Part shown: in pieces, positions 1 to 64,000 of the stretch
How positions within the stretch are numbered: position 1 is the first letter of the stretch
Layout: every line of letters begins with the position of its first letter
Source of the DNA: Hamiltosporidium tvaerminnensis FI-OER-3-3
Taxonomy: Eukaryota > Fungi > Microsporidia
Reading direction: 5' to 3'
Length of the DNA: 64,000 nucleotides
Assembly (NCBI GenBank): GCA_022605425.2
Contig: CM061251.1
Location: 62,001-126,000, forward strand
Notes under the pieces: model-generated
What the model was told of the DNA's origin: nothing
What the model saw: the letters and a program-made list of their open reading frames with translations, nothing else
The model's database searches: none
Position numbers and translations under genes: made by a program

Positions 1-2268
1 ATATTTAAAAGCCACCTCATATCTTTTTTTCGCAATATTTAAATTTTTGCGAATATCAGCATTTATTTGGTGTTATTTGTAAAAAAAAGGTTATTTCCTA
101 TTGTTATAGTTAATTCTGAAGATTAAAATGTTATAATTATTCGGTGATACAAATTTTTGTTCTAAAAATATATTTGCATTGGAATAATCCAAGTTTTATG
201 AATAAATAAGCTTTTCGAATAGATTATTCATATATTTAATTAAAAAAATATACTTTCTTTTGCGTTATTAAATTTTTAAGGTATAAGTTATAAGAATAGT
301 ATATTTTAAAAAGTCGAGATCTGTTGATTGATATAAAAAGTTTTCTCATTAAATTTTCAACCAATTGTATTTGGGTTACAAAATGATATGTATCATTTTA
401 ATCAGTAAATATTAGGATAATAATTTTATGATTTCGAAAACAGACATGATTATACTTGATGGTATAAAGTCTATTTCTGTTTCGATATCTACAGCTCACA
501 AATAAATTAAATTAAAGTCTTTAAAAGAATAAAGAGTGTCTATATATACTTTTCTTAAATATATATAAGTTACGATCTTCAAAATGAACAAAAAGTCACA
601 CTGTATAAGAAATTTTCGAATAGTGAATGCACGAAAATAAAAAATCTCTTAATTAGAACTGATTTGAAAATTGAAATTATTTACTAGAAATATTTACTTG
701 AATCAGAAGTAAATAAGAAGAAATTTACGGAGGTCGAGAAGGCTTCCCGATTCGATCTGGATCATTTAAACGACAACAAAAGAAAGGTTGATAGGATGGC
801 AAGTTATTTGTGTCTTATCACTGGATCCAATGCATATATAATTTATTATATGGTTTTTGGGATTAAATAATATTTAAATATCATAGGATAAATTTAGAAA
901 GCTCGAGATACCATTATAAATTGAGTTATATGTTTAAGGTATAGCACTAAAAAAACAATAAAACCCAATTTTCTGATTGCGAATCAGTTTTGAGTTAAAA
1001 TCAATTTCGATAAGTGTCAGGAAGAAAATCCAGGATGTAAATTAATATAGTAAGCACATGCACGATCGATATATACATTCATCTTATTATACAGAATTAA
1101 TAAAAATACTATATAAGCAAAAACAATAATCAATTAAGTCCAAAAAGTAGTTAAATTGCCGAGACCAAAGCATAATTTCAATAATAGAAAAAGATTCAAA
1201 TTTAAAAGACATAATCAATATATTAAAGAGAATGTAAGCCAAAGAAAAGCAACCTTAGGTATAAAAATAACTCGATTTTAACAAAGATTTGTGTTAATCT
1301 AATAATGATATATCGAGCTTATTTTTTTCAATTATTTTTTAATTTGCATTTAGCTTTATCAGTGTGTATCTCACCATAGAATATTCTTTATTTATATACG
1401 CAATTCTTTATATGAAAAGTAATTTTTGAGCTACTTCACGAATTTGGCTTATTTCTAAATATTTTAAATAACTTCTTTGATTTTTTGTTATTTATTGAGT
1501 AATATTATGGTTTCTCTCTAGTAGTATTTAGAAATGTTAAATATAGTTTTTATATTTTATTTTTAATTATTATACAAAATATAACAAATGCCATCAAGTA
1601 TATCATTATATATACTTCTATTCTGACTGGTATTAGATGCTTTTGGAATCAAACGGGATAACATGGCTGCGATCTTGTTTTAATTTATTGAATTTTTTGT
1701 TGTTTGAATACAAATTTTATAACAAAGAATCAGTGAATCTGTTAAAAAATTGTATATTCTAAGTTCAAAAATTTTACTGATTGGGCATGCAAATACTGTA
1801 ATTTTTTATTCGATAACCACAATAGTTAATTTATAATTTCAAAAAAATATATTGAACTGTATCTTAGAATTTTGATAGTATTTTTTTATGATGTCACCTC
1901 GGATTTCATTATACCTATAGTGATGATATCTAGACCAAAAAAAACTTATTTGATTTTAAATTTTCTTTCTATCAAGACAATATATGCCTGTCAATAAATT
2001 AAATATATTATACTATACAAATTCATTATCTCAAATTGAGTCTATATGATTTGATATATGCCTCGAAACTCTTCCATATTACTCACATTTTTAAATGAAA
2101 CTTCACATAATTACATAAAAATATATTAATTTAATTATTAGGAAATTAAATTTTTAATTTAATTAATGATTTTAGATCAGCAATTTGTACTTTGGATTTA
2201 AAAAGAACGGAATTAAATAAAATTTTTTATTCCTATAACAATTCGTTAGCTCGAACCCAGATTGTAAG

Positions 2269-4608
2269 ATGAAACATAAATCCTTACTTTACATAATATT
2301 TTCGATTTTCAAAATTAAGGCTTCGAAAATAGGTGATCAATACGAAATTAAAATGCTCTTTCCAGATTTTGATAATACCTTTGCAAAAAAGCAATTGTAT
2401 TACAATAAAGTTCCGAAATTAATTTTTGGAATTTTCAATGAGGCCGATAATACAATTAGAAGATGCTATGGAAAACATAAATTTATCAAAAAGATTTTCA
2501 TCTGTTCGTTACACGAAAAAACTTGTTGTCATATTAGACTATCTCGTCTGAAAATTCTTTATTCTGAATCCTTTTTCTTGAGATCAAAAAAGTTTGATAC
2601 AATTTGTAAGCACAAACATCCGCGTGACTATTTTCTCATCACGAAATATAACGAAATGAGTTTTAAGTATTTCATAAAAATTATACATTATGAAGATGGA
2701 TTAATGAATTGTTTAGATATAAAGAATTTTCTATGTATTCTTCATTGGTCCTATATCATAGATGTACCATTAAATAAAAGATTTGATTGTCTTATAAGAA
2801 GTTGTTTACAACGTCTTCATATTTCAAACCTTAATATTGTAATTGAAGAAATTGAAACTTACAGAAATCGGCTTCCCAGGAAATTTTTCAATTGGATTCT
2901 ACTTCATTCGCTAAGAAACTTCTTTGATATTTTTGGGATATATAGGAAGTTTTTGGAGGTAACCACGTTCGGTGAATGCTTAAATCACCTAAACGCTGAT
3001 ATTTCGTTAAATATAAATTTATTCATAAATGTTTTGGAAAAAATACATAAATTAATTCACAAATTTGGTTTATCCCACCCTCTTACGATTATATTTTATT
3101 TTTGCAACGTAAAAAAAGTATCTTTTAGAAACATTGGTTTTATAAAATCAAATTACATCTCTTTTTTGGAAGATATATTTCAGAAAGATATCTTTGTTAT
3201 AAGAATTTATGACTGTTCACTGTTGAATCTTTTAACAAATCTTTTAAAAATAAAAACATTGAGAAACGCAAAAAAAATTTTTATTGCTGAATCACCAATT
3301 ACCAATGCCTCAATACGCTTATTATCATATTTTATACACTTGGAAATTTTATCATTTAAAATGATTGGAAAAATTTTTAATTTTTCGGATTCTTTAAAAT
3401 ATTTCAGTTATAAATCAAAGAACCTCATGGTTCTAGAAATATATGCCCATCAAATAATTTCAGATTTACAATTTTTAGAATATATTATTGGTTTCAAACA
3501 TCTAAAAATATATATTTCAGAACTTAATTTCGACAATCTAGCTCCGGTATTTTCAAGATCATTTACATCATGTATGCTTCTGACAAATTTGCGACTTCCT
3601 TTCAATAATATTAATTTAAATCAAGCCATAGAAAGAATCTATTTTTACGAAAATCTGCAAAGTATAAGTTTTCAGTCAGTTTTAAGATCAGGTTGTGCAC
3701 ACCGTAACAACGATTTTGAACCGAAATTTATCACAAAATTAAAAACTTTATACTTGACAAATTTTTTTATTGGAAATGATGATTTGTTTATGATTTATAG
3801 TTTTAAAAATCTTAAGAAACTGTCATTTAAAAAATGTAGTTTCAATAGTTCGTATAATCTTCCCAAAGATGGTAATTGCGTAATTTCCATTTGTAAATTT
3901 GAAAATGTTTTGGAATCGTTAGAAATAATTAATTGTGATGAATTTTTGTCTTTTTTTAATTTCGTTTATTCCTTATATAATCTTAAAAAGCTTGTATTAA
4001 ATGCTCCATATATGTCTTTTACAACCGAATTGAATTTTTTGAATCGTTTAAGATTGAGTAATTTAAGTTTATTTCGTATTTCGGAATTGCTTATAGATAA
4101 TTCTGTACTTCAATGTTTATCACTAAATTCAAATCTAACTCATTTATATATATATAATTGTCCAATCAAAAGAAATTATTTCATAGATATGCCTAATTAT
4201 GAAGCTTTTTTTAAAAAATTAGTTCATTTTTCATTTATTTGCTGTGACATAACCATACAAGATACATTCGCTTTGTCACATCTAACTAACTGTGAAACAT
4301 TAGATTTTTCTTTTTCAAGATTCATAAGCTGTTCTATTAGTAATATTTTTAAGAAAGAAAATACTTACAAAGTAAAAAATTTAAATTTAAAATATCTTTT
4401 TCTTTTATATGAAGATTCGACTGCTATAAATAGACTTAAAAATCTTACCTTTTTAAATTTAAGTGACTGTATTTTATATCAAAATACTTTGTGCACATTG
4501 AAGTTTAATGGTTTAAAGAATCTACAAGTTCTTAATCTTTCTGGTATAAATATTCCAAGAAATATTAAAAAAATGTTAAATGAGGAATTCACTATTTTAG
4601 ATTCTTAG
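2269..4608 (+). CDS. Secreted leucine-rich-repeat protein (lineage-expanded microsporidian LRR family)
   Basis: 779-aa ORF with a hydrophobic N-terminus (MKHKSLLYIIFSIFKIKAS). The C-terminal half has repeated LxxLxLxx motifs (LKKLSFKKC, LESLEIINC, LTHLYIYNC, LTFLNLSDC, LQVLNLSG). Confidence 0.85.
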   Translation: MKHKSLLYIIFSIFKIKASKIGDQYEIKMLFPDFDNTFAKKQLYYNKVPKLIFGIFNEADNTIRRCYGKHKFIKKIFICSLHEKTCCHIRLSRLKILYSESFFLRSKKFDTICKHKHPRDYFLITKYNEMSFKYFIKIIHYEDGLMNCLDIKNFLCILHWSYIIDVPLNKRFDCLIRSCLQRLHISNLNIVIEEIETYRNRLPRKFFNWILLHSLRNFFDIFGIYRKFLEVTTFGECLNHLNADISLNINLFINVLEKIHKLIHKFGLSHPLTIIFYFCNVKKVSFRNIGFIKSNYISFLEDIFQKDIFVIRIYDCSLLNLLTNLLKIKTLRNAKKIFIAESPITNASIRLLSYFIHLEILSFKMIGKIFNFSDSLKYFSYKSKNLMVLEIYAHQIISDLQFLEYIIGFKHLKIYISELNFDNLAPVFSRSFTSCMLLTNLRLPFNNINLNQAIERIYFYENLQSISFQSVLRSGCAHRNNDFEPKFITKLKTLYLTNFFIGNDDLFMIYSFKNLKKLSFKKCSFNSSYNLPKDGNCVISICKFENVLESLEIINCDEFLSFFNFVYSLYNLKKLVLNAPYMSFTTELNFLNRLRLSNLSLFRISELLIDNSVLQCLSLNSNLTHLYIYNCPIKRNYFIDMPNYEAFFKKLVHFSFICCDITIQDTFALSHLTNCETLDFSFSRFISCSISNIFKKENTYKVKNLNLKYLFLLYEDSTAINRLKNLTFLNLSDCILYQNTLCTLKFNGLKNLQVLNLSGINIPRNIKKMLNEEFTILDS

Positions 4609-5149
4609 TAAGGTTGGATTTGACTCGAAAAATATGATTTCAATACTATTTTATGGTATTTGATCTATAGTCGTTATATTTTATGTTACTGTATCTCATA
4701 TTCTACTTTAGGAAGATCGAATATTAATTAATTTCCTATAGGTTTTATTTTTTGATTTCATGTTTAGTGATAATATATTTTACAATTACATCTATCTTGG
4801 ATATAAATTTTCGAAAATTTAATCTGATTATGAACAAGATATTTGATTATATTTTTTGTAATGCTCGTCTCATCAAGATAATAACTGCAAATATATAATC
4901 TCAGAAATAAAATATTCATACTGTAATATTTCAATATAGAAATTTCGTTTTCAAGATTTATTTATATTTCAAATATATAAAATAAATTCTATGATTTTAA
5001 GTTTAGTATACAGGAATATTGTTTCTGTAAGTAAAAATATTTTTAAAGCATTTTTATATTATATTTTTTGCTCAATAGATATTAGATCTTTTTAAAAAAT
5101 AGCTAATTAACATTATTTTTAAAAATTAGCGCATTTCAAGGTTTAGCCT

Positions 5150-6450
5150 AAATAAATGCTCTTCCAACACACTTGTGTTTGTCTCAAATACATAAACTCT
5201 CAAGCCCTTCATGCAAGAGTTGTATAGAATCTATTTAATTTAGTTAGTTTGTCGGATTTCGTTGTCTAGAGTATGGTAGCATTTAAAAGCGAACCCTAGA
5301 CTCCCGTAAGCCTAAAGGATTTCCACTTACGCTACTCTTTCTTCTGCAAACTCACCTCCAGCTTATATTTCACTCTCCGATTTAAAATGTGCCAATCCAT
5401 ACGTTAAAATGCCATACCAACAGATATAATTTCCTACTTAGCCTTTCTGACTTTATAAAGGATATGTTTGTTTTAAATTCACAGGCGTCAAATATTCTAG
5501 CCAGAGTGAGTAAGACAAAGTTTCAATTTTTTCGAGTTACATTCACTTTTAATTCAGACATGGGTACAATCTACTTACATAGAACACTATGTACTCAGAA
5601 TTCTGAAATTTTTTTAGTATTTTGTAAATCTTCCTTATACAAATACATGTGGAAAAACCAGAAATATAGTGGGGTTTTGTCTTCCAAACAAAGATTTCCA
5701 CACTAATTTCAACTACTCGTTACTAAGCAAATGGTTTTAAATTTGATTATCGCCTTTATATAAATTGTAAATTCATTGATGCCAATTTAAGGTTTATTGC
5801 TGAATTAAGTTTCTATTTTTAATATTGAATTAAGATTGTATACTTTTACTTAAAACTATAAGAAAGATTATTTTTTGATTTAAAATTAAATTTCAATTAA
5901 ACTGATTTTTTATTAATCCTATTTCACGTGTTTTATTACCCAATTTCTTGCTTTTCACTCAAGATATAATATTCGATTTCTTGATGGGTTTTGAATCAAT
6001 ACCTCATTTTAGGCCATTTTGTCCGAAGATAAAACATATCACTAATTTTATGTTTTCTAGTTCTGTATCTACTTCCTAATAACGAATACAGCATTTAGGT
6101 GTGAATATTGGTGTATTATTTTTTTATTTGGCATTTGGCATGTCTTTTCTGCGCTCTAGTTAGCAGTTTGCCTTGACTCTTATTCTCTTTTTCATCATAT
6201 AATGAAAAGTTTTTATTCTTATTAAAAGCCCTATCAAATAGATCCATGACTCTTTCTTACCAGTTTTTAACTTCTTAAGTTACATCAGATAGTATTTAGT
6301 AATGATATCATTTCAAATTATTCTCATGAAATCATTTCTAAGCTAAAGATAAATATGGCTTAATTCAGTTAGCAAGCAGTCTAAATTTTTGGTTTTACAT
6401 TTCAAAAATTCGAAGTGAATTCGTGAAGTAAGTTTGATTAAAATGGCGTA
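5150..6450 (-). mobile_element. Possible highly decayed Ty3/gypsy LTR-retrotransposon relic
   Basis: Minus-strand fragments: a degenerate zinc-knuckle-like VICFIFGQNG (~6015-6045), an integrase C-terminal-like IYKILKK...IVFYVSRLYPC (~5555-5630) and a purine tract GGAGAGTG (~5371-5378). No intact ORF. Confidence 0.3.
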
Positions 6451-7290
6451 TCTCATTTAATTTTATATCTAAGATAAATATATTAAAAAAAATAACTTTT
6501 AATTTTGATATAATTTTTTATTTTGGTATTTTCTCTTGGTAACAGATATATATTTTAAGAATTATTTGAACACGTTACTTTTAAGTTATTTTGAAACGCA
6601 AATTAGTATTAAATTTAAGAAGTATATGCAAAGACTAAAACAACACATTTGATCCATGGTTTAGTCATGTCAAAACATTTTTTTACCTCAAAATTGCTAG
6701 ATATAGTTCCACTTGTTAGAGCCTTATAAATATTTGCAATAGTGGAATTATTTATATTTTTAAAGAAAGTATTTTCTTATATTTTTATTTGAAATAATGA
6801 TTCTACTAGTATAATTTTCTTTTTTGACTAAATGAGCAATTTCTTTAAAAAAAATCATTTGAGTTTTTTAAAAGAATATTAGAACTATAACTGATAATGA
6901 TCTGATTTATTTCTATCGGTGTTTTAAACATATAGCCAATTGACATGTTGATTTAACATGCTAAAAAATATATTACAAAATTAAGATTATATGATAGTGA
7001 CTAATCGCTTTATTTAATTTTATATTTATTTATTAAATAGTTCTAGTTTTAACCAATTTTAATGTTCGTAATTTGGTTAAACAGGTGAAAAAAATAATTT
7101 AAATGATAGAAAATTTCTTTATCCAGAATTTTTAAAATAATTGATCCTCAATCTTTTTTTGGATTATTAAACCCTTTTCGATATCTAAAAAATAGAATAT
7201 TCATTAATATTTTCTCCTTTTCGTTATTTAAAATCAAGGCTTCTTTATTGGTGATAAAAAAGGAGATAAAATATAAAAACATTAAAAAAT

Positions 7291-7299
7291 AAATTCCCC
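7291..7299 (+). promoter_or_regulatory. Microsporidian-type AAATT/CCC motif abutting the start codon
   Basis: AAATTCCCC immediately precedes the ATG at 7300. Similar CCC motifs lie upstream of TBP (GGG at 20770-20772 on +) and RPA1 (CAACCCTCTTATG). Confidence 0.6.
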
Positions 7300-8070
7300 A
7301 TGCAAGGAAGTCCGGGTAAAAGTAAATCACCCAAAAAAGAATATAAAGAATATACATCTAGTGACAACAAAATAGAAAATGACGATAGTTTCTATAAGAC
7401 GGATATTATATGTGAAATATGTCAAGGAAATGGCGAGCTAAGAATTGCAACTTTAGATACACCTGGTGAACCAAAACAAAAAATTACAACATTTGAATGT
7501 AGAGTCTGTAATGCAAGAGAAAGTACAATATTCAATATGCAAAAAGATGATAGAGAAGGATATTTAGTTGTATCTTGCAATTTCTCTAATAAAGATGATT
7601 TAGGAAGATACATCCTGCTACAAAAATATTCAACCGTAAATTTTTATAAAAAAGAACTTTCTTACGAATACGTATCTGCATCTGATGTAGTAACTACGGT
7701 TGAAAATCTTATAGAACAGGCTGCAGATGAAATAGCCGATACATATGGTGTACCAAGAAGGCAAGATATTGTGAACAAGAAACCCAAAGACGTTACATCA
7801 TCAGGTGAGGTTTTGGGAATAAAAAATACTGAATCCGGAAGTACCTCGTCAGTTGGTACTCTTGAAAGTAAGGAACAGGCAAAGCATGCTATTTACTTGT
7901 TGGACGATCTTATAAAAAACCCACAATTCAAGATGGTAATTAAAGATTCTTCGTGTCAATCAAGAATATGTCCTGTCAACAAAACAGTTTCCCAGTGCAG
8001 TTACGAGGATTTAAAAACATTTGATGATGAAAATGTTGAACATAAAAAGTACTATGAAAAATATCAGTAA
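7300..8070 (+). CDS. ZPR1: ZPR1-type zinc finger protein (single ZnF + A/B module)
   Basis: C4 finger CEIC...FECRVC followed by DDLGRYIL, TTVENLI and FKMVIKDSSCQSRI, matching ZPR1 motifs DLxRxV, TTVEGLL and FxxxxxDPxGNSxI. Confidence 0.8.
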   Translation: MQGSPGKSKSPKKEYKEYTSSDNKIENDDSFYKTDIICEICQGNGELRIATLDTPGEPKQKITTFECRVCNARESTIFNMQKDDREGYLVVSCNFSNKDDLGRYILLQKYSTVNFYKKELSYEYVSASDVVTTVENLIEQAADEIADTYGVPRRQDIVNKKPKDVTSSGEVLGIKNTESGSTSSVGTLESKEQAKHAIYLLDDLIKNPQFKMVIKDSSCQSRICPVNKTVSQCSYEDLKTFDDENVEHKKYYEKYQ

Positions 8071-9095
8071 AGTTTGGTTTTAGCATTTATTATTTTATAG
8101 CTTACAAATCAGTTTTTTAATTATTTTTTTAGTTAGAATAGCTTTTTACTTCAAATTTATAAGGTAAATTAATAGAGTAGATTTTTAAATATTTTTTTTT
8201 TCGTTTTGGTTTGTAAAATTTTTTAAGTAAGTTTACTTGTTTAAATTTAATAAAGATTCAATTGTGAATGATATTGCAAGTGTCATAAAATATTTTTAAA
8301 CTTGTTTGGAAATATATTCTTTTAATCTGCTCTTACATTTATTATGAGTATTATTCAAATTTACTCATTCTCATAGTCTAATTAACCAGATATTGATTGA
8401 AACAAGCACCAAAGTTATTGAACCTCGGATTGTAGATTAGATCACCTAAATTTTAATATTGCTAAAATTAGAAAAATATTCCAATATAAAGACAAGTCTA
8501 GCTAAAATGATGAAAAAAATAAAAAAACGATGTGAAAAATAAACCGGTAGTAAATAAATTGCCACTTTTTTAGACTCTGATATAGTTTTAACAATTTTAA
8601 TTTTTAAAGTAAAAAATCCCATAATCAGTTGGAAAAATAATTGGCTTTGTAAAGCGATGAATAGACCGTGAAATATATACTGAGTAATTAAAATTTTTCT
8701 AAATATATTTCAGAAGTCTTTCGTTGATATGATTTTAAACATTTGATAAATAAATCCATTAGATTGTATGTTTCAAGATCATATGTAAGGAATAATTCAA
8801 TGTATTTATTCATATAATTTGATTAATTATCACTTAATGAAAAATATTTCACTAAGTGTTTCATAATTAATCAAATAAAATTATCGCTTTGCAACAAAAA
8901 TTAGATTAAAATTAATTTAATTTAATCAAATACATTCTTTTATAGTATATTAAAGGGTGTGAATATCTTGTTTTAGATTTCAATTTATATTCATATCGGT
9001 AAAAGCATCTGTCAAACATGATTTATTTCTTATCGATGATGTAAAAAATTTAGTTTCAAAATGAAACGTTTTTAAATCCATTTTCATTGATATTC

Positions 9096-10334
9096 ATGGA
9101 TGAGTTCGCTTTAATAATCTGTTTGTTGTCTTTTTTTGTTCTAGTGTATGGTTTAATAAGTAACTACGTAGCGAATAGTCTTTATATACCCGAACCTCTT
9201 GTGTCTCTTATTTTTGGGGCGATAATCGGGCCATGTTGCCTAAATTTGTTGAATATAGGATACATTGATTCAAAAATAGTAATGTATCACTTTAGTCGAG
9301 CAGTATTGTGCATACAGATAATGACAGCAGCTATGTCATTGCCTAGAGGATATGTTCTGAAGAAAGCAAAATCTTTATGTATAATTGTCATATTAATATC
9401 AATTTTAGAATGGTTGATTACATCTGTGATTGTATATATTTTTTCGTATTATAATTTGGGTGTTTCATTGGCAATATCTGCTTGTTTAACCCCAACCGAT
9501 CCGGTATTATCTAATTCGATTGTGAAAAGCAAATTTTCACAAGAAAATGTAGCCCCTCGATTAAAAAATTTAATAATTGGTGAGAGTGGAATTAACGATG
9601 GATTTGGTTTAATTATACTTTATATATCTCTTGGTTTTATTATTAGAAACCAAAATACAATCAGTAAAATATGTATTTTAATATTAAAAGGAACTATTTT
9701 ATCTGCCATATCTGGTATATTAATAGGATATGTTTCAAGAAAAGCTCTAAAACTTTGTTATACTTATCATTTGGTTGGTACAGAAAACTTTTTGATCTAT
9801 GGAATAGCTCTAACATTTTTTTCTGTAGGAATGATGGATTTAGTGGGTGGAAGTGAGATGGTATGTGTTTTTTTTACAGGAACTGCATTCTCATGGGATG
9901 AATGGTTTATTTTAGAAACAAGGGAATCAAGATTGCAAGAAGTGATTGATAGTTTATTTAGCTCAACGTTCTTTGTATTTTTTGGATCTAGAATTGATTT
10001 TTCTCGGTTTTCGTTTAATATTCTAATCGGATCTTTAGTCATATTACTTTTAAGAAGACCACCAGTTTTCTATATATTTAGAAGATTTATACCCGAAATC
10101 AGAAATAGAAAAGAGGCACTTTTTATAGGATGGTTTGGTCCGATTGGAATCGGAGCACTTTTTTATTCCCTGACACTTGATAAATTAATTGGAACGGTTA
10201 CTATAGATTATGTATCTATTGTAGTATTATGCAGTGCTATTTTACACGGGCTTACAGTTCCTTTGATAAAATATACGATAACAAAAATAGAATACGATTC
10301 AACTGAAAATTTAATAAATCGAATGATTTTTTAA
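9096..10334 (+). CDS. NHA1: Na+(K+)/H+ antiporter, fungal Nha1/Sod2 type (CPA1)
   Basis: Multi-pass hydrophobic ORF with TPTDPVL, ESGINDG, LLLRRPP and GWFGPIGIGA motifs. First ATG is at 9096 (the ORF track starts at TTG 9087). Confidence 0.92.
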   Translation: MDEFALIICLLSFFVLVYGLISNYVANSLYIPEPLVSLIFGAIIGPCCLNLLNIGYIDSKIVMYHFSRAVLCIQIMTAAMSLPRGYVLKKAKSLCIIVILISILEWLITSVIVYIFSYYNLGVSLAISACLTPTDPVLSNSIVKSKFSQENVAPRLKNLIIGESGINDGFGLIILYISLGFIIRNQNTISKICILILKGTILSAISGILIGYVSRKALKLCYTYHLVGTENFLIYGIALTFFSVGMMDLVGGSEMVCVFFTGTAFSWDEWFILETRESRLQEVIDSLFSSTFFVFFGSRIDFSRFSFNILIGSLVILLLRRPPVFYIFRRFIPEIRNRKEALFIGWFGPIGIGALFYSLTLDKLIGTVTIDYVSIVVLCSAILHGLTVPLIKYTITKIEYDSTENLINRMIF

Positions 10335-10912
10335 TTTAATTCTAGAAATAAAAATGATTACTTTCATTTTTTCTTGGATTTAATTTTTGCCAAAAAAACT
10401 TTATATTTAGTTGAGCTGTTACCCCTCTACAATACTGTAGCTTATTTTTTTTGTTCTTTTAAACCATAGAAAAAATCATAAAATAATACAAATACCCATA
10501 AATATAGAAGCATACATTCAGTCGATAGTACTCAAAAATACATTTTAAATAATTTCTTTTGATCATTGAAGAGGATTTGTCTCGGGTCAACATATTAACA
10601 AGTTGAGAAAGCATAGATGTGTGTTTTATAACAGACAAATGTATAGAACAATCAATGCTACTAAGATACAAGAAAGTAACGAGCTTGGCGGTGTTAATGT
10701 GTAAAGATATAAAAAATTTATCTGTTTAATTTACATGATTAATTCATATTTAAAGGTACGGAACTAAACATAATAAATTTTCCGATATAAATATTCAGAT
10801 ATAAGATTAATCGGTGTAAGACAATATATTATAGAGCGGAAATTTATTTTTACAGATAATTTAAATAAATAGTAATTCTCGTATTAATTTTCCTTCTTAA
10901 ATTCATTTATTT

Positions 10913-11176
10913 TTATATATCAACTATTATCGGTTTCGTTCGATATTTTATTTCCTCTTTTTGGGTCAAAGCCCCCCAATCAGGAATCAGTAATGGAATA
11001 CCAAAAAAAAGAGTTAGAAAAATTAATATTAAACATAAAAAAAGCAATAGAACGATATGAAGGCCGAGGTAGAACGGATGGAGGAATGGTTTGGTCGGAA
11101 GATTCAATCTACTTTTTAAAAAAGTATGGTCACTTAAAATAAAATGTAAATACGATTTTTTCTCAATTGTATTCAT
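10913..11176 (-). CDS. Small single-pass membrane protein, hypothetical
   Basis: 87-aa ATG-initiated ORF, GC-richer than its flanks, with one long hydrophobic segment (LGLHIVLLLFLCLILIFLTLFFGIPLLI). Confidence 0.5.
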   Translation of the reverse strand: MNTIEKKSYLHFILSDHTFLKSRLNLPTKPFLHPFYLGLHIVLLLFLCLILIFLTLFFGIPLLIPDWGALTQKEEIKYRTKPIIVDI

Positions 11177-11737
11177 TTTTTATATATTTATTTGTTTTTT
11201 AAAATTCCTATTCGATTTTTGTTCATAAAAATATATTCAAGGATTCTTATTTTTATACAAATCTTCATAAAAATTTGTGTATTTATTCTAAACCAAACTC
11301 GAGAATTTTTCTGCTAAGTATCATTTACTAAATATAAATCGAATTTTGAATAGTTTGTAAATATAATTTAAGAATTTTCTTCAAGTATGTTAATAAATAC
11401 CTAAAACGAAAAATTTTGACTTAAAATTATTTAAATACGCGTCTAAAAGTTACTTTTTTCATTCGAAATGAACAAATCTTGATTGAATAAATAATATATC
11501 TTTCGGCCTTTTCTTTCCACACCTTTGAGAAAACAATAAAAGGATGAATTGACGTTTCGCCACCTGATTTAAGTGTTTTCCACCTTTTACTGTGGAATAT
11601 TGTATTTTTCCAACTAAATCTCCGTTGTTCGAAAAATAAAAATATGATAAACCAGGTAAGACGAACCCACACCTTTTATAAATAATTAACTTAAACCAAA
11701 AATTAAAAGATTTCTTTAAAAAAGCTTTAATTTTATT

Positions 11738-12265
11738 TTATTTAGTATGACTAGATCTTATTGAATAAATTAAATCAAAAAACGCATATAATACTGTAGA
11801 TATTAAAAAAATGAAGCTTGATTCGAATAAACCAAGTTTTTTTCTGGTTTTTGTCATCCAATAAGATATTAAAATCAATATCAGAATGGCTTGATAGATT
11901 ATCAAGATATTAGAAATACGAGCATAATGTAAATATTTGAGATTTATCAATTCTATTAAAACAAAAATATATGAAAAATATAAAATCTTACTCAGATATA
12001 AATTGAACCACGATACTACTTCATCTGAAAAACTGGAATTTTCTGGCGGTGCCAAAATTCCTGTATTTCTAGGTTGTAATCCTGATTCTAAATTGATTCC
12101 AATTGCTCCCGAGGAAATAACTGATTGTCCCTGAGTGAATCTATTGTTGGCTCTGCCTGTATCTAAAGTTGTTGTTGTTGCCGGTGTGTCACCACATACT
12201 TGTTCATATGTAGGTAAACTATTTTCACTTTCTCTAAATTGTTGATTCATACTTGAAAAGAACAT
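11738..12265 (-). CDS. PY-motif (LPTY) protein with three C-terminal TM helices; Bsd2/NDFIP-like architecture
   Basis: 175 aa. Polar N-terminus containing SLPTYEQV, then three hydrophobic segments. Confidence 0.65.
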   Translation of the reverse strand: MFFSSMNQQFRESENSLPTYEQVCGDTPATTTTLDTGRANNRFTQGQSVISSGAIGINLESGLQPRNTGILAPPENSSFSDEVVSWFNLYLSKILYFSYIFVLIELINLKYLHYARISNILIIYQAILILILISYWMTKTRKKLGLFESSFIFLISTVLYAFFDLIYSIRSSHTK

Positions 12266-15200
12266 GGATTCTTAATATATATTTAAGTTTTCTTTTTCTA
12301 TCAAACTTTGATTTTTTAAAGACCTATACTTTCCTTTTATGGAAATTAGCTTTACTTAAATATCAAATTGTTTGATCAAATAAAGGATCAATATCAAAAA
12401 TATAATTTGTTATTAAATGGATAAATTGTTTTTTTGTACTAAATTTGTGTTGATAAATTAAAAACGTAAGCAAATAATAAAAAATTCAATATTTTCTAAG
12501 TCATTCAAAGTAATAACGGTCGTAATTTACAGTACAATTTTTTTTAAACAAAACTGTTTTTTTATTGAAATATTTCATTTCTCAACGCAAATGTCATATA
12601 TCATACAAAAATTTTAATTTTTTTATAAATTTAAATCTAAAAATTCATATATTTAGATTTTAGTTTTTTAGTTTTTTTTTAAAATATTCATAATATTTTT
12701 CAAAAAAAAATTTTGTTTATATTCCCAAATACAATATCAATAATACCTTTTAGGATATAAATATTTAATTTATATTGAAATATTTTTTTGTTTAAAAAAA
12801 ATCGAAAAGTCGATTTGATTTTCCAAAGAGTCATATCTTTAGATCAATATATTTTTTTTAATTTAAGAATTTACAATAACAAAAATATGAAGGTGTATTT
12901 TGAGTGGATTTTAATGTATAAATTAGTAAAAAAAATACCAAAATGTTTTATTTTTTTTTTCTTTCAACAATTACTATTTCGACATATTGATATTCTAAGA
13001 TCATCGTTTTCTATGTTTTTTATATTTGAGATTTTTTCAAGAAAAAGCAAAATATCAAGTCAAACCGTAAATTGTCTTTTATAAGAGTACAACCTATAGT
13101 TGTAAAACAGTTGCATATAGTAGTTATTTATATGAGAATAAATACAAAAAAATAATTATATATATTTACTGTCAATTTACTTCAGAATGCAATTTCTGAT
13201 AATAAAATTAATAGGATGCTTTGCATTATTATTCTGATTATGTAATTTTACAAAAATTATAAATATTTCATATTTTCTCTCAAGTGACTCAATTTATAAT
13301 TTTTCTGTTGTTTAAGAGTATAAAAAACAAAATATAGGATTCAATTGTCCTACTTTGTAAAATAGGTTATTAAGTCTACCAGTAATTCAAATTTCTACAA
13401 TATTATCTTAAATTCTCAATTCGTAATAGAGATTTCATTTAAAAATAGTATGAATTATAAATTATTTTGACTTTACAAAAATACAAATAAATTTAATTTT
13501 CCATGAATTGTTCTCCATTTAGAATTTTATCTTCCTAAAAAATATATGGATGTTATTTTCAAAAAACTTAAGCTTTGCTTAATATATTTACTTTAGTGCA
13601 TTTATATTTTTAACTATTTAATTTTAACTTCTGCCTAATTTCATAAATTCGTAACTTGGTAGTTAAAACGAAATTTTATATTCATTAAGTATAAATTCGA
13701 TTATAAATTTTTAAAATCTGAATTGCCAAACATTAAAGCACTGAATATTCTATTTATATATTACCTAAACCATGACCTTTGTTGATTTCCTATAAAAATT
13801 CGAATTGGTCTAAGAATATCTTTAAAAGAACTGTTAAAAGCAGAAATTTAAGTATTAGATGTTAGGTAAAAACTATTTTTATTATTTACATTTATTTAAA
13901 GTTTCCAGGTTGCCAAAATATGCATTTTTATACAAATATATTTTACTTCATATTATAACACCCCTTTAAGATATCACTAAAACTGCCTTTTATCTAAACC
14001 CAAAGAACCCGTTACGCTATGGCAAAAGTCCCCCTCTAAAATTACCTATAAGCTTAAAAAATTTGAATATTATCAGGTTCTTCTTGTTTCTTTATCATTT
14101 TCTTGTTATAGTACAAAATTGGTGCAATAAAGTACTAATAAACAGTGTAAAAAACCAAATATTTTTAAATCATTTTTGTTTTTCAAAAAATGAACTTTAA
14201 TATTCCGGAGGTGAAATAACCATATTAAAAACCATCTGCTCGGCAATGAGTCTGTTAAATTGGTGTGAAAATCATTTTGACATTTTAGTGGGATATAAAC
14301 CATACTGGATTTATCGGAAGAACCTCTATAGACCTGAGTTATAACAGATTAAAGGAAACAAATGAAATACAGATTATCTAAACACAATTACCCAGCATAA
14401 AACTAGGAACATGACTTATGAAACTTTAAAGGATAAAGCTTGACGAGGAAAATAGAAGTATCTATGAATGTTGAAATAATTTGACCTAGAAAACAGGGTT
14501 TACGTGAAAGGTAAATGAACTCCAAAAAGACTAAGACATTGATCAGCGACGGGATATGATGGCTTCCATTTGTTTATCCTCTACACCGAGTGAGTAAAGA
14601 GAGCAGTGAGTGTAAATATTTTAGTAGCTTAGGTCTTTTTTTTTATTTTTTTTTCTTGCAAAATATAAAAGAAGTGTCATATATAGAAGAATATTTAAAA
14701 TCCAAAGAGAAGATATAAACCAAGAAAACTAAGAAAAAATTAACATTCAATCAATTTTGATATTTTTCTTATTTTTATTTTTTGTAGTTTCATCTTTTCT
14801 AACTTTTTTAATCCATTTTTCAAATTCCTAGTGTTGAAATCTATTGGAATATATTATTTTTCCTCCAGACCGGTCGTATACTGCTAAAATGAAGCTTAAT
14901 ATAATTTTTCCCGATGCTTGTAATCTAATATGAAAAAATCTTCTGAATTTTAACATTAGCCAATGGTTATATTTAATAGAAGGACCTAATGGAAGGTTTT
15001 ATTTTTAAACAAAAGCATTTTATAGAATATTTGAGTCTTGGGGGGGGGGAGAAGGTCATAGACCATGTCATAATAAAACAAAACAATGATTATGAAAACG
15101 CTTATTTTCCAGTTTTACACTTATACGCTCTATAATTTTATGTTAAAAAAATTAAACAATTTTTTTTCAATTTTTAAGTACAAAATTGTAAAACAGAACT

Positions 15201-16749
15201 AAAATAGGAATAAAATTAATTACTTTGAAAATTAGGATTGATAATCCTTATTTTTGTATCTTTCTTTTAAACCCTATTCATTTAACATATTTGTTTCAGA
15301 AGTTTTTTATAAATACCTCTAATTGTTCTTTAGAATTTTCTTATATACATTTACAATAGATTTACATTGTACACCAAAAAGATATAAACAAATTTATCGA
15401 TAAATTATGTTTTGATTTTTCTTTTACTAACTGCATATTTTTCTGACAATACCATAACACCTTGTTTTTCCACAATCTTTTTTCACTTAAAATCGAATAT
15501 GTGTAATTTTTGAAATCATTAAATTAATTTTAAAAATCCCAGTATAATTTATTCTTAAAATTACAAAACTTGTAAGTTATTCACAACTATAAGATTAAAT
15601 TTGTATAACAAAATCAAGAAGATTTTTTTGACATTAAAATAAATTTGATTCTAAATTTTTCGTTTTCGGTTGCCAAAATTTTAAATGCAATCAATATTAG
15701 TCAATTAAAAAGTATTTAACAAAAAATGTTGGAATTTAGCCTTTTCGCCTGCATTGCCTATATTTACATATAATACACTTATATAAAATTTTAACTCGTG
15801 ATCTAAAACAACGTATCTTAAATTAAATCATGGATTATCTTGTGTAAAAAGTATTAATTCATTTCTAAATGACTCATTAGAACAGATTATTAATCCGTAA
15901 TACACACATTATTGTTTATTGCAAACTTAATATAATCTATTAGCATCAAAAAAATAGTTTAAGTTGTCTGTGTACTTATTATAAACGTTTTAATGCAAAT
16001 TTTTATGTTTCCAACCATAAATTTATTTATCGGTTTTATAAGCTGTATATAAATACCATCCCAGGATATCACATAATAAATTAATTATTCTGTTACACTT
16101 ATAAATAAGACCTAACTCATTTGCATTCTTTAGTTTTACTTGTTTATGAAAAACAAGGGTTTCAATAAACTAAAACAAGATTTAAATTTATGAAATATTT
16201 CATTACTTTATTTAAAAGAAATCAGCTGTATCAAAAGAAAAAAGAATCTTTCGAAAATTGGTTAAAGGTTGTTTTATTTCTAATAAAATTCAACCTTTTT
16301 ACCTTTTTATTTGCCTTTTTACAGGTAAATATATTTAGATTAATATTTTTACTGAATTATACGATTTGTTTAGTAAAGTATTTACCGTTTAAGAACAAAT
16401 TGAAGAATTCAAATGTACAAATCAAATTCTTAAAATAATTTTTAAACATCAAATCAAGTTTCATAATTCATTTTATTTAATGTTTAACTTAACAAATTGT
16501 GCTTTTAATTACTCCATTAAATTTGGTAGCTTTAAAAAAATTTTTTAAATAAAAAAACTAAAGAAAATAATTTAAATAATAACAATATCAGAACAAATTA
16601 TCAGTTAATTTTGTATCACTTTTCTTTTTCACTTTTAAAATTTGAGTTATAAGATTTTTCTACATTAAACAATTACTTTTTTCTTGAAATATTTTATTTA
16701 CAAAATATATAAAAACCACCCAAAAAAATCCATTATTTAAATAATTTTC

Positions 16750-17139
16750 ATGGCATTTTATACGAAAACGATACAAATACCTATTCAAATACATCCCGCT
16801 GATTTAAAGAGACCAGAAATATCAATAAATAATACATTAATGGATTGTCATTTGAAATATTCGTATAAATTACAAGGTGTACTTGTTTCGTTTACACTTT
16901 TGTCATTTTCAAAGACAGGTGAAATGCCATACGGTACACCATTTGTAAAATTACTGTGTAGAATACAATGTCTTGTTTTTCAACCAGAAATAGGCGAGAT
17001 TTTGGATTTTTGTGACGGTTTTTCGTATGGAATATTTAAAATAATGTGTGATGGTAATACTAACGGTAAGTGTATTGTAGAAGATGTTATTAAAGGAAAC
17101 GATGATACAATTCTTATTAAAGGAAAATATTTAGAATAA
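16750..17139 (+). CDS. RPA43: RNA polymerase I subunit A43 (Rpb7-like), shortened
   Basis: LKYSYKLQGVLVSF and TPFVKLLCRIQCLVFQPEIGEIL match the A43 N-terminal pattern (LKYxxxLxGVxxxY...PF...VxxPxxG). AATAAA overlaps the stop codon. Confidence 0.75.
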   Translation: MAFYTKTIQIPIQIHPADLKRPEISINNTLMDCHLKYSYKLQGVLVSFTLLSFSKTGEMPYGTPFVKLLCRIQCLVFQPEIGEILDFCDGFSYGIFKIMCDGNTNGKCIVEDVIKGNDDTILIKGKYLE

Positions 17140-17519
17140 ATTATTTAATTATAGAATCTAATTTTCAGAATCAAACATTTTTTTTACATATTAAATTTAC
17201 AATTAATTTAGATTTTCAATTCAAAATATTATTTTTATTCTTTTAATTTATCTAAAAAAATTTCTTAAAAACTATAAAATAAATTCCAAGTTTTCTTTAC
17301 ATTTTTTCTCAATAATTATCAAATATTGAAATATTCAATCATTTTTTAAAAAATACAAAGTAAAATTAAATTATTAGATTCTAAAAAAATTATTTTGAAT
17401 CAAATTTTAAAAGTACATTCTTTGGCGGGTAAAAAAAATATAATTTACTTCACATAGACACTCATTCCACATATATCATCAATATTATATTGAAATATGA
17501 GTTAACGGACTTTTCACTT

Positions 17520-18537
17520 TTAAATAATTCTTTCCATCATTTTAAACACTTCATTATCTTTCTCAAATCCGACTCTTCGTTTATTTTTATTGTCAGGTCC
17601 TTCACTGTGGTTACACCATCCAAAATAAGAGGTAAGTTATTTTTATATTTGTTTTAGCACCATCTTTTTAGTTGTATACTTTCATTAATAAAGGTGTTGG
17701 TTGTTCATAAATTTAAGCTCTTTCAATAAATCCTAATGAAGCTCTCTCCCAGCTTTATTTGGTATTTCGTCTTGCCTCAAGTCCTCTTCGTCGATCAAAG
17801 AAAATTATTTTGACAGTGTTCTTGAGCACTATAGAATGTATATGTGCATTCATTCTCGCCGTTACAGACCTTTACTAGGCTTAAACCTCCTCAGTAATAC
17901 CGCCTACAGGTTCTTTTTTTAGTGGATTTGTTTACATTTTCGAGTTTCGTAACAAGGTGGTTTTAAAGGATAAGTTCTTAGCCCCACGCCTAACCTTAGC
18001 CTAAAGGACTGGTCCCTTTTAGTCGCCTCTTACGACAAGCAAAGAATACACCAAGTCATTTCTGCTTCCGGCATGGTGGGAAAAATGTATATATGCCTCT
18101 ACATTCATGGGTATTTCTAGTCTTTTAAGATGAGATTTATGGTATTTTGTCACAATACCGTCCCAGGTCATCACATAAGGGATTATCTCAACACTACACC
18201 TATAAATAAGACCCAACTCATTGGCTAGCGGGTCATACTTCCTAAGTTTTTCAGTTTTAACTATTTGAAGTGAATCTTGGGAAGTGATTCCTACTTCAAT
18301 GAGTGTTATCTTATTCTTCTTCTTATCTAAAATAAATATGTCGGGTCTGTTATTCCGAATTTTGACATCAGTTTTTATCCTGGTTTCCACTCTTATCTCT
18401 GCCACACATTATCAAGAATTTCTTGAACTGAGTAATTTCTAATTCGTTTTGAAGACTTAAAACAATATCTATTTAGTAGGAGAAAGTGTATGCATAATAC
18501 CACTTCATTTTGTATTCTAGTATAATCATGACCAAGC
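17520..18537 (-). mobile_element. R4/Dong-like RLE non-LTR retrotransposon, 5'-truncated copy A, interrupted by a SINE
   Basis: Reverse complement of the 48820-49590 segment; encodes NNRPDIFILD...LIEVGIT. Split at 17848-18083. Confidence 0.9.
17848..18083 (-). mobile_element. Bipartite RTE-derived non-autonomous element (SINE-like), copy 1
   Basis: Homologous to 28477-28715. Flanked by the direct repeat AATGTATATGTGC (17835-17847) / AATGTATATATGC (18084-18096). Minus strand has TGTCGTAAGAGGCGACTAA near the 5' end and a ...CTGTAACGGCGAGAATGAAT tail. Confidence 0.8.
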
Positions 18538-18721
18538 TTATGCCATCAATATATATAAGAGACATTAAATTTTATTTTTAATATAAAATATTCTTTTTCT
18601 TAAAATAATTCTAAAAACAAATATAAGCATAATTAAAATAAATTTAAATAATCATTTTTAATTAGAATCTCACTTAAATTTATTTTACTTAGAAACAAAG
18701 TATATTAAGAAGTAGTAATTG

Positions 18722-19342
18722 ATTTAATAAAACTCTGGTTTAAAATATTTTTACCATTTTTATATATTTTCTTCTACCTCTTTAACCACTTTTGTCTCTT
18801 CTTCCAAATCCGACTCTTCATTTATGTTATTGGTCGGTTCCTCTAAAGTGGTTCCTCCTTGTGAAATAAAGGGTGCTTTATTTTTTGGTTTAAAATTTTT
18901 TGAACCATCTTCCTCTCTCTTCTCTTCTTTTAAAGGGGGTGTTGGTTCCTCATGCATCTCTGCTCTCATAATAACACCCATTGACGCTCTCTCCCAGCTC
19001 TCTTCGGCATTTAGTCCTGACTCAAGTCCTCTTCGTCGATCAAAGGAAATTGTTTCGACTGTCTTCCTAAGTACTATAGACTGAATGTATGCCTCTACAT
19101 TCATGGGTATTTCTAGTCTTTTAAGATGAGATTTATGGTATTTTGTCACAATACCGTCCCAGGTCATCACATAAGGGATTATCTCAACACTACACTTATA
19201 AATAAGACCCAACTCATTGGCTAGCAGGTCATACTTCCTAAGTTTTTCAGTTTACACTATTTTAAGTGAATCTTGGGAAGTGATTCCTACTTAAATGAGT
19301 GTTATCTTATTCTTCTTCTTATCTAAAATAAATATGTCGGGT
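18722..19342 (-). mobile_element. R4/Dong-like RLE LINE, 3' fragment, copy B
   Basis: Near-identical to the reverse complement of 44690-45305. ORF 18760-19212 encodes IIPYVMTWDG...ETISFDRRRG. Confidence 0.9.
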
Positions 19343-19384
19343 AGAAGTAGTAAAATTGGTAATTATTTATATTAATTTCATTAA

Positions 19385-19730
19385 AAATTTACTGCAATTA
19401 GAAACATATTATAGAAAATAAAGAAATGGCAAATATAAATGAAACAAGATTCATTAACAATAAATTTACTGCAATTATAAGCATATTATAGAAAATAAAT
19501 AAATGGCAAATATAAATGAAACAAGATTCATTAACAATAAATTTACTGCAATTAGAAACAAATTATAGAAAATAAAGAAATGGCAAATATAAATGAAACA
19601 AGATTCATTAACAACAAATTTACTGCAATTAGAAACATATTATAGAAAATAAAGAAATGGCAAATATAAATGAAACAAGATTCATTAACAATAAATTTAC
19701 TGCAATTATAAGCATATTATAGAAAGTAAA
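19385..19730. repeat. 77-bp minisatellite, ~4.5 copies
   Basis: ACTGCAATTA recurs at 19391, 19468, 19545, 19622 and 19699. Confidence 0.95.
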
Positions 19731-20137
19731 GTAACAAATTTATATTTTATTAAATATATTGTGTAATCAATGGCAATAAATTTATTATTAATGATTGCTT
19801 TACAAAAATAAATCTAAAAAAATATAAATTTGTTACTTTATTTTCTATAATTTTTAAGAAAAAATCTTATATTCTTATAAAATAATTTCCACATATATTA
19901 TATAACAAAATAATAAATTTTAACTACTACTATAGTTTACTAATAAATATATAAAATAAAAAAAAAGTTTGATACATTTTTTTAATCAAATTCTTAATCT
20001 TATTTCATTATTTTTTAATATATAAACTCTAAATTTATATCAATCATAGACATTTACTTATAACACTTCTATATTCAATATTATAATAACTTACACCTCT
20101 TTAAAAATAAAAGATTTATTTATGTATATTTAACACC

Positions 20138-20749
20138 TTACGGTTTCCTATATTGTCTTAATACGGTATAAATATTATCAAAGGCCTTATAAATGTCATC
20201 ACGTAGTTTGGCACCTGTAAGAACAACTTTACCAGAGACAAAAATAAGAAGAACAATTTTAGGATCAACCATTCTGTAGATAAGACCGGGGAATAGTTCA
20301 GGCTCATAACTACAATAAGCATTATGAGCAAAAGCCAGACCTTCAAGTCGTACATTGAAATTTATGTCACAGCTACTCACAATATTTTGTATTTTGAAAT
20401 CAGCAAATCGTGTATTAAAACCGAGTTTGTTGATTATACGAGAATATTTTTGTGCAGCCAATTTAGACGATTCTTCACTTTTAGCCCCGGTAATTACCAT
20501 TTTTCCGGACGCGAATATCAAAGCCGTGGTTTTTGGTTCACGTATACGCATTATAACAGCAGCAAAACGTTTTGGATTGTATTCTGCATTACGTGCACGG
20601 AGTGCGATAGATTTTAGATCGAGTTTGCAATTTAAGTTGACAGTTGCTACCACATTTTGTAGTGTAGGCATTATACCCGATTTGGTGCGTGGCTGCTCTT
20701 GAGTAGGTGTAGGCTTCTCGCGTACGTATGAAAGATTAGGAACGTCCAT
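20138..20749 (-). CDS. TBP: TATA-box-binding protein
   Basis: [41 protein letters not shown] and [13 protein letters not shown]. Confidence 0.99.
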
Positions 20750-21149
20750 TTTTTATTTTTATATTTAAAGGGCTAAAATTTAAAAATAAAAAGGAGAATG
20801 TTTCAGATTAAACCAATAAATTGTGGGAAAAAGGAGAAGGGGTTTCAATTTTTTAAAAAAATATTAAAATAAAATAATTTTAACGACTGGTACAATATTT
20901 TAAGGGAAAAACCGTATTTGATTTTTCTTTAGAAATATAAATAAAAATTCAAGTAAAAATTTTTTTTTTATATGCGAATTGATCACCAAATTGAAAGTAT
21001 TTTTCTATTAGTGTCATATTTAAGGAGAAATAATGTATCTGAAATATAATTCAGTACAATTTTAAAATGATTCGTTACTAACATATTTGGTTTGTTTCTT
21101 TTGAGATCATACACTTAATTATTGAAACTTAGCAATTTTCTTTTTCTAT

Positions 21150-21535
21150 CTTATGTTAAATTAATTGGTATTTGTTTTATTATTTTTTTAATTTCTATTG
21201 TATCTCTTCTTTAATTCTTTAATTGATATTTGTTCTTTAATTCATATTGTATCTCTTCTTTAATTGTTTTATTCTTTAATTTTTTTATATTTTTTATTTT
21301 AATTTGTTATTTAATTTTTTTATATTTTTTATTTTAATTTATTCTTTAATTGTTTTATGTTTTTTTTTATTCTTTTTTTACTTTTATTTTAATTTGTTAT
21401 TTAATTTTTTTATGTTTTTTTTATTCTTTTTTTACTTTTATTTTAATTTATTCTTTAATTGTTTTATGTTTTTTTTATGCTTTTTTATATTTTATATTTT
21501 TTATTTTAATTTATTATTTAATTTTAATAATGAAG
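21150..21535. repeat. T-rich degenerate tandem repeat / low complexity
   Basis: Recurring TTTTATTTTAATTT(G/A)TT and ATTCTTTAATTGTTTTATG units. Confidence 0.8.
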
Positions 21536-21932
21536 TGTATTGTTTTTTAAAACTAATATTAGTGCATCTTATTTTTTAAACTTAATGGTATTATATCCAA
21601 CCTTTCTATATTTAAATCAAATGTGATTTTTCTTGAAACAATCATAAAATATTTACATTTTTTTTTATTAATATTTGTAAAAAAAAATATTTCTCTTCAA
21701 ATGATAACAAATAGTATTTTATTATTGAATACTACTGATTTATCTTTTTTTATAACTGACTCTAGCGTAATTTAAACCTTCATTTTTAAGGGTTTATGCT
21801 TTAAGATTTAAAGCTATCTTTAAAAATATATTTGGTTATTTAAATTATCATTAATTTAAATTTCTAGCAGAATAATTAATTTTTAAATTCAATTTAAAAG
21901 AATAAAGAAATGTATTTCTATGTTTTCATTTT

Positions 21933-22110
21933 ATTTGTGAGACTTTTTTTTAGTATAAATCTATTTGTTTATGGTATTTGGACCTAGTGATTATTTTATA
22001 ATTTTATTTCTTAGTTATATTCTGCAACTTCATTAATTATTTGTGAGACTTTTTTTTAATATAAATCTATTTGTTTATGGTATTTGGACCTAGTGATTAT
22101 TTTATAATTT
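21933..22110. repeat. ~70-bp direct duplication
   Basis: ATTTGTGAGACTTTTTTT...GGACCTAGTGATTATTTTATAATTT at ~21933 and ~22039. Confidence 0.9.
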
Positions 22111-24199
22111 AAAATTATTTGTTTAATTATCCTTTGAATCTTAATATAAAGAAATATGCTTTCTTTAAAATTTAAAATTTTATGTCTTAGTATATATTCT
22201 GCAACTTCTTTAAATTTATATTTATTGCTTTTTAAGTTTATGTTTTAGCTTTTGTGCCTTATTTTAAGAACTATTTTATGTTTTAAATATATTAAAATAA
22301 TATCTCGTTCTCTTGTTAATAAATTTAATTTTTATATTTTGAAGATAACAGATTACATTGCTTTTTAAATGTGTAAATAGTTCTTAAGCTCGTGGAAATG
22401 AATGTAAAAACATTCAGAAGAAAAGGTAAAGAATATTCTTAAACTTTATTTGCTAGGCTATATTTTCTTAATCCTCTTCATCAGGATTCTATGTCTTTTT
22501 TATGTCTTTTGCTCTGATATTTTTTTAGTCTTTCATATCTGAATTAGTAGTCGCTATTTATTTATTTTCCAATAAAAATTCAGGATATTTTTATTGAGCA
22601 TAATTTTCTTCTTCTGATATACTGTAGTCTAATTTTTCAAAATGTTTGTCCTCTTTTTTTATTTATCCTGTTTTTTTACCGTCTATTTCTATTTACTTCT
22701 TACTTCTTTCTCTTTGTATATTTTTTCGTTTTAAAGGCTTTTTTTCTCAATAAAAAACCTGCTTTGCTTGTGTTATATTATATTATTAAGTCATTCTCTG
22801 TATAAGTTCCTAGCTATTTGTATTAAAAATCTTTAAATTTGATAAAGATATAAATTTCATAATTATTCAAGCAAAATAATTGTTTTAATAAATTTTTATT
22901 AAGAATATAAATAAAATATACAGAGAAAAGGCTAAAAAAACATTGTAATACCATACAAATGTTTATGTATTAGTATAACAACTTAACAGAAACTTTAAAT
23001 AAAAAGATTGAAATTAATTTTTTACTTAAAAAGTTAAAAAATAGATTCATAAATATTATTCAAATGACGTTATAGAATCTAGAAAGTATTTTTACAATAA
23101 TTAGTGCAAATATTTTTTTGAACGAATATAATATTTTAAAGTGTCTAAAGTTCTTTAGTTTTATAGACTATCATTGGTTGTATAAGATATATAAACAAAT
23201 CAAAAGAGTCATATTCTTAATAAGAACACTAATGTTGGTTTTTACATTTTTCTAATCGATTAAACATTTCGAGGTGAGTCTTCTTTCACATTCATCTTTG
23301 CGTTTTCGTTAAATTACTAAATTTAATTATAGATGATCAGATTTTAATTTTTTTTAGGCTCTGTTGTGTTTATAAACGTTTTTGTGGTTTTTTAGTTTTA
23401 TCTTTGTTTTATAGTGAGATTTTACAACACAAAAATAATAAGTCATATGAAGTATATGAGACTTAAAAGATCGAGTGTTTAAACTAAAATGTATTGTTTT
23501 GATCACTTTTATAAGATTTTAGTTCTTTGTTTATAAAAAAAAAATATGGTCTACTTTACAAAATTTCTAATATAACATTATTTAACTCTTGTATTTGGTA
23601 ATTAGTAATGTTGTACATATGAGATATAAAATATTTTTATATTTTAAAAGTTTAGAAAAAAAACAGAACACACTTCATATATGGTCTTTGGTTCTTGCTT
23701 AAAATCCACTTAGGATTCTAAATTTGAAAAAAATATCAAATTATCAGGACATTCAATTGATAAATATTTCAAGAAAAATATATATCAATTTTGTATTTTA
23801 TTTAAACGTTTTTTTAACAGAATTTATATATTTTTGATGTAAACCTATAATCAAATATCCGTAAATTTGAATTTTTTCAAAATTATTTGCACAGTGTCTT
23901 TAAATTATTGTTAATTGTTATCAAAGTATAGTTTTAGACCGAAATCACAGGAATAGATAATAAAAAGAAGGTATCTACTGTAAATTGACCTTCGAATTTC
24001 ATATAAATGTAATTTGATCGCTTATGTTCAGGTTTTAGCGCCTTTTTTATAATATAATTATCTAAACCAATCTTTTTGGCATTATTATATTTGTAATTAG
24101 TCAAATGAATTCTTGAAAAAATAAAAAGTACAAAAAAAATCTTTTTTTATGTGATTATAGATATTCTTGTCGTGTTCCGTTGTTCTTTGACATTTGAAA

Positions 24200-25640
24200 A
24201 TCCAGAAATATAATTTCGAATTAAAAAATGTATTTAGAACAAAAAAAGATTTATATATCCATAATTTGGCTAGATAACTATGAAAGTAGTTCATCTGATG
24301 TTGCTAAGCCAAATTTGTTTGTTATCAGATCGAAAAAGAAAAAATTTAAATACAATAGATGATGACATGACTTCGAAATTCCGATTTCACCTTCATAAAA
24401 GACCATTCCGAATAAAATTATGAAAATGATGTTGTTTAATCCAAATACAGAGCCTGAAGTCATAATTAAAAAAGAATTTGAAAATTTGAATGAGAAAATA
24501 GACGAATATATTGGAATAATTTAGAAAGGAAAAAGTTCAAAGTTAAAGAACCCAAAAATATACGATAACACCATAGGGATTAAAAAGGCGATAGAAAAAT
24601 TTGTTTCATTTTCCGATTCTTCGTTCAGGCAACATGCTGCTATAGAAGCAAAAAAAACATTTAAACATGGACAGAAGAAGTATTTATAGAAGAATTATAC
24701 CTAATGAGAAATTGTATAGAAACTGCCGATATTGACCGGCCAGGATTATTTGAGAAAATCTTTGAATTTTCTATCAAGTTAATCGAGGCTGAAAGAACAA
24801 ATTATTATTCTTTCTCCAAATCCGATATGGTTGAAAAGGCTAAAATATTGGGAGTTAAAAACAGGTTGAATAAAATTTCTTCTAAAAAAGAATATTTTCA
24901 CGTAATCGATTTAATTATATTCTAATTTCTTTATAAAGAAGATTTTCAATCTAAACTAAAAGATGGTTATGTCTTATACGTATATTTTTTATTTGAAGTA
25001 CTCGAGACGCAATTTAAAAAAATTTGTTAAAATATTCGGATTTGCAAAAACACACAAAAACTTCCAGATATACGCAAACATGAACATTGAATTCGAGAGC
25101 TGCCTTTTTTATTCAAGATTTACATTTTCAATCATTTTATTCGGATTCAGAGGAAACAATTTACGAGCCAATTTGTATTTCTCTTTAAGTACATTGAGTT
25201 ATTATGTTATTTACCAAAAGAGCATACTTTGATTTTTAAAAATTGTTTTTTCAAAATTTTAGTCAATATAATGTTTTCTCAGTGTTTTTATACTGATGAT
25301 AAAGACGTCGTCGCTTTGTTACATGCTGTTCTTGATTTGGAAAATGATGTTCTAATGCGGGCCACTGATGTTAATTTAACATACAAAAAAGTTTATGATA
25401 TTTTTTTAGGACATTTAAGCAATAGTTTTTTGTAGAGTAACCTTAAAACATTAAGAGTTTATCACTCAATTTACGAATTTGAGCTCGGTAATGAAGTATT
25501 AAAGCGAATACATGATGAAATAAACTTTTCAAACAAAGTAGATATCATCGCGCTCAGAGAATTGGATCAAAAAAAGTAGATGAGGATGATGATTACAGCC
25601 TTTATTGTTTATGAAACAATTAATTCAAAATTTAACTAAA
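24200..25640 (+). pseudogene. Disrupted member of a lineage-specific gene family (paralogue of 34900-36390)
   Basis: Fragments PGLFEKIFEFSIKLIEAER and KILVNIMFSQCFYTDDKDVVALLHAVLD align with PGFVDKNFEFSNKLIQIER and KIMLNIIYSCCFYIEIKDAVALLDSVID. Multiple stops and frameshifts. Confidence 0.75.
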
Positions 25641-28476
25641 TTTGCAATTCGTCTCAAATGTATTCTAATTTGTGCAGACTTTCTAAGAAGCAAAACGAAG
25701 GTATGATTCGTTTTATTAACACTATATTCCCATCATGATATAAGAATAAAAAGAAGTACGGTTTTTTTGTTTCATCTTTTTTTATTTTAAGTTATTTTAT
25801 CGAATTTTTATTTTTTTAAAAAGTGACTTAAAATGCGTTTTCATTTGATAAATATTAAAGGCTCTTATGAAAATATATTCATTTTTTACTCATTTTAGGT
25901 AAAAATTTATTCATATTTCTCGTTAATATCACAGCAAAAATTTTATTTTTTTGATCAGTTACATCTTTTTGGAAAATATAATATTTATTAAAACCAAAAA
26001 AGGTAAAAACTTTTAAAAAATAATGTTAAATTATATTAATACATTTAAAAAATATAAACTAAATGATCAAAGTCCAAGTGAACGATCTGTAATCTTAACA
26101 GAAAGAAAAATATTTTTTAATTTTAACACTTCTTTTACCGTCAAACTTATTATATATCTTGGTCTTTGAAAATGAAATTTGTGTTAGTTACTTACTTTGA
26201 GCTTGGCTTCCCTTCGGATCTTTGCAGATCAACTTTTTCAAATATTTCAACCTACCTTTATAAGTATCTTTTAATATAGGTAGCATCATCCGAACGTTTG
26301 AAATACAAATAGACTTTGCTTTTGTATGAAGTATTTGTAGAATGATAAATTATGATAGTTTATTCAAACATATCTTGATTCTGATTTCTAATACCTTTTT
26401 TCATCATCTTTTTTTTAGATTTTATACATCCATTGTCTTTTAATCTCATATTATTTAAATATAATTCTATTTTAAAACACAGAAGTTTATTGTTTTAAAA
26501 TTCAGCTCAATATGCTTAAAATTTTTATAATTGTTTTTAATATATTTTATATTCGCCAAATCTTTACATTAAATCTAGTAAAAAATATTATTCTATATCT
26601 TCTTTATGAGAGTTTTTAAGGTTGCAGTTGTTTCATTGAAATTTTTTTAGAAGCATGTAAATAAATTCTGAGTATAGTTTGCTCAACCAATTACTTTAGG
26701 TAGATGATTGGTTAAGTACAGACGAAATGATTGTGTTGGAACTTCTATCAAAACACTTAGAAATAGAATTCGGTTAATATATATTGCCTCTATTTTTAAA
26801 ATGAACTCTTAGGTAACCTTTTCGACCATTATTTGGAATTAAACGAGATTTATAATTTTATTCTTACTCCAGGTTTTATGTTCCTATTATTACACCATGG
26901 AGGGCAATAAAAACTTAATTTAATAGTTTAAATGTGGTTATTCTCGACCAACATTAGACGTTACAAGTGTAATTAAAACTATAACTTATTTATTCATTAT
27001 ATTACCTTTAACGTAACTCGATTTTATTCCATATATTTCTCACTAAGCTATTGCATATATTCAATTCTTTTATAATAATCCATGGCTAGTTTATAACTAA
27101 ATACACATTTCTCTTTGAAGAGAAAGTAAACACAGTGTGTGTTGTATATGATTTAAAAACGATATTTTTAATTGCGGTGAATTGTGCTCTTTCTTTAATT
27201 AAAAAAGATATTTTTGTGAGGTTATATTGCTTTATCGAATAATTCTGAACCTGGAATTCATGATTCAATAGTAAAACAATCTTTTATCATGTCCTACAAT
27301 TATTTGAATGTTCTAATGTATCTGAGAAAGATTTGAATTTATAGTTTCCTAATTTTCGAGATTTTATGAAACTTCTGGCCGATTTTGCATTTCCTCTTGT
27401 CTTCTGACTACTCTATAATGCAATTCTCATCAATTAAGCATCAGAAGCCTAATAAATTTAATTCCGTGATAAATTCATATGCTAGAAATTATTTGCGTCA
27501 ATATTTTGAGAAATTCTCTATGTATTATCTTCTAAAGTGTGAATGATTTCATCTATGATGAATGCTTCGACATGGAAACAATTCATGACTACAACTTCTC
27601 CGAAATGGGTTTCTCCGTCTCTATATTCGTATTTATGTTCAAACTTAGGTATTTTTTTAAAATTTTCGAGGGTATATGTTTCCAATACTAATAAGGTGGG
27701 AAGTTTTTCAATCGGTATGAGTGTTTAGGTTTCACCGTGTCAAGCTTCAAAGCAAAAATAACACCTATTACACGGGTTAAATAATCGAAGTAATTTCACA
27801 AGAAATAACTTGATTCTAACTGGATTGTAATAAAGGTTTCTTATGCGCTTTTCGATGCCTATAAAGAGAATTACTTTAACTTAAAGTCTTTCCTCTTCAA
27901 GATATTTCTTAAATTATCGCGATTACACGCTTCAGAATCCTTTCAGTTTCTGCTGTTTTTTTATCTAAATCCTGTTATTATACATGCAAATTCATATTAG
28001 CTTCTTTCAATATATTTAATTCGAGATCAGATATTTTTTTTAATAAATAAGCACTCACTTTCCAATAATCCAAAGAATTCATCAATTATGAAAGTATAGC
28101 CCTCTCTAAGGCCTTAAAGGATAGAATATGGTTTTATCTTTAGAAATAAATCTTCTTGGAATCCTATATTTACAGGTAGCTATTTTTTTTGACAAACTGA
28201 ATTGCAGCGGGATCTAAGGACAGCGTACTCTTTAAATATTTTCCAAAAAATATATTATAGCAGTGTTCTGGTCTGGGTTGGCGGATAGACGGTTTCTTCA
28301 AGAACCACAATTTTCGGCTTATAATCTCTCTGAATATTCTTAAACCACCCAGAAAGTCGTAGATTTGCAAAAAAAGCTGATAATTTCTCATTAATGTCTT
28401 TTTTTTACAGTGAACTTAAATAGGCTACTTTGATTTTTCCCAGCCTTCGAAGCACATAATGTTTATGTTACAACTG

Positions 28477-28715
28477 TCATCATCATCTTCGGCACTTCAG
28501 TCCTACACGAGTCTTAACCCTCCTCACTAATACCGCCTATCGGTCTCTTTCCAATGGGTTCGTTTCGTTTTTTGATTTTCGTAACAAGGTGATTTTAAAG
28601 GGTAAGTTTCTAGCTCCACGTCCAACCTCAGCCAAAGGACTGGTCCTTTTTAGTCGTCTCTTACGACAAACAGTGAATATTCCCAGCTAGTTCTGCTCCT
28701 CGCATGATGGGGAAA
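28477..28715 (-). mobile_element. Bipartite RTE-derived non-autonomous element (SINE-like), copy 2
   Basis: Homologous to 17848-18083. Minus strand ends GGACTGAAGTGCCGAAGATGATGATGA, a (GAT)n tail. Confidence 0.8.
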
Positions 28716-29334
28716 TGGTTTTCTTCATACATATCATATTTATCTAATAAAAAACGTTTGATTGGTACTTTACAGAATGTATTTAATATAAATTATGTAA
28801 ATAATCCAGAATTGGAAGTTAAAACCCAGAGAAAAGGGATTAAATGCGAAAAATATAATCAAAGTGCAGTTTTGAAATACTTTCAAAAGCACAAATAATA
28901 CCATAATTACTTTATATAGAAGAAAATTTTTTACTAGATGTTTTAAACAAAACAAATGCTTAACTACATTGTTTTTTCTCATAAATAGATTGAGAAAACA
29001 CAATATTTTTAATGATATGCTTAATAGATACGTTTAAAATAAAAAAATTCAACCTTATACTTATATTATTCATATAAGAATTTTAGCAAAAATTCGAATT
29101 TAAGTAAAAAACTTTAAATGCTAAATAATAATATATTATATATTTATGAACTTATAATAATTATTGATTAATTGAAATCTATTTAGGTTTGTTCTAAAAT
29201 ATAAAATATAAAATAATGTTTATTCTCAAAGATTTAAATTTATAACAAATTTATTCCAAAATTTAAATTTATATAAAAATAAAGTACTTCAAAATTAATT
29301 AATTATTAATTAGAAATTAAAATGATAAAAAGAA

Positions 29335-29406
29335 GGGCCGAGCCGGGGATCGAACCCGGAGCCTCCTGCACCCAAAGCAGGAATTATACCATTAAACCAC
29401 TCGGCC
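29335..29406 (-). tRNA. tRNA-Pro (TGG)
   Basis: GGCCGAG/CTCGGCC acceptor stem, anticodon arm CCTGC-TTTGGGT-GCAGG and T-loop GGTTCGATCC. Followed on the minus strand by TTCTTTTT (Pol III terminator). Confidence 0.97.
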
Positions 29407-29788
29407 TTGTCTAAACCTTAATTAATACACTAAATAAAGTAAAATACACGTAATTTATTGTAGAGCCAATAATTTTATTTAAAAAGTTATATGAAAAAAT
29501 CTTTTGAAATTATATATGTAGAAATATTTAGAGATTCTCAAACTTTGTTTCAAATAAAAATTACTGTTTTAAATTATAAAAAAAATGCGAATTTCAAATA
29601 AGTTGAACTCTATTCTCACAAATTATAATAAATTTATTTTTTTTATACCAAATTTACGTTTTAAAGAAATCCAGCGATTTTTAAATGTGTAGAATCCGAT
29701 TCTTAAACATAAAACAACCTGAAACATTGTGAAACAAACATCAAACCATTCATCATTTCTTAAATAACAAAGCGATATAAACAAACAA

Positions 29789-32554
29789 ATGAAAAGAGAC
29801 TGTACATCTGAGAAGGATAAAAAGAATATTTCGACAAAAAATCCCAAACTTAATTCTACTCTAAATCACATCTCAAACCCAAGTCAATTTACCCCACCAA
29901 GGAACAAAATAATCGCTTACTTCTTTTCATTCTTTTTATTTTTAAAGAACAAATTTAATTTTCATAAGATATTAACTTCCATAATCTACATTTTATTTCC
30001 ACGACTCAAGCAATTCAACAAACTTGTTTCTCCTAGACCAATCCAACCCCTCTATTTACATTCCCCGTCTTCTTCTTCTTCCAAAAACACTTTGAATAGA
30101 GAAATAATCAAGGAACAAATATCTCAAAACAACCACAGTAAGACTTTATCTCGTTATAGATTAAATAAAAAGTCCGGCGAGATAAAGATTCGAAGCTATT
30201 TCATACCAACCAATTTAATTCCATCACCAATAATATTTTTAATCTCAATATTTCAAATATTTGCTGCTCAAGACTTCCTTAACCAATGCACTCTTTATAA
30301 TATACCGATGAATGACTGTCTCAGTTCTCACTATTACCCTTCTCAACAATTTGACAACTTTGTTCATTCGTTTAATCTTCCTATATTTAAAGATCCCACT
30401 TGTAATACAAGAAAATGTTATCTTTTAATAAACAACGCAGACCCACATACTTGTAAAGGATCGGAGTGTAATAATAGTATTACACTTACACCCTGTAAAG
30501 GACAGAACTGTCCCACCCCGCCATTTGATTCCTGCCAAGCACCAAACTGTAATAACAACACTCCAACCAATACGACCCCTAACACACCCTCAAATACACC
30601 CACAAACACATGCCAAGGACCAAACTGCTCTTCTATCGTTACTGTCACTCTCTATCAAACAAAAACAGTCACAATTGACACTCCATTTACTCTTTTTAGA
30701 GAAATAACTTCAACTTTAACCGCAGAACATCTAATAACTCGTTATAAAGTCACAACACTAACATCAACTCAATTCCAAACAGTAAACAACACCCTAACTG
30801 ATTTCAAAACAACCACCGACTTTAAGACAGTAAACAACACCTTAACAGATTATAAGACCACTACAGACTACAAGACGGTAGATAACACCCTCACTGATTA
30901 TAAGACCATTGATAAGACAATCACAGACTTTAAGACAGTAAATAACACAATTACAGATTATAAGACTATTACGGATACAGAAACAGACACCTTAACAACA
31001 ACCATAACACTTCCTAAGAGTATAACAAAGGTTAAGCATAAGCATATTACACACACAGTAAATAACACCCTGACAGAGACAGTTACTGATTATAACACCA
31101 TAACAGACTATAAGACTGTAAATAACACTATTACTAAGATAAAATCCTTTACTGATTATAAGACTGTAGATAACACTATTACCAAGGTAAAACCCTCTAC
31201 ATTATATAAGACAGTAAATAACACCATAAGTATTTCAGAGTCTCTTACCAGTACAAATGCTAAGAATAACACTGTTGATTATAAGACTGTTAATAAAACC
31301 ATTATTAAGACAAACCCCGTAACAGTAAATAACACTATTACTGATTATAACACTGTTACTGACTATAAGACAGTAAATAACACCATTACTATGATAAGAC
31401 CCTTTACTGACTATAACACTGTTACTGATTATAAGACCCTTAATAATACTATAACAGAAATAAGACCTTTTACTGAGTATAACACTGTTACTAAGATAAA
31501 ACCCTTTACTGATTATATGACTGTAACAGATTATAAGACTGTGAATAACACTGTCACTGATTATAAGACTGTTGATAACACTATAAATGATGTTATAACT
31601 GAGATAAAACCATTTACTTTTACTGTTACTGAGATATCTTCTGTTGTTAAGACTGTTCCTAAGAATAAGACCCGTTATAATACTAGAACAGTAACAAAGG
31701 GTGTTACTGTTGTTAAGACTGTACCTGTTATAAGTACTGTCACTGAGAGTGTTATTAAGGAAAATAGTAAAATAACACCTGTTAGTACCAGTGAGACTAT
31801 GCCAATGGCTAACACCTTTTGTCAGACATGTACTGTTACTGATATAACACCTGTTAGTACTCAAGCCGATGTTACGTCAATTAACACCCTTTGTCTTACT
31901 GAATCAAGTCCAAAGATAACACCTGTTAGTAGTAAAGAAAAAGGTACTGTAACTAACACACATTGTGAGACATGTACAGTTACTAAGATAACACCTGTTA
32001 TTTCTACAGACATTATTCCTGTAACTAACACCCTTTGTGAGACATGTACAGTTACTAAGATAACACCTGTTATTACTACAGACAGTATTCCTATAACTAA
32101 CACCCTTTGTGAGACATGTACAGTTGCTAAGATAACACCTGTTATTACTACAGACAGTATTCCGGTAACTAACACCCTTTGTCTTACTGATACTATTACA
32201 GATAATATAACAAGAACTAGAACAAAAACAGTAATTAAAACGATAACAGACAGGGAAAGAGAAAGTAGTGAAATACCAACGAATGAAAAGAAGAAATATA
32301 CAAAAACAATAGCAACAACTGTAAGTAGATCAGATATGACACCTTTAATAGAAACAGTTCCACAAGAAAAAGAGTGCTTAGAGTGCAAACATGTTACTAT
32401 AACAACGTATTTGGATAAAAGAAAGAAGAAAAGAAAAACGGTTGTTAATACTATTTATGCTAAGGAGAGTGTTAGTTCGTGCAATAAAAAGGATAAAAGT
32501 ATTTGTTTGGATGAAAAAGGAAAGGAAATTGTTACAACAATTTACGTTGGGTAA
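29789..32554 (+). CDS. Thr-rich, Cys-containing mucin/flocculin-like surface protein
   Basis: 921-aa ORF. A hydrophobic segment (IIFLISIFQIFAA) precedes a Cys-rich region, many TDYKTVNNT repeats and 24-aa CETCTVTKITPVITTDSIPVTNTL repeats. Confidence 0.8.
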   Translation: MKRDCTSEKDKKNISTKNPKLNSTLNHISNPSQFTPPRNKIIAYFFSFFLFLKNKFNFHKILTSIIYILFPRLKQFNKLVSPRPIQPLYLHSPSSSSSKNTLNREIIKEQISQNNHSKTLSRYRLNKKSGEIKIRSYFIPTNLIPSPIIFLISIFQIFAAQDFLNQCTLYNIPMNDCLSSHYYPSQQFDNFVHSFNLPIFKDPTCNTRKCYLLINNADPHTCKGSECNNSITLTPCKGQNCPTPPFDSCQAPNCNNNTPTNTTPNTPSNTPTNTCQGPNCSSIVTVTLYQTKTVTIDTPFTLFREITSTLTAEHLITRYKVTTLTSTQFQTVNNTLTDFKTTTDFKTVNNTLTDYKTTTDYKTVDNTLTDYKTIDKTITDFKTVNNTITDYKTITDTETDTLTTTITLPKSITKVKHKHITHTVNNTLTETVTDYNTITDYKTVNNTITKIKSFTDYKTVDNTITKVKPSTLYKTVNNTISISESLTSTNAKNNTVDYKTVNKTIIKTNPVTVNNTITDYNTVTDYKTVNNTITMIRPFTDYNTVTDYKTLNNTITEIRPFTEYNTVTKIKPFTDYMTVTDYKTVNNTVTDYKTVDNTINDVITEIKPFTFTVTEISSVVKTVPKNKTRYNTRTVTKGVTVVKTVPVISTVTESVIKENSKITPVSTSETMPMANTFCQTCTVTDITPVSTQADVTSINTLCLTESSPKITPVSSKEKGTVTNTHCETCTVTKITPVISTDIIPVTNTLCETCTVTKITPVITTDSIPITNTLCETCTVAKITPVITTDSIPVTNTLCLTDTITDNITRTRTKTVIKTITDRERESSEIPTNEKKKYTKTIATTVSRSDMTPLIETVPQEKECLECKHVTITTYLDKRKKKRKTVVNTIYAKESVSSCNKKDKSICLDEKGKEIVTTIYVG

Positions 32555-34899
32555 GGAGGTCAGTGTTGATAAATCATAAAACATATACAGTTAATTAAAG
32601 AGTTATAATATTAATTTTTCTTGATTAAAAATGTGCTATATTATTTTTAATTTAGTTAATACATAATACTATAAAAGTTTAAATTTTTTTGATCTACAAA
32701 TACATCAAAATGAATAAATAATATTTTATTTCTTATTTCTTTGTATTTATTTGAGGCTGCACTATTTATATTTATTGTTATATTCTAATGCATTTTCCTT
32801 GTCATAATTCCTATTATTTGCATTTCTGTGGCAAATGTATCAGTAATAACTATAGTTTTATGCATCTACGATTATATGTCCAATATTATACATTTTAGAT
32901 AAATGAATTATCATTATAATATTAATCATGCTTTAATACATCTTGTTACTCAAGAGTTTAATACTTACACTTGTTCAAAGATCGTTTGTTTTTGAAGAGT
33001 TTCTAATGTAAAAATCTTTGATTGAGCATTTCATGTATAATAAATTTATTTCTTTGCCTCTTAACTATTAACGATCCATTATACGCAAAACTAGTAATAA
33101 TTTGTAGACATTCATCGTGTAAAAAATCACAAAAAAATTTTTCAAATTACGCATTTCTGAACATAGCATATGTTTATAAAATCATGAATCTATTATATAA
33201 TTTTTCAAATCTTTTAATAAAGTTATAATGCTTGTTACTATTTAGATATCGAATTTTTAACTAATATTAGATATATTTATATTCTATTCTAAGTTTTTAT
33301 ATTTAAAATTTCATATATTCTAATAGAAATACCTGTAAATAGATTTTCGGAATTATTGTAACCATATGTATCAATTTTTTAGAAATAGCTTTATTTAATT
33401 CAGATACATCGTTTTTTAGTCAATGAATGCCAAATTTCTTTATAAGGGGGGAATGTCTTATATTGTTTTCATGTCATTATGCAGTTCTGGTTTTGACATA
33501 GATAAATGCCCCGTCTTAAAAACCATCTTTATTCCGAAAAATAACTAAATTGCAAAGCAGTTCATTAAAAAAAATGTAAACCAATTGATTAACAAGATAG
33601 TTTCCTGTGTTGTTAAGCCCGTGGTTGGAGTCTGATTGAAAATTGAAAAGCATCATAGGCTGCAAAACCAGCAGAATTTCTACTTATCCGACACTTCCAA
33701 ATTGTTTAAGATTAAATAAGATATATCTCGGCGACTTAAATGAGGTTTTAGACGTTGCAATGCCAGACCAAAAGATAAAATCTGGCATTTAGCTTTTAAT
33801 CTGTAAAATGTTTTATATTTGTATCTCATAAGCGCCAGGACTTCTAATCTGAGCTGAAAGCCTATATTTCCATGATTTTACACGACCATTACTACAAACT
33901 TATCGCTATCTTTCAATCGGTTTACATAAACAACTACAACTAACTTTATAAAATTTTCATATTTTTGTAGAGTCTCGCCTCCTTAAACAAATTCTTATCG
34001 AAATCAACCAAAATGTAGTATGATTTTAATCTACTAAAAATCCAAATACTGACTATTATATTGATTTCACATAATCATCAGCAAAAAGATAGCTGTAATG
34101 TTGTAACCCATTCTGTCTCTTTCTATCATAAAATTATTTCTTATACAAAGGATTTTTTTAGCGGTATCAAAAGACACCTTTATTACCTATAGATTTAACA
34201 AAAATTGTTGTATTCCATTATTTTTCCCGCTTTCGTTTATTACATTTAGTTGCTAATTACATTAATTAACGTAAAAGCAAACAAATTAAAAGGATAAAAA
34301 AACCAAATATTGGTAAATCTATGTATTTTTCAAAGTTTATTTTAGTAGCTTAGAAGTAATTATTTTCCTTTTTATGACATAAGATTAAAATAAAGAAAGT
34401 CCAAATATAAAGGAATCGTTAAAAAGCTATACGAAGACATCGAGCAATAGAATACTTTGAAAAATAATTTACTCAAATAACATTTTGTTGAATGTTCTTG
34501 ATTTTATTATATTAACTTTTAAATAATCAATTTTCTAATTTCTTATGTTTGTGATTTTATTCGTTTTCAGTTCCTTTTTAGCGGTTTTTTTCCGCAAAAA
34601 ATGAAAAAATGTATCGTTCCCACCCACATGCAACTATCAGATATGATAACATGCAAATTTATCTTTGGCTATCTTTCAACTCAAATAGAGGAAACTAACT
34701 CAATAAAATGTTATTTTAAATCCGAAATCTTTATATTTAATATTTAAGTATTAGGAAATGTTATACACGTATACCATACGATATAAAATATTCGAGAAAA
34801 TTTCAACAATAGCTTTTTAAAATAATAAAAACCACAATTTTATTTTACAAAATAATTTAATTTATTGCTATTCTATAATCTAATAATCAAATTTTTAAA

Positions 34900-36390
34900 T
34901 CAATATTGAACCAAAAAGTCATGTATTTGATCAATTTTCTACGCCAAACATATGAAAGTATTTTATTTTTTGTTTCTAAATCAATTATGTTTGTCTACAT
35001 CTAAAAAGAGAAAGAGTTCATACATTCCCAAGTCTAATGGTGATTCTATTCAACAAATTTCCACTTCATCTTAAACGAGTACAAATAAAAAATTTAAAAT
35101 TGAACATAAAGATATAAAAAGAGAATATAATGATCCTAAAAAAAGCGAGTTAAAAAACATGTATAATGATATAGTAGAGTGTATTAGGTTTTTTGAGAAT
35201 AAAAAAAACGAAGAATTATTAGAGGGAGGAAATTTTAGGGTCTATAAATAAGTGAAAGAAGTGTTGGATAAGTTTTTTATAACTTACAATTCTCGGCAGA
35301 AAACTCCCAAAAAAGAAAATGGAAGCTATGTTCAGCCATATTCCAGTGGAGTAGTATTAAAAGAATTAGAAGAAATGTGAAATTATGTGAAAAATAAAAA
35401 TATCATGGATCCTGGATTTGTAGACAAAAATTTTGAATTTTCTAATAAATTAATTCAAATCGAACGGAGCAAATATGATAATTTTATAGAAGACGATAAT
35501 AAAATTTTGGTGCAAGAAATTGAATTGAAAAATAAATTTAATAATATACTGTCTAATAAAAATTATTCATTTTTACAAGATTTGATGTATTTTCATTTTT
35601 ATACAAAGATAATTTTAAATCCAATCTAAAATTTGGTAACGTTTTACTTGCGGCTTTTTTATTTGAAGTAATTGAAATAGAATTAGAAAAAATGTTTGAT
35701 ATTTGAGTCAAAAGAGCAAGAATCAAGTAGTTTTGAATTCGAGATAAATATATTGTATTTGCGACCTTTACTTTCACAAATTTTAATTTTGATAAGTGAC
35801 AACTCTTCTCATGTTAATTTGTATTTTTATTCGAGTATATTAAATTTCATGTCTTATTCACTTAAATTGAAGGGAATACTAGAAACATCTTTTTGTAAAA
35901 TTATGTTAAATATTATATATTCCTGTTGTTTTTATATCGAAATCAAGGATGCGGTTGCTTTACTAGATTCTGTAATTGACATTGGTAGAGATATTCTGGG
36001 TGGATTAAACAATACAAGGTTACACTTGAAAAATTCACAGATATTCTGAAGAGATTTGCAAAAGAAGAGTTATTGTGGGATCGTATCCTGGCATTAAGAT
36101 TATTTTACACAAAGTACAAAAGCAAACTAGCTCATAATATTTTGGACAAGTTATATACCAAACAGAATACTTTTACTCAAGAAAAAATTATATCTCTTAG
36201 AAACACAGATATTAAAAAGTGGTTTAAAATATTAATTACAAATTTTATTTGTACGAAATGATGAAAATAAAGATTTTTGCACGGTATGATTTATCAAATG
36301 ATCATTTAAAATCAATTTGTACGTTTGAATATTCAAATATGAGGTTAATGAATGATCATTTACGAAAATTCCATAATTTCTTAGATAAAT
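34900..36390 (+). pseudogene. Disrupted member of a lineage-specific gene family (paralogue of 24200-25640)
   Basis: Colinear ORF fragments 35387-35629, 35696-36049 and 36073-36261 are similar to the 24.7-25.6 kb fragments. Confidence 0.75.
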
Positions 36391-38784
36391 AATAAATTAA
36401 AGATTTTTATTTTCATTAAATTTAACCAAAATTAATTTTTGATCAATAAAAATATATGCTTGTGATATTTTTTCAGTTATAACAGTTTATCCTTTAAGTA
36501 TTTATATTTGAGATATCGTAAATTGTAAATTGTATTTGAATATATATAAATCTAATATGCATCTATGCCTTATTTGTACTCGACGTATATTTTGTATATT
36601 ATATAGCAATACCGATATCTTAGTTCTATATTTTTTGGCGTTTTTTAACTTCTAATCTAACTAAAATAACCAAGCGATGAATAAAAATCAGTTAAGAATG
36701 TTTACTGAACGATTTCCGGTTTTCATCAAATCTAAATCCTATTAAATTGTAAATCAAATAAACCGACTAATTATTTGTTTGGTTTAAATTTAATAATTGT
36801 TAATTTGCTCTTTAAAATTCATCAATTTTGTTTAGATGTTTTCGTTATAAGAAAACCCTCTAAATGTAGTGATTTCATGGTTAAAATTGAACCAATTTTG
36901 TGATTTGGAATTTCGATTTAAGAAGATTGTATTACAGATTTGAGGCTTTGAATAATATGTTGAGACTTGAAGTTTGAAATATTCGTTTAGCCGATGAATT
37001 TTAAGGTATGCAAGAAGTTATAATATAATGTAAGCTCATTTGTTTGTACTTTCTTTTTGAACGGAATTATTCTTTTCAATTGCCTTGGATTTTTAATAAT
37101 AGCTTTTAAAATTATAGATTAATATTGCGGTTTTCATGGTTAAATAAAAAAGAGTTTTGTGTCTAAATAAACGGTAAAAAATACTAAACATTAGATAATG
37201 CTTTCGCAAAAAAAGCATTCTAATCATTCATTTCTGTTCCAATTCTTCTTTAATTGATTTGTTTTGCTATTTTAAAATCTAATACTAGATTAAACTTTAA
37301 ATGCCAATGGCTTTTAGCTGCTCAGATTATAATTAAAAACAGACAAAAACAAGCAAAAAAACAGATAATTTGTTAAGGAAAATGAGAAAAGAATATTTGT
37401 ATAGGTAAGAAAACTACAATGGAGTTTTCTTAATGTCAAAAATATTTCAAAAAAGTCAAATTCCACGTTATTCTGTCAAGAGAATATTTCAAGCCCAGCT
37501 TAAAAATTAAATATATCCACTTTATAAAAATTTTAGCGATGAATTTATATCTTGCGTTAAGAAATCCTATATTAATAATTGCATGATCCTATGCCTCAGA
37601 GATCAATATGAGGTAGCCGAATTAAAAATAGATTATTACGTCGTGAAATAAGGAATCTTCTCTATTAAAAAATGGTGGAGGTAAAAAAGTATTTTTGATA
37701 AATAAAAGTGTAATTTATATTTAAAACTAATTTCCAAGGCTAAAAAACCAAGTAAGCAATCGAGAAATTCCATTTCTTGGCTCTTCTTTTATAGGAACAG
37801 AGCATGACCTATAAGTAAATTGGAGCCTCGCCAAACTCATGTATTTTATAGAAATTTATTTTAATTGGTTAAATTATCCGCCTAACGAAAAGGGAAATTA
37901 AGTCATGAACCTTCATTGTAGAAGGACAAAATTTGTTTGAATATAGCCACAAAAAAGACTGAAAAAAGCTTTTACTACCTTTAAATCTCGGTTATAATCT
38001 TTAATCTAAGAATAGATTTTCAAAATTGTAAGAGAAATCGGAAACGTTCATCTTCTTATGAACGAGATTTAAATGAACTCATTATTATGTTTAAACATAA
38101 AAAAATCCATTGACTCAAGAGACTAGGTGCATATTTGAACATTTTTCATTAAAAAATAAGAAAAGGCTATACTAACACAAATCTATATATTGGAACCAAA
38201 GAAGAACTAATGCGAAACATCAAACGGAAGTTTACCATACCTTATAAAGCACTTTATTAATTATTTCATACAGAAACGACACATATAGAACCAATCTATA
38301 TTAATGTTATAAATTGAAAGTAAGCATATAGAACAAAGAGAGCAAAACAAAAGACTGAACATAAAAGCATAAACTTATAAAAAAATAATGAAAGACTCAG
38401 ACACGATGCACAAATTAAGCTTGTATGTCGAAAAACTGTCTCAGAAACAGCAGATTATGCTTCCATAAAAAAACTTAGAGTTTAATGATTTAAATATCTG
38501 GAATGTAGATTAAATAGAGGTAGGTATTACTAAGAATTTAACTTCTGAAATTCTATTTTTCAAAAATCTAAAAATAAAATATAAACGATTTTAATTATAT
38601 TTTAAGCAAAATATTGTGACACAATGACAAATTTCTGCTCAACTATTTAAATGTTTAATCTGTTTCATTTTTCTGAACATTATATTTTACTAAGTTAATA
38701 ATTGAAAATTATTTTACTAAAACTTATTTAGTCAACAGTATTACGCTCCAAAGAGCTCTGGTTTCATTTACTATAAACTTTATT

Positions 38785-40120
38785 TTATCATGATCAAGTG
38801 TCGCTCTTTCAATTCCTCAAGTACCAAGAGTAGGCAGATATTTCTTTGAAATTATCTAGCCAGTATGTTTTAATCTACAAAAATTTCTTTGAACAACTGG
38901 CATTGGCTTATAAATTCTTTTAAATACCATACTTTCTTATATTTGTTCAAAATAAACCAATCATCGGGGTTCCTTTTCTTTTAATTTTGTTTAACCATTC
39001 TATATTTCGCAATGAATGAAATGCCATAATGTTTTTACAAAGAACAACTCTTTTTTTAAAGTTCCTTATTAACCCGTATATTCTATATATTATCTTTATT
39101 TACATATGCACATTATCGCTTCCCATTGAGTTTTCAATATCTAGGTTCTCACAGCCGTACATTGCTATAAATCAAAGAAAAGTTCATTAAATTTTCTTAC
39201 TTCTCCAGCTTAAAAATTGTGATTTTGGGATTTCTTGTAAGCGTAAATATGCTTTATGTCCTGCTTTAATTCTCTCGGATGATACACCACTGTACTCATT
39301 ATTCTTCGTGAAAAGAACTCATAGGTATTAAAAGAAGAAATTATTTCAAGCAGTATAGATCTACTTAAAAAAGGTGGATTTTTCTCTGGTTACTCAAAGC
39401 CATCATGTAGGTATTTAATTTTAATAAATATGAAGACCTGAGTTTCTTGTTTTACTGCGCGAAATTTCTGACAAGATCGCGAAAGTCGTCTAATTTTTAA
39501 GATATGATATCGATGTGGTCGGTATAGCCTAAAATGCACTTCTCTATTGTAAAAAAATTCTTACGGAAAAAATCTCTACGATACAATAGGATTTACAAGC
39601 TCGATATTAAAAAGCACACAGGAAAGCACATCTCTTTGTCCCGAACCAAGGCATATTTTGAAATTTTCAGATCGTTTTTCTGAAATAAAGTTTACTCTTT
39701 GACTTTTTTAGAGTTTTCTGAATTAACTTACGAGTTTCTCGAGAATCTGCGATTTAAATGGTATTGAATAGTAGTTTTTCGCCCAAAGCTATCATATATC
39801 TGTTTATTGTTTACAAAAACCACCAATTTTTATAGAAAACTTTATAAACTTGGTAAAGTTAAAGAATCTTCTATTTCACCCACAAAAGCATCTCAGATAA
39901 CAGAATTAATTGAATACGATTTTAATCTAAAAATTTCGCTGTGAATTAAGTAAAATATGCTGCAAAGATCGATATAGACTTCATTTCAATAATCTATAAT
40001 AAGCGGATAAATTTCGTATTCTTATTTGATGCAATGTAAAATATTTCGGGCATATTTTTTCTAAATAACAAACTCTTCACATAATCAATTGAACTTTCAT
40101 AAAACATTATCTCGTTAGAT
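38785..40120 (-). mobile_element. Decayed RTE-clade LINE reverse-transcriptase region
   Basis: Colinear minus-strand RT motifs: VFVNNKQIYDSFGR (FIDFxxAYDS), GQRDVLSCVLFNI (~39606-39642; QGDxLS), ILGYTDHIDII (YADD-equivalent, 39515-39526), NNEYSGVSSERIKAGHKAYLRL, MYGCE (YGCE at 39148-39159), IIYRIYG and YWLDNFKE. Confidence 0.8.
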
Positions 40121-43100
40121 TTTTTAAAAAAATCACCGCTTAAATATGTAATGCTTTTGATAAAATATATATTAAACCGTTTGCTTAAATATTACAAGCT
40201 CAAGCTACACTATCTATTTAAGCTTATTGTAAAGATAAATCTCGAGATTTATAACATATTCTTATGATACATTACAATTTCTATGAATTTAAACAATAGA
40301 AATATTAGGAAATATTAAATATAAAACGACAATGAGATTGAAAGGCATTCTTTGCCAATAGAAGTCCACGAATTTTTAGTTTGTGGGTTTAAAAAAACCA
40401 AGAATAGATAATACGGCTCTAAAATGATTCTCTATCAACACGATGCTTTCTTGGAATTACAACGAAATGTTAAATATATTTATAGTATAATCTCGATCAA
40501 ATAAATATTTCTTTGTAATTTAATAATAAATGACAATTTAAAGAATAAACTATCCACGAAAAAGAAGAAAGATTAAGCTGTTTTCTTATTTCAAATTCAA
40601 ATCATAAGATAGTTTCAACTTTCTCAAAAGCAAACCCATACAATTGTCAGAAGCTTCTCTACCCCAAAAATGGTAAAAAAATAATATATTTCTTTCATAA
40701 ATATTTATTAAAACAGAAAGCACTAAAACAATTATAGTTTATATGTCATTGTTATAAATATACAGATTTTATTTATAGAATTTTTTCGGCCATAAAACAG
40801 GTATTTTTACTGAACGTCCTTGTAAATAGATTTTATTCTTAAATATCTGGTTTCTGAGTCATTCGAAGCCGGAAGAAAAATATTCGTGCACCTCGGAAAT
40901 ATTTTATTCCATAAAAACTCTAATATTACTTCATTCAAACATATATTTCATAAAAAACCTTAATTTAATTTAACTTAAACATATATTTTAAAAAAATATT
41001 TCCTTTTCATATAAAATTTACAAATGAAAAATAAGTTTTTTCAGATAATTTTTTGCATAATAATCTTATTTATAAGCCTATAAATGTAGCTCTTACTGTT
41101 ACCCATAAATATTCTTACAACTGAAAAGAATAATGTTCTTTTTTTTCTAAAGTGAATATTTCATATATTCACTGGAATGTATATTATTGTAAAGGATTTG
41201 GCTGAATTTATTTTGTAACCTTATTTTTATAAATTAACGGAATATATTAGCGAGTCAATTGCAATAACACCTTATATTTTTTCTTAAGTTTTGGATTTGA
41301 TCGTTTTCTTGTCATATTTTCGATCAAATTTGTTTGTAAAAGATATTAGTTTAGGGAATAAATTTACATTTAAATATTAGCCTATTTTCTTAAATATATA
41401 TTTCAAAACTAAAATCTACATTAAAAGGAGCAAGAAATCTTACAATGTCTAGATCACAAATTTTCAAAGCCATTTCTTATATTTTTTAGACATTTTTTAT
41501 GGTTTTAAATTGAGTAATACACCCGTTTATCTTTCTATTGTATTTTTGCTGATTTATCAAAGACTATAGATTGGTTTACAGAATTTCTTAAAATATTATC
41601 CATCAAATTTGTTTTTTAACCAAAGAATTTACACGCCCTAACTCTTGTACAAATAAATTTCAACTGAACACATGATATCCAAATTCTACCGAAGTATCTC
41701 CGTTTCAAGATATATTATGATCTATATATCCCCACTTTAAATATTTCATGATTAATATATTTTTATTAATTACATTTCAATTTATATAATCAATTGAATA
41801 TTACAGTTCTATCTGTTCATAATCAATTCTTTACTAATAAAGTTCAAAGAAGCGAACTGATTTTTTAATTCAACATAACAAATGACAACATAAATTTATC
41901 ATCTTAACCTTTTTAGCTTAGGTTAGGTTTTTTATTCTTTTTGTTTAAATTTTATAATCTTCTGGCAGTAGGTTCATTTGTACGTTTCTTATTTGATTAA
42001 TACTTAAATTTCAGAACACCTTAAGCAAATCCCTAAAAATTCATTCTTTTTTTTTGATTATCATATTTCTCTTCTTCTGATTCACTTGCTTTTATTTTTC
42101 TCAATGCTTTAAACCTTTAAATCATATTTATTCTGTTGAGTTTAAAATCCATTTTCCTAACAGTTGTTGTTTTTTTTATTTGATAACAAAAAGATGTGTG
42201 GAATAGATTTATTTATCTAGAAAAAAATACTTTTTCGTTTGTTTCATACTGTATTTGTATATCTATGGTTGTATAGCTTGCTAGTATCTTCATTTTAATT
42301 TAATTGATAATTACATTATATCAGACTATCCGAGCACTAATTATTTTATAAAATTATCATTCACTAGATAAATAAATAATTACAAACAGAAAAAATAAAA
42401 AAACATTTATTCTACGACAAATTGTTTATCGCTAGAAAATCAGCTCAAAGAAACTGTTTTCTAGATTTTAATACATTGATTGATATTTTACAATTATTTC
42501 TTAAAAAACCAAAAAAGGAATATTTATAAATCTCTTTCCATGTATAAAAACCAGAAAAGAGATTTTTTACATGGATCTACATAATTTTTTAAACCATTAA
42601 AACATTTTTAAAATTTTTTGTTCTATTTATTCACAATCTTATTGTTTAAATACGATTTATTTAAAAATCATAAGATTCGTATTCTCTATTGAAACACTTT
42701 TATTAGTCTCTTAAATTTTTTGAAACCATTAAAAATTTCTTGATGTTTCTCTTGGCTTAGTCATGATATTACTCGATTATAAAATATTAGATATTCAGGA
42801 AAAGAAGGAGATATTACTTTAACAGTGCTTAAGGTTGTATTTAAGTTATTTTAAATTGCATTTTAAATATGTAAAAGATTTAGCTTGGTATATAGGAGTC
42901 TATTGAAACCAAACTAATTTTTAACCCAGATAGAAAGAGCTTTCTGGGTGCCAAATACAAGAATTTCTAAAAAAATATATTTAATGTGGTTTAAAATATA
43001 CCTTTCTAAGAAATACCTAGTAAGTAGCCCTTTAAGAAATACACAATTTTTACCTTTTTAGGAAAAATAATAATAATTAGCTTTTACGCTAGTAGAAATA

Positions 43101-44224
43101 GATCGAATTTTACATTCAACAAAAAAAGAATGACGAATATTAGATTTATATTCTTAAGTATCTTTGAATGAGCAGTACTAACTTATTTTTTTATTTAGGA
43201 CTTTAAAACTTCTACTAATATGTTTTCTGATATATTTCTAAAGAGTTTTCATTTCTGAATTCTTTTTCTTCCTTTTAAAAATTTCATAATAAAATTCGGT
43301 ATTTTTAATCAAAAAAATTTATCTTTCTGATTCCTATGCATCTAATTTTTCAAAGCTTACTTCAGTATTTTCTATTTTTCCGCTCATCCTGCCTTTTTTC
43401 TCATGAATTCCTTATTCCTTCTCCTTTGCCTCCTTTCGTTTAAAAAAACAAACTATTTCTGATTTTCCTCATTAATCAATATATTACTTATATATTCCTA
43501 CTATCTTCATTTTAATATTTTAATTTGTTTAATTATAACATTATATCAGACTATTCGAGCATTAATTATTTTATAAAATTATCATTAAATAAGTAGATTT
43601 ACTACAAGAAGATCTTCAAAAATGAATTCTATCCTAATATTAGTTATATAAAGCTAAAATAAGCTCAAAACTCAAATTCTAATATCTTTGTTACCTTAAA
43701 TCTTACTTTAAAAATATATTTGAAGTAATTAAACAAAATTATTTGAATATCTTATTCTTGTAACACATTAAAATCTCTATAAATAATATTTAACAATAAT
43801 TACTTTGAATATATTTTAAATTAATAAAACATTTTTAAAGTATTCTAAATTAACAATCTCTATTAAAATTATATTGAAAAATAATTACTTGAATACATTA
43901 TTAAACCAATAAAAAGCTTTAAAGTATTCTATATTATAATTCTATAAATAATATTTAACCTTAATTACTTAGAATATATTTTATATTAATAAAATATTTT
44001 TAAAATATTTATCTTATACATATCACACTATGATTCCTGTGTAAAATTTAAAAAGAAATCCTTTAAGAGTCTTTTTTATTTCCGAACACCATTATCAGAT
44101 TCTTCTATTTCTTAGAGTTTTAAACATTTCCATATAAGTCTTCATGATATTAATCGATTATATAAGAGACCACTTATATATTCCTACTTATATCCTTATT
44201 TTAAGTCATATATGCTTCTTACAT

Positions 44225-44360
44225 TTTAAATATTAAATATTTCTAACTTATATATTACTATTTATATCCTTATTGAAACTTATATATTACTATTTATATT
44301 TTAAATATTAAATCTTTCTAACTTATAAATTAATTACATATATCCTTATTATAACTTATA
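44225..44360. repeat. AT-rich degenerate tandem array that resumes at 49615-49690
   Basis: ATATATTACTATTTATATTTTAAATATTAAATCTTTCTAACTTATA occurs at 44282-44327 and again at ~49634-49679. Confidence 0.85.
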
Positions 44361-45305
44361 AGGCCACGAAACGGAGCTGTGTTCTGTTATATCCAGGATA
44401 GAAATGTATTCTGGGGAGCAGATGGTATGTGTCAACATTGCGGGAAGTCTGGTAAGACTGTAGATCATCTAGCAACTCGATGTGAAAAAATGCTAGGTCA
44501 TGACTACACCAGACGGCATAATGAAGTGGTTAGATGTCTACACTTACTTCTTCTAAATAGATATAATTTTAAGTCTTTAAAACGAATAAGGAGTCACTCA
44601 GTTCAAAAAATTCTTGATAATAAGTATGCAGAGCTAAGAGTGGACACCAGAATTAAGACTGATGTTAAAATTCGGAATAACAGACCGGACATATTTATTT
44701 TAGATAAGAAGAAGAATAAGATAACACTCATTGAAGTAGGAATCACTTCTCAAGATTCACTTCAAATAGTCATAACTAATAAAAGTTGGGAAGTATGACA
44801 TCCTAGCCAATAAGTTGGGTCTTATTTATATGTGTAGTCTTGAGATAATCTCTTTATGTAATGACCTGAGACGGTATTGTGACAAAATACCATAAATCTC
44901 ATCTTAAAAGACTAGAAATACCCATGAATGTAGAGGCATACATTCAGTCTATATTACTTAAGAAGACAGTCGAAACAATTTCCTTTGATCGACGAAGAGG
45001 ACTTGAGTCAGGACAAATGCCGAAGAGAGCTGGGAGAGAGCGTTAATGGGTGTTATTATGAGATCAGAGATGCATGAGGAACCAATACCCCCTTTAAAAG
45101 AAGCGAAAACAGAGGAAGATGGTGCAAAAAATTTACAACCAAAAAATAAAGCACCCCTTATTTCACAAGGAGGAACCACTTTAGAAGAACCGACCAATAA
45201 CATAAATAAATAGTCGGATTTGGAAGAAGAGACAAAAGTGGTTAAAGAGGTAGAAGAAAATATATAAAAATGGTAAAAAAATTTTAACTCAGAATTTTAT
45301 TAAAC
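44361..45305 (+). mobile_element. R4/Dong-like RLE LINE, 5'-truncated copy C (frameshifted)
   Basis: CQHCGKSGKTVDHLATRC (CCHC), YTRRHNEV and RPDIFILD...IEVGIT. The 3' end matches copy B. Confidence 0.92.
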
Positions 45306-46779
45306 AAAAAAAATACACTTAGATATATACTATTAGATAGGTAAAACAATTTATTATACTACACCTTCTTCTTTAAATGTATTTTTATCTAATTTTATTT
45401 CTCTAAATATTAAAATCTTATATTCCATCCTAATATAATTTCACATTAATTAAATTCATTCTGATAAATTTCTTATAAATTCAATCTTAATTTTATTCGA
45501 TGATTTAATTTTAATCTTATCTAATAAAATGATGCCTGTATGATTACTTTGGCATTTAATTCGTATACTTTTGTCCCTAATTTTTATTTAGAAGTTCTAA
45601 ATACTAACCAAGTAACTTAAAGATCAAAACAATAGAATTAAGTTTCTGTATTAAGAAGATTATTTTAAATAAATATGATACAGGTCTAATCTTGAATTTT
45701 ATTCCTAGTTTGAACTATTTGTGAATAAATCTTAACAAAAAATTCTTAATTTCACTTATATTAAATTAAAATAATACTTTAAGTGTATAGAATGCTAGTA
45801 TGAGATATATCTTTGATATAATATTATTCTTAGCATCTAATTATGTTTTATTATCGTATGTTACCCAAAAAATTCTGTTGCAAACATACAGTGGATTACT
45901 AGTATTTTACAATATATTATGCTATTAATTTACTATGTATTTCTCTGTTGCCTGATAGACATCAAAAGATTGCATTTACATGTGTTTTTAATCTATCAAA
46001 GATTTTGGCACGTATTGGAGTATAAATATAGCAGATTAAAACAAAATTTTCGGTTTATAAATTATCTATGATTGCGACTTCTTAATATAACAGATTTGTT
46101 ATAGTGAGAAATCCCAAAAAAAATATTTTTTTGATAACCTATTTAAAATTTAATTATAAAAGTCGGACTTATAATCTCATTCAGTAGCTAAAAATTTTAA
46201 AATATATAAATTCAAATAAAATGTAGGACTTAAATAATCGTGTTTGCTAGCTGAAAAGGGTAAAAAAATATCTACAAACTAAAATAAAATGTAAAATTCT
46301 TTTTTTTATTCTCTTCTATCAGATATAAAGTACTATTATGGCAATATTTTTATTAAATTTCGTCTATTTCGAGAAGATATATAATTTTAGCTATTTAAAA
46401 TCACACTCTGCTCGAATACACTTAAAAATTGAAAAACTAATCGATAAAAGAATAAAAGATTTTAAATAATTGGCTTAAATAAATCTCTTTTATTACAAAA
46501 CGAAAGACATCTTCAATTGATGATTTAAAATATTCAATTGTTTAGTATTTTATTTGAAGGTACCAATATAAGATATGATAATAAATGGTAGATGAATTTT
46601 ATTAAAAATTAATTTAATATCTGATGTAAATCATTAAGGAAATTAAAATATGATTAAAAGATTATTAATAACCTTTTTTCATTTTGATACACTTTGTTTA
46701 AGATAAAGAAAATCACTGCAGATTTATAAACAAACACTCGATTTCAAATCTATATAACAAAAAAAACAATAATAAACAA

Positions 46780-47967
46780 ATGATTGGCAAAATAAAGAAC
46801 AGCGGAAATATTAAAAAAATTAATATTTCAGAAGTAACAAAAAATCAGGGACTTGAATCGAGTGAACTGATTGGAATCTTAAATGAAATCGATGAATGCA
46901 AGCAATATAGGAATGATATGGGAAATATACATAAAAGTATATTTAAAATCATTAAAAATTTGAAATTAAAGGAGAAAGAAGAGAGTATAAAAACTAAAGA
47001 AGATTTGGAAAAAGCAGATATATCCTTTCTTGAAAACCCAGCAGTAAAAATACATGAAACTAATATTTGGAATCATGAAGATAAGAGATTCCCGATGTTA
47101 AAATATAATATGGAATATAAATTTCCTATAATGATATACAAAAAAAATGAAATTTATTTTAAATCAAAGCTGGTAAATAAACCATCTCGAGAGAAAAAAC
47201 AAGAAATTCCTTTTAATAAATTAGAAAACAAGGGGAAAAAGGCTAATGATACTATAAAATATGATTTACTTAGTGATAAAGAAAAGATCAAATTGGCTTG
47301 TTTTTGCTTCAAGAATCTTCGTAAATATAAATCCAGCTTTAAAGATAATATTTTAGAAAAAATTTCTAATATATTCAGATCTTCGTTTAAGAAAGATTCT
47401 TATCATATAAAAAAAGAAAATAACTTTGTTTATACCGTTGGTGATCATATTATGGATGAAGGAATCAAAAAAGAGGGATTGTTTAGAATTTCTGGTAAAT
47501 ATGCCTATTATAAATTTATGCCGGGTGTTTTGGCTGCAGGAAAGAGATATGATTATACTGAGTTATCTGTTCATGACAACGCTTCGATTTTCAAAGCATA
47601 TATTCGGGAGATAATGAATGGGATAATTTCAGTTCAGATTACAGAAAGGGTGATGAAAATAATAAAAAACCAGACGGATCCTTCAATAATAGAATATATT
47701 GTGCCTTTAATAATATTTTCGATTACAAATGAAAATAGAAAGATGCTTATCTATTTACAGAAAATCTTTCGAAAAGTTGATCGGTATTCAAAAGATAATA
47801 AAATGGGGTCAGATAATCTATATAAAATTTTTACTCCCACTATTTTTCCAAATATTGAATGTTATGATTTGCAATCCATAAATTTGCAAATTGAGATTGT
47901 AAAAAGAATTTTTGAGTCAAATTTAACAGAAATCCCTTGTTTTTTGTATGAAGAAGCACTTCGGTAG
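46780..47967 (+). CDS. Rho GTPase-activating protein (C-terminal RhoGAP domain)
   Basis: IKKEGLFRISG (arginine finger), VHDNASIFKAYIRE and NKMGSDNLYKIFTPTIF. Confidence 0.88.
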   Translation: MIGKIKNSGNIKKINISEVTKNQGLESSELIGILNEIDECKQYRNDMGNIHKSIFKIIKNLKLKEKEESIKTKEDLEKADISFLENPAVKIHETNIWNHEDKRFPMLKYNMEYKFPIMIYKKNEIYFKSKLVNKPSREKKQEIPFNKLENKGKKANDTIKYDLLSDKEKIKLACFCFKNLRKYKSSFKDNILEKISNIFRSSFKKDSYHIKKENNFVYTVGDHIMDEGIKKEGLFRISGKYAYYKFMPGVLAAGKRYDYTELSVHDNASIFKAYIREIMNGIISVQITERVMKIIKNQTDPSIIEYIVPLIIFSITNENRKMLIYLQKIFRKVDRYSKDNKMGSDNLYKIFTPTIFPNIECYDLQSINLQIEIVKRIFESNLTEIPCFLYEEALR

Positions 47968-48060
47968 CTAAAAATCAATAAATCCTTTAATTTTCCACTT
48001 TTAATATTTTCATTTTATTTTTTAACTATATTTTAATATATTTTTTAAATTATTTAAAAT

Positions 48061-49614
48061 AGAAGATAGCAGAGGAATTCCAACACGTAGCCTATTTGAA
48101 GAAGTACAGAGCAAACTTATATAAAGAGTTGAAAGACTTTTTCACACTAGATTAAATGCAAAAAATTTATTTTCTGCAATCAATCAACATGCGATCTGTT
48201 AATCAACTATCACATGGAGTACTTCGACTTGAACCGGCTGACTTCTCTAAGTTAGGTAAGGCAGTTCGTGCGGTGTTGGTGAATAATAAGATACATCTTC
48301 GCCCAGGATGTAAAGAGCGTTTATACCTCCCTAAAACAGAACTTGAAAGAGGCCTACATAGTGTTGAGTTGCGAAGCGAACATATGCTTCTGCAACTCTT
48401 GGATTGTCTGGAAAAAAGTAAAGAAATATCAACTAGACTAGCAGCAATCCTCAAGGTGGAGAATAATAATAAACCCCATCTTGCACTAATAAAAGGCTTC
48501 TTAAAAGTAAAGTACAGGTTGGTAGAAGAAGTCACTAAGAAAAGTTTAGAAGCAGCTCAACTTGCAAAACTATATAACGAAATAGAAAAACGAAAACTCC
48601 ATTCAAAGTTATATAATGCAAGGAAAAATGAGCTTTTAAGTGTTAGTGACTCTTCAAGATGGCTAAAGAAAGCGAATATTAGGCCACGAAATGAAGCTGT
48701 GTTCTGCTATATCCAGGATAGAAATGTATTCTGGGGAGCAGATGGTGTATGTCAACATTGCAGGAAGTCTGGTAAGACTGTGGATCATCTAGCAACTCGA
48801 TGTGAAAAAATGCTAGGCCATGATTACACTAGACGGCATAATGAAGTGGTTAGATGCCTACACCTTCTCCTTCTAAATAGATATAAGTTTAAGTCTTCAA
48901 AACGAATAAGGAGCCACTCAGTTCAAGAAATTCTTGATAATGAGTATGCAGAGATAAGAGTGGACACCAGAATTAAAACTGATGTTAAAATTCGGAATAA
49001 CAGACCCGACATATTTATTTTAGATAAGAAGAAGAATAAGATAACACTCATTGAAGTAGGAATCACTTCCCAAGATTCACTTCAAATAGTTGAAACTGAA
49101 AAACTTAGGAAGTATGACCTGCTAGCCAATGAGTTGGGCCTTATTTATAAGTGTAGTGTTGAAATAATCCCTTATGTGATGACCTGGGACGGTATTGTGA
49201 CAAAATACCATAAATCTCAACTTAAAAGACTAGAAACACCCATGAATGTAGAGGCATACATTCAGTCTATATTACTTAAGAAGACAGTCGAAACAATTTC
49301 CTTTGATCGACGAAGAGGACTCGAGTCTGGTCCAAATGCCGAGGAGAGCTTAGAGAGAGCATCATTAAGTGTTATTTTAGGAGCTTAGATGCATAAACAA
49401 CCAATACCTCCTTTAAAGCAAGTAGACAACGAGGAAGATGATGTTAAAACAAAAAATACAAAAAATATTTTACTCCTTATTTTGGATGGTATAACCACAG
49501 CAAAGGAACCAACAACTAATACAAATGAAGAGTTGGAGTTGGAGGAAGAGATATAAGTGGTTGAAATGGTAGAAAGAATTATTTAAAAGAGAAAAATTTG
49601 TTAACCCAGAATTT
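48061..49614 (+). mobile_element. R4/Dong-like RLE LINE, 5'-truncated copy D (post-RT region, CCHC finger, restriction-like endonuclease)
   Basis: ORF 48156-49388: ERLYLPKTELERGL (RLYxPRxxGGRGL-like), CQHC...H...C, RRHNEV, RPD...IEVG and EKLRKY. Confidence 0.93.
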
Positions 49615-49840
49615 TATATTCTTATTATAACTCATATATTACTATTTATATTTTAAATATTAAATCTTTCTAACTTATATATTCCTATTTATCTTCTAAA
49701 CAATATTTCTTATCTCTTATACTTATATTCTTACTTATATATTAAAACGTTATTTTTCTTATAATTAACACACCTTAAAACAGACTTTTATTACTCTATA
49801 TCATTAAAACCCTCTTAAACCAAGCTTATATTACTTCTTA

Positions 49841-50105
49841 TAATTAACACCCCTCTTAAAATACCCTTATTATTTTCTATCCACTTTCCTTTATCTCTAT
49901 CTCTCTATCCTTATAATTAACACCCTCTTAAAATACTCTTATTATTTTCTATCCACTTTCCTTTATCTCTATCTCTCTATCCTTATAATTAACACCCTCT
50001 TAAAATACTCTTATTATTTTCTATCCCCTTCCCCCTTTCCTCTATCCACTTTCCTTTATCTCTCTACCCCACCTATCAATACACTAACACCCCTCCTTAA
50101 ATACC
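49841..50105. repeat. C/T-rich ~72-bp tandem repeat immediately upstream of RPA1
   Basis: AATTAACACCC(C)TCTTAAAATAC...CTATCCACTTTCCTTTATCTCTATC repeated ~3 times. Confidence 0.9.
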
Positions 50106-50136
50106 GTTATATTCCTTTTACTTATACAACCCTCTT

Positions 50137-53100
50137 ATGAACATAAACGGTTTCCCAACGAAAATTTCATTTTCCACATACAACCACCAACAAATAAAAG
50201 AATTATCAAAAATAAAAATAACAACATCCACACCTTTCGACACATTAGGAAATCCAATAAAAAACGGTTTATACGATACATCTTTAGGTCCACTTACCAA
50301 CAAAGAGACATGTACATCATGTCATCTCAATTTCTTTGAATGTCCCGGACACTTCGGATATATTGAGTTACCTATGTGTGTGTATAATCCTATGCATTTC
50401 GATTCATTACTTAAAATTCTTAGAAACTCATGTCTCAATTGCCACACTCTCAAAGAAAAGCTTGTATTCAGCAAAAGAAAAAATATCAATAGTGATATAG
50501 ATAATGGTGAGAATGGTGATATAGACCTTAGTGATACAGAGAATACTAATATAGACTATACTAATATAGACAATACTAATACATACCATACTGATACATA
50601 CCATACTGATACATACCATACTGATACATACCATACTGATACATACCATACTGATACATACCATACTAACAACATACCTCATAATATACCACATAATATA
50701 CCAAACACAAGTATAAATAACAACATACTAAACACAAGTATAAATAACAACATACCACATAATATACCACATAATATACCTCATAATATACCAAACAATA
50801 ATAATCATTTTACTGTTGACCCTCTTAAAATCCTCTTTAAAAACACCCACAAAAAATGTAAAAAATGCAAACAAAAAACCCCACAAATAACCCACCACAA
50901 ACACTTATACATCCTTATAAACAACACCCCTACCCCACTACTCCAAATACAAACCCACATATCAAAATTATACCTTAAAGAAAACCACCACCCCTTTTTA
51001 AATCCAAATATTTTTTTCCTTATAAATATACCAGTAACACCTAATAAATTTAGACCACTTAGTTATATTAACGGTAACACATTTGAACATCCACAAAATA
51101 TAATTTTATCTAAAATTATAAAAGTAAGCGAAGAACTCAAAGAAGGAACAGGTAACAGTGGGGGTATGGATAGGGATATTAGTAACAGTGGAGATATTAG
51201 TAATAGGGATATTAGTACTAGGGATAATAGTACTAGGAATAATAACATAAAAGACACTAAAGACATAATAGACACTAAAGACATAAAAGACATAAAAGAC
51301 ATAATAGACACTAAAGACACTATCACACCCCTTGTATCCTCTCTACAACTCTCTGTTAATATGTATTATGACTCTTCTTGTGTTCGTGTTAAAGGTAAAA
51401 CACTTCTTATAGGTTTAAAACAATTATTAGAAAAAAAAGAAGGTTTATTTCGTAAGAATATAATGGGTAAACGTGTTAATTATGCAGCTAGATCAGTAAT
51501 ATCACCTGATCCATGTTTACATACTAAAGAAATTGGTATTCCTATAGAAATAGCAAGTAAATTAACATTTCCTGAACAAGTAACACCTTATAATATAAAT
51601 AGATTAAAAAAATATATTATTAACGGTAATTCATATCCAGGTGCTGTATTATTAGAAAATAAGAATATAATAACACATTTACAATATATAGGATTAGAAA
51701 AGAGAATAGCACTTAGTAACTCACTATCATATGTGTGTGGTGGTGGTGTGTGTGGTAGTTTTGGTGGTAGTAATAACGGTAATAACGATAACAGTAATAA
51801 CGGTAGTAACTTAGTAAACAACAATAACACAACCAACACAATAGTCTATAGACACTTACTAGATAATGATTATGTCTTAGTAAATAGACAACCTACTCTA
51901 CATAAACCAAGTATAATGTCTCATAGAGTTAAAGTACTTAAATATGAAAAGACACTTCGTATGCATTATGCTAATTGTAACAGTTATAATGCAGATTTTG
52001 ATGGAGATGAAATTAATATACATTTACCACAAGATGTTATATCACAAGTAGAAGCACAGATGTTAAGTTGTACTGATAGTAATTATACTGTATGGACTAA
52101 TGGGTCACCTATAAGAGGACTTGTACAGGATCATGTTATTGTAGGAACAAGGTTGTGTATGAAAGGGGTGTTTTATAGTAAAAGGGAGATGGAGGAGTAT
52201 ATAAGTGAGGTAAGGGGTGGTGATATAGGTGTGGGGGGTGATATAGGTATGGGTGGTGATATAGGTGTGGGTGATATGATATATGGTAGTAGTAATAAAG
52301 ATAGTAATAAAGATAAATATAAAGATAAAGATAAGGATAAAGATAAAGGATATAATGATAACAACCATACTAACAACAATACTAATAACAACACCACTAA
52401 TAATATCACTAGTCTCCTTCTAATTCCTCCTGCTATTCTTAGACCTGTTAGGTTATATACTGGTAAACAACTAATATCTTGTATTTTATTATCTTTAAAT
52501 ATAAAAATAACATATAAAGGTAAATCTAAAGTACCTTTTAATTGTACAGATAAATATACTTTAATAATTAAAGGGTATTTATTAACAGGTGTTATTGATA
52601 AGAATCAATTAGGTTCTGTTAATAAATCATTTATACATTATTGTAGTGTTATTTATAATAAAGAAATATGTAATGAATTATTAAGTGTATTTAGTAGAGT
52701 ATTTAATAGAATTATGGTTAGTGATGGTGTTAGTGTAGGGATTAAGGATATTATGTTGTGTAATGATTTTAAAAGGAGTGATATGATAAAGGTATGTAGA
52801 GAGAGGGGGAGAATAAAGGGTGAGGGTGATTATGAGGGTGGGGGTGATTATGAGGGTGGGGGTGATTATGAGGGTAATGATATTGATTATGAGGGTGGGG
52901 GTGATTATGAGGGTAATGTATTAGAGGGTGATATGATAAAGGGTGTTAGTGAACAGGATATGTTAGAGGGTGTTAGTGATAGTACTAGTAGTTATAAGGG
53001 TGTTAGTGATAAGGATAGTAGTTATAAGGGTGTTAGTGATCTTACATGTAATTTAGAGGGTGATAACACTACTACTAATACTTTACACCCTGTTAACACC

Positions 53101-55341
53101 ACTACTAATACTTTACACCCTGTTAACACCACTACTAATACTTTACACCCTGTTAACACCACTACTAATACTTTACACCCTGTTAACACCACTACTAATA
53201 CTTTACACCCTGTTAACAACACTACTAATAAACAACACCCTGTTAACAACACTACTAATAAACAACACCCCTCCACCAACACCACTCCTCATACAACCAC
53301 CCACATACAAAATAACACTTCTAAAAGACTTAAACCTTTATCACCTATAAATAACCCTTCTGAGTCACAAATTAAAACCCTTATGTCTGAATGTACTACT
53401 ACAATGATAAATGACTTACTACCCTCTTATTTACTAACCCCTTTTCCATATAACACCTTCTATTTAATAATAACCAGTGGTGCTAAAGGTAGTATTGTAA
53501 ATTTAAGTCAAATAAGTGTATTACTAGGACAACAAGAATTAGAAGGTAAAAGAGTAAGTAATATGATAAGTAATAAAACATTACCTTGTTATTCTATAAA
53601 AGATATGATAGAAATAGAAAGTAAAGGATTTATATTTGATAGGTTTTTAACAGGTATTAAAGAAAATATGTATTTTTTTCATTGTATGGCAGGTAGAGAA
53701 GGTCTTATTGATACAGCAGTTAAAACTAGTAAATCAGGATATTTACAAAGATGTTTAGTTAAACATATGGAAGGTGTTAAAGTAGAATATGATATGAGTG
53801 TTAGACAAGGTAAAAAGGTAATACAATTTATATATGGAGATGATGGTATAGACTGTAGTAAATGGAGTCTTATAAGAGAGTATGATATGTACAAAGAGAA
53901 TTGTGGTTATGGTGATAGTAATAGGGTTAGGGATAGTACTAGAGATAGGGATTGGGATAGGGATAGTAATACTATTAGTAATAGTAACCCTTTTAGTATT
54001 TATGGTAGGATATCTACCCCTATATTTAATAATAATAATACTACCCCTATATCTACCCCTATATCTAATAATATATCTACCCCTTTATCTAATAATATAT
54101 CTACCCCTATATCTATGTCTAGTGTTATTAATTATTTCCCTCCTCAACTGTTTATTCCTTCTTTAAAATACTTTGAGGATTTAAAAGTATATTGTGATAA
54201 GAATATAGGTTATAATGGTGATAGTAATAGGGATATAAGTAATAGGGATATAGGTAATAGGGATATAGGTAATAGGGATATAGGTAATAGGGATATAGGT
54301 AATAGGGATATAGGTAATAGGGATATAGGTAATAGGGATATAGGTAATAGGGATATAGGTAATAGGGATAGTATTAGTAATAGGGATATAGGTAATAATA
54401 ATGATTTACGTAATAATGAAATACCTTATAATAATGAAATACCTTATAATAACAGTTTAAGGAATTATAACGATATACCTTTTAATAACCATAATAATAC
54501 TAACACTAATACTACTAATACTAATACCTCTAATACTAATCATAACACTAATCATAACACTAATAATAATACTACTAATACTAATATTCTTGTTAGTTAC
54601 ATTTTAAAAAAATACATTTCAAGTTTGGTTGTAGCTGGTGAGTCAGTAGGTGTATTAGCTGCACAGAGTATAGGTGAACCTTCTACACAAATGACTCTAA
54701 ACACTTTTCATTTAGCAGGTGTAGGTTCTAAAAATGTAACACTTGGAATACCAAGATTACGTGAAATATTAATGGTAGCTTCTAAGAAAATACAGACACC
54801 TGTTATTAGTGTAAGGTATTATAATATTTCTAATGTTTTATTAGAAAGAGTAATGAGTTGTGTTGTTTTAAAGGAATGTGTAGATAGGATTAGTGTTAGT
54901 GAGATAGGTAATAGGATTAGTGTTAATCTAGAGATAAACGGTAGGTATTTTATGGGGGGTATAAGTAGGGGTGGGGAGTGTGGTGGGTGTATTGGTGATA
55001 GTAAGGAGTATGATAGTGGTAGTAGTATTGGTGGTGGTAAGGAGTATGATAATAATACTAATAATATAGATAATACTAATAATATAGATAATACTAATAA
55101 TATAGATAATACTAATAATACTAATAATATAACAGATACTAACACACTAAATACTAATAACACTATAAATACTAACACTATAAATGATAATAACACTAAT
55201 TCTTATGTTGTTACTTCTTCTTCTATTTATAAGGTTGTTAAAGGTAAATATTTAAAGATGGTTGATAAGAGTATAAAGAATCTTTATGGTGTATTAAATA
55301 ATTATAAAGGGAGTTGTATAAAGGTAAGGGGTGGAGGGAGT

Positions 55342-55374
<33 letters not shown>

Positions 55375-56280
55375 AATAGTGGTAGTAGTGAGGGGAGTAG
55401 TGAGGAGAGTAAGGAGATAGATGAAGAATATATAGGAAAGGTAGAAGATAGTAGTGAGGAGGATGAGGGTGAGGATGAGGGTGAGGGTGAAGGTGATAGG
55501 AGAAAGGATAAGAAGAAGGATAAGAGAAAAGATAGGAGAAAGGATAAGAAAAAGGATAAAAAGAAGGATAAGAAAAAGAAGAATAACCATACAAAAAACA
55601 AGAATAACCACCCAAATACAAATACAAAGAATAATATCAGATTCTATTGTATTTCTAACTTAGAAACCTCTTTTGTTGGTAGAATTATAAATTTAAGTTT
55701 TGATTTAAATTTTGATAAAAATATAATTTTATTTCCTATTTTAGAAGATACATTAAATAAAGTGATAGTTAGATGTGTAGAAGGTTTAAGAAATCCTATA
55801 TGTGATAAGAATATATTAAATATAAATGGTAATGATTTATATTCTTTATGTTCAGTAGTAAATATAAATAAAAATATAAAAAATTATAAAAATTTTTTAG
55901 ATATAGAAAAGTCATATTGTAATGATGTATATGGTATGTATAAGATATTAGGAGTTGAAGGGTGTAGAAGTGTATTGGTACGAGAAATAGAGAGTGTTTT
56001 TGATGTTTATGGTATAGGTGTTGATAAGAGACATTTAGGATTAATTTCTGATTATTTGTTGGTAGATGGTGTGTATTCTAGTTTTAGTAGATTTGGGATG
56101 GAAAAAAGTGAATCTATTTTGTTAAAAATGAGTTTTGAGAGTTGTTATTCTGTGTTGAGAGATGCTAGTCATAGAGAGTTAGGGGATTGTTTGGAAGGAC
56201 CGAGTGGTTGTTTAACTGTTGGGTTGCCTGTTAGAAATGGGACAGGGTGTTTTGAGTTGCTTTATGATATGGAAGAGTAA
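50137..56280 (+). CDS. RPA1: DNA-directed RNA polymerase I largest subunit (A190) with multiple low-complexity inserts
   Basis: GLYD..LGP, CPGHFGYIELP, KKEGLFRKNIMGKRVNYAARSVISPDP, NRQPTLHKPSIM, HYANCNSYNADFDGD, HCMAGREGLIDTAVKTS and TQMTLNTFHLAG...NVTLGIPRLREI (Pol I-type signatures). Confidence 0.97.
52920..53275 (+). repeat. In-frame 30-bp tandem array within RPA1 (LEGVSDSTSS-type then LHPVNTTTNT-type units)
   Basis: GGGTG(T/A) at 30-bp spacing up to ~53060, then ACACCCT at 30-bp spacing to ~53270. Confidence 0.95.
54226..54395 (+). repeat. In-frame 15-bp array (AATAGGGATATAGGT; NRDIG) within RPA1
   Basis: About ten near-perfect copies. Confidence 0.95.
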
Positions 56281-56299
56281 AAATAAAGCGATAAATATA

Positions 56300-56630
56300 T
56301 TTTTGTTATGTGTTATGTGTGTTTGTTATGTGTATTTGTTATTTGTTATGTGTGTTTGTTATTTGTTATGTTATTTGTTAGTACTATTAGTAGTTCTTAG
56401 TATTTATTAGTAGTGTTTCTTATTAGTAGTTCTTAGTATTTCTTTATTTTCTTAGTATTTATTGTTAGTTCTTAGTACTAGTAGTTCTTAATACTATGTT
56501 AGTTCTTAGTACTAGTAGTTCTTAATACTATGTTATTTGTTAGTGTTTCTTTATTTTCTTAGTACTATGTTAGTTCTTAGTATTTATTGTTAGTTCTTAG
56601 TACTATGTTATTTGTTAGTGTTTCTTTATT
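56300..56630. repeat. G/T-rich short-period repeats 3' of RPA1
   Basis: TTTGTTATG and TTAGTTCTTAGTA units. Confidence 0.85.
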
Positions 56631-56883
56631 TACTATAAACTTCTATTTTTTATGTTTAAAGGTGTTTCTTTTCTATTCGTTTATATTGAGATTACTATAA
56701 ACTTCTATTTTTTATGTTTAAAGGTGTTTCTTTTCTATTCGTTTATATTGAGATTACTATAAACTTCTATTTTTTATGTTTAAAGGTGTTTCTTTTCTAT
56801 TCGTTTATATTGAGATTACTATAAACTTCTATTTTTTATGTTTAAAGGTGTTTCTTTTCTATTCGTTTATATTGGGATTACTT
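56631..56883. repeat. 62-bp minisatellite x4
   Basis: TACTATAAAC recurs at 56631, 56693, 56755 and 56817. Confidence 0.95.
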
Positions 56884-57013
56884 TAAATTATATGGTTATC
56901 TAATTTTAAAGTGATTTTAAAGTCTTTAGTTTTTTTAATATTATAATTACTTTGTAACTCTATTGTATTTGTAAATGAATATTTATTATTTGTTTTTAGT
57001 TCGTTATAATATT

Positions 57014-57265
57014 CTATGTAGGGTATTTGGATTACAATGTGGTGTTTAAATTTAAAGAAAACTGTATTTTTTTATTGATTAGTAAGTGTCTATGTAGGGT
57101 ATTTGGATTTAAGTGTGGTGTTTGAATATTAAAGAAAACTGTATTTTTTTATTGATTAGTAAGTGTCTATGTAGGGTATTTGGATTTAAGTGTGGTGTAT
57201 GAATTTTAAAGAAAACTGTATTTTTTTATTGATTAGTAAGTGTCTATGTAGGGTATTTGGATTTT
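57014..57265. repeat. ~77-bp minisatellite x3.3
   Basis: TATGTAGGGTATTTGGATT at 57015, 57091, 57168 and 57245. Confidence 0.95.
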
Positions 57266-57340
57266 TTAAGTGTAATACTTAAAATTATATTACGGTATGT
57301 ATATGTCTATATTTCATAGTTGTTTATATGTAAAAAATTA

Positions 57341-57590
57341 TTTAATAAAATTTTGAGTTAAAATTGTTTTTTAGGATTTTTTATACTTTTTCTTCTACCT
57401 CTTTACAAAATAGAATTTATTTAATAAAATTCTGGGTTAAAATTGTTTTTTAGGATTTTTTATACTTTTTCTTCTACCTCTTTACAAAATAGAATTTATT
57501 TAATAAAATTCTGAGTTAAAATTGTTTTTTAGGATTTTTTATACTTTTTTTATGTCTCTTTTACCACTGTTGTTTCTTCTTTTAAATAGT
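57341..57590 (-). repeat. 79-bp tandem triplication derived from the 3' terminus of the R4/Dong-like LINE
   Basis: The unit TTTAATAAAATT(T/C)TG(A/G)GTTAAAATT...TTTTCTTCTACCTCTTTA matches 18722-18785. Confidence 0.75.
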
Positions 57591-58699
57591 TTATTATAAA
57601 TATAATCTTGGATAATATTTCTTTTTTGTTTTTCTGGGTTAAAAGTTGAGATTGTGGGATTTGTTTTATATAAAAATATATTTGCTTTCATTAAAATATT
57701 TTATTTGTGTTTATTTCAATATTTTATTTGCTTTCATTAAGAAGTTCTTTGTGTTTATTTCAATATTTTATTAATTTAAGTAATTTTAGTTATATTCTTA
57801 TTTTCTTATTGAATGGTGGAGGGATAATATCGACATAAAAAACTTTCTGCTTGGCAATGAATATGTGGAACTGGTGTGATGACTATTTTTTGGATTTTTG
57901 GTGGGAATAAAACCACACTACATCTTCGGTTTTTTAATTAGAGTTGTTATGAAGAGGAGAGGTCTAAGAAATAACTAAACTTTTTCTACGAATTTATTTG
58001 TAGTTTTTTATGTAACTAGATTGCTGGCCGTAGTTGGACTTGTAGGTAATTATCATAGAAATGTATGGAAACTTGGATTTGCTCACTCGGGTTAGAAGAC
58101 TTAGCGCCTGGGAGATATAAAACAAAAAACCATTAAAAGCCGGGATAGCTAAGTAGCAGATTATACCTGTTGATATTACATTGCACTGTCTAGGTGGAAC
58201 CCATGTAAATCTCTGATATATATTAGTTAGAAGTTTATTGGGTTCAGGAAGTGTAGAGTAAGTGAGAATGCTGCATAGTCTTGGGGAAGCCCGGAGAAGG
58301 CTTTAGCCTTCGATCAAACTTTGTGTAACGGACATAATAGACCACCGGGCAACAACATCGCCTATTAATTAGGTTATACACACCTGGTAGATGAAAGGCT
58401 TTTTTATGTAAGTATTTTTAAGAGATACTGAGGGAGTGTTGTCAAGCAGTTAGATGTAAAACTTAGAACTGCGTTAATGTCATAAAACAAAAAAAACACA
58501 TGCCACTGTTTTAAAAAGATGTGATAGTCCTTTGGATCTATTTAATTAATTACTTCTTTTAATTTGGATAGATTCCTTTCGATTTTAATTTGTTACCAAC
58601 TTACTGTCTGCATTACTGCGATAATAGAATAAAGAAAATTTAAGGGAAATAATATAAAACGTCATATAAAGTTTATCAATTACAATAGTATTTATATAT

Positions 58700-60620
58700 C
58701 TCTTGGTGTCTTTTTTTTATTAATATTTTTGTTTTTTATCTGGTGTCTATACAACAAAATCGGAAAGGGCTTTAACGAATAAAGTGTAAACATAAAGTTG
58801 CCATGTGAAAGCCCTTTCAAACCAAATTTATTCTATTATTCGCTTTGTTTACTCTTGTTCTTTGTATATTATCCTTACAAAAGTGGGTCGCAAAAATAGT
58901 AAAAGTTTAATTGACATATTTGTCGGAACCATTGATATGGGAGTGAACATTATATCATCACTTAATGGTTTTAATTCGAAACTGTTGCTTCTAAGACATT
59001 TTTAATACTCTAGGTTACTAAAAGTTTCGGCTGTTACAAAATGATAGCGGATTTATGTTCCAGAAAGAATGATATGTACTAATTTTTTTATTAAAATGTG
59101 TGATTAATACCTGGCGAATCTAAATAATTAAATAAATTTCTAGTTAATTGGCCACAATGTCTCCATTCAATACGTTATATTTAAATTATATGTTGTGAAC
59201 TTGCCGTTTTCATTTATATTTGTATTCGTGACATTCTTACGAGTGAAGTTCTTTATTACGCTTGTCCCTTCGTTATGACTGCTAAACTCCAATAACTCGA
59301 ACTCGATCTATTCTGCGACGTCTTTCGGAAGAGGCGTGGCGTATTTACGGATTTCCCTTTTATCCATACTTGCTATATCATCTCTTTCACGACTCTCAGC
59401 TAAAAACGTCAATAACAATCTTTTTTATGATTTTTTGAATACACACAAATATTCAACTTTCAATATTTGCAATTTCACTCTCTATATTCTTCAATTAATT
59501 GTATTCTGTGCATAAAGGTCGTCTTAAGTGGCTTCGTTTGTAAATATTTTTTACTTCTTTATAGTCGTTGCCGGCTTATATCCTTTTGTTGTAGTTTCGA
59601 TCCTAGTATGCAAGCGATTGATATCCGGTTTTTAATTGATTTGCGTATAACGTGGATGAATGGAAACAAGTTAGATGTCTTTAATTTTTGCCTTCAAGTG
59701 AGTGTACTTGCGAGTGTGTATATGTGTTCAAATTGGGGCAAGCATATGTAATTGCAAGAATGAAGTGATATATTTGATAGTTATGAATAGGTCTTGGTCC
59801 ATTCTTTCACAATATCGATAAGCGAAAAGGTTTTTTTATCGAAAAAGCAATCCATCAATTGCCAGACTTGGAACTTTAAAACTGAGATTTGCCTTCCTTT
59901 GTTTTTAAAAAACCTAAATAATACATGCCTCGAACCAAGGATGATGTTTGAGCATTAATAGGAATAGTTGGGGAACAAAATCCGTCTTTGGTTGATGTCA
60001 TCCTACAAAATTTGATCATGGAATGTGATTCATCGTGTAACTGCGTCATTTATGTCTGCTCATTCTCAATATCTAGCAATTTTTATATCAAACATTTGGC
60101 ACATATTTCATTTTCCAGTTAAGTATAGATATGAGTGTTTACTATAATTTTTTTTGCATTTTGCGAAAAAAAGGATGATTCGAGACATTCATTGTGGTTT
60201 ATTAGTCGTGTTGAAGGTGAACCCAATGTTCGAATATTACGAAAATAACCAGACAATAAAATTAGGCATCCACTAAAGGACTCTAGCATTTCTTCTCGGA
60301 TTTTGCTCTGTACGATCAAATGCTTCCAGTGTGTTCAGTCGCGACTTTACACCTGTCCCATATATTACGTTTAGATCTTTCGAGAACTTTACCGATTCGA
60401 AAATTTTACTAAAATTGCATGTCAATGTTTGCTTGGTTATCAAATTAAGTGGAAATTTTAAGAATAAATGCGGATCATACCACCATGCAAAATTTTGCTG
60501 CAGTTGTAGAAAAAGGAAAAAAGGCGATAGATTTAAGATAGAAAAATTAGCTCTTTTTAATAATAGTTCTATATTATTACCACAACACCCTTTGAAGCAT
60601 TTAACTTTCAAATAACACCC
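58700..60620 (-). pseudogene. Unidentified decayed coding sequence (GC-richer than flanks)
   Basis: Successive stop-interrupted minus-strand reading frames (e.g. 60273-60611, 60119-60319, ~59170-59420). No family motif recognised. Confidence 0.3.
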
Positions 60621-61154
60621 GCTTTCTTATTTTTCCATACATTAACACCCTAAACACACAGCAATCCGTACAAACCCCCTTTAACCTAATACACATTTTC
60701 GAAAGCGACTTTTAAATCACCGAATTCTTATCAACTTCTTTAACATAATACGTAATATATTAGCACCATATAAATCATTTACTCTTTGTATTTTTTTTTT
60801 AATAAAAATCACTTAATTTATTTTTTTGTTAATCTATCTTTATGATGAAAACTATACCTCTTTATATAAATTATGACACCCTTTATTTACCTATATTATA
60901 CACACACATATAAATTCGTTCATTTTCTAAATATAAATAGATTATGGAAATTAAATAAATTAATTTTTTTTTGGAATTTGTTTTATGATTGAATACAATA
61001 AAAGCGATATTAATTCAACTGATCATAATAATTTGATTAAATAATGAATCAGTAAAAAAAATAATTTTGAAAAATAGCAAATAAAAATCAAGACTAATAA
61101 TCTATCTTTTTTTGGTAAATTATACGATTCATAATTCGAAAAAATTATAATACC

Positions 61155-62853
61155 ATGTTTTTTTATATTCTTATTTGCATAGTAGCATCTCCATCGGGGA
61201 ATAACTATACTGGTATTTTGGAAGACCCAAAAACTACAGAAAATATGGATTTAAGAATTTCTTTATTTTATGACAAAACTAAAACATTTGGAGTAGATAA
61301 ACTTATTTTAGATTTTTTGCGTATTTGGTCAGAGCAGGTGGATTGGTATGCGATATTATTACGGGGAAAACTCTATTATAAAGAAGTGAAAAATTATACA
61401 GATAAAAAATATCACACAGTGTTATTATATTTTACAGCATTTGTTTGTGAAATTATATATTTTGATACCAAAAAAGCAGACATTATACATTACAAACCAG
61501 AACTTCTTTTTAATCTGATTTGTTTTGGAAGATTTTTAGAATTCATCGAAACAGATAAAAATATGATCACAGAAATAGAGAAAACGTTTAAAGATTTTGT
61601 CGTCTGAAAAAAATGTTTGCATTCCTTAAAAAAAGATATGAATAAACAAACCTGTGAAAAAGCCATAATATGCAGGAATGGAAATGTTTTGATGACAACC
61701 AACTTGATGAGGAAATAATGAAAGCAACAAAAATAAACTTTTTAATATCAAATAGGGAAAGTTTTAAAGAACTATGCGTTATTTTATCCAACGCAAAGTA
61801 TGAATTCTTTTTTGGGTTTTTCACGACATTGAAAATTGATTTTGTTGGAAAAGCAGGAGGATATCTAGAATTTTTCGTTAAAAGCACTTCAGAGAATCTA
61901 AAAATTTTCTCAGAATTTCTAGAAGAAATAAATAATACCGTAGAAATCTTGAACAAAAATATTTATTCTGAATCAGGGGATCATCAGCATAAAGATATTT
62001 TGGAATACATCTCGAAGCCAATCATTACAAAAGTTTTAAGTGATTCCATTCAATTTAATAAAATATGTGAATTTTCTAATAATATGGGTACTTTTCAAAA
62101 TGAAACAGAAGATCTTAACTTTCCCCGGATTTTAATAGAGATCTTTTATGAAGAAAATGAGGTGAATTATATAAAAACTTTATATGAATGGCTAATGAAA
62201 AAAAAAGAATATCATAAATATATCTCTGCTGTATTATGTTTAAAGGCTTTCTGTTTTAAAGGAAAATTTTCGGACAAAAATATTATAAGCAGAATCCTTA
62301 TTGAATTTTTATTCCTTGCAGATGTGTTAAAAAGGGAATTACATAAAACTGGCAATGTAGAAGAAATAAATAAGTGTAGAGAGGTTTATGTTAATGGTTT
62401 GAAAGCCCAAATCGAGTTTTCAAATAAAAAATATGCTGATAACACACCAGTTGGTTATTTGGGCGATAGTAAAGTGCTAAAAACATAAATTTTATTGGTA
62501 ATATACTGTTATATAAAAGTCTTTTCCAATGAAGATTCTATAAATTATATGATGAAACAAATAAAAGAAAAATTAAATAAAGTGCAAAATACACAAAACA
62601 AAATATTTTGTACTCCATGGAAAGGTATCTTGCATATATTTTTGAAAATGAAATTTAACAATTTACTTCTGATGAACGAATACACCTTTTTGGAACATCT
62701 AATCCACAATAACTTGGTACCCCGGGCTCTTCTGCATCTAAAAAGTTGACATAGTGGGGCTTCAGAGAGCTAATTTTATTCATAGTTGTGCTATTTCTAG
62801 TCCTTTCTGGTATTTTATTTGGAATATACTGGTATTTCCATCCTAATAAGTAA
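61155..62853 (+). pseudogene. Disrupted type-I membrane/surface protein gene
   Basis: Signal-like start (MFFYILICIVAS) and colinear ORFs 61155-61607, 61670-62488 and 62495-62749 separated by stops or frameshifts. A final frame-shifted TM helix LILFIVVLFLVLSGILFGIYWYF ends at TAA 62851-62853. Confidence 0.7.
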
Positions 62854-64000
62854 AAGAATAAAATATTTTGAATACTGAATCATTTCCTCTTTAACGTAAT
62901 TGCTTTATTTCATCTTATTTTTTTCTATTTAATACGATTTTTGAATTTTACATTTTTACAATATTATAAGTTATTTGAATTCCAGTCTTCTTTCTATAAA
63001 TCACAGTAGAAATCATATGTATCATTAAATCTATTCGATTCTTATCTTTCTAATCCTTTTTTATTGATTTCATGTTTTAAATGTAGCTTTCAGCTTTTTA
63101 TATGATATACATGGTAATGTTTCCGAATTTGATTGGAATTCCAATCTTGATTCTGAAAATTCAACTTTATAGAAAAACGGTTTCAACTGTATTTTTATGA
63201 TTCTTTTCTACTTTTCCGCAATTCTTAGATCCTAAGGAGCTTCTCATGTTGCATTATTTTATTTATTAATAATACAACGAGAACTTATAAATAAACTTTT
63301 ATCCAAGACTATGGCCTAGTAATAAGATCAAATTCTCGGGTCAAAGAGTCTTCATTCATTAATTTCTCAATTCAAAACCTAGATGCGAGTCTAGTAGTAA
63401 TGTTTTGGTATCCAAATATCTTTTATTTTTTTTCAAATGTATTGTGGTATTCCATCATGTTTTTTTTTTCAATTCCTTCCTTCGGCTTTCTCCCTGTAGA
63501 ATTGATATCTGGCAAAATGATAAATCCAGCAATTATTATCGCCATGCTTGATCTTATAGGGTCATCAAAGAAATAAAATAAACGTTTTTTTTTTGGTTTG
63601 CAACTGTTTTTAGGGAAAATTATGGTGAAAGGAAAAAGTTTAAATCCAATATTTGAAACTATAAACTTTGAAATAATATCATAGAAAAAATATCTGTTCC
63701 AACAAGAGTCTATTTCCCCCAGTTTAATCTGCTTATCTTCCTCGCAACTTTCTTTAGGATGTCTGTGTATTATATTAAGTTATTCTCTATATTTTGACCT
63801 AAAAAAATAGTAAAATAATGCAAAAACATGAGTGTGCAACAAAAATAAACTTTCGATAAAAATTAATTTATATTAGTTTGGATATATTATATTAAATTTT
63901 ACATTTATTACAATTATTGTATTTGAAACTGAACGAAAATATAAAAAAGTCTGGTAAACTAAAACAACAGAAAACATCTGTAATTTTTAGTAGTATTAAA

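What the first reader, a model, noticed from the sequence alone, without database searches (positions are those of the whole stretch)
50137..56280. Saw-tooth GC-skew architecture in RPA1: about nine in-frame inserts, all polarised G-rich then C-rich
Seen: low-complexity inserts lie at about 50480-50810, 51140-51330, 51730-51845, 52200-52420, 52790-53330, 53900-54110, 54200-54590, 54950-55210 and 55320-55640. Each begins G-rich (Gly/Asp/Arg/Ser codons) and ends C-rich or G-free (Asn/Thr/His/Pro codons), with a switch near 50560, 51240, 51790, 52350, 53065, 53970, 54440, 55050 and 55585. The skew extends into the conserved coding sequence, with G-rich codons before each insert and C-rich codons after. 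The gene also starts C-rich and ends G-rich. Several conserved blocks between inserts are ~330-400 bp. The frame stays stop-free for 6.1 kb although the inserts are full of out-of-frame TAA, so they are probably translated. TBP, RPA43, ZPR1 and NHA1 lack such inserts. Inference: a position-dependent, strand-symmetric process both seeds repeat expansion and dictates amino-acid composition inside an essential enzyme. Candidates are chromatin-phased mutation or repair, bidirectional resection or synthesis from fixed centres, or selection for mRNA fold-backs. This is the best candidate for an undescribed system in the window.
Basis: partly seen in the sequence, partly recalled or inferred. Interest (0 to 1): 0.9.

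Follow-up and report, generated by a model that had tools for sequence, protein, structure and literature searches.

The report
Polar minisatellites with mutation halos
In a water-flea parasite, short DNA repeats have swollen loops of the essential RNA polymerase I gene, always G-rich first and C-rich second, and the same bias leaks into silent codon positions on either side, which points to a strongly strand-biased repair or mutation process centred on the repeats.

Summary
The gene is RPA1 of Hamiltosporidium tvaerminnensis (2047 aa; 1300-1400 in most other microsporidia). All 9 inserts, and 10 more in RPB1/RPC1, run G-rich to C-rich. They are stop-free in frame and present in independent reads, including H. 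magnivora. The bias extends as a diffuse, mirror-image halo into synonymous sites of conserved flanks (p=2e-8); 16 conserved genes without arrays show no gene-end polarity.

The reading needs correction. There is no fixed period. Inserts sit in loops that vary in length in homologs, so the repeat probably creates the centre. No consistent RNA fold-back was found. The largest insert belongs to a genome-wide 30-bp minisatellite family whose register is kept across the switch (86/94 core pairs), with GGG flipping to CCC as a block. It is one direct array, not fused telomere or foldback arms.

Best model (about 45%): break-prone repeats repaired by bidirectional resection and templated synthesis, filtered by protein selection. 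The mechanism is inferred, not shown. This scan noted the architecture before at other loci of this genome; I found no paper describing it.

The parts
50137..56280 (+). RPA1 (RNA polymerase I largest subunit) ORF, 2047 aa
   Evidence: best PDB hit S. pombe Rpa1, E=1e-220; Pol II/III subunits about 1e-128
51988..52008 (+). Intact NADFDGD catalytic motif
   Evidence: translation
49756..50136 (+). Upstream C-rich array (40- and 72-bp units) carrying the core in reverse orientation (TAACACCC), ending in a CCC motif just before the ATG; weak G-to-C switch near 49600
50137..50478 (+). 5' conserved block with C-rich synonymous halo
50479..50811 (+). Insert 1, switch about 50541 (15-, 12-, 27-bp units)
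51145..51327 (+). Insert 2, switch about 51237
51727..51843 (+). Insert 3, switch about 51806
52204..52413 (+). Insert 4, switch about 52357
52792..53352 (+). Insert 5, switch about 53062; holds the family array
   Evidence: summed contig depth 20-60 times the flanks
52926..53260 (+). 30-bp family array: 12 cores in one register (spacings 15, 27, then nine of 30), six GGG-type then six CCC-type
53902..54111 (+). Insert 6, switch about 53970-54010
54208..54588 (+). Insert 7 (15-bp NRDIG unit x11), switch about 54418
54943..55200 (+). Insert 8, switch about 55048
55315..55632 (+). Insert 9, switch about 55581; acidic/basic stretch of ordinary length for fungal Pol I (131 aa versus 131-135), so a rewritten native loop rather than a true insertion
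   Evidence: identification with the expander loop is from my own knowledge plus coordinates
55633..56280 (+). 3' conserved block with G-rich synonymous halo
56301..56631 (+). Downstream G/T-rich tandem repeats without the octamer core

Best explanation
The inserts are translated, self-propagating minisatellites, and the repeat itself is the centre of the skew. Shown: (1) tandem arrays, some from one genome-wide core-bearing family, occupy tolerant loops; (2) only in-frame, stop-free, hydrophilic readings are used; (3) a diffuse mirror-image substitution bias surrounds them: the strand whose 3' end points at the centre gains G and loses C. Inferred: arrays break or gap often; repair uses 5'-to-3' resection on both sides and homology-templated resynthesis, sometimes from other arrays through the shared core, which spreads the family. 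The strand left single-stranded (top strand on the left, bottom strand on the right) accumulates C loss and A-to-G gain, or is converted that way. Repeated rounds write G|C on the array and a halo of 0.2-1.4 kb on the flanks, and overlapping halos give the saw-tooth. Small population size lets the result persist.
For: Polarity 19/19. Pooled synonymous halo within 180 bp: G at A/G sites 76/211 before versus 28/219 after, p=2e-8; four-fold G:C 14:3 versus 8:20, p=7e-4. The halo is diffuse: raised in all five A/G codon families, little dependence on the next base (p=0.09), and only 32/144 halo G lie in core-like words. It is mirrored: four-fold G36:C7 in G zones, G9:C33 in C zones (zones partly chosen after seeing the data). 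It is absent in 16 array-free conserved genes (p=1.0). The sign matches resection-derived single-switch clusters in yeast, where C is mutated on the left and G on the right of the top strand (PMC6786661). Family: one 11-mer has 1024 copies versus 2 for the control; G-then-C core pairs 94 versus 33; head-to-head inverted cores 58 versus 19. Arrays are unstable and keep polarity: H. magnivora has the flank 52407-52828 identical but a rebuilt array with extra C units on the right. Ku was not found, a weak Spo11-like hit and a Y-family polymerase were. GC-gain tracts were reported in these genes' class, mostly in the possibly sexual species (PMC6944219).
Against: No break, resection or mutation-accumulation data exist here. 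Cytosine deamination alone does not explain G gain. Block GGG/CCC switching with only 3/100 and 2/100 intermediates is not expected from independent point mutations and needs template switching, conversion among units or selection on the core. Only one of the nine RPA1 inserts carries the exact core. The few polarisable SNPs (about 10) are mixed. The C halo after inserts is weak in RPB1/RPC1 alone (p=0.48). Reported recombination rates are very low. A blank Ku search does not prove absence.
Confidence: 0.45

Rival explanations
1. Oriented protein sites and open chromatin: the octamer is bound by a telomere-type or general regulatory factor, arrays act as nucleosome-free, bidirectionally transcribed regions, and the halo is an amplified form of the fungal gene-end skew built on the microsporidian CCC/GGG promoter motif.
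For: The core is conserved across 27-, 30-, 36-39- and 72-77-bp units. GGG/CCC bimodality keeps AGGGT on one strand or the other. The upstream array ends at CCC before the ATG, like the motif in PMC2803860. Same sign as in PMC3315797 and PMC555766. A weak 5' C bias exists in two outgroup RPA1 genes.
Against: Array-free transcribed genes show no synonymous polarity. Halo changes are not motif-forming. Eight of nine RPA1 inserts lack the exact core yet are fully polarised.
Confidence: 0.25
2. Template-switch or quasi-palindrome mutagenesis at stalled forks: arrays stall replication from either direction, and nascent-strand slippage and fold-back flip GGG to CCC and copy arms, with error-prone restart writing the halo.
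For: The core context is a quasi-palindrome with a 3-nt loop; intermediates are rare; insert 5 folds better than arm-wise shuffles (z -2.8); the yeast leading strand is C- and A-rich, the same sign as the right arms (PMC3459929).
Against: Fold-back alone does not favour G|C over C|G. The flip also occurs in a context without a perfect hairpin. Origin skews are about 9% over 20 kb, not near saturation over 0.6 kb.
Confidence: 0.15
3. Telomerase-like end extension and head-to-head fusion, or a decayed foldback/MITE element with inverted arms.
For: The geometry equals two chromosome ends; the core is the telomeric AGGGTTA plus two bases; TAGGG and AGGGT are enriched in left arms (19 versus 5.7, 22 versus 5.7); 58 inverted core pairs exist.
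Against: TTAGGG is not enriched (1 versus 1.5). 86/94 G-to-C core pairs keep an exact 30-bp direct register. Neither model explains synonymous halos.
Confidence: 0.07
4. RNA- or protein-level selection: mRNA hairpins, non-canonical splicing or ribosome bypass of the inserts, or a preferred charged-then-polar loop order.
For: G arm then C arm can pair. Dictyocoela's independent expansions lean the same way weakly (7 of 8, boundaries by eye). No RNA data were available.
Against: No consistent excess folding; frame kept with zero stops; the same polarity occurs in non-coding flanks and at synonymous sites.
Confidence: 0.08

Closest known systems
Core-sharing minisatellites linked to recombination hotspots (Jeffreys core; PRDM9-driven instability) - from my own knowledge
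   Same: Dispersed tandem repeats with different units around one G-rich core, strand asymmetry, variant-unit mosaics, polar instability.
   Different: Here in frame in essential genes, polarity flips inside one array, and a synonymous halo surrounds it. No break-targeting protein was identified.
Single-switch mutation clusters from bidirectional resection (PMC6786661)
   Same: Same sign and same point symmetry: C lost on the left, G lost on the right of the top strand.
   Different: Those are one-off APOBEC events over many kb; here it is a fixed, near-saturated composition over 0.2-1.4 kb with G/C gain as well as loss.
Opposite GC skews at 5' and 3' gene ends in fungi (PMC3315797; PMC555766)
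   Same: C-rich start, G-rich end, affects four-fold sites and amino acids, mechanism unknown.
   Different: Here confined to array-bearing genes in my sample, far stronger, and repeated inside the ORF.
Asn-rich in-frame expansions in Hamiltosporidium MCM proteins (PMC6944219)
   Same: Same genus; in-frame low-complexity expansions splitting conserved domains.
   Different: That paper left open inteins versus loops; my term searches of it and of PMC10542269 and PMC12449221 found no account of polarity, core motif or halo.
Rickettsia palindromic elements; Plasmodium low-complexity inserts - from my own knowledge
   Same: Repeat-derived peptides tolerated in surface loops of conserved enzymes in a drift-dominated parasite.
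   Different: RPEs are discrete conserved hairpins; these are direct arrays without a consistent hairpin. I know of no such polarity in Plasmodium inserts (not tested).
Replication-origin and Candida centromere skew jumps (PMC3459929)
   Same: Sharp jump with gradual return; yeast leading strand C/A-rich gives the same sign.
   Different: 9% over about 20 kb (origins) or 74% over about 3 kb (centromeres, not replication-linked), against a near full swing every 0.4-0.9 kb here.

Membership tests
RNA polymerase I largest subunit | Closest to Pol I rather than Pol II/III; intact NADFDGD; no heptad tail | tested here: met
   RPB1 and RPC1 are separate loci
Core-sharing minisatellite family | Tandem units of 10-60 bp at many loci sharing a short core | tested here: met
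   (3669 core-pattern matches versus 273 control)
Core-sharing minisatellite family | Unit number and composition vary between lineages | tested here: met
   H. magnivora array rebuilt, flank identical
Core-sharing minisatellite family | Association with break hotspots and a core-binding protein | not testable with these tools
   no break map or binding data
Resection-derived single-switch signature | Top strand loses C left of the centre and G right of it | tested here: met
   left arms G491:C24, right arms G38:C280 (split chosen at the switch)
Resection-derived single-switch signature | Asymmetry in new mutations, dependent on resection nucleases | tested here: inconclusive
   about 10 polarisable SNPs, mixed; genetics not possible
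Fungal gene-end GC skew | C-biased 5' end and G-biased 3' end at synonymous sites | tested here: met
   RPA1 4:24 versus 22:0; DER1 2:18 versus 27:6
Fungal gene-end GC skew | Visible as an average over ordinary genes | tested here: not met
   16 array-free genes G:C 134:145 versus 146:156, p=1.0; small sample
Interstitial telomere fusion | Arms made of the organism's telomere repeat TTAGGG | tested here: not met
   1 observed versus 1.5 expected; telomere repeat read
Foldback / MITE / palindromic element | Right arm is a register-specific inverted copy of the left arm | tested here: not met
   best arms about 72% complementary; direct 30-bp register in 86/94 pairs; no consistent fold-back
Foldback / MITE / palindromic element | Target-site duplication and empty sites | not tested
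   no close outgroup without inserts was found
Introns | Free of frame constraint | tested here: not met
   0 in-frame stops versus about 71 expected; known introns average 28 bp (PMC10542269)
Introns | Removed from mRNA | not testable with these tools
   no RNA run holds the stretch; runs laid were DNA contigs
Inteins | Hint splicing domain with conserved end residues | not tested
   no Hint profile was run; inserts are pure tandem repeats by inspection
Replication-origin skew | Small amplitude, inter-origin length scale of tens of kb | tested here: not met

The most novel reading that the evidence does not exclude
The octamer family is a selfish, enzyme-free repeat system that recruits a host telomere-type or break-targeting protein, provokes cuts at its own arrays, and spreads by templated repair, while the repair imposes a telomere-like strand polarity strong enough to rewrite codons and amino acids of core enzymes genome-wide.
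Probability: 0.2. Interest if true: 0.88.

Novelty: new variant of a known kind. Interest (0 to 1): 0.66.

Why it matters
If the halo is written by repair at the repeats, this genome is a natural, near-saturated record of repeat-induced strand-asymmetric mutagenesis at many loci. Two open questions become testable with existing population reads: what causes the C-start/G-end skew of fungal genes, and whether low-complexity inserts mutate their own flanks. It also shows mutation bias setting the amino-acid content of an essential polymerase, and it explains why short-read assemblies break inside core genes here.

Tried and rejected
Assembly artefact: rejected; four independent read sets carry the inserts and an H. 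magnivora contig has insert 5; no single contig spans the whole stretch, and that 1.2-kb contig turns into unrelated sequence after the array, probably a mis-join. Fixed periodicity: rejected (spacing 409-947 bp, blocks 87-1818 bp). mRNA fold-back: not supported. Telomere fusion and foldback arms: rejected for the 30-bp family. General transcription skew: not seen in array-free genes. Motif-directed halo: not supported. Loop micro-inversion as sole cause of GGG/CCC: insufficient, the flip occurs without a perfect hairpin. The Fisher values at optimised switch points are inflated and were replaced by the quarter test. No structure prediction was run.
Full report
Identity. The genome has 21,638,905 bases in 17 contigs and TTAGGG telomeres, matching the Hamiltosporidium tvaerminnensis assembly (PMC10542269); an 81%-identical fragment is labelled H. 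magnivora. The ORF 50137-56280 is RPA1: best solved relatives are Pol I largest subunits (E 1e-220 to 1e-199, against about 1e-128 for Pol II/III), with an intact NADFDGD. It is 2047 aa; most other microsporidian orthologs are 1300-1400 aa, Dictyocoela 1603.

Observation. Nine low-complexity stretches total about 857 codons. Each starts G-rich and ends C-rich or G-free. A test that does not optimise the split gives 19/19 for RPA1, RPB1 and RPC1 (p=4e-6), also at third positions. There are no in-frame stops, against 52 and 283 in the other frames and about 71 expected. Most repeat periods inside the ORF are multiples of three, while flanking arrays include 40, 62, 77 and 79 bp. Translation is therefore likely but not shown, as no RNA run was available. 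Four independent DNA read sets, two labelled as a second organism that I take to be H. magnivora, carry the inserts, with most differences in or beside them.

Where the inserts sit. Intervals between conserved anchors that hold an insert vary by 21-148 aa among 16 homologs; most other intervals vary by 0-13 (p=6e-4). Dictyocoela has expanded several of the same loops on its own. Switch spacing is 409-947 bp and block length is 87-1818 bp over three genes. The positions are thus set by protein tolerance. Since the skew centres coincide with them, I infer that the repeat creates the centre, and not that a pre-existing lattice seeds the repeat. Insert 9 is of normal fungal length and is a rewritten native loop.

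The halo. In conserved flanks within 180 bp, pooled over three genes: G at A/G two-fold sites 76/211 before versus 28/219 after (p=2e-8); C at C/T sites 18/219 versus 30/190 (p=0.02); four-fold G:C 14:3 versus 8:20 (p=7e-4). RPA1 alone is significant in all three classes; RPB1 plus RPC1 alone only for A/G. Val, Arg and Asp are commoner before inserts; Thr, Leu and Lys after. In RPB1 a C halo runs about 1.4 kb in from the start and a G halo about 0.8 kb up to the heptad tail. The halo is diffuse across codon families and mostly not core-forming. It is mirrored, including an avoidance of creating GpC on both sides (3/62 versus 64/205, p=8e-6; 5/29 versus 103/288, p=0.06); these zones were partly chosen after seeing the data. 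Sixteen conserved array-free genes show no gene-end polarity (p=1.0), while RPA1 and DER1 show it strongly. Outgroup RPA1 genes lack the core and the saw-tooth, though two have a mild 5' C bias.

The repeat family. Insert 5 draws contigs at 20-60 times flank depth. One 11-mer from it occurs 1024 times against 2 for the control. The same core, GGGTGTTA, occurs in RPB1 and RPC1 inserts in the same reading frame, and in non-coding arrays of other periods, reversed upstream of genes and forward downstream. In RPA1 twelve cores lie in one register, six G-type then six C-type. Genome-wide, 86 of 94 adjacent G-then-C pairs are exactly 30 bp apart, and the opposite order occurs 33 times (p=6e-8 if independent). 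Inverted cores face head-to-head 58 times and tail-to-tail 19 times. The triplet is GGG or CCC in 97/100 and 98/100 listed matches in two contexts. So a coding insert of this family is one direct array whose units grade from G-type to C-type. Each unit type has three stop-free readings, and only the hydrophilic one is used; this explains the sense orientation without an RNA intermediate. The other eight RPA1 inserts use different short units and lack the exact core, so the core is not needed for polarity.

Mechanism. Shown: arrays, frame selection, loop positions, polarity, halo, instability between species. Inferred: the cause. A process centred on the array, symmetric under strand exchange and acting on single bases over hundreds of bp fits bidirectional 5'-to-3' resection, whose yeast signature has this sign (PMC6786661). 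Ku was not found, a weak Spo11-like match and one Y-family polymerase were; GC-gain tracts were reported in Hamiltosporidium single-copy genes, 111 of 141 in the possibly sexual isolate (PMC6944219), and may be these halos (not checked). Templated repair from other arrays would spread the core. The weak points are G gain, which needs A-to-G change or biased conversion, and the block flip of the triplet, which needs template switching, conversion or selection on a binding site. I give this 0.45. An oriented binding-site and open-chromatin model gets 0.25: it explains the conserved core and the likeness to the microsporidian CCC/GGG start motif (PMC2803860) and the fungal gene-end skew (PMC3315797), but not the diffuse halo or its absence at ordinary genes. 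Fork-stalling template switching gets 0.15, telomerase fusion or foldback elements 0.07, RNA or protein selection 0.08; folding of inserts against arm-wise shuffles gave z from -2.8 to +3.8.

Novelty. The ingredients are known kinds: core-sharing minisatellites, in-frame parasite inserts, strand-coordinated mutation around breaks, fungal gene-end skew. Their combination at this strength is not described in the papers I could search; PMC6944219 mentions only Asn-rich MCM expansions. The scan has noted the architecture at several other loci of this genome, so RPA1 is an example, not a unique site.

Noticed in passing
L004:5553-5742 (RPC1, minus strand): The RPC1 reading frame is interrupted near its first insert (N-terminal ORF L004:5742-6230 separate from the main frame); probably an assembly indel, not checked with reads.
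   Followed up: partly
L005:1541-2100 (RPB1 3' end): The native heptad tail has C-rich third positions and is preceded by an 0.8-kb G halo, so an ancient repeat may also act as a centre.
   Followed up: partly
L014:1773-3775: MCM5 is split into two ORFs (intron or frameshift) and has no polarised inserts.
   Followed up: no
window:29789-32554: 921-aa Thr-rich repeat protein with no Pfam match; holds six copies of the core in reverse orientation in frame, with C-rich start and G-rich end.
   Followed up: partly
L024:359-5170: Dictyocoela muelleri RPA1 has independent Asn/Asp-rich expansions in several of the same loops; 7 of 8 lean G-first, weakly, with no core motif.
   Followed up: partly
L021:5693-8203: DER1 is bracketed by 38/77-bp core arrays upstream (reversed) and 36-39-bp arrays downstream, with a G-type array in its C-terminal tail.
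   Followed up: partly
window:56630-57549: Near-perfect 62-, 77- and 79-bp tandem repeats downstream of RPA1.
   Followed up: no
window:18760-19212 and 44379-45060: Fragments of a dispersed repeat family (also in L010, L012, L020), likely a retroelement, that carry the core octamer once in a fixed context.
   Followed up: no
window:50878, 51078, 51079: Three of about ten polarisable SNPs are A-to-C in a C-rich zone; too few to interpret.
   Followed up: no
G000:C1:1171105-1171159 and C1:1267827-1267881: An identical 55-bp core-flanked segment occurs in inverted orientation about 97 kb apart.
   Followed up: no

What the first reader, a model, noticed from the sequence alone, without database searches (positions are those of the whole stretch)
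52920..53275. One 30-bp array whose units swap G for C at homologous positions across its centre without losing phase
Seen: a left unit reads TTA GAG GGT GTT AGT GAT AGT ACT AGT AGT (LEGVSDSTSS) and right units read TTA CAC CCT GTT AAC ACC ACT ACT AAT ACT (LHPVNTTTNT). GAG GGT becomes CAC CCT and AGT becomes ACT/AAT/AAC on the same strand. The junction unit TTA GAG GGT GAT AAC ACT ACT ACT AAT ACT (~53053-53082) is a hybrid that keeps the 10-codon register. The arms are also partly reverse-complementary (AGGGTGT/ACACCCT; AGTACTAGTAGT/ACTACTAATACT). Inference: one ancestral repeat was driven in opposite compositional directions on either side of a fixed point. Simple slippage or a plain inverted duplication does not explain this.
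Basis: seen in the sequence. Interest (0 to 1): 0.85.

Follow-up and report, generated by a model that had tools for sequence, protein, structure and literature searches.

The report
Polar in-frame repeat with flipped core
Inside the RNA polymerase I gene of the water-flea parasite Hamiltosporidium sits one copy of a genome-wide, translated 30-base repeat whose front units carry GGG and back units CCC at the same spot. This order holds in dozens of other genes, and a matching strand bias reaches into the neighbouring conserved codons.

Summary
Window 52936-53262 is one in-frame direct array of 10-codon units: four G-type units, a hybrid unit (53053-53082), then six C-type units, with no loss of phase.

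It is not peculiar to this locus. The host gene is RPA1 of Hamiltosporidium tvaerminnensis. The unit belongs to a genus-specific family: the core A-SSS-TGTTA occurs 5036 times against 627 for the control. The family sits in frame in many housekeeping genes. This scan had already reported it on other DNA of this genome.

New here:
- G and C units are the same unit in the same orientation. Only the 11-13 nt palindromic core is mirror-related.
- The core triplet is all-or-none: GGG 361, CCC 116, mixed 8. That argues for a one-step flip, not gradual drift.
- Order is a rule: 43 G-then-C arrays, none C-then-G, in 20 annotated proteins.
- The hybrid unit corresponds to two units in H. magnivora, so it is an in-register fusion.
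- Conserved RPA1 blocks carry a saw-tooth skew, also at third codon positions (p 2e-9).

The cause is inferred, not shown: template switching at the core plus a break-centred single-strand bias.

The parts
50137..56280 (+). Host gene: RNA polymerase I largest subunit (RPA1). A single ORF of 2047 codons with about nine low-complexity inserts.
   Evidence: Best hits are microsporidian RPA1 carrying the five RNA polymerase Rpb1 Pfam domains. Insert map against 12 orthologues.
52817..52914 (+). Outer G arm: an 18-nt array encoding GGGDYE-type units. C-free.
   Evidence: TRF period 18, 5.3 copies. GC skew +1.0. Copy number differs in H. magnivora.
52936..53052 (+). Four G-type units of 27/30 nt with core A-GGG-TGTTA (IKGV, LEGV, YKGV, YKGV).
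53053..53082 (+). Hybrid unit LEGDNTTTNT: a G-state core followed by a C-type spacer.
   Evidence: H. magnivora has two units here (LEGDNYSTSN then YKGNSTTTNT), so this unit equals their in-register fusion.
53083..53262 (+). Six C-type units of 30 nt with core A-CCC-TGTTA (LHPV x5, QHPV).
   Evidence: All five comparable units differ from H. magnivora at the same unit position, ACC against ACT.
53263..53330 (+). Degenerate C-rich tail of the insert (QHPSTNTTPHTTTH...). G-free.
   Evidence: (C run 53247-53321).
52411..52789 (+). Conserved block 5' of the insert. It turns G-only towards the insert: the last 120 nt have G 31 and C 0.
   Evidence: The last 382 nt (from 52408) are 100% identical at DNA level in H. 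magnivora. It aligns to orthologues.
53361..53899 (+). Conserved block 3' of the insert. It starts C-rich (first 120 nt: G 10, C 28) and ends G-rich (last 120 nt: G 30, C 5).

Best explanation
The feature is one copy of a Hamiltosporidium-specific, DNA-level family of 27/30-nt minisatellites that sit in frame in variable loops of many housekeeping proteins.

Shown:
- It is a single direct array of one 10-codon unit (x-[K/E/Q]-G-V-[S/N]-[D/N]-xxxx, or x-[H/N/D]-P-V-N-N-x-T-xx). The units exist in two core states, A-GGG-TGTTA and A-CCC-TGTTA.
- The core is an interrupted palindrome (AACA-SSS-TGTT), so GGG to CCC equals an inversion of the core.
- The swap is all-or-none.
- G-state units precede C-state units as a family-wide rule.
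- Arrays change by in-register gain and loss of units, which made the hybrid unit.
- The array lies at the sharp downward step of a saw-tooth strand bias. The bias is G/T-rich 5' of each insert centre and C/A-rich 3' of it, and it extends into third codon positions of conserved blocks.

Inferred:
- The core flips by template switching between the short inverted arms (spacer inversion). This makes the two halves of the array pair with each other.
- The strand bias is the footprint of recurrent exposure of the 3'-ending strand on each side of the array centre, as after 5'-to-3' resection of a break. C-to-T and A-to-G changes then accumulate on the exposed strand.
- The insert is translated as a tolerated disordered loop with no function of its own.
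For: Family:
- The core A-SSS-TGTTA occurs 5036 times against 627 for the reversed-pattern control.
- There are 83 and 146 genome matches to the C and G arrays.
- In-frame copies occur in aaRS, AAA ATPase, Sec7, Prp8, myosin and RNA polymerase beta-subunit genes.
- All 20 database hits to the repeat region are Hamiltosporidium proteins.

Same orientation and register:
- G x C identity over 25 non-core positions is 13.5. G x G gives 14.2 and C x C 15.0. Other in-frame shifts give 7.6-9.9.
- The mirrored reverse complement gives 10.2, and its signal is confined to the core flanks.
- Nearly all genome-wide G-to-C steps are exactly 30 nt apart.

All-or-none core: GGG 361, CCC 116, mixed G/C triplets 8, while G-to-A/T variants number about 86.

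Order:
- No monotonic C-then-G array among 69 in-frame chains.
- 43 G-then-C, 0 C-then-G and 9 interleaved arrays in 20 proteins.
- 181 against 73 adjacent steps genome-wide, and the C-to-G steps are almost all inside interleaved arrays.

Unit turnover: H. magnivora has a 413/413-nt identical flank but rearranged arrays, and two units where the hybrid stands.

Gradient:
- In 7 of 7 conserved blocks the last 120 nt are more G-skewed than the first 120 nt.
- All positions: G:C 91:146 against 202:57 (p 2e-19). Third positions: 12:36 against 46:9 (p 2e-9).
- Purine-ending codons shift from A to G and pyrimidine-ending codons from C to T.
- Skew by quintile rises -0.20, 0.02, 0.21, 0.40, 0.64.

Arm pairing: MFE is -87.4 against -58.3 +/- 4.6 for arm-wise shuffles.

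Literature:
- 3-nt spacer inversions by template switching occur in yeast coding DNA (PMC8604942).
- After bidirectional resection, C is mutated left of a break and G right of it on the top strand (PMC6786661).
- Confirmed introns in this genome average 28 nt, so such inserts are not spliced (PMC10542269).
Against: - No core flip was caught between H. tvaerminnensis and H. magnivora in the comparable part of the array.
- The palindrome arms here are 4-7 nt. [quoted passage not shown]
- Template switching alone does not predict G before C. The G-rich strands fold only slightly better than their complements, by 2.5-3.4 kcal/mol of ensemble energy.
- The gradient was measured in one gene, with block limits set by an imperfect alignment. 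Orthologues show a weaker amino-acid trend in the same direction.
- G and C units of the same array are not significantly closer to each other than to units at other loci (p 0.08). Repeated local conversion is therefore not shown.
- No breaks, single-stranded DNA or transcripts could be examined.
Confidence: 0.6

Rival explanations
1. An ancestral homogeneous array at this locus diverged in place by opposite point-mutation pressures, towards G on the left and towards C on the right of a fixed point.
For: A regional bias of opposite sign on the two sides exists and reaches synonymous sites. In the spacers G is replaced one position at a time by A or C. Intermediate peptides EGV, DPV and HPV, and KGV and NPV, occur.
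Against: Mixed G/C core triplets are at background: 8 against 477. The bias seen at synonymous sites is of transition type, and transitions cannot turn G into C. The same composite, in the same order, occurs in dozens of genes, and the G-to-C junction region stands at this position in H. magnivora too.
Confidence: 0.12
2. Foldback or inverted duplication. The C arm is the reverse complement of the G arm, as in foldback elements whose long inverted ends are built of tandem sub-repeats.
For: The cores are exact reverse complements (AACAGGGTGTT and AACACCCTGTT). One arm pair is 46 nt long and 72% complementary. The arms pair far better than arm-wise shuffles, z -6.3. G-then-C order reads the same on both strands, as a palindrome does.
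Against: Outside the core flanks the mirrored identity is at background, and the spacers match better on the same strand: 9.3 against 7.6 of 18. The cores keep an exact 30-nt direct register across the junction. Interleaved G/C arrays keep that same register. Both arms are read in one frame and one direction.
Confidence: 0.1
3. Oriented functional motif. The 7-8 nt element (T)AACACCC is a DNA signal, for example the long form of the microsporidian CCC start-site motif. Arrays of it point outward from each spacer centre, and selection on the motif keeps the triplet pure.
For: Arrays carrying TTAACACCC lie directly upstream of the RPA1 start codon. The pure triplet despite a free protein context suggests a DNA-level constraint. 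Earlier scan notes report gene-pointing arrays in intergenic DNA (not checked here).
Against: Here the arrays lie inside an essential coding sequence, where an internal bidirectional promoter has no evident role. It does not explain the third-position gradient in conserved blocks.
Confidence: 0.12
4. Chance, or a telomere origin. Either two unrelated arrays lie side by side, or this is a head-to-head fusion of telomere-like repeats.
For: G-rich then C-rich on one strand is the pattern of a telomere fusion.
Against: The register and the shared GTTA and spacer profile exclude unrelated arrays. The telomere repeat of this species is TTAGGG (PMC10542269), which is not the GGGTGTTA core. The units are 10 codons long and in frame.
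Confidence: 0.03

Closest known systems
Rickettsia palindromic elements (selfish repeats inserted in frame in protein-coding genes; recalled from Ogata et al. 2000, and named in PMC1779305, listed but not read)
   Same: A dispersed DNA-level repeat sits in frame in many unrelated conserved genes. It is translated as an extra peptide in tolerant regions, and it has self-complementary parts.
   Different: This is a eukaryotic nuclear genome. There is no discrete element of fixed length; the copies are expandable tandem arrays of 27/30 nt. Only the core of each unit is palindromic. The family has a strict G-then-C polarity and comes with a flanking strand bias.
Template-switch mutations with inverted-repeat spacer inversion (PMC8604942; PMC5453318; PMC8794818)
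   Same: A run of adjacent substitutions equals the reverse complement of the spacer between two short inverted arms. It changes one or two codons in one step and can be reversed.
   Different: The arms here are only 4-7 nt. The event is inferred from the lack of intermediates, not seen on a tree. It affects one half of a tandem array in a fixed polarity.
Single-switch strand-coordinated mutation clusters from bidirectional break resection (PMC6786661)
   Same: The geometry matches: on the top strand C is lost to the left of a point and G to the right of it, and the opposite order is absent.
   Different: Those are single somatic or experimental events with an added deaminase. Here it is a fixed, genome-wide, germline compositional pattern, and no break was shown.
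Low-complexity inserts of AT-rich parasite proteins, such as the Plasmodium asparagine-rich regions (recalled from general knowledge)
   Same: Lineage-specific, fast-evolving, in-frame repeats in loops of conserved proteins, changed by slippage.
   Different: Many genes share one unit with a conserved DNA core. The arrays have two core states, a fixed order, and a strand bias in the flanks.

Membership tests
Hamiltosporidium GGGTGTTA-core 27/30-nt minisatellite family (defined by this scan, not found in the papers read) | Core A-GGG-TGTTA or A-CCC-TGTTA once per unit | tested here: met
   All 11 units of 52936-53262 carry AGGGT or ACCCT at unit positions 5-9. Ten continue with GTTA; the hybrid unit has GATA.
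Hamiltosporidium GGGTGTTA-core 27/30-nt minisatellite family (defined by this scan, not found in the papers read) | Period of 27 or 30 nt, open in the sense frame | tested here: met
   Nine steps of 30 nt and one of 27 nt, inside the 2047-codon ORF.
Hamiltosporidium GGGTGTTA-core 27/30-nt minisatellite family (defined by this scan, not found in the papers read) | G-state units 5' of C-state units | tested here: met
   The window array reads GGGGGCCCCCC. Across the family there are 43 G-then-C arrays and none C-then-G.
Hamiltosporidium GGGTGTTA-core 27/30-nt minisatellite family (defined by this scan, not found in the papers read) | Many dispersed copies, restricted to the genus | tested here: met
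   5036 core matches against 627 for the control. 20 of 20 protein hits are H. tvaerminnensis or H. magnivora. Four other microsporidian RPA1 proteins lack the units.
Foldback transposon | Arms that are inverted copies of each other along their length | tested here: not met
   Mirrored identity is near background outside the 11-13 nt core. The direct 30-nt register is kept across the junction.
Foldback transposon | Target-site duplications, defined ends, a transposase partner | not tested
   Insert ends were only looked at as translated flanks. No conserved ends were noted there.
Rickettsia-palindromic-element type of in-frame selfish repeat | In-frame insertion in conserved genes | tested here: met
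Rickettsia-palindromic-element type of in-frame selfish repeat | A discrete palindromic element of roughly constant length | tested here: not met
   Arrays hold from 3 to 20 units. Only the cores are palindromic.
Template-switch spacer inversion | The changed bases equal the reverse complement of the spacer between inverted arms, with no intermediates | tested here: met
   The AACA-SSS-TGTT context. GGG 361, CCC 116, mixed 8.
Template-switch spacer inversion | The event is placed on a branch between close relatives | tested here: inconclusive
   No core differs between the two species in the roughly 430 nt of comparable array. Only one partial and chimeric sister contig was available.
Interstitial telomere fusion | Units are the species' telomere repeat | tested here: not met
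   The telomere repeat is TTAGGG (PMC10542269). The units here are 30-nt coding repeats.

The most novel reading that the evidence does not exclude
Every low-complexity insert of this genome marks a recurrent break or single-strand-exposure centre. The resection-type footprint is C-to-T and A-to-G on the 3'-ending strand on each side. This footprint has built the G-then-C polarity and has re-coded neighbouring conserved codons genome-wide. It would be a fixed, germline counterpart of single-switch mutation clusters, coupled to hairpin-core flipping in a self-spreading coding minisatellite.
Probability: 0.3. Interest if true: 0.85.

Novelty: new variant of a known kind. Interest (0 to 1): 0.68.

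Why it matters
- If the saw-tooth bias and the all-or-none core flips hold genome-wide, this microsporidian would show a DNA repeat lengthening a large share of its housekeeping proteins. Its local mutational field would also reshape the conserved codons next to the repeats.
- Break-centred, strand-asymmetric mutagenesis and template-switch flipping would become testable in natural populations. Many isolates and a sister species of this parasite exist.
- There are practical consequences. Shared arrays make short-read contigs chimeric. According to the 2023 genome paper, the earlier annotation predicted 890 introns against 98 in the Iso-Seq-based one; whether such inserts caused those false introns was not tested.

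Tried and rejected
I did not re-send it. Order was taken instead.
- The first folding script timed out. It was redone on a shorter stretch.
- Global dinucleotide shuffles gave only z -2.1. This understates arm pairing, because such shuffles mix the two arms.
- Test of whether G and C units of one array are closer to each other than to units at other loci: not significant, with 19 of 30 arrays positive (p 0.08).
- Prediction that complementary letters flank the core after a 7-nt inversion (position 4 of G units against position 10 of C units): the table shows no clear pattern.
- Telomere origin rejected.
- Spliced-out insert rejected on published evidence only.
- The 3' part of the H. magnivora contig was discarded, because it matches the C4 locus and not RPA1.
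- Papers read on Hamiltosporidium genomes do not mention this repeat family or the skew. The search was limited to open-access full text.
Full report
**What is there.** The finding lies in a single open reading frame, window 50137..56280 on the + strand (2047 codons). Its best relatives are microsporidian RNA polymerase I largest subunits with the five RNA polymerase Rpb1 Pfam domains. The window is contig 6, 62001-126000, of a 21.64-Mb assembly in 17 contigs. All 20 database proteins that match the repeat region come from Hamiltosporidium tvaerminnensis or H. magnivora. Assembly size and contig number match the published H. tvaerminnensis genome (PMC10542269).

In frame, the region reads as follows:
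- IKGVSEQDM (52936)
- LEGVSDSTSS (52963)
- YKGVSDKDSS (52993)
- YKGVSDLTCN (53023)
- the hybrid LEGDNTTTNT (53053-53082)
- LHPVNTTTNT four times (from 53083)
- LHPVNNTTNK (53203)
- QHPVNNTTNK (to 53262)
- a degenerate C-rich tail

Tandem Repeats Finder reports period 30 on both sides.

**It is one copy of a genome-wide family.** Searching the genome with either arm gave 83 and 146 matches at 70-88% identity. At contig 4 (locus L002) the same composite appears: YKGVSDRGSN units, a hybrid YKGVNNSTDT, then YHPVNNSTDT units. The register is the same, but a 1-nt insertion breaks the frame there. Other loci are long ORFs of unrelated conserved genes. Each carries one or several such inserts, and so do annotated proteins such as a Sec7 protein, Prp8, myosin and an RNA polymerase beta subunit.

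The core A-SSS-TGTTA occurs 5036 times in the genome, against 627 for the reversed-pattern control. Four other microsporidian RPA1 proteins have different, unrelated sequence at this position. Earlier agents of this scan had already described the family on other DNA of this genome. I reached it independently and then used their notes only as leads. The genome papers I read do not mention it.

**How the G and C units are related.** I collected 178 G-type and 128 C-type 30-nt units from in-frame arrays. Their consensus peptides are x-K-G-V-N-N-S-T-N-K and x-H-P-V-N-N-T-T-N-N.

Over the 25 positions outside the selected core:
- G x C identity on the same strand and in register is 13.5.
- That is almost as high as G x G (14.2) and C x C (15.0).
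- Other in-frame shifts give 7.6-9.9.
- The mirrored reverse complement gives 10.2, and its signal sits only in the letters next to the core.

In the spacer alone the same strand gives 9.3 of 18, against at most 7.6 for the reverse complement. Genome-wide, nearly all neighbouring G-core/C-core pairs are exactly 30 nt apart. Arrays also exist in which G and C units alternate in that same register. The two kinds are therefore one unit in one orientation.

**The core swap is all-or-none.** The core is an interrupted palindrome. AACAGGGTGTT is the exact reverse complement of AACACCCTGTT, so swapping the triplet equals inverting the core. In 321 kb of sampled sequence the triplet in A-NNN-TGTTA is GGG 361 times and CCC 116 times. 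It is a mixture of G and C only 8 times, whereas single G-to-A or G-to-T variants number about 86. The first 100 genome-wide matches give the same picture.

Peptide pairs fit a triplet flip: EGV/DPV, KGV/NPV and QGV/HPV. Nothing in a disordered loop should forbid Ala, Arg or mixed forms, so the purity points to a one-step DNA event or a DNA-level constraint. Template switching between short inverted arms is known to invert 2-5 nt spacers in yeast coding DNA (PMC8604942). A caveat is that the arms there were longer than 9 bp, whereas here they are 4-7 nt.

One consequence is that the two halves of the array can pair through their cores. The 327-nt array folds at -87.4 kcal/mol, against -58.3 +/- 4.6 for shuffles made within each arm. 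Reversing one arm abolishes this. The whole-region dinucleotide shuffle had given only z -2.1.

**Order.** Among 69 in-frame chains none runs from C units to G units. Most composites are monotonic G then C, and a few are interleaved. In 20 annotated Hamiltosporidium proteins I counted 43 G-then-C arrays, no C-then-G array and 9 interleaved ones. Genome-wide there are 181 adjacent G-to-C steps against 73 C-to-G steps. On contigs 1-9, where both lists are complete, all but three of the family's C-to-G steps lie in interleaved arrays.

In an unbiased 264-kb sample, tight junctions (60 nt or less) between any G-only and C-only blocks were 6 G-to-C and 0 C-to-G. The order reads the same on both strands, so it carries no information about gene direction.

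**Sister species.** A 1227-nt H. magnivora contig (L057) carries the orthologous region. The 413 aligned nt of conserved flank are identical, but the arrays differ in number and arrangement of units. Where H. tvaerminnensis has the hybrid unit, H. magnivora has two units, LEGDNYSTSN and YKGNSTTTNT. The hybrid equals the first half of one unit joined to the second half of the other, which is an in-register 30-nt fusion. The five comparable C units differ at the same unit position in every copy (ACC against ACT), which shows concerted change. No core differs in state between the two species. From about nt 800 the contig continues into the contig 4 locus (94.9% identity to L002). It is therefore most likely a short-read chimera across the shared repeat, and I did not use that part.

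**A strand bias that reaches conserved codons.** The gene and its flanks (49500-56400) are a mosaic of C-free and G-free stretches. The rest of the window is not. I marked seven conserved blocks using an alignment with 12 microsporidian orthologues.
- In all seven, the first 120 nt (just 3' of an insert) are more C-skewed than the last 120 nt (just 5' of the next insert).
- G:C is 91:146 against 202:57 (p 2e-19).
- At third codon positions G:C is 12:36 against 46:9 (p 2e-9).
- Purine-ending codons move from A to G and pyrimidine-ending codons from C to T towards the next insert.
- Skew rises steadily by quintile: -0.20, 0.02, 0.21, 0.40, 0.64.

The orthologues show a weaker amino-acid trend in the same direction, so part of the gradient is inherent to the protein. 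Several conserved residues are replaced in the expected sense, for example Ala to Val or Gly and Thr to Ser in G domains (my reading). The UFD2 gene, 146 kb away, shows the same block pattern.

**How it most likely works.**
- Shown: a direct array of one unit with two core states, a fixed order, unit turnover, and a saw-tooth bias centred on the inserts.
- Inferred: the core flips by template switching, and the bias is a mutational footprint.

On the top strand the bias is G/T-rich to the left of each centre and C/A-rich to the right. That is the pattern expected if the 3'-ending strand on each side of a break at the centre is repeatedly single-stranded and loses C and A by deamination. The same left-C, right-G geometry, with the opposite order absent, was shown experimentally for bidirectional resection in yeast (PMC6786661).

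Replication origins and divergent transcription predict the opposite sign (my reasoning from established strand-asymmetry models). Why the flipped cores lie on the 3' side remains open. The G-rich strands fold only slightly better than their complements.

Published Iso-Seq work found only 17 confirmed introns, with a mean length of 28 nt. The inserts are part of annotated proteins. They are therefore most likely translated, as loops at a position that varies among microsporidia.

**Verdict.** The feature is a member of a lineage-specific family that the scan had already met.

Noticed in passing
L057 (H. magnivora record PITI01003161.1), nt 796-1227: The short-read contig starts in RPA1 and ends in the orthologue of the contig 4 locus (94.9% identity to L002 1505-1937). 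The two parts are joined through the shared C-type array, so the contig is probably an assembly chimera.
   Followed up: yes
window 49825-50136: Directly upstream of the RPA1 start codon lie C/T-rich tandem units of about 60-70 nt. Each carries TTAACACCC, the C-state form of the same core.
   Followed up: partly
L002 about 1585-1600 (contig 4, about 423150): The composite array at this locus has a 1-nt insertion that breaks the YKGV/YHPV frame. This copy is either non-coding, decaying, or holds an assembly error.
   Followed up: no
genome contig 1: 585585, 626214, 1205794; and 1625622, 1661763, 1694127: Two 31-nt dispersed sequences, each found three times and identical among its copies, have AGGGTG at one end and CCCTG (or the reverse arrangement) at the other. 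They are unrelated to the 30-nt family and may be ends of a mobile element.
   Followed up: no
window 52408-52820 against L057 2-414: There is no difference in 413 nt of coding flank between the two named species, while the adjoining arrays are heavily rearranged. Repeat turnover is therefore far faster than point substitution.
   Followed up: partly
L005 2200-2589 (contig 1, about 860700-861090): A higher-order repeat of three units (IKGV, YNPV, YNPV) recurs at exact 30-nt steps. Here C-state cores sit next to spacers that still use AGT codons.
   Followed up: partly
window 50143-51153: The conserved N-terminal third of RPA1 is C-skewed (-0.3 to -0.6) and the C-terminal 128 codons are strongly G-skewed (G 111, C 16). 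A gene-long trend therefore underlies the local saw-tooth.
   Followed up: partly
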